A stretch of 26,043 nt of DNA from Planctomycetota bacterium (lineage in GTDB: Bacteria > Planctomycetota > B15-G4 > JADJEK01). The stretch lies in the NCBI GenBank assembly GCA_044225365.1, contig JBGAIQ010000071.1, positions 1-26,043 on the forward strand, written 5' to 3'. Every line of letters starts with the position of its first letter. Position 1 is the first letter of the stretch. Under the pieces are notes generated by a model that worked only from the letters and a program-made list of their open reading frames with translations, was not told where the DNA came from and did no database searches. Positions 1 to 26,043 of the stretch are shown here, in pieces. Made by a program: the position numbers and the translations under genes.

Positions 1-234
1 GCGAACGCGCCGATCATCGATTCCGAATTCCCCTTCCTCCACCTCGACCGCAAGTTCATGCACCTCGGGTTCCACATCTACGACGTGGGTTTCCAGTCGC
101 CCAATGTCGAAGCTGCGAAACCGATGGTCTACATGACCGCGCTCTTGTTGCTCGTCATGATCGTCGTCCTCAACCTGACCGCGATCCTGTATCGCAATCG
201 AATCCGCAAGCGGCTGACGGGCTCCGTGTTCTGA
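1..234 (+). CDS. pstA: Phosphate ABC transporter permease PstA, C-terminal part (5' truncated by window)
   Basis: Frame 1 reads ...LHLDRKFMHLGFHIYDVGFQSPNVEAAKPMVYMTALLLLVMIVVLNLTAILYRNRIRKRLTGSVF*, the last TM helix plus basic tail typical of PstA; immediately upstream of phoU. Confidence 0.85.
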   Translation, partial: ANAPIIDSEFPFLHLDRKFMHLGFHIYDVGFQSPNVEAAKPMVYMTALLLLVMIVVLNLTAILYRNRIRKRLTGSVF

Positions 235-248
235 GCGAGAATGGCGTC

Positions 249-962
249 ATGAGCAAACAGATCGAAGAAGATCTCGACGAAGTGATGAAGATGATCCTCC
301 ACGTGGGAGGCATCGTCGAGGAAGCCGTCGACCGGTCGCTCCATTCCCTGCTCGAGCGCGATCCGGGCGCCGCCGTCAGCGTGATCGAGGGCGACGACCG
401 CATCGACGATCTCGAGAACACGATCGAGCAGAAGTGTCTCGACATCCTCCTGCTCCGCCAGCCGGTCGCGCGCGACCTTCGTCTCGTGACGGGCATCATG
501 AAGATCAATTCGGATCTCGAGCGAATCGGCGACCTCGCGGTCAACATCGCCGAACGCGCGCAGGTGCTGGCCGAAGTGCCGCCGCTGCCGTTCCGGCCCG
601 ACGTGTCGCGCATGGCGGCGATCGCGAAATCGATGCTGCGCAAGGGGCTCGACGCCCTCGTCACTCGGGACTCCCGTCTCGCGTTGCGCGTTTGGGAGAT
701 GGATACCGAGCCGGACCGGCTGTACCGCGAGATCATCGGCGAGGCATCGCATTTCATGCAGCTACACCCCGAGCGCATCGGGGACGCTCTGCATCTCGTC
801 GGAGCGCTTCGCAACCTCGAGCGCATCGCCGATCACGCCACGAATATCGCGGAAGACGTGATCTTCGTCGTCGAGGGCCGCATCGTCCGCCACCGAGTCC
901 GCCAGTGGAAGAACGAGGAGATGATGAACGGAACGCTTCCCGGCGACGGCCCCGGCGGCTGA
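249..962 (+). CDS. phoU: Phosphate signalling complex protein PhoU
   Basis: Two PhoU repeats: QPVARDLR...DLERIGDLAVNIAE and LERIADHATNIAEDVIF; follows pstA. Confidence 0.96.
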   Translation: MSKQIEEDLDEVMKMILHVGGIVEEAVDRSLHSLLERDPGAAVSVIEGDDRIDDLENTIEQKCLDILLLRQPVARDLRLVTGIMKINSDLERIGDLAVNIAERAQVLAEVPPLPFRPDVSRMAAIAKSMLRKGLDALVTRDSRLALRVWEMDTEPDRLYREIIGEASHFMQLHPERIGDALHLVGALRNLERIADHATNIAEDVIFVVEGRIVRHRVRQWKNEEMMNGTLPGDGPGG

Positions 963-1015
963 TGCTGCGGTCGATCGCGGTGGGGTGGGATGCGTGATTC
1001 CACGACGATGAAGGG

Positions 1016-1625
1016 TTTGCCACGGAGGTCAGAGGAGGCCCACGGAGGGCATGAAGCATGAAAAGGGGCCGCCTTCCGAATTCGGACCGCCGCGCTCCAG
1101 CGCGGCCACCCCAGCGCGGCGACCGTCGAAGGACCGCCGCGCAGCTCGCTGCGGCGTTGCCGCGTTCGGTGATGGGGACCGATCCGGAATTTGCCACGGA
1201 GGTTCACGGAGGTCAGAGGAGGCCCACGGAGGGCATGACGCATGAAAAGGGGCCGCCTTCCGAATTCGGACCGCCGCGCTCCAGCGCGGCCACCCCAGCG
1301 CGGCCACCGTCGAAGGACCGCCGCGCGGCTCGCTGCGACGACCCGGCGGTCGAGGCGAGCGCGAGTGCGAACGAGATCGCCCCGCCCGCGGCGGACGGCC
1401 CCTTTTCGAATCTCCGTTCTTCTCCTACCTCCGTGGTCCTCCTCTGACCTCCGTGGTCCTCCGTGAGAAACGATCCCGCTGGCCTTGAAGGACCGCCGCG
1501 CGGCTCGCTGCGACGACCCGGCGGTCGAGGCGAACGCGAGTACGAACGAGATCGCCCCGCCCGCGGCGGACGGCCCCATTTCGAATCTCCGTTCTTCTCC
1601 TACCTCCGTGAACCTCCGTGGGAAA
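1016..1625. repeat. Composite intergenic repeat cluster (MITE/REP-like) with direct and inverted repeats
   Basis: 1021-1153 is nearly identical to 1205-1337 (offset 184); 1312-1435 is nearly identical to 1487-1610 (offset 175); 1021-1048 is the reverse complement of 1428-1455 (1 mismatch); 1190-1212 is the reverse complement of 1603-1625 (1 mismatch). Confidence 0.9.
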
Positions 1626-1710
1626 CGACCGACCTCGCCCTCACGGACCGCCGCGACGCGCGCGTGCGCATTCACGTTGCGGAAGACTTCCGCCCGGAAA
1701 TCGCAGTCGT

Positions 1711-2562
1711 TCACGGTGAGTGGGTCGCGCGAGCGACGTGCGCGTAGCACGTGTCGTGCTTGCGCGGGAAGCGGCTCGAGAGGGAGAAGGATTCGGCGGT
1801 CACGCCGCTGGCGGCGAACAGTTCGCGCTGGATCGTCGATTCATCCGGTTCCTGATTCACGACGATGAGCATGCCGCCCGGTCGCAAGAGCGACAGCACG
1901 TGTTCGAGCGTGGCCCGCGGCTCGAGCGAAGATCGCGAAAGGCCCCAGCGGAGATGGGGGAACGGAGTGAGGAACGGCGAGAACCACGTGATCAAGTCGT
2001 ACGTCTCGCGATGGCGGAGCACGTTTCCCGCGAGATAGCGACCACGCGGTGAATCGCGAAACAGCGTTGCGGACAGATCGAGGAAGTACTCGGCGGCATC
2101 GAACCGACTGTGCATGCCGCGATACACGCGATACGCGTCGAGTTCGATCCCCGTGAGCATCACGGGACCCTCGAATCGACCCCGCAGAGCGCCGAGCAGC
2201 CCGGGTGCGTATTCGAAGTTCTTGGAGCCGACGTCGAGCACCGATGCGCCCTTCGACTTCGCGGGCGGTGTCCGATCGAGGATCGCGGACAAGAGATCGT
2301 AGACGTGGAGGTTCGCGCGCCAGGACCATTCGGAGAGTCCGTTCGCGAGGGGCAAGATCCCGGCGCGGGCGGCGACATCGAGCTCGAGCCTCTCCTGCGG
2401 CGGGTGTTCGCGACGCTCCGAATACCCGGATCGGCGGAACCGCACCGCGTTCCGAAGACGGAAGAAGACGGGATTGAACACCGCGAGCAGCATCGATTCG
2501 ATGTCGGCTACGGCATCGGTCCATGGCGATCGCTCGGGATCGGAATGCGAGGCTCGATTCAT
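1711..2562 (-). CDS. Class I SAM-dependent methyltransferase-like protein
   Basis: Motif I-like VLDVGSKN, acidic LTGIELD, YDLITWF, and LLRPGGMLIV. Start taken at ATG 2562 (ORF track extends to 2601). Confidence 0.75.
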   Translation of the reverse strand: MNRASHSDPERSPWTDAVADIESMLLAVFNPVFFRLRNAVRFRRSGYSERREHPPQERLELDVAARAGILPLANGLSEWSWRANLHVYDLLSAILDRTPPAKSKGASVLDVGSKNFEYAPGLLGALRGRFEGPVMLTGIELDAYRVYRGMHSRFDAAEYFLDLSATLFRDSPRGRYLAGNVLRHRETYDLITWFSPFLTPFPHLRWGLSRSSLEPRATLEHVLSLLRPGGMLIVVNQEPDESTIQRELFAASGVTAESFSLSSRFPRKHDTCYAHVARATHSP

Positions 2563-2666
2563 CGCGGGTGTCGTTGTACCGCCGACGGGGCGGCGATGCA
2601 CTCGTTATGCTGTTCCGACGATTGCGAACCCACGGTTCGAAGACTCGTCGCTCGAAAGGTCCACCG

Positions 2667-4556
2667 ATGCACGTTGCCACGAGACGGGCCGCAACCGCCC
2701 TGGCGCTGACTCTCTGTTTCACCTCCTGCTCCAGTCCCGTCGGCGTCGATCGCGCGGACGCGCGTGATGCGTACCGCCAGCTCACCGGCAACGCGCTCAC
2801 GACGGGCAAGCCGAGCACCTACAGCATCGACGTGCTTCGACGGTTCGCGCTCGACACGTCGTTCGAGGACGATCCCCACGGCGTGCTCGCGCAGCTCGCG
2901 GAGCGGGCGAAGAACGCCGTCGACCGCGACATCTGGTTCGCGCTCGCCGAGCTGTCGCACATTGCCGGCAACGAGTCGAAGGAAACGGCCCGCAACGACT
3001 ACTTCGCTTCGGTGCTCTACGCCTGGTGCTACCTCTTCGACCGTTCCCTCTCGGATCCGCCGAGCGAGTTCGATCCGCGCTTTCGCATCGCCTGTGACGT
3101 GTACAACCGGTCGCTCGCGCTCGCGCTCGACTCCGACGGCGACGGGGAGATCGAGCTGACGGGCGGCAAGATGCCCTGGCTGCGCGGAGAGGTCGATCTC
3201 ACTCTCGACGAGTCGCTCGTCACGTTCGACCCGACCGAGTATCACCACATGCTCCCGTCGTGGAACTATCGCATTCGCGGGCTCGCGAATCGCCATCGCA
3301 CCCCGGGGCTCGGTCTCTCGCTGATCGCGGCCCGCGATGATTCGAAGGTGGGATACGAACCTCAGGAATACCTCGAACATCCACCATGCGTCGTCGCGAC
3401 GTGCCTGCTCGTGATCGAGGGCGGCTCCGATGCCCTGAAGACGGGCAACGTGCGAGGAACGCTCCGCCTCGTCTCCCCGATCCGCGTGCCGCAGATCGAG
3501 GTCGACGGTCGCCGCATCGCGGTCGAGTGGGACTACAGCACCGTCCTCGCCTATGGCCTCCACGAGTCGAAGCTCTTCGATCTCGAGTTGCCATCGCTCC
3601 TCGGCAACTGGAACGAGAAGGACTACACGGGCCTGTATCAGGCGCAGCCCTACGAGAAGGGGAAGATCCCGGTGATCTTCATCCACGGGACGGCGTCGTC
3701 GGTCGCTCGCTGGGCCGACATGTTCAACGATCTCCTCGACGACCGTTTCGTGCGAGAGCACTACCAGTTCTGGTACTTCACGTATCTGTCGGGCAACACG
3801 ATCCCGGTATCCGCGAGCAACCTTCGCAAGGCGCTGCGCGAGGCTCGCGAACGACTCGATCCCAAACACGAAGATCCCGCGCTCGATCACATGGTGTTGA
3901 TCGGGCACAGCCAGGGCGGGTTGCTCGCCCGCCTCGCGGTCATCGACGACTCCAAGCAAGCATTGTGGGACTCCTTGTTCGCGAAACCATTCGATGCCCT
4001 GAAGGGAGATCCGGCGACGCTCGAGTTCGTCCACGACGCGTTCTTCCCCACACCGGTGCCGAGCGTGACGCGCGCGATCTACATCGCGACACCGCATCGC
4101 GGGAGCTACCTCGCCGACGACTGGATCGGGAAGATCATCCGCGAGCTCATCTCGGTGCCGGACAAAGTGCTGACGACCACGATCGACGTCGTCACGCTGA
4201 ATCGCGACATCCTGCGCTACGACACCGAGAGCGAGGTTCCGACGAGCATCAGCGGAATGTCGACGAAGGATCCATTCTTGCTCGCCCTCGCAGGCCTTCA
4301 TCCGCGAGAGGGCGTCCGGGAGAACGCGATCGTCGCACTCCGACCGGGAGCCTCGAAGGAGGAGGGAAGCGACGGCGTCGTCGAGTACAAGTCCGCCGCG
4401 CTCCCCGGTTGCGAGTCGCAGTGCGACGTCTCCGGCTACCACAGTTGCCAGAGTCATCCCCTCGTCATCAACGAAGTGCGGCGCATCCTGCGCGACCACG
4501 CGAATCAGGCGAACCTCGAGTCGCCGCCCCTGATCGTTCCGGTCAGCGGCAAGTGA
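2667..4556 (+). CDS. Lipoprotein alpha/beta-hydrolase (lipase/esterase-like)
   Basis: GAAAGG SD before ATG 2667; signal peptide with lipobox-like LCFTSC; PVIFIHG, nucleophile elbow GHSQGG, IATPHRGS, DGVV and C-terminal His (GYHSCQSHP). Confidence 0.85.
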   Translation: MHVATRRAATALALTLCFTSCSSPVGVDRADARDAYRQLTGNALTTGKPSTYSIDVLRRFALDTSFEDDPHGVLAQLAERAKNAVDRDIWFALAELSHIAGNESKETARNDYFASVLYAWCYLFDRSLSDPPSEFDPRFRIACDVYNRSLALALDSDGDGEIELTGGKMPWLRGEVDLTLDESLVTFDPTEYHHMLPSWNYRIRGLANRHRTPGLGLSLIAARDDSKVGYEPQEYLEHPPCVVATCLLVIEGGSDALKTGNVRGTLRLVSPIRVPQIEVDGRRIAVEWDYSTVLAYGLHESKLFDLELPSLLGNWNEKDYTGLYQAQPYEKGKIPVIFIHGTASSVARWADMFNDLLDDRFVREHYQFWYFTYLSGNTIPVSASNLRKALREARERLDPKHEDPALDHMVLIGHSQGGLLARLAVIDDSKQALWDSLFAKPFDALKGDPATLEFVHDAFFPTPVPSVTRAIYIATPHRGSYLADDWIGKIIRELISVPDKVLTTTIDVVTLNRDILRYDTESEVPTSISGMSTKDPFLLALAGLHPREGVRENAIVALRPGASKEEGSDGVVEYKSAALPGCESQCDVSGYHSCQSHPLVINEVRRILRDHANQANLESPPLIVPVSGK

Positions 4557-4599
4557 CGCGGCGGCGATTCGAGCGCGACGACTTCGCTACGATCCCATC

Positions 4600-5367
4600 G
4601 TGACCTCGAAACGCTGCCACTTCGTACTGGTCGAGCCGCTCTACGCCGGCAACGTCGGCGCCACCTGTCGCGCGCTCAAGAACAACGGCTTCTCCTCCTT
4701 GCGTCTCGTGCGGCCTCCAAAGCTCGATGGTGAGGCGACCAAAATGGCGTGGAAATCGCTCGACGTGCTGCGCGGCGCGAAGAAGTTCGAAGCGCTCGAC
4801 GAAGCCATTGCGGACTGCAAGCTCATCGTCGGTTTCTCGGCGCGTGCACGGCGATCCGATCGTCCGCTGCTCGAACTCGACGCAGCGCTGCCGAGGATCG
4901 TCGCCGCGGCGACGGCTCGCAACGGTCACGTCGCGCTGCTGTTCGGCCGCGAGGATCGAGGTCTGACCCACGCTGAGCTGGCGTCGTGTCAGTTCCTCGT
5001 TCGCATCGATGCGGCGAAGGAGCGCCAGGTCTTCAATCTCTCGCAAGCCGTTCTCATCGCGGCGTATCAACTGCGGCGAGCGCTTCTCGCGCGAGGACGA
5101 CGTTCGAAGGCGCCGCTCCCGCAATCCGACGCGCCGCTCCCGAGTCTGCAGGCGAGCGCACGGACTCACCTGCGAGAGCGGATCGAATCGGCCCTGCGAC
5201 ACCTTGGATACGAGGAGCTCGCGGACAAGAGGCTGTTGCCGCGGATCGTGGCGCGCGCGGATCGGCTGCTCGATCGCGCCGCGCTGGAGCCCTCGGATCT
5301 CGCGATGCTCCTCGGCGTCCTCCGCAGGATCGAGCACCCTCGCGATCCCGACGACACCCGGAGCTGA
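4600..5367 (+). CDS. trmJ: SPOUT-family tRNA/rRNA 2'-O-methyltransferase (TrmJ/LasT-like)
   Basis: FVLVEPLYAGNVGATCRALKNNG, LLFGREDRGLT, FNLSQAV motifs; GTG start. Confidence 0.88.
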   Translation: MTSKRCHFVLVEPLYAGNVGATCRALKNNGFSSLRLVRPPKLDGEATKMAWKSLDVLRGAKKFEALDEAIADCKLIVGFSARARRSDRPLLELDAALPRIVAAATARNGHVALLFGREDRGLTHAELASCQFLVRIDAAKERQVFNLSQAVLIAAYQLRRALLARGRRSKAPLPQSDAPLPSLQASARTHLRERIESALRHLGYEELADKRLLPRIVARADRLLDRAALEPSDLAMLLGVLRRIEHPRDPDDTRS

Positions 5368-5382
5368 TAGGATCGCTCGTCT

Positions 5383-6366
5383 ATGCAGATCGCGCACGAA
5401 ACCATCCGTTCGAAGAACCTGTCGCTCGATGCCGTGAAGGGCCTGCTGGAGCGTCCCCTTCTCGACCTCGTGTTCGAAGCGGCGTCGATCCACCGCGCCC
5501 ACCACGATGCCTCACAGATCCAGTGCTCGCAGCTCCTGTCGATCAAGACCGGGGGCTGCCCCGAGGACTGCGGCTACTGTTCGCAGAGCGCCCACTACAA
5601 GACGCCCGTCGAACGCGAACCGCTGCTCGAGGTCGACGCGGTGCTGACGGCCGCGAAGCAAGCGAAAGCGAACGGCGCGGATCGATTCTGCATGGGCGCG
5701 GCGTGGCGCGAGGTGCGTGACGGGGCCGAGTTCGACCGCGTGCTCCAAATGGTCGAGGGAGTGAAATCCCTCGGCCTCGAATCGTGCGTGACGCTCGGCA
5801 TGCTCGATCCATCGCAGGCGGCGCGGCTGAAGGAAGCCGGGCTCGATTACTACAACCACAATCTCGATACGGGTCGCAGTCACTACGGCAACGTGGTCAC
5901 CACGCGTACGTACGACGATCGACTGCGCACCCTCTCGGCGGTGCGGGAATCGGGCATTCGCGTCTGCTGCGGAGGCATCCTCGGGCTCGGCGAGGACGCG
6001 CGCTCGCGGGCGGAATTCCTGTGGCAGCTCGCGACGCTCGATCCGCCGCCCGAGAGCGTGCCGATCAACGCGCTCGTTCACGTCGAGGGAACTCCCCTGT
6101 CGAACTCGACGAGCGTCGAGTGGACCGATCTCGTGCGCATGGTCGCTGCCGCGCGCATCCTCATGCCGACCTCGAAGGTGCGACTTTCCGCGGGTCGTAC
6201 GGGGCTCACCGAAGAGGCGCAGGCAATGTGCTTCCTCGCCGGAGCGAATTCGATCTTCATCGGGGACGAATTGCTCACGACTCCCAATCCGAATCCTCGG
6301 ACCGATGCTTCGCTGCTCGAGAAACTCGGACTGAGACCGTCCGCGTGCTCGGCGCACCGTGATTGA
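5383..6366 (+). CDS. bioB: Biotin synthase (radical SAM)
   Basis: [17 protein letters not shown] (CxxxCxxC), [46 protein letters not shown]. Confidence 0.98.
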
Positions 6367-8218
6367 CGACGACTCCCCTTCGAAGGGCGGGTTCCTCCGC
6401 GAACTCACTCGTGAGCTCGCGGCGCTCGAGGCGGCCGGACTGCGTCGCACGACGACGCACCTCCCGCGGCGAGCGGCGGACTTCGTCTCGAACGACTACC
6501 TCGGACTCGCGCGCCATCCTGCGGTCCTCGAGGCCGCTTCCAAGGCAATCGAGGAGTTCGGCGCCGGATGCGGCGCCGCACGTCTTCTTGGGGCTGGAGC
6601 GGAACTCCACGACGCCGTGGAGACGGCGATCGCGAACTGGCTCGGCGCGGAATCCGCGCTGTTCTTCCCGAGCGGATATCAAGCCAACCTCGGCGTCATC
6701 GCGGGCCTCTTCGGTCCTTCCGACGCGATCATCAGCGACGAGTTGAACCACGCGTCGATCATCGACGCGTGCCGATTGTCGCGCGCTCGGGTCGAGATCC
6801 ATCCCCACGCCGACCTGGCGGCGATCGCCCGGGCACTTCGCGCGACGCGAGGAGCTCGACGGCGTCTCGTCGTCACCGAATCGATCTTCTCGATGGAGGG
6901 CGATCTCGCGCCGCTCGAGGCGATCCATCGGCTCTGCCGCGAGCACGATGCGCTGTTGCTCGTCGACGAGGCGCACGCGGTCGGATTGCTCGGCGATGCC
7001 GGCGCCGGGGCTTGGCGTAGTGGGAAGCGCGACGAGGGCGCGCTGCTCGGTCGAATCGTGACGGGCGGCAAGGCGCTCGGCGTCGCGGGAGGTTTCTTCG
7101 TCGGAGAGAGGGTCGTTCGGGAGATGCTCCTGCATCGCGCGCGTTCGTTCGTCTTCACCACGGCGTCGCCACCCGCCGTACTCGGCGCATTGCGGCGGTC
7201 GATCGCGATTGCGGCAGAGATGACGGACGAGGCGAAGCGCGTCCTTCATCTCGCGAAGCAGGTCGCGCGGGCGCTTCAGGTGCGAGCCCGCGTGGATGCC
7301 GCGATCGTTCCCTTCGTCGTCGGCGACCCTCGACTCGCCCTCCGCGCCGCGGCCGAATGCGCGGCAGCGGGCCTCGACGTGCGCGCCGTGCGGCCGCCCA
7401 CGGTCCCGAGTGGCACCTCGCGGCTGCGCATCGCGATCCACGCGCACAATACGCAGGCCGAGGTGGAGCGGTTGGTCCGCGTGCTCGAGCCGTTCGTGCG
7501 CGGCGAGGGCGGCGCGCACATCGTGGGGTCGCCCGCTCCTCGCAGCGAGGCGATCTTCGTCGTGGGCACCGATACGGGCGTCGGCAAGACGATCGCGTCG
7601 AGCCTGCTCGTGCGCGCCTTGCGCCGCACCTCCCGCGTCGCATACTGGAAGCCCGTTCAAACGGGGGACGAGAGCGATACGGGGGTGGTGGCGAAGCTCG
7701 CGGGTCTTTCGGATGGTGAGCGAATCGAGCCGTTCCACCACTTCGCGCTGCCCGCCTCGCCACACACGGCGGCGGAAGCGGAGAGCGCCTCGATCGATCC
7801 GACCGCGGTCGATCTCGAGCTCGATCGACATCTTCGGTCGTCGCCCGATGGCACTCGCATCGTCGTGGAGTTCGCGGGCGGCCTGCTCGTTCCGTGGCGA
7901 CTCGGTTTCGATCAAGGGGATTGGCTCGGCGCGCGCCGGAGCGCGACCCTCCTCGTCGCGCGGTCGGGCCTCGGCACGCTGAATCACACCGGACTCACGC
8001 TCGAAGCGCTGCGTCGTCGCGCCATCGTTCCGCGCGCACTGCTCCTGGTGGGTGAGGCGCACGCTGCGAACTGCCGCACATTGAAGGCGCTCCATCCCGA
8101 CGTTCCGCTCTTCCACCTGCCCCTGTTCGACCCCTTGCGCGGCGAAGATCTCGAGCGCTGGCTCGACGCGAACGCCGAGTTCGGCGAACGATTCGCATCG
8201 CAGAGAGCGCAGCGATGA
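6359..8218 (+). CDS. bioF-bioD: Fused 8-amino-7-oxononanoate synthase (BioF) and dethiobiotin synthetase (BioD)
   Basis: N-terminal [51 protein letters not shown]; after ~7550 [36 protein letters not shown]; one uninterrupted frame. Confidence 0.93.
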
Positions 8219-9486
8219 GCGGCGATCTCGTTCGACGCGACAAAGGCAGCGTGTGGCACCCGCTCACGCAACACGGCCTCGAAGGCGATCCGCTACCCGT
8301 CGTGAGAGCGTTCGGGTCGAAGCTCGTCCTCGACGACGGTCGCGAACTGATCGATGCGATCGCTTCGTGGTGGTGCTGCCTGCATGGTCACGGTCGCGCA
8401 GAACTCGTCGAGGCGATCGCAAGACAGGCGAGGACGCTCGATCACGTCCTGCTCGCGGGCGCGACGCACGAACCCGCGGTGGCCCTCGCCGAGCGCCTCC
8501 TCGGCGTGGCGCCGCGCGGGCTGTCGCGGGTGTTCTACAGCGACGACGGATCGACCGCGATCGAGGTCGCATTGAAGATGGCGATCCAGCGCCATGCGCA
8601 GTGCGGCGAAGCGAACCGCCGCGTCTTCATCGCGTTCGACGGCGGATATCACGGCGACACCTTCGGAGCGATGGCCGTCTCCGACCCCGATCCGTACTTC
8701 GTCCCGTTCTCGCCCCTCTGCTTCGAGACGCGCCGCGTGCCGCTCGATGTCGCAGCGCTGGCGTCGGCTCTAGAGGAACTCGGCGACCGCGCCGCCGGAA
8801 TCGTGCTCGAGCCGCTCGTCCAGGGTGCGGCGGGGATGCGAATGCACGATGCTGGGTTCGTCGTGCGGGTCCGAGAGCTCGCGACCGCGCATCGCATCCC
8901 GTTCATCGCGGACGAAGTGATGACCGGATTCGGTCGAACCGGGTCGATCTTCGCCTGCGGTCGCGCTGGCGTGACGCCCGACCTCATGTGCGTTTCGAAG
9001 GGACTCACGGGCGGCATGCTGCCGCTCGCAGCGACCCTTGCCACGGAAGAGTTCTTCGCGGCATTCGTGGCGGAGGAGCGCCGGCGCGCGTTCTTCCACG
9101 GGCATACCTTCACCGGGAATCCGATCGCGTGCGCGGTCGCGTTGGCTTCGCTCGAGCTCGTTCTGAAAGACGATGTCCCGAAGCGACTCGACGCGATCGG
9201 ATCGACGATCGAGAGTGCGCTCGCTGGATTCGCGAAGAACGAGCCGCGCGTGAAGGAACTGCGGAGGTTGGGCGGCATCGTGGCGCTCGAGCTCCATCCC
9301 AGCGACGGCGCGCCGAGCTACTTCGACTCCCGCGCACTCGCGATGCGCAAGGCGGCGATCGAATGCGGCGTACTGCTGCGTCCCCTCGGAAACGTCATCT
9401 ATGCGTTGCCTCCCGCGTGCCTCGACGAAGACGAATGCGCGCGCGTGGCGTGGGCGATGCAGACTGTCGCCCGCGTCGATCCGTGA
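8215..9486 (+). CDS. bioA: Adenosylmethionine-8-amino-7-oxononanoate aminotransferase
   Basis: VWHPLTQ, SWWCCLHGH, DDGSTAIEVALK, YHGDTFGAM, DEVMTGFGRTG, SKGLTGG, HGHTFTGNP, LLRPLGN; ATGA overlap with bioFD. Confidence 0.97.
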   Translation: MSGDLVRRDKGSVWHPLTQHGLEGDPLPVVRAFGSKLVLDDGRELIDAIASWWCCLHGHGRAELVEAIARQARTLDHVLLAGATHEPAVALAERLLGVAPRGLSRVFYSDDGSTAIEVALKMAIQRHAQCGEANRRVFIAFDGGYHGDTFGAMAVSDPDPYFVPFSPLCFETRRVPLDVAALASALEELGDRAAGIVLEPLVQGAAGMRMHDAGFVVRVRELATAHRIPFIADEVMTGFGRTGSIFACGRAGVTPDLMCVSKGLTGGMLPLAATLATEEFFAAFVAEERRRAFFHGHTFTGNPIACAVALASLELVLKDDVPKRLDAIGSTIESALAGFAKNEPRVKELRRLGGIVALELHPSDGAPSYFDSRALAMRKAAIECGVLLRPLGNVIYALPPACLDEDECARVAWAMQTVARVDP

Positions 9487-9716
9487 TTCGGCGACGTAAT
9501 GTCATTGCAAGCGGACCCCCTGAGTTCGAGAATTCCCGGGACAGCGAACTCCGCTCGCCCGGGTCGAACGTCTGTTCCTCGCTTCCCACACCAGAATCCG
9601 CGGGACGAACGCAACGGAACTCGGATCATGGAACCGTGGTTCTGCGAGGCGACGCCACCGTCGCTGGACGTCATCGTCGACTTCACCGCGGGATCGAAGA
9701 AACCAAGGATGGAATC

Positions 9717-10685
9717 ATGCACAAGCCCCTGATCGCGCTCTTCCTCATCGTCTCCCTGGCCGGCTGCAACGCCATGAAGGAGAAGATGGCGAAGATGAAG
9801 GACAAGACGACCAACGCGGCGCAGCAGTCCGAGCAGAACGCGGCGGCTGCGGCTGCGGCGGCGCATCACGATCCGATGCACCCCCTCTCGGGCGGCAAGA
9901 ACAACAACAACGGTGGCAACGGTGCCAACAGCGGCAACGGTGCGGGCGACGCGAGCCAGGGCGGCGGCCAGGGCGCGACGGGCGGCGGCGCGGCGAGTGC
10001 CGAGGTCGGTGGCGCTGCTGCCGGGGGCGCGGCGAGCGGCTCGGCGGAGGGAACGGGCGCAGATGCGTCGGGCCAAGGCGGCGGCGGACAGGATCCGGGC
10101 GCGACGAATGCGGGCGGCGGCGGTGATGCCTCGGCGGGCGGCGGCGACGCATCCGCAGCGGGCGGTGGCGCTCCCGTCTACAACCCGGCCGACTGCACCA
10201 CGCCGACGAACAAGCCCGAGGATGTCGAGAAGGACGGCACCGAGCGATGGGGCTGGACCGATGCCAAGGTCGGTTGGCTCATTCGCACGCGTCAGCCCGG
10301 CGGGATCGAGATGTCGCAAGCTGCGATCGAGTCGCGCGAGAAGAGCTTCCTCCAGGAGACCAAGATCTACTCGAACGGCGCGGTCATGACCTGCAGCCGC
10401 AGTTGGACGGCGCGTCTCATGCCGAAGGTCGAACCCGCGAAGGACCAGGATGGCAAGGAGATCCAGTACGAACAGAAGGTCACGGATCTGCCCGACGAGT
10501 CGGTGACGATCAGCGGCAAGTCGTACCACTGCAAGGTCAAGAAGGTCTGGTCCAAGGTGGCGGGCACCGAGTCGACCTCGACGAGTTGGACCTGCGACGA
10601 AATCCCAGGCTGGCTGGTGAAGAGCGTCATGGAGACCGACCAGGGTCCGCAGACGGTCTACGAGCTCGTCGAGTTGCACATGTGA
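9717..10685 (+). CDS. Hypothetical lipoprotein with Gly/Ala-rich linker and C-terminal beta-rich domain
   Basis: AAGGA SD, MHKPLIALFLIVSLAGC lipobox, strongly GC3-biased codons; the coding part is the distal portion of track ORF 8253..10685. Confidence 0.85.
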   Translation: MHKPLIALFLIVSLAGCNAMKEKMAKMKDKTTNAAQQSEQNAAAAAAAAHHDPMHPLSGGKNNNNGGNGANSGNGAGDASQGGGQGATGGGAASAEVGGAAAGGAASGSAEGTGADASGQGGGGQDPGATNAGGGGDASAGGGDASAAGGGAPVYNPADCTTPTNKPEDVEKDGTERWGWTDAKVGWLIRTRQPGGIEMSQAAIESREKSFLQETKIYSNGAVMTCSRSWTARLMPKVEPAKDQDGKEIQYEQKVTDLPDESVTISGKSYHCKVKKVWSKVAGTESTSTSWTCDEIPGWLVKSVMETDQGPQTVYELVELHM

Positions 10686-10724
10686 ATCACGCTCCAGATC
10701 GTTCTTCCGTGATCTGGACGATTC
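10684..10724 (+). terminator. Hairpin after lipoprotein gene (possible terminator)
   Basis: TCCAGATC (10693-10700) pairs with GATCTGGA (10711-10718) just after the stop; no strong U tract. Confidence 0.3.
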
Positions 10725-10809
10725 GCTCCGAATCTCGCACAGCGGTCGATACCTTGACGCTCCATCGAACCGGAAAGAGTTCGAAGCGCCTAGCGTGGAG
10801 ATCGCGGGC

Positions 10810-13320
10810 ATGTCGGGAAGTAGTGAGCGTGAACGCGTAGCCGTGAAAGGCACTCGCAGGGTTCCCGCAACGAGCGGCGACGCTGCGGTGATGCGCTGCG
10901 AGCAGTCCATCGACGGTCGAGTCGTTGCGATCGACCCCGGACTGTGCGAACGCCTCGGCCGAAGCGAAGCCGATCTCGTCGGCAAGCTCGTCGTCGAGAT
11001 CGTTCACGAATCCGATCGCGGACTCCTCGAATCGCGCCGCCAGGATCTCCTGAGCGGCGCGATTCGCATTTCAGACTGTGAACTGCGTCTCTTGCGCGCT
11101 TCGGGCGAGTCGTTCCCGGCGCGACTCACCAGCATCGTCGACAGGGACTCGTCCGGTCGGCCGCCTCAGATCTTCACCCAGGTGATCGATCGATCGCTTC
11201 GCACGACCGAGGAGATGCAGTTGCGCCGCAACAACGCGCTGTTGCGAGCCGTGACGGTCGCGCAACGCGCCTTCATCGATCGCCCCGATCCGGCTTTGGT
11301 GTTCGATCTGTTGCTGAGATCGGCCATCGCGATCACGCAGAGCGCGTTCGGGTTCATCGGCGAGTTGCGGCGCGACGACAAGTCGAACGATTACCTGCAT
11401 TGCTATGCGATCAGCGATCTCGCCTGGGACGACATGACGCGCACGCTCTTCGCGGAGGTTCCTTATCGCGGAATCGACTTCCACGAGCTGAAGACGTTGT
11501 TCGGCGCCGTTCTGACGAGCGGCACGACCGTGATCAGCAACGACCCGAAGAACGACCCACGAGCCAAAGGCGTGCCCGCCGGACACCAAGCGCTTACCGC
11601 CTTCCTGGGCGTGCCTCTTCGCCATCAGGGCCAGATCGTCGGGATGCTCGCTCTCGCGAACCGTGACGGCGGATACCACGAATCGATTCGCGATGAGATC
11701 GAGCCGCTCCTCGTGACGTGCGCGAGCATCATCGAGGGACTGCGCAGCGAGGCGCGTCGCGGCGCGGCGGAGGCGGCCCTGCGCGACAGTGAGCAGCGAT
11801 TCCGCGGCTACTTCGAACTCCCCCTTGTGGGGATTGCAGTGACGGGTGTCGAAGGGAAGTGGCTCGAAGCGAACGACCGCGTCTGTCAGATCCTCGGCTA
11901 TCCGCGCGAGGAACTGCTCACGATGACGGTCGCACAGATCACGCACCCCGACGATCTCATCGGCTGTTTCGAGGTGGTCGCTCGCGCGGCACGCGGCGAG
12001 ATCGACGGCTTCACTTTCGAGAAGCGCTGGCTGCGGAAGGACGGCAGTATCGTTCACGCGACGATCTCGGGACGAGGCGTCTTCAACGCGAGCGGCTGTG
12101 CGGACTATTTCGTCGTGATGATCCAGGACACGAGCGAACTGCGAGCGGCGCGCGAGGAACGGGTGGCGATCGAACGCCGAATGCTCGAGACGCAAAGGCT
12201 CGAGAGCCTGGGCGCGCTCGCCGGCGGGATCGCGCACGACTTCAACAATCTCATGACGAGCGTGCTCGGTCATGCGGGACTCGCGCGTCTCGACGTGGCC
12301 GATCCGATCGTGTCCGACTCGCACCTTTCGAAGATCGAGGAAGCCGCGAATCGCGCCGCGGATCTCTGCCGGCAGATGCTCTCCTACGCGGGGAAGGGCC
12401 AGTTCGTTCTCGGACCAGTCGCCGTGGAACGCGTCGTGCGCGGTACCGTCGACCTGCTGCGCATCTCGGTTCGACGCAACGCGCGGGTGCGTCTCGAGAG
12501 CGAGCCCGGGCTGCCCACGATCATTGCGGACGAATCGCAGATTCGCCAGGTCGTGATGAATCTCGTGCTCAACGCCTCGGAGGCGCTGCCGGACACGGGC
12601 GGTGAGATCGTGATCGGCACGCGAGTCGAGACGGTGGCGGAGACCCGACTCGCCACGCGGCATCAATTCGGCGATCTCGTTCCCGGTCGGTACGTAGTGA
12701 TCGCGGTCGTCGATTCCGGCTGCGGGATGAGCGATGAGCAACTCACGCGCATCTACGAGCCGTTCTACTCGACGAAATTCACTGGCCGCGGCCTCGGGCT
12801 CTCGGTCGTACTCGGGGTCGTGAAAGCGCACGGTGGCGCGCTGCGAGTCGATTCCTCTCCGATGCTCGGCACTCGGTTCGAAGCCTACTTCCCGCTCGAT
12901 GCGACGATTCCGTTGGTCCACAGCGACGAATCGACCGACACGAACATTCTGCACGGTCATGGTTCCGTGCTCGTCATCGACGACGATCTCGTCGTCGCAA
13001 CGACGGTGGCGTCGATGCTGCGATGCTGCGGATTCGAATCGATCGTGATGACGAAGGCGAATGCTGCCATCGAGCGCTTCAAACTCGATCACGAGAAGAT
13101 CGATCTCGTGCTGCTCGACTTGACGATGCCCGAACTCTCCGGAGGCGAGACCTGTCGCCGCTTGCGCTCGATCGATTCGCGTGTGCCGATCGTGATCATG
13201 AGTGGCTTCACGAGCGACGATTCGCTGACCCGACTGTCCGACCTGGGAGCGACCGCGTTCCTTCAGAAGCCATTCTCGATCGGGGAATTGAGCCGGCGGA
13301 TGCGAGTGCTCTTCGCCTGA
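10810..13320 (+). CDS. Hybrid sensor histidine kinase PAS-GAF-PAS-HisKA-HATPase-REC
   Basis: PAS (IVHESDR; ITHPDD, EKRWLRKDG), GAF (FLGVPL..GMLALAN), H-box AGGIAHDFNNL, NLVLNA, DSGCGM, FYSTKFTGRGLGL, receiver VIDDD...LLDLTMP...FLQKPF. Start uncertain (10795-10891). Confidence 0.95.
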   Translation: MSGSSERERVAVKGTRRVPATSGDAAVMRCEQSIDGRVVAIDPGLCERLGRSEADLVGKLVVEIVHESDRGLLESRRQDLLSGAIRISDCELRLLRASGESFPARLTSIVDRDSSGRPPQIFTQVIDRSLRTTEEMQLRRNNALLRAVTVAQRAFIDRPDPALVFDLLLRSAIAITQSAFGFIGELRRDDKSNDYLHCYAISDLAWDDMTRTLFAEVPYRGIDFHELKTLFGAVLTSGTTVISNDPKNDPRAKGVPAGHQALTAFLGVPLRHQGQIVGMLALANRDGGYHESIRDEIEPLLVTCASIIEGLRSEARRGAAEAALRDSEQRFRGYFELPLVGIAVTGVEGKWLEANDRVCQILGYPREELLTMTVAQITHPDDLIGCFEVVARAARGEIDGFTFEKRWLRKDGSIVHATISGRGVFNASGCADYFVVMIQDTSELRAAREERVAIERRMLETQRLESLGALAGGIAHDFNNLMTSVLGHAGLARLDVADPIVSDSHLSKIEEAANRAADLCRQMLSYAGKGQFVLGPVAVERVVRGTVDLLRISVRRNARVRLESEPGLPTIIADESQIRQVVMNLVLNASEALPDTGGEIVIGTRVETVAETRLATRHQFGDLVPGRYVVIAVVDSGCGMSDEQLTRIYEPFYSTKFTGRGLGLSVVLGVVKAHGGALRVDSSPMLGTRFEAYFPLDATIPLVHSDESTDTNILHGHGSVLVIDDDLVVATTVASMLRCCGFESIVMTKANAAIERFKLDHEKIDLVLLDLTMPELSGGETCRRLRSIDSRVPIVIMSGFTSDDSLTRLSDLGATAFLQKPFSIGELSRRMRVLFA

Positions 13321-13333
13321 GGCGGTCTGCGTC

Positions 13334-14068
13334 TCACCGCTGGGAGCGGATCGAGCGCGCGGCTTCCAGGATCTCCGTCGGAGTCGCGCGATCACGCACG
13401 TCGATCGCGGCATGCTTCCAGCGCACGATCCCATCGTTCGAGACGAGGAACAGCGTGGCGTAGAAGATATCCGCGTGTTGCGGACTGCCCTGCGCGTGGC
13501 GCAGACCGAGCCGGTCCATGACCGTGCGACCGGAGTCGGACGCGAACAGGAAGGGCAGTTGGAACCGCTCGCACCCGCGCAGGAGATCGGCGGTGGAGTC
13601 TGCACTCACCGTGACGACTCGAACGCCGGCATCCGTGAGTTCCGCCTCACTCCTTCCGAGCCGGACCAGCTCGGCGACGCAGGAGACTCACCAGAAGCCG
13701 CGAAAGCAGAGGAGGAGCGTCAGCGGTGGGGCTCGCTCGTCGAGGAGGGCGATGCGTTCACCTCGCACGTCGACGAGCACGAGGTCGGCGAGACTCGCTC
13801 CGATCGGTGGTCCGAGCGGTCGGTCCTTCGCGTAGCGGGTGAAGTACTCGAGCGAACCGCTGAAGAACACGGCGCCCACGACTGCGAGGACCGCACTCGT
13901 TCGTGCGAGGCGCGAACCGCCGCGCTTCCATTGCAGGATCGCAAGGACGATGGAGAGCAGCAGCGCGACGTGCTGCGGGATCGAGTAGCGGTCGAGTACG
14001 CCGATCCGCATCACGTAGAGAGCGACGATCCCCGCGGTCGTGATGAGCAGTGCGAGGAATCCGAACAC
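13334..14068 (-). CDS. Membrane-anchored AhpC/TSA (peroxiredoxin-like) selenoprotein, Sec at UGA 13690-13688
   Basis: Track ORFs 13688..14116 and 13334..13609 are in the same frame; read-through gives LLLCFRGFW-U-VSCVAEL...VVTVSADS...FLFASD...ATLFLVSNDGIVRWKH, a complete thioredoxin-fold Prx-like domain; SECIS-like hairpin follows; GTG start at 14068 just after the dus stop. Confidence 0.87.
13650..13687 (-). promoter_or_regulatory. Putative bacterial SECIS element
   Basis: After UGA: GU-CUCCU-GCGUCG-CCGAGCUG-GUC-CGGCUCGG-A-AGGAG; 8-bp upper stem, apical loop starting with G at +22, lower CUCCU/AGGAG stem. Confidence 0.75.
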
Positions 14069-14072
14069 GTTC

Positions 14073-15269
14073 TCAGCCGCCTTCGAACGATGCCGAGGCT
14101 TCGTCCTGGCACGCAAGGGCGGGCAGCGTGTCGTCGCTCTCGAAGTCGCCGTCGAGGTAGCCGTAGGGCAATGCGACCTTCTGTGTTCCCGCGTGCTTCG
14201 CGCGCTTTGCGCGGATGGCGTCGGGCGGATACGGGATCGTGGGGTCGAGTTTCGAGAACAGCGCCTCGAGTTCCAAGAGGCGCGTGCAGCGATTCAATTG
14301 CGCTCGCAGCTCCGCGGTGTCGCGAAAGCCCTTCGTGTACCAGGCACCATGCCGGCGCATGTGCAGTACGCCGAGATGTTCTCCGAAGAAGCGCACGAGT
14401 TCTCGCGCATGCTCGAGAACGATCGCGGAGACTTCGCCGAGGCTCGGCGGGTCCTTTGGTTCTTCACCGCGGTAGACTGCATCGAGATCGCGGAACAGCC
14501 ACGGCCTGCCGAGGCAGCCCCGCCCGATGATGACGCCGTCGCATCCGGTCTGTCGCATCATGCGGAGAGCATCCCACGGTTCGTAGATGTCGCCGTTGCC
14601 GAGCACCGGAATCTTGACGTGGGCCTTCAACTCGCCGATCTTCGACCAGTCGGCTTCGCCGTCGTAGAGCTGCGCCGCAGTGCGCGCGTGGAGTCCCACC
14701 GCGGAGCAACCTTCCTGCTCGGCGATGCGGCCCGCGTTCTTGAAGGTGATCAGGGTGTCGTCGATTCCCGCGCGGAACTTGCACGTGACGGGCACCCTGC
14801 CCGAGGCCCGCACGACGGCGCCGACGAGCTGCGCCATGACCTTCGGTTTCACGGGGATCGCCGCGCCGCCGCCGTTTCCCGTCACCTTGCGGACTGGGCA
14901 ACCGAAGTTCATGTCGATGTGGTCGACGCGATCCTCGGCGACGAGTCGCGCCGCGGCCTCGCCGAGATAACGCGGATCGGTGCCGTACAACTGGATCGAG
15001 CGCGGCACTTCGTCGTCGGCGAAAGCGGCGAGGTGGTGCGTCTTCTTGTTGTTCTCCACGTAGCCGCGCGCCGTGATCATCTCGCTCACGTAGAGCCCGC
15101 CGCCGAATTCGCGACAGATCCTGCGGAACGGTGAGTTCGTGACACCCGCCATCGGCGCGAGGACCACCGGTGGATCGACGACGAGGTTCCCGATGCGCAG
15201 CGTTTGGAATTCGCCCGGACGCGCCGGTGCGACGTCCTGATTCAACGTGCTCTTGTAGACCGGGTCCAT
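14073..15269 (-). CDS. dusB: tRNA-dihydrouridine synthase (DusB-like)
   Basis: LAPMAGVT, SEMIT, QLYG, IDMNFGCPV, HART, GNGDI, GVIIGRGCLGRPWLF. Confidence 0.93.
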   Translation of the reverse strand: MDPVYKSTLNQDVAPARPGEFQTLRIGNLVVDPPVVLAPMAGVTNSPFRRICREFGGGLYVSEMITARGYVENNKKTHHLAAFADDEVPRSIQLYGTDPRYLGEAAARLVAEDRVDHIDMNFGCPVRKVTGNGGGAAIPVKPKVMAQLVGAVVRASGRVPVTCKFRAGIDDTLITFKNAGRIAEQEGCSAVGLHARTAAQLYDGEADWSKIGELKAHVKIPVLGNGDIYEPWDALRMMRQTGCDGVIIGRGCLGRPWLFRDLDAVYRGEEPKDPPSLGEVSAIVLEHARELVRFFGEHLGVLHMRRHGAWYTKGFRDTAELRAQLNRCTRLLELEALFSKLDPTIPYPPDAIRAKRAKHAGTQKVALPYGYLDGDFESDDTLPALACQDEASASFEGG

Positions 15270-15285
15270 TCGCTTCGGCGCCCGC

Positions 15286-15642
15286 TCAGGGTGAGTCTTC
15301 GCCGCGATACGTCACGTAGGACGTCGGGGTCTCGCCGAGCTGGATCTCGTGGATCTTGACGGGCAGCGCCGTCGCGAGTTCGTTCCAGATCCAGATCGCG
15401 AGGTTCTCGGCCGAAGGATTCGGAAGGAGATCGTTCAGGTAGGTGTGGTCGAGACGGCGGATGATCTTCTCGCGCACCACGTTCTTCAGGATGACGAAGT
15501 CGAGAGCCATCCCGTCCTTCTGCACCTTGTTCTCGATCGTGACGGTGAGCCGGAACGTATGGCCGTGGAGGTTCTCGCACTCGCCGTGGTAGTCGGTGAG
15601 CTGATGGGCGGAGTCGAAGGTGAAGACTTTCGAGACGAGCAT
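15286..15642 (-). CDS. queD: 6-carboxy-5,6,7,8-tetrahydropterin synthase
   Basis: FTFDSAH, CENLHGH (CxxxHGH, QueD-type), LDHTYLND, NPSAENLA, ETP. Confidence 0.92.
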   Translation of the reverse strand: MLVSKVFTFDSAHQLTDYHGECENLHGHTFRLTVTIENKVQKDGMALDFVILKNVVREKIIRRLDHTYLNDLLPNPSAENLAIWIWNELATALPVKIHEIQLGETPTSYVTYRGEDSP

Positions 15643-15652
15643 GGGCCTGTGA

Positions 15653-16228
15653 TTAGAACACGCGGCCCTTCTCCGAGGAAAGCAGCGTCATCACCTCGTT
15701 TCGCGCGGCGCCGTTCACGTGGAACACCCCGCGAAGGGCCGAAGTGATCATCGTCGAGCCTGGTTTACGGACTCCGCGTGCCGTCATGCACGTGTGTCCG
15801 GCCTCGATGACGACCGCAACTCCCGACGGTTTCACCTTCTCCATCACCAGATCGGCGATCTGGCTGGTGAGCCTTTCCTGGACCTGGGGCCGGCGAGCAA
15901 AGCCCTCGACGACGCGCGCGATCTTCGACAGCCCGACGATCCGTCCGTTCGGGATGTAGGCGACATGCGCCTTGCCCGTGAACGGCATCAGGTGGTGCTC
16001 ACAATACGAGTCGAACGGGATGTCCTTCACGAGCACCAGTTCGTGGTGATCCTCGTCGAACATCTTGTTCAGGTGATGGGCGGGATCTTCGTGCAGACCG
16101 CTGAAGACCTCCTTGTACATCCTCGCGACTCTCGCCGGCGTGTCCCGCAGTCCATCGCGGTCCGGATTCTCTCCGATCGCGATCAGGATCTCCTTCACTG
16201 CGCGGGCGATTCGTTCGGTATCCACCAC
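15653..16228 (-). CDS. folE: GTP cyclohydrolase I
   Basis: [44 protein letters not shown]; GGAG SD 6 nt before GTG 16228. Confidence 0.97.
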
Positions 16229-16321
16229 TCTTGACTCCAATCGACTCTGCCGTCCATCCTGCGCCGCGCCGGCAAGGCGATGCGGACGCCTCCTCCAAGA
16301 TAGCCTGACCTCCTGCAATGC

Positions 16322-16363
16322 CGACGCCGATCTCGCGGCGTATCTGCCGGGAGATCGGCGTCG
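16322..16363 (-). terminator. Long GC hairpin downstream of the M56 gene
   Basis: Perfect 13-bp inverted repeat CGACGCCGATCTC/GAGATCGGCGTCG with an inner CGGC/GCCG stem, ~20 bp past the stop at 16383. Confidence 0.55.
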
Positions 16364-16382
16364 CTTTCGCACCCTCGAACGG

Positions 16383-18824
16383 TCAGGACTTCGAGTTCAC
16401 GACGGGCAGGATCGAAGCATCGACATCGTTCGCATTGGGGAACGCGCCGTCCTTCGAGTTGCTCGGGAGGTAGGGCCCCATCTTGTTGGGGTTCTCGGTG
16501 GGCGCGAGCGTGGTGATGCCCGCGAGCGACTCCACGATCCGCATCCGGACGACTTCGTTGTCGATCTTGCTCAAGAGTTGAATGAACGCTCGCTTCACAT
16601 CGGGCTCGCGAACGAAGCGCGAGAGCGCATCGACGAGAGTGCGCTGGATGACGACGGACACTCCGCCATCGAGGCCCTGGATGACCACGCGCCGCACCTT
16701 CGGGTCGGCGACGTCTTCCGCGAGCTTCTCCGCGACATGCAGGCGGGCGACGGGATTGTCGTCGCGGACCAGCATCTCGACGAAGACGGATTGGATCTCG
16801 GTGCTGCCAGCGACTTCGGATGCGAGGGCGTCGATGATCGCCATCCGCGCCACTTCGTTGCGACTGCTGCGCAGGACCTTCGTCATCGCGTTCTGCACGG
16901 CTTGATCCGTCGCCTGGCTCGTGAGTGCGCGCGCTGCGTTGATCTGCATCGATTCATTGGTGTCGTTGAGAAGGGCGTCGACGAGAGCGTCGCGCGCGTC
17001 GGGCTCGTTCGCGTAGGGCGCGAGCGCTTCGGTCATCGTGATGCGGTTGAACTCGTCATTGTCCATCGCGAACAGGCGTACGAAGAGTTCGCGGGCATCA
17101 TCGGAAAGCGTCTCGCGCTTCAGCAGTTCATCGAGGACGGTCACCTTGAGCTGTTGGCTGCGACTGTTCTGCAGCGCGTTCATGAACGCGTCCTTCACCT
17201 CGCGTTCGCGGATGAACGGCGCGAGCGCGCTCGCCGCCGTGGCGCGGGTCGTGATGTGCTGATCGTTGAGGAGCGTCTGGATCAGGGCGCGCTTCACGTC
17301 GGGATCCATCGGCAGCGGCTCACCGCCGCCGTTCATGCCCCCGTTCATCAGGGAACCGCCGCTCGACACGAGCTGCGCTCGCGCGCCGTTGTCTGCGCCA
17401 CGCTTGCTCGCGAGCAGCTCCTGCAGGCGCTTGCTGCGTTCTTCGGGCGAGAGCGGCGATTGCAGCACGTCGCTCTTCTTCTTGTTCGGGGTCGGCTTGT
17501 TCGCGTCGCGCGGCGGCTTTTGCAGGTCCGAAGGCTTCCTCGCATCGCACGCATTCGGATCTTGCGGGGGCAACACGATCGGCGCGGTCTGTTTCGGCGG
17601 GCAGTAAGCGACCATCGACTCGCTCTCGCCGCCAAAGGCGGGGAGAGCCGTGGCGACGAACACGTGCGCGACGCAGAGCGCGGCGATCGCCGAGCCACCC
17701 GCGACGGCGAAGCGCAGGCGCTTCGCGGAGCGATTCTTCGACATTCCCTGACGCATGGACGTGAGCATTTCGATCCTCCTTCGGAGCAACGAACGACGGC
17801 GTTTCCAATGGATCCAAGAAACCCAATGCAGCAAAGCGGTGGTATTGGTCGCGGCTCCCCGTCGACTCTGCGTCGACAAGGGGTCGGACGAGTGTTCTGC
17901 GGCGTAGTCGAGCAAGGCGCGCGCGTAGCTCCGGCGGCGGCCCGTTCGCTCGGCGACTTGTTGATCGCACGCGAGTTCGCGCGCGTCGGACAAGGCGCGA
18001 ACGAGCCACCAGGCGACCGGATGGAACCAGAACATCGTGATCAACAAGCGCTCAGCGATCTGGATCAGCGGATCGCGCTGCTCGAGGTGGATCATCTCGT
18101 GCAGCAGCGCGAGATGCGTGCGGGAGGCGAGTGCGGCGTCGTCCAGGTCGGCGATCGGAATCACGATCACCGGGTTCCACACGCCGGCGCAGCACGGCGC
18201 GTCGATCTCGGTCGAGACGCGCACGCGATATCGCTTGAGATGGGAGTGCTCCGCAGCGGCGGCGATCGCGTTGCGCAGGGCCTCGGAATCCGATGCTCGA
18301 GTGCGAGCGAGGAACGCCCGAGTGCGGACGACCCGTCGCAGTTGGATCCCGATGAAGATGAGGAGTCCGACGAGGTGCGCGAGCGCTGCGAGCACGACGA
18401 GTCGCGAATCGAGCTCGAACCCCGTCGCGGTCGAATCGGGCGCGCTCTTCGTCGCGAGGCTCGGACCTCGCGCGATCACGGAGGGAGGATCCGCCACGAC
18501 GGGCGCGGGCACGGCCGGGATCTCGGCGATCGCCGGTCTCGCTCCTCCCGAGTTCCGCCGCGGGGCGTCGCGGAGAAGGACGAGATTCGACGCGAATGCC
18601 CTCTGCCCTTGCGAGATCGGAGCTCTCAGGAGGCGCGTTGCGGTGAGGACTTGAAGGGGGAGCAGTGCGAGGCAGGAGAGCAGCGCGAGTCGTGCGGTCC
18701 GGTGCACCGCGACCGCATCATCGCGCACGCACCGCATGACGATCGCCGCGATCGCGGCGACGAGGAAGATCGCGATCGAAGCGAGCGCGACGTGAGCCGT
18801 CAATCCGACGAGGATCGAGCTCAT
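16383..18824 (-). CDS. BlaR1/MecR1-like M56 metallopeptidase with C-terminal HEAT-like repeats
   Basis: N-terminal TM helices, [19 protein letters not shown] (18087-18101), [25 protein letters not shown], one further TM, then eight 33-34 aa helical repeats. Confidence 0.92.
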
Positions 18825-18827
18825 CGA

Positions 18828-19268
18828 TCACCTCTTCGTCTCGGGCTTCTTGGGATCGGGATCCTCTTCGTCGTCGAGTTGGTTCTCGATCATCGAGCGC
18901 AGCTTCAGGAGATCGTCGCGCGAGAGCTTGTCATCGCCGACGAGGTGGACGAGCAGCGGTTCGACTTCGCCATCGAAGAGCCGATCGACGAGATCGCCGA
19001 TCATCGACTTCGAGGCCTGCTCGCGCGACACGCGCGGTGAGAAGAGATGCGCCCGCCCCGGTCCGGGCTCGGAGAGGACGACGCGCTTGTCCTCGAGGAT
19101 CTTGAGGACGGTCTGCACCGTCGTGTAGGCGAGTGGACGCGAGCGCGTCGCGTTCACGCGCTCCACCACATCGCGCGCGGTGAGAGCGAGCGGCGCGGAG
19201 TCCCAAACTGCCCGCATCACTTCGAGCTCGAGCTTCGTGAGCAGGATCGATTTGCCGTGACTGGTCAT
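18828..19268 (-). CDS. BlaI/MecI/CopY family transcriptional repressor
   Basis: LTKLELEVMRAVW, LAYTTVQTVLKILEDK, GRAHLFSP, LVDRLFDG; 3 bp upstream of the M56 gene; start at ATG 19268. Confidence 0.94.
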   Translation of the reverse strand: MTSHGKSILLTKLELEVMRAVWDSAPLALTARDVVERVNATRSRPLAYTTVQTVLKILEDKRVVLSEPGPGRAHLFSPRVSREQASKSMIGDLVDRLFDGEVEPLLVHLVGDDKLSRDDLLKLRSMIENQLDDEEDPDPKKPETKR

Positions 19269-19346
19269 CGCATGCCACCTCGATCGAATCGGGTCGCCGT
19301 TGGGAGCGGGGGCGCCCGGGGCGAATTTCGTGAGTCGCGACCGCGG

Positions 19347-19390
19347 GACTCCTAAAACCTTAGGATCCGACTCCGAAAGATTTAGGAGTC
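19347..19390. promoter_or_regulatory. Tandem 22-bp palindromic operator, probably bound by the BlaI-type repressor
   Basis: GACTCCTAAAACCTTAGGATCC (19347-19368) directly followed by GACTCCGAAAGATTTAGGAGTC (19369-19390); consensus GACTCCTAAAnnTTTAGGAGTC; 78 bp upstream of the blaI-like start. Confidence 0.75.
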
Positions 19391-19703
19391 TGCGGGACGA
19401 ATGCAACGAGACACTTTGGAAAAAACCGTTTACGACGACGAACGGGCCGCATTGGAGGAATTCACGAACTCCAGCTTCCGGACCGCGGGGGGAGCGGCGC
19501 CGCGGGTGGGGCCTTTCGGGATCGCGGCGTTGTGCTACGATCGATGCTCGGCGAGCGCTCGTCCCATGCCCGACATGGCGCTGCGCCATCGATCCGTTCG
19601 GCGACGGGTCGCGACGAATGGCCTCACCCAGCCCTTCGACCGGACCGCGTGGTCCCGAGAAACCGAAGGGAACCCCCGTGGCGATACCGAAAGGGAGGTA
19701 GAC

Positions 19704-19943
19704 GTGTTTCCTACCGCGCTGCGACTCGAAGGGGATGGAATCCGTCGCGAGAAGCTCGAGACGGCAGAGGCCCTAGCGGCTTCCGACCTGCGCCGGCGAG
19801 CGGGTACGACCGTGCATTCGCGAGAGAACGCGAGCGACGGTCCATCCACCGCAAGCCCCTCGAACGAGTTCGACCGCACCGACCGCTACGCCCTCGCGCA
19901 GCCGCTCTTCCATCTCGACGAACTGACGACCGTTCGCTCCTGA
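19704..19943 (+). CDS. Possible small hypothetical protein (79 aa)
   Basis: Strong AAGGGAGG SD 5 nt before GTG; open to TGA 19943; no recognisable motif. Confidence 0.4.
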   Translation: MFPTALRLEGDGIRREKLETAEALAASDLRRRAGTTVHSRENASDGPSTASPSNEFDRTDRYALAQPLFHLDELTTVRS

Positions 19944-19993
19944 AGCGATCGCCGATCGATCGATCTTCGGCGCGCCCTCCTATCATGCCGCGC

Positions 19994-22156
19994 ATGCGAA
20001 GCACTCTGCGCGGTCACGACTCCTCGCGTCTCTCGGTTCCTCGCCATTCCTCGCCGTCCTCGTCGTTCGGGCGACGCGGCACACGTCTCCTCGCGGCCTT
20101 GCCGTTCTTGCTCGCTGTCGGATGTTCGCTGTTCTCGCCTCAACAGGAGATCCCGAAGGGTCGCGAGGCGTGGGTCGATTCGCTCCTCCTCGCCGAGGAC
20201 CGCCGCGATGCGAACGATCCGCTCTTCGCCCTCGCGCTCGAGAACGACGATCCCGTGGTCCGCATGTTCGCGTATCGCGGCCTCGGGCGAATCGGGGATC
20301 CCGCGCAGATCGGGCTCATCCTGAAGTCCGCGCGGCGTGAGACCGCGCCCGAGCTGCGCGCCGAAGCGATCCTCGCGATGGGGGGCACGGAGAACGCGCG
20401 GATCCTCGACGCGGTCGAGCCGTTCGCGCTCGATCCTTCGATCGCCGCGCGCCGCGCCGTTGCCCGAGCCGTGGGTCGCGCGAAGAGCGATCAATCGCTC
20501 CATCTGCTGTTCGGCCTGATGTCCGATGCGGATCCCGACGTGCGCGCGGAAGCGGCGTTGGGCATCGCGCGGCGACTCGCGGCCGACAAGAGCCTGTTGA
20601 CGGAGCGGTCCGTTCCGGCGTTTCGCAGTCTGTCGAAGAGTGCGATGGAGGACGGCAACGCCAAGGTTCGCGCGGCCGTCACGTTCGCGCTCGGCAAGAC
20701 GGAGATGCCGGAGTTCTCGCAGGTGTTCATCAACGCGCTCGGCGATTCCGATGCGCTCGTTCGGTGCTACGCCGCCGTCGCGTTCCAGACCTTGCCCGTC
20801 CTCGATACCGATGAAGCCGCGCGCGCCGCGCTCATCACGGCGACGAAGGATGCCGAATTCACGGTCGTGGTGGAGGCCTTGAAGGCCCTCGAGCACGTGA
20901 AGGATCCGGCCGTCGCCACGGCGTTGATGGGACTCGTCCGTTCGGACGCTGCGCCCGGAGCGGAGTCGTTCCACGTCCGCGCGGCGGCAACGAAGGCGCT
21001 GGGCAAGCAATTGGCGACCCCGGCCCTCGTCGCCGCGAGCGAGGCCGGACTGCTCGATCCCTCGCCGAGCGTGCGCGTGGAAGCCCTCGATGCGATCGTC
21101 GCACTCGGTACGCCCGAGCAAGCGCGCGCCGCCTGCGATGCGTTTGCTTCGAACAAGAGCGACGATGCCGCGCTGTTCCTGCGATCGCGCGCGGCCGCCG
21201 CGGCTGCGAACCTGCCGAACGAGGCGGGCTTCCCCATCGTCCAGCGCCTGTTCGCCGACGAGTCTCCCGCGGTTCGCGCCGCCGCGATCGAGACGTTGCC
21301 GCGCTTCAAGGGGCACGCTTCGGACGCGGCCGCGATGCTGAAGAAGGCGCTCGCGGAGCAGGACGTCGCGCCGCGTGAGAGCGCCGCGACCGCCGTCGCC
21401 GCGCTTCGCCTCGACTCGCTCGCGCCCGATCTCGTCGCCGCGCTCGAGACCTCTCCCGGTCCCGACTTCATCGAGGCGCGATTGTCGATCCTTCGCGCGC
21501 TCGGCAGCTTCGACAAGCTCGGCCTCGCGACTGCCATCAAGAAGTCGCTCGACGACGACGAGATCGAAGTGCGCCGCGTCGCCGCGGAACAACTCGCGAA
21601 ACTCGGCAGCCTGCTCGAGAAGGCGTCGCCCCGATTGCCGCCGCCTCGCGTCGTCGTGCCCAAGGCCGGGCGCGACTTCCTGAACGCCGCTCCGCGCACC
21701 CAGCTCGAACTCGTCACCACCAAGGGCTCGTTCAAGATCGAGCTCTTCGTCGAAGACGCTCCGGTCCACGCCGCGGCGTTTTCCGAGCGCGCGCTGCACG
21801 GTTTCTACGACGGACTCACGATCCATCGCCTCGTGCCCGGCTTCGTCGTCCAGGGCCTCGATCCGCGCGGCGACGGCTACGGCAGCGGCGGCGCCTCGCT
21901 GCGTGCGGAGAACAACGACTGGCGGTACGATCGAGGCGTCATCGGAATGCCCGATGCGGGACGCGATACCGGCGGCTGCCAGTTCTTCGTCACCTTCCGA
22001 CCGCAGCCGCGGCTCGACGATCGCTACACGATCTTCGCGCGGGTGATCGAAGGCATGGAGACCGTGGAGCGCCTCGACGTCGGAGATCGCATCCTCTACG
22101 TCCTCGCCGCCGCGCCCGCCGCGGCGCAGGATTCGCAACCGAAGAGTCAGGAATAG
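19994..22156 (+). CDS. Lipoprotein with HEAT repeats and C-terminal cyclophilin-type peptidyl-prolyl isomerase
   Basis: Lipobox LLAVGC; repeated D.DP.VR..A..ALG units; FYDGLTIHRLVPGFVVQG.DPRGDG.G, DTGGCQFF, LDDRYTIFARVIEGM. Start 19985 or 19994. Confidence 0.92.
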   Translation: MRSTLRGHDSSRLSVPRHSSPSSSFGRRGTRLLAALPFLLAVGCSLFSPQQEIPKGREAWVDSLLLAEDRRDANDPLFALALENDDPVVRMFAYRGLGRIGDPAQIGLILKSARRETAPELRAEAILAMGGTENARILDAVEPFALDPSIAARRAVARAVGRAKSDQSLHLLFGLMSDADPDVRAEAALGIARRLAADKSLLTERSVPAFRSLSKSAMEDGNAKVRAAVTFALGKTEMPEFSQVFINALGDSDALVRCYAAVAFQTLPVLDTDEAARAALITATKDAEFTVVVEALKALEHVKDPAVATALMGLVRSDAAPGAESFHVRAAATKALGKQLATPALVAASEAGLLDPSPSVRVEALDAIVALGTPEQARAACDAFASNKSDDAALFLRSRAAAAAANLPNEAGFPIVQRLFADESPAVRAAAIETLPRFKGHASDAAAMLKKALAEQDVAPRESAATAVAALRLDSLAPDLVAALETSPGPDFIEARLSILRALGSFDKLGLATAIKKSLDDDEIEVRRVAAEQLAKLGSLLEKASPRLPPPRVVVPKAGRDFLNAAPRTQLELVTTKGSFKIELFVEDAPVHAAAFSERALHGFYDGLTIHRLVPGFVVQGLDPRGDGYGSGGASLRAENNDWRYDRGVIGMPDAGRDTGGCQFFVTFRPQPRLDDRYTIFARVIEGMETVERLDVGDRILYVLAAAPAAAQDSQPKSQE

Positions 22157-22160
22157 GCCG

Positions 22161-23030
22161 ATGGGCGCCGAATCGAAGATCACCGAACGGCTCGTCTTCC
22201 TCACCGGCGTCTCCGGCGCGGGGAAGAGCGCCGCGATGCACTGCCTCGAGGACATGGGCTTCTACTGCGCGGACAACGTGCCCACGGTGCTCATCCCCGA
22301 CTTCGTCCGCGTCATGCGCGAGCGTCGCGAGCAGTTCCCGCTCGTGGCCCTCGTCGTCGACGTGCGTGAGCGCAGCTTCCTGTCCGACTTCATCCCGATC
22401 GTCGAGCGACTGAAGCACGACACGCCGAAGCCCGAGATCCTCTTCCTCGAATGTTCGGACGAGGTCCTCCTGCGGCGATTCTCGGAGACCAAGCGCCCGC
22501 ATCCCCTCGCGCTCGATTCGCGCGCGCTCGACGGCATCAAACGCGAGCGCGAGCTGCTCGCCGACCTGCGCAACGCCGCCGACATCGTGATCGACAGCTC
22601 GAACTTCAACCACTACCAACTGCGCGATCACTTGATGTCGGTCTTCCGCGCGGGTCACAAGCTCGTCGTGTCGGTGGTGTCGTTCGGTTACAAGTTCGGC
22701 GTGCCCCTCGACGCCGACCTCATCTTCGACGTGCGCTTCCTGCGCAATCCGTACTACGTCCCCTCGCTGAAGCCGCTCACGGGCGAGTCCGAGGCCGTCG
22801 ACCGCTACGTGTTCGAGACCGAGGACGCGCAGCACTTCTTCGCCATGCTCGTCGCGTTCGTGAAGGAGATGCTCCCGCGCTACGTGCGCGAGGGCAAGGC
22901 GTACCTCAACATCGGCATCGGCTGCACGGGCGGCAAGCATCGCTCGGTGTCGGTCGCGAAGCGCCTCGCGGCGCAGCTCGAGGGACAGGATTGGGTCGTG
23001 ACCCTCACGCACCGCGATCCGACGAAGTGA
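22161..23030 (+). CDS. rapZ: RNase adapter RapZ / YvcJ P-loop nucleotide-binding protein
   Basis: TGVSGAGKS, DNVP, RRFSETKRPHPL, SFGYKFG, DVRFLRNPYY, GCTGGKHRSV. Confidence 0.96.
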   Translation: MGAESKITERLVFLTGVSGAGKSAAMHCLEDMGFYCADNVPTVLIPDFVRVMRERREQFPLVALVVDVRERSFLSDFIPIVERLKHDTPKPEILFLECSDEVLLRRFSETKRPHPLALDSRALDGIKRERELLADLRNAADIVIDSSNFNHYQLRDHLMSVFRAGHKLVVSVVSFGYKFGVPLDADLIFDVRFLRNPYYVPSLKPLTGESEAVDRYVFETEDAQHFFAMLVAFVKEMLPRYVREGKAYLNIGIGCTGGKHRSVSVAKRLAAQLEGQDWVVTLTHRDPTK

Positions 23031-24429
23031 CGCGCGCAAAGCGCGCGGTGAACGCGGCGAGCGCGAGCACGACGACGGGCCCGATCTGCACCCACAATCG
23101 GTCGATCGAGAATCGGATCTGCCATTCCACGTCGTGGGGCGTCCCGAGATAGACGACGAAGATCCCGAGCACGAAGACGAGCGTCGCGACGATCTCCACG
23201 CGTGCCCGCCGCCACAGTGCTCTGGGTCGCAACGCGCCCGCGATCATCGCGATCACGAAGACGCCTCCGGTGCGCTCGAGCGAAGCGACGGCGTGATTAA
23301 AGAACGCCTCGAGGATCGTCCCCGAGCGCGAGAGGTTCCTCATCGCACGCACGACGAACGAAGTGCCGTCGTTCGGATCCGTGATCATCAGGTCGTTCGT
23401 GAGGTGATAGAAGGAATTGAAGCCGGCCTGCGAGGCGAGGAGGGCGAGCGTCGCCACGAGACACGGCGCGGACCTGCGCAGGTCGAGGGAATCGAGGGAT
23501 CTCCTGCGCGCGAGGAGTTCGATTGCGATCCCGGCGCCGATCCCGATCGCGAGCAGCGCGCCCTCGTTCTTCGAGAACACGAGCGCTCCGAGTCCGAGCA
23601 ACACCACGCCGAACCCGTTTCCATGCACGTCGTCGACATATCGATTCCACGCCACGATCGTGAACGCACCGGAAGTGGCCACCATGCCGTCGCCGACCGC
23701 TTGACCGATCAAGTCCGTCACGCCGCCGGACGTCAGGAACGCCAACACGACGATCGCGCCGAGTCGCGTCCCTCGGCGTCGACACTCTCCGAGCAGGATG
23801 CATGCGAGGGCGATCCAGAACGCTTCGATCGGATACCGATTCTCGACGTGCGTGATCCGGCCTTCGATCGCGAACGTCCAGACCTGCAGCAAGGGGTTCC
23901 AGAGCGGATAGTCGCCATGCGCGACCTGGATCTCGTAGGAAAGTGCGTCCGCGAGCGCCCCGTTGAAGCCGCCCGCCGCGTAGATCGCCTTTGCCTTCGA
24001 CGACCAGATGTTGGCTTCGTCGCCGATGGTGATCGGCCGCGAATGCGCCGCGACGACGTGCCGCGCGACGATCGCGATTGCGATCGCGAGCACGCATCGC
24101 CAGAACCACGGCGAGTCGACCTCGGGCGAGCCCTTCGGACGATCGACGCGTTCGCGACCCGCCCGCGTCGCCGGCCGCTTCCTTTGGGATGCGCGATGGA
24201 CGAGGAAGGCCGTTCCGGCGATCGCCGCGCCCGCGACGAATTCGATCGGAAGCGAGAGCAGGAGCCACGCGAAGACGAACCCTGCAAGCGCGAGCGATCC
24301 GACGACGTAGGCGAAGCCGCAGAATCCGAGCGGCTCATCCCGACGCTCGACGCAAAGCGCACGCAGCAGTTGGACTCCGAGCAGGAAGGGGACGGCGATC
24401 GCGATCGCGATCCCGAACCACGACGACAT
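23005..24429 (-). CDS. Polytopic membrane protein, GT-C (ArnT/PMT-like) glycosyltransferase candidate
   Basis: About a dozen hydrophobic segments; loop GDEANIWSSKAK, HGDYPL, FSKNEG; ATG 24429 overlaps the upstream TGA (TGATG). Confidence 0.65.
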   Translation of the reverse strand: MSSWFGIAIAIAVPFLLGVQLLRALCVERRDEPLGFCGFAYVVGSLALAGFVFAWLLLSLPIEFVAGAAIAGTAFLVHRASQRKRPATRAGRERVDRPKGSPEVDSPWFWRCVLAIAIAIVARHVVAAHSRPITIGDEANIWSSKAKAIYAAGGFNGALADALSYEIQVAHGDYPLWNPLLQVWTFAIEGRITHVENRYPIEAFWIALACILLGECRRRGTRLGAIVVLAFLTSGGVTDLIGQAVGDGMVATSGAFTIVAWNRYVDDVHGNGFGVVLLGLGALVFSKNEGALLAIGIGAGIAIELLARRRSLDSLDLRRSAPCLVATLALLASQAGFNSFYHLTNDLMITDPNDGTSFVVRAMRNLSRSGTILEAFFNHAVASLERTGGVFVIAMIAGALRPRALWRRARVEIVATLVFVLGIFVVYLGTPHDVEWQIRFSIDRLWVQIGPVVVLALAAFTARFARVTSSDRGA

Positions 24430-24989
24430 CAAGGCGCCCGGCCGGGATGATGGAACAGCGTGTAGCGCGGCCGCGTCACGATCGTCTTCAGGCCTTGCTT
24501 GCCGCTTCTCCCGTCCGCGAGGGGCGGCGCCGCGACGGGCGACAGCTCGACCGCGTAGAACGGCGCGCCGAGCGAGTCGACCCGCTCGATCGCGACCGCG
24601 GTGGTGCCGAGCGCCCAGGTCACGCGCCGCGGATACACCATCGACGCCACCTCGTTGCGAAGCCGAAAGACCCGCTCGATCTCGCGCCGCGTCGGGTGCT
24701 CGCAGCTCGTGAACAGCACCACGGGCGCGCCGTCGTCCTCGAGCCGCCACAGGTCGAAGACGATCGACGCATCCTCGCCCATCGAGCGCGCGAGCTTGTC
24801 CGTCATCGGCTCGTCGAGCCTTCGCCACTCGACTCCCCACGCCTCGCCCGCGTGCTCGCGCGCGAGGTCCATCGCGTACGCGGTGAGCCGCCACGACGCG
24901 ATCGCGAACAACGCGGCCAGGATCGCCCCGTCGCGCAAAGTGCGCGCGACTCGGCCATCGCGCATTGGCAGCAGGATCTCGCTGTTCAC
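24429..24989 (-). CDS. Hypothetical protein with N-terminal TM anchor
   Basis: Hydrophobic GAILAALFAIASW segment; translationally coupled to the downstream membrane protein; start GTG 24989 or ATG 24965. Confidence 0.6.
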   Translation of the reverse strand: MNSEILLPMRDGRVARTLRDGAILAALFAIASWRLTAYAMDLAREHAGEAWGVEWRRLDEPMTDKLARSMGEDASIVFDLWRLEDDGAPVVLFTSCEHPTRREIERVFRLRNEVASMVYPRRVTWALGTTAVAIERVDSLGAPFYAVELSPVAAPPLADGRSGKQGLKTIVTRPRYTLFHHPGRAP

Positions 24990-25197
24990 CCTTCGCGCCT
25001 CCGAACCTCGCGCCGCCCGGCATCGCTCGAGCGACGCAACGACCTCGAGCCCAAATCAGGAACGCGCGCCCCGACTCCCCATCACGCGAAATCCCGCTCC
25101 GCCCGTCCATGGGCCGCGCCCTGTCGCGAATCTCCGCTCACCGCCCAGAAAATCGCGCCGCCCCCCGTCCCGCCGATAGAATCTCCCCGTCCCCCGC

Positions 25198-25274
25198 GCG
25201 CCCGTAGCTCAGATGGATAGAGCGCTGGTTTCCTAAACCGGAGGTCGCAAGTTCGACTCTTGCCGGGCGCACCA
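25198..25274 (+). tRNA. tRNA-Arg (anticodon CCT)
   Basis: Acceptor GCGCCCG/CGGGCGC, D arm GCTC..GAGC, anticodon stem CTGGT/ACCGG with loop TTCCTAA, T loop TTCGACT, encoded CCA; -10-like TAGAAT at 25177-25182. Confidence 0.97.
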
Positions 25275-25358
25275 ATCTTCCCGCCGCCGCGATCGGCGAT
25301 TCGCGTGCGTTTACGAAATCGAATCCACCGATTCGAGCGATGCGAAGGAGCGCCGCTT

Positions 25359-25446
25359 TCGCACCCCTTCGCACCGGCTCGCATCCGTCACGCACCGCGA
25401 CTGCCCCCAGAATCGCCCCCAGTTTCGCCCCCAGTTTCGCCCCCAG
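25359..25446. repeat. Phased short direct repeats between tRNA and integrase end
   Basis: TCGCACC-like at 25359, 25369, 25379, 25390; GCCCCCAG at 25403, 25415, 25427, 25439. Confidence 0.8.
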
Positions 25447-26043
25447 TCCCGTGGCCGTCTTCGGTGCCAGTCTTGGCGAGGATCGGAGCGGGCGAAGCGG
25501 CCGGCGCAGTCGCTTCGAGCGCGCGCGCCTTGTCTTCGATGCGCGCGTGCGCGTAGCGGCCGACTGTCAAGCGTGGGTCCGAATGCCGGGCGAGTTCCTG
25601 AGCGGAGCGGAGGTCGACTCCGGAGCGGACGACGGCCGTTACGAACGTATGGCGCAGCGCGTGGAAGTCCACGTCTTGCGTGCTCACTCCCGCCGCCTTC
25701 GCATCGGCGCGAAGCATCCGCGCGGCAATTTCTCGGAGCGGCGTCACGAGCCGGCGATTCGCTCCCGGCTTCCGAGACTTCGGAGGGGCGTCGAGCCGAA
25801 ACACGCGCTCTCCATCGGGCCGGCCGGCCAGCCATCCGCGGAGCATCGTGGCGAGCGTCGAGTGGATCGGTTGGACGTCCCGGCGACGGCGCTTCGAACT
25901 CCCGGCTTCTACGGTGACCGTCGGCGGCTCGTCGTCGAGCCGGAACGAGCCGACCGTGAGACTCTCGATCTCGCTCACGCGAAAGCCGGTTCCGATCGCG
26001 AGCCGATACAGCATTGCTCTGTCGCGTCCGGAGAGCCCTCGGA
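25388..26043 (-). CDS. Tyrosine recombinase/integrase, catalytic C-terminal part (5' beyond window)
   Basis: GTGFRVSEI (R), SKRRR (K), DFHALRH (HxxR), LARHS (H), RYAH (Y); frame stays open to the window edge (RGLSGRDRAMLY). Confidence 0.95.
   Translation of the reverse strand, partial: RGLSGRDRAMLYRLAIGTGFRVSEIESLTVGSFRLDDEPPTVTVEAGSSKRRRRDVQPIHSTLATMLRGWLAGRPDGERVFRLDAPPKSRKPGANRRLVTPLREIAARMLRADAKAAGVSTQDVDFHALRHTFVTAVVRSGVDLRSAQELARHSDPRLTVGRYAHARIEDKARALEATAPAASPAPILAKTGTEDGHGTGGETGGETGGDSGGSRGA

Follow-up and report, generated by a model that had tools for sequence, protein, structure and literature searches.

A probable membrane-anchored Prx-like UxxC selenoprotein of Planctomycetota, filed as two fragments

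The locus and its reading frame

The window, i.e. the whole stretch of DNA that was analysed, is 26,043 nucleotides long. Positions 13334-14068 hold a genuine, previously unannotated gene for a predicted selenoprotein, which has been filed as two hypothetical fragments. The gene and its upstream neighbours are:

13334..14068, minus strand: complete selenoprotein gene, with GTG start at 14068-14066, 244 codons and terminal TGA at 13336-13334
14073..15269, minus strand: dus (tRNA dihydrouridine synthase, assigned by Pfam), ending 4 nt before the selenoprotein start
15286-15642: queD, upstream of dus with a gap of 16 nt
15653-16372: folE, upstream of queD with a gap of 10 nt

The selenoprotein gene is probably co-transcribed with dus, queD and folE. 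A hybrid histidine kinase gene (10795-13320) converges on it, and a scan for promoters and terminators yielded nothing useful.

In the list of open reading frames, the frame is cut into two pieces, 13688..14116 and 13334..13609, both in the same frame. The original prediction had held that these two ORFs are parted by nothing other than the TGA at 13690-13688, and the minus-strand translation agrees: this triplet, codon 127, is the sole in-frame stop inside the 244-codon frame. The 26 codons from the TGA to the GTG of the second ORF are free of stops, and the frame confirms the proposed read-through product of 244 residues. Around the TGA, the translation reads LLLCFRGFW-U-VSC-VAELVRL. The Pfam domain AhpC-TSA (PF00578) matches residues 90-217 (2.8e-13; 50.3 bits versus a gathering cut-off of 26) and Redoxin matches residues 117-224 (1.7e-11), both crossing the TGA. 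Because the AhpC-TSA match straddles this codon, the two ORF pieces constitute one domain, and the bridging codons fit the fold as had been supposed. In all six orthologues of the taxonomic family, this gene included, the start codon lies 126-128 codons ahead of the Sec codon.

Conservation of the in-frame UGA

Two codons form the UxxC motif:

13688..13690, minus strand: UGA codon 127, read as Sec (the U of UxxC); the TGA column is conserved, with Cys in Cys-form homologues
13679..13681, minus strand: TGC codon 130, the resolving or partner Cys of UxxC; invariant in the alignments and aligned with the peroxidatic Cys of A. pernix BCP (2cx3)

Close orthologues were sought by six-frame search in 60 relatives, among them 11 other genomes of the same family. 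Full-length orthologues with 35-40% identity were found in five of these 11 (Phycisphaeraceae MAGs), and all five carry TGA at the same place, the translation being FRGFW-U-[PTV]SCV[AK]ELVRL. A profile made from the six sequences recovered the same five orthologues and no others from genome contigs, and a single partial match of 20 residues from metagenome contigs. The Ser codon two positions after the TGA differs synonymously among the six sequences (TCC, TCA, TCG or TCT), which indicates that the region past the TGA is translated.

For a survey of the phylum, a profile of nine Sec forms and 13 Cys homologues was compared with 401 Planctomycetota genomes. The best 150 matches were listed, with 693 weaker ones beyond them, and matches starting at or before model position 31 and ending at or after position 232 were counted as full-length. 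Among the matches listed, 64 of the 69 full-length ones contain the in-frame TGA; the five without it are G267, G310, G150, G127:C51 and G130. At 30 loci that were examined, the TGA encodes the first residue of the XxxC motif in 28 of 28 TGA-bearing loci, and the other two have TGC. The recurrence of TGA at one column in every TGA-bearing orthologue examined is not attributable to chance. In an alignment of 13 full-length database homologues, the U column holds Cys in 12 and Trp in one. The TGA thus occupies the first Cys position of a CxxC motif, and the Sec/Cys pair at this column is as originally predicted. Judged from these sequences and from the hairpin and Sec machinery described below, TGA 13690-13688 almost certainly encodes selenocysteine, and a subfamily with a predicted membrane anchor is spread across the Planctomycetota.

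The mis-splitting of such genes by gene callers, likewise anticipated, is evident in the databases. In a representative library of 1.84 billion proteins, the two best matches are the halves of this same gene product. All five N-terminal fragments fetched stop at ...RGFW and all four C-terminal fragments start at residues 128-130, so that homologous clusters are cut exactly at U. A homologue search restricted to proteins of near-equal length returned none because the relatives are stored as halves.

With respect to gene neighbourhood, dus is found upstream in all six Phycisphaeraceae loci and not elsewhere in the phylum. No neighbour is conserved phylum-wide among the 30 loci; gene context therefore gives no clue to substrate or reductant. 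A cupin gene is located near four of the 30 loci and a VKOR-DsbA fusion near one. In L052 and L055, which belong to one order-level group, an Lpd-like (pyridine-nucleotide disulfide oxidoreductase) gene lies directly upstream.

A SECIS-like hairpin downstream of the UGA

A hairpin follows the UGA at a short distance:

13656..13674, minus strand: SECIS-like hairpin, +17 to +35 from the U of the UGA; CCGAGCUG-guc-CGGCUCGG, with 8 bp and loop GUC

Bacterial SECIS elements have been described as a stem-loop shortly after the UGA, the small apical loop of which includes a G (PMC1088965), and the 8-bp stem with its GUC loop at +17 to +35 corresponds to this description. A positional test, requiring a perfect stem of at least 6 bp and a loop centred +22 to +34 from the UGA, detected a hairpin in 28 of 28 Sec forms, with G in every loop. 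The background, measured in windows of equal width elsewhere in the same genes, was 231 of 1290 (18%). Among Cys- or Thr-form controls, 3 of 22 gave a hairpin: none of 15 soluble CxxC homologues, neither of the two Cys forms of the 30-locus set, and neither L095 nor the genuine TxxC peroxiredoxin L091. The three positive controls are full-length Cys forms (L077-L079), in each of which the same criterion detects some hairpin, with loops of 5-7 nt.

The stems of the Sec forms are very diverse in sequence and fall into registers centred ~3-4 nt apart, and their loops are mostly GGUC or GUC. In the three main registers, 90, 93 and 84% of the cells are paired, as opposed to 24-50% when the partner is slid, these percentages being biased upward since the register groups are defined by each sequence's own hairpin. 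Compensatory changes on both sides occur in all three groups (6, 4 and 8 cells); for example, C18-G34 of this gene is G18-C34 in orthologues. Out of 500 shuffles, 1, 6 and 0 attained the covariation score of the three groups, the sequences of which are related. The 5' arm of the hairpin overlaps the codons for Glu and Leu in the conserved motif xEL, which ties the peptide to the RNA structure.

By minimum free energy, the SECIS region does not stand out from other in-gene windows of these GC-rich genes (mean z -0.86; of the 28 Sec forms, two lie in the lowest 5%); the folding z-score of this gene's own post-UGA region is -2.3. A search against Rfam matched no SECIS model and gave two chance-level hits, both unrelated to SECIS.

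Selenocysteine machinery, genetic code and read support

The host genome (6.53 Mb in 103 contigs, 94% complete) had been expected to encode the Sec machinery, and all of selA, selB, selD and tRNA-Sec are present above curated cut-offs. The genes selA and selD are adjacent, selD itself contains an in-frame TGA, and the tRNA-Sec with anticodon UCA was called by both Rfam and ARAGORN. Among further genomes tested, selA occurs in five of five other Sec-form genomes and in four of five Cys-form genomes. Two genomes of one genus are a candidate pair for a Sec-to-Cys switch: G252 has the Sec form together with selA, and G310 (91% complete) has a Cys form, with no selA found. TGA ends both this gene and the adjacent dus as a normal stop codon, which shows that the code is standard and that TGA has not been reassigned.

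In run X1, the probable source sample, the contig is identical at a depth of 16. The contigs from X4 and X5 span only 13787-14167, short of the TGA, and record 15 of X6 covers the TGA site at a depth of 2.1 with 10 differences, nine of which were placed elsewhere and the tenth of which remained unplaced. A sequencing error is, to judge by sequence comparison, excluded through the orthologues rather than through reads, independent read support for the TGA being weak.

Protein fold and active site

The predicted protein consists of a membrane anchor and a catalytic domain:

14003..14065, minus strand: TM helix 1, residues 2-22 (AlphaFold2 model, pLDDT 62-67 here); hydrophobic and conserved in length in orthologues
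13925..13981, minus strand: TM helix 2, residues 30-48 (AlphaFold2 model); the most positively charged loop comes next
13838..13912, minus strand: TM helix 3, residues 53-77 (AlphaFold2 model)
13337..13801, minus strand: AhpC/TSA thioredoxin-fold catalytic domain, residues 90-244 (Pfam, PDB profile and Foldseek)

The AlphaFold2 model, computed from a 22-row alignment (pLDDT 89.3, pTM 0.85), comprises three helices followed by a thioredoxin-like alpha/beta domain and thereby bears out the suggestion of about three N-terminal TM helices. U127 lies directly ahead of helix 128-139, the first helix of the thioredoxin-like domain. A sub-threshold match to DUF423 in the TM region (E 0.0015) was put down to hydrophobic composition.

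The best profile match in the PDB is A. pernix BCP (2cx3, 7e-31); Sulfolobus Bcp, M. tuberculosis AhpE and ResA (1e-18) are also matched. The top Foldseek hit is S. solfataricus Bcp4 (3hjp), with a TM-score of 0.86 normalised to the target. In the alignment to 2cx3 (FFPAAFSPVC versus FfRGfWCpfC), the peroxiredoxin Pro position is taken by the invariant R123, the Thr/Ser position by U127, and the peroxidatic Cys is C130. A204 sits under the Arg of KRAVFIV in 2cx3, which we take to be the catalytic Arg of peroxiredoxins. The canonical peroxiredoxin signature is a Pro/Thr/Cys/Arg tetrad (PMC3322552), of which apparently only the Cys (C130) is retained, so that the protein is not a canonical peroxiredoxin. 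The description as peroxiredoxin-like with UxxC accordingly stands as far as the Prx-like AhpC/TSA domain and its UxxC are concerned; the canonical Prx motif is missing, with R123 in place of Pro and U127 in place of Thr. By its sequence, the protein is assigned to the thioredoxin-like UxxC 'Prx-like' type on a Prx scaffold. Residues R123, G124, W126, U/C127, C130, L134, L137 and D178 are invariant in 30 family members.

Membrane topology

In the mean of 30 sequences, the N-terminus has a net charge of +1.23, loop 1 of +0.70, loop 2 of +2.53 and the segment after TM3 of +0.47; this protein's own post-TM3 segment has +3/-2 charges. According to the positive-inside rule, the more positive N-terminus and loop 2 place the N-terminus inside and the catalytic domain outside. 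With this rule as the sole basis, a periplasm-facing catalytic domain and a cytoplasmic N-terminus seem rather likely. A DsbD_TM protein is encoded elsewhere in the host genome.

Relation to known proteins

The Sargasso Sea survey described 'Prx-like' selenoproteins with a UXXC motif, 22 sequences in all (PMC1088965), and in the GOS data 'Prx-like 1, pfam00578, UxxC' comprises 225 sequences with 2,740 Cys homologues (PMC2398784, Table 2). In two reviews, from 2022 and 2026, the predicted selenoproteins include the 'Prx-like thiol:disulfide oxidoreductase' (PF00578, UxxC/UxxU), with WP_010940744.1 as a named example (PMC9312934, PMC13188914); the later one places it under 'predicted with high confidence', and according to the earlier one, it is not clear what most such predicted selenoproteins do. 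By domain and motif (PF00578 plus UxxC), the gene is a predicted member of this class. The anchor of three N-terminal helices is a feature of this protein, the class example WP_010940744.1 being compared by description only. The word 'transmembrane' does not occur in the main text of any of these four papers (PMC1088965, PMC2398784, PMC9312934, PMC13188914), and no description of a membrane-anchored Prx-like CXXC architecture was found in literature searches on such proteins and on planctomycete selenoproteins. A planctomycete genome paper of 2016 contains, in its S9, split 'peroxiredoxin' and 'AhpC/TSA' selenoprotein candidates, which may include an orthologue (PMC4807772). The original prediction did not recognise the architecture as characterised, and in this respect the literature searched gives no reason to differ; the architecture is not rare, however, since Cys proteins with 2-4 TM helices and a [FY]RGxWCxxC motif are numerous in the databases under generic names such as 'peroxiredoxin'. 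For a natural Cys homologue, a protein-cluster search returned generic AhpC/TSA clusters only. The selenoprotein class itself is known; new are the anchor in the membrane, an orientation that is probably periplasmic, and the spread across the phylum.

Several characterised proteins resemble parts of this one. PrxL of Caulobacter crescentus (peroxiredoxin-like 1, cd02969) is, by its description, an envelope Prx-like protein with two Cys and without the other conserved Prx residues (PMC3322552). It is periplasmic, is reduced by ScsB, a transporter of the DsbD family, and has no detectable peroxidase activity; it differs from the present protein in having Cys instead of Sec and in being exported by a signal sequence instead of held by a three-helix anchor (PMC3322552). 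ResA, TlpA and CcmG share the thioredoxin fold, an N-terminal nucleophile-x-x-Cys motif, the membrane tether and presumably, as far as the present protein is concerned, the outside-facing domain. The protein scores 35.4 bits against the ResA model (NF002854), the cut-off of which is 170, and it has three TM helices versus one in ResA; no cytochrome c maturation genes were found near its own locus or the 30 loci. BCP/PrxQ proteins (2cx3; 3hjp) are the best solved relatives by both profile (7e-31) and fold (0.86 over the domain), with C130 on their peroxidatic Cys. They are soluble, and the Pro and Thr of their PxxxTxxC motif correspond to R123 and U127 here and their Arg to A204.

Among NCBIfam models, all 30 members match NF040769 (SelL-related redox protein) most strongly (best family E-value 2.6e-22); this protein scores 46.8 bits against a cut-off of 120, and it reaches the cut-off of no curated model. 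The NF040769 model is 173 positions long and thus does not include the membrane anchor.

Proposed mechanism and alternative explanations

Taken together, the gene very probably encodes a real Sec-containing, membrane-anchored, Prx-like UxxC redox protein, Sec insertion being the inferred part. Its synthesis and catalysis could proceed in the following manner: SelB and tRNA-Sec would decode UGA-127, guided by the hairpin 17-35 nt downstream within the AELVRLG codons. The resulting U127-V-S-C130 active site would lie at the N-terminus of the first helix of the AhpC/TSA domain. The selenolate of Sec127 may attack an oxidised substrate, i.e. a disulfide, a sulfenate or possibly a peroxide, and Cys130 would then resolve the adduct under formation of an intramolecular Se-S bond. 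An external thiol reductant or relay, probably fed by DsbD or CcdA, would recycle the enzyme, and a transporter of this type, one of which is encoded in the host genome, may be the ultimate electron source on the periplasmic side. A thioredoxin-like selenol/thiol oxidoreductase with disulfide or sulfenate reductase chemistry, rather than peroxidase chemistry, is on balance favoured. The lack of peroxidase activity in PrxL argues for a disulfide or sulfenate substrate in the Cys forms, and the near-fixation of Sec leaves room for a peroxide substrate.

Two alternatives retain the selenoprotein and change its function or placement. It may be a true peroxidase, in which H2O2 or lipid hydroperoxides oxidise Sec127 to the selenenic acid as in glutathione peroxidase and Cys130 resolves it, making the protein a hydroperoxide reductase of the membrane surface. 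The position of Sec at the N-terminus of the first thioredoxin-fold helix is the glutathione peroxidase arrangement too, the nearest solved relatives in sequence and fold are of the BCP/PrxQ type (2cx3, 7e-31; 3hjp), and Sec that is nearly fixed (64 of 69 full-length matches among those listed) would be expected if fast peroxide chemistry matters; envelope peroxiredoxins such as PprX are also known (PMC3322552). That the protein is such a peroxidase is nevertheless somewhat doubtful: R123 and U127 stand where a peroxiredoxin has its Pro and Thr, A204 aligns with the Arg, ResA-type oxidoreductases match nearly as well (1e-18, with the ResA model matched by 28 of 30 members), and the two-Cys Prx-like PrxL is without detectable peroxidase activity (PMC3322552). 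The other alternative reverses the topology, so that the catalytic domain is cytoplasmic and thioredoxin recycles it. ResA, TlpA and similar thioredoxin-fold CxxC proteins tethered to the membrane typically lie outside the cytoplasm, and in the 30-sequence average the charge is clearly more positive at the N-terminus and in loop 2 than in loop 1 and after TM3, both of which make a cytoplasmic domain comparatively unlikely, despite the three positive charges in this protein's own post-TM3 segment, the absence of both a signal peptidase site and a nearby DsbD gene, and the pyridine-nucleotide disulfide oxidoreductase gene directly upstream in L052 and L055.

Far less probable are the readings in which UGA-127 does not encode Sec. 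If it were a real stop, the product of the locus would be a membrane protein of 126 residues, perhaps accompanied by a separate C-terminal fragment, or the locus would be a pseudogene, as the two proteins of the gene-caller annotation (P0002, P0003) may suggest. This is very improbable, since the thioredoxin fold would be severed through its active site, the 26 codons after the UGA are conserved as protein with synonymous variation, and a nonsense mutation would not persist at one column in 28 loci of many families, each with a hairpin after it. A sequencing or assembly error (the true codon being TGC or TGT) or a reassignment of UGA to another amino acid is hardly credible. The genome is indeed a MAG, and the low-GC database homologue P0052 has W at this column, as if the caller had used code 4; against this, the contig of the run that is probably the source shows no difference at depth 16, the TGA is present in independent genomes, TGA terminates this gene and dus, and tRNA-Sec and selABD are present.

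Implications

Because the gene is filed as two fragments and reaches no NCBIfam cut-off, the same mis-annotation recurs in at least 63 of the 401 sampled Planctomycetota genomes, and such mis-splitting understates the selenoproteomes of this phylum. The retention of Sec in >90% of the full-length members among the matches listed, together with the probable periplasmic orientation, suggests that redox homeostasis in the envelope, which is unusual in this phylum, includes a step that depends on selenium. The finding opens no new class of chemistry. A bolder, and decidedly speculative, reading is that the proteins make up an undescribed family of periplasm-facing, three-helix-anchored selenoenzymes across the Planctomycetota, in which Sec is almost fixed (64 of 69 among the matches listed) and which defines a selenium-dependent envelope redox pathway and not one more soluble Prx-like paralogue. 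If this were true, the pathway could consist in a GPx4-like reduction of membrane lipid hydroperoxides or in a dedicated DsbD-fed reductase, and the peptide after the active site (ELxGLG or ELVRL) would have been shaped by the SECIS hairpin encoded there. With 28 natural variants of the SECIS that occupy three or four registers on one conserved peptide, the family offers a neat data set for the rules of SelB-SECIS recognition. Several members, for example the full-length TGA forms of G210, G049, G202 and G167, occur in single-contig or few-contig genomes, which may derive from cultured strains.

Redox Genes Adjoining the Family Gene

Across 30 loci, the sole envelope-redox neighbour of the gene for the membrane-anchored Prx-like protein is a VKOR-DsbA fusion gene at locus L065 (G248:C33, 2298-3614, + strand), where it is immediately downstream of the gene for the Sec form. 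In the order-level relatives G020 and G017 (loci L052 and L055), the Sec-form gene lies a short way downstream of the end of a gene for a pyridine-nucleotide disulfide oxidoreductase, dihydrolipoamide-dehydrogenase-like.

Sec Trait and Exchange of Sec for Cys

In the window's own genome, selA adjoins selD (G000:C90:85984-88375; loci L001/L003). Because one in-frame TGA lies inside this selD, SelD is probably likewise a selenoprotein. The genomes G252 and G310 belong to a common genus, g202: the Sec form occurs in G252 together with selA, whereas G310 has the Cys form, with the codon TGC and without the hairpin, and selA was not found in this genome (completeness 91%). A recent Sec-to-Cys switch accompanying loss of the Sec trait is a possible explanation of this contrast.

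In the database protein P0052, a low-GC, full-length homologue, the Sec/Cys column is occupied exactly by Trp (YRGNW-W-PYC). The gene caller may have applied code 4 here and so rendered a TGA as Trp, in which case P0052 would be a further hidden Sec form.

Further Prx-Like Selenoprotein Candidates

Among the Planctomycetota matches listed, many of those that are shorter and cover the AhpC/TSA domain only carry one in-frame TGA; they come from many genomes (e.g., G348, G217 and G043), with several such matches in some of them; therefore, Prx-like selenoproteins outside the membrane-anchored family seem to be abundant in this phylum. A soluble type, F[FY]RG.W-U-P[YD]C, occurs at loci L032, L034 and L036.

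Other Genes of the Window

The window also contains a three-gene cluster for biotin synthesis (5383-9486, + strand), a BlaR1/BlaI-type pair and HEAT-repeat genes.

Biotin cluster, BlaR1/BlaI-type pair and HEAT-repeat genes
5383-6366, +, bioB-like radical SAM/BATS (biotin cluster)
6359-8218, +, apparent BioF-BioD fusion, aminotransferase I/II + AAA_26 (biotin cluster)
8215-9486, +, bioA-like class-III aminotransferase (biotin cluster)
16383-18824, -, BlaR1-type M56 peptidase with HEAT repeats at the C-terminal end
18828-19589, -, Penicillinase_R/BlaI-type repressor, preceding the BlaR1-type M56 peptidase gene
19532-22156, +, large HEAT-repeat + cyclophilin protein
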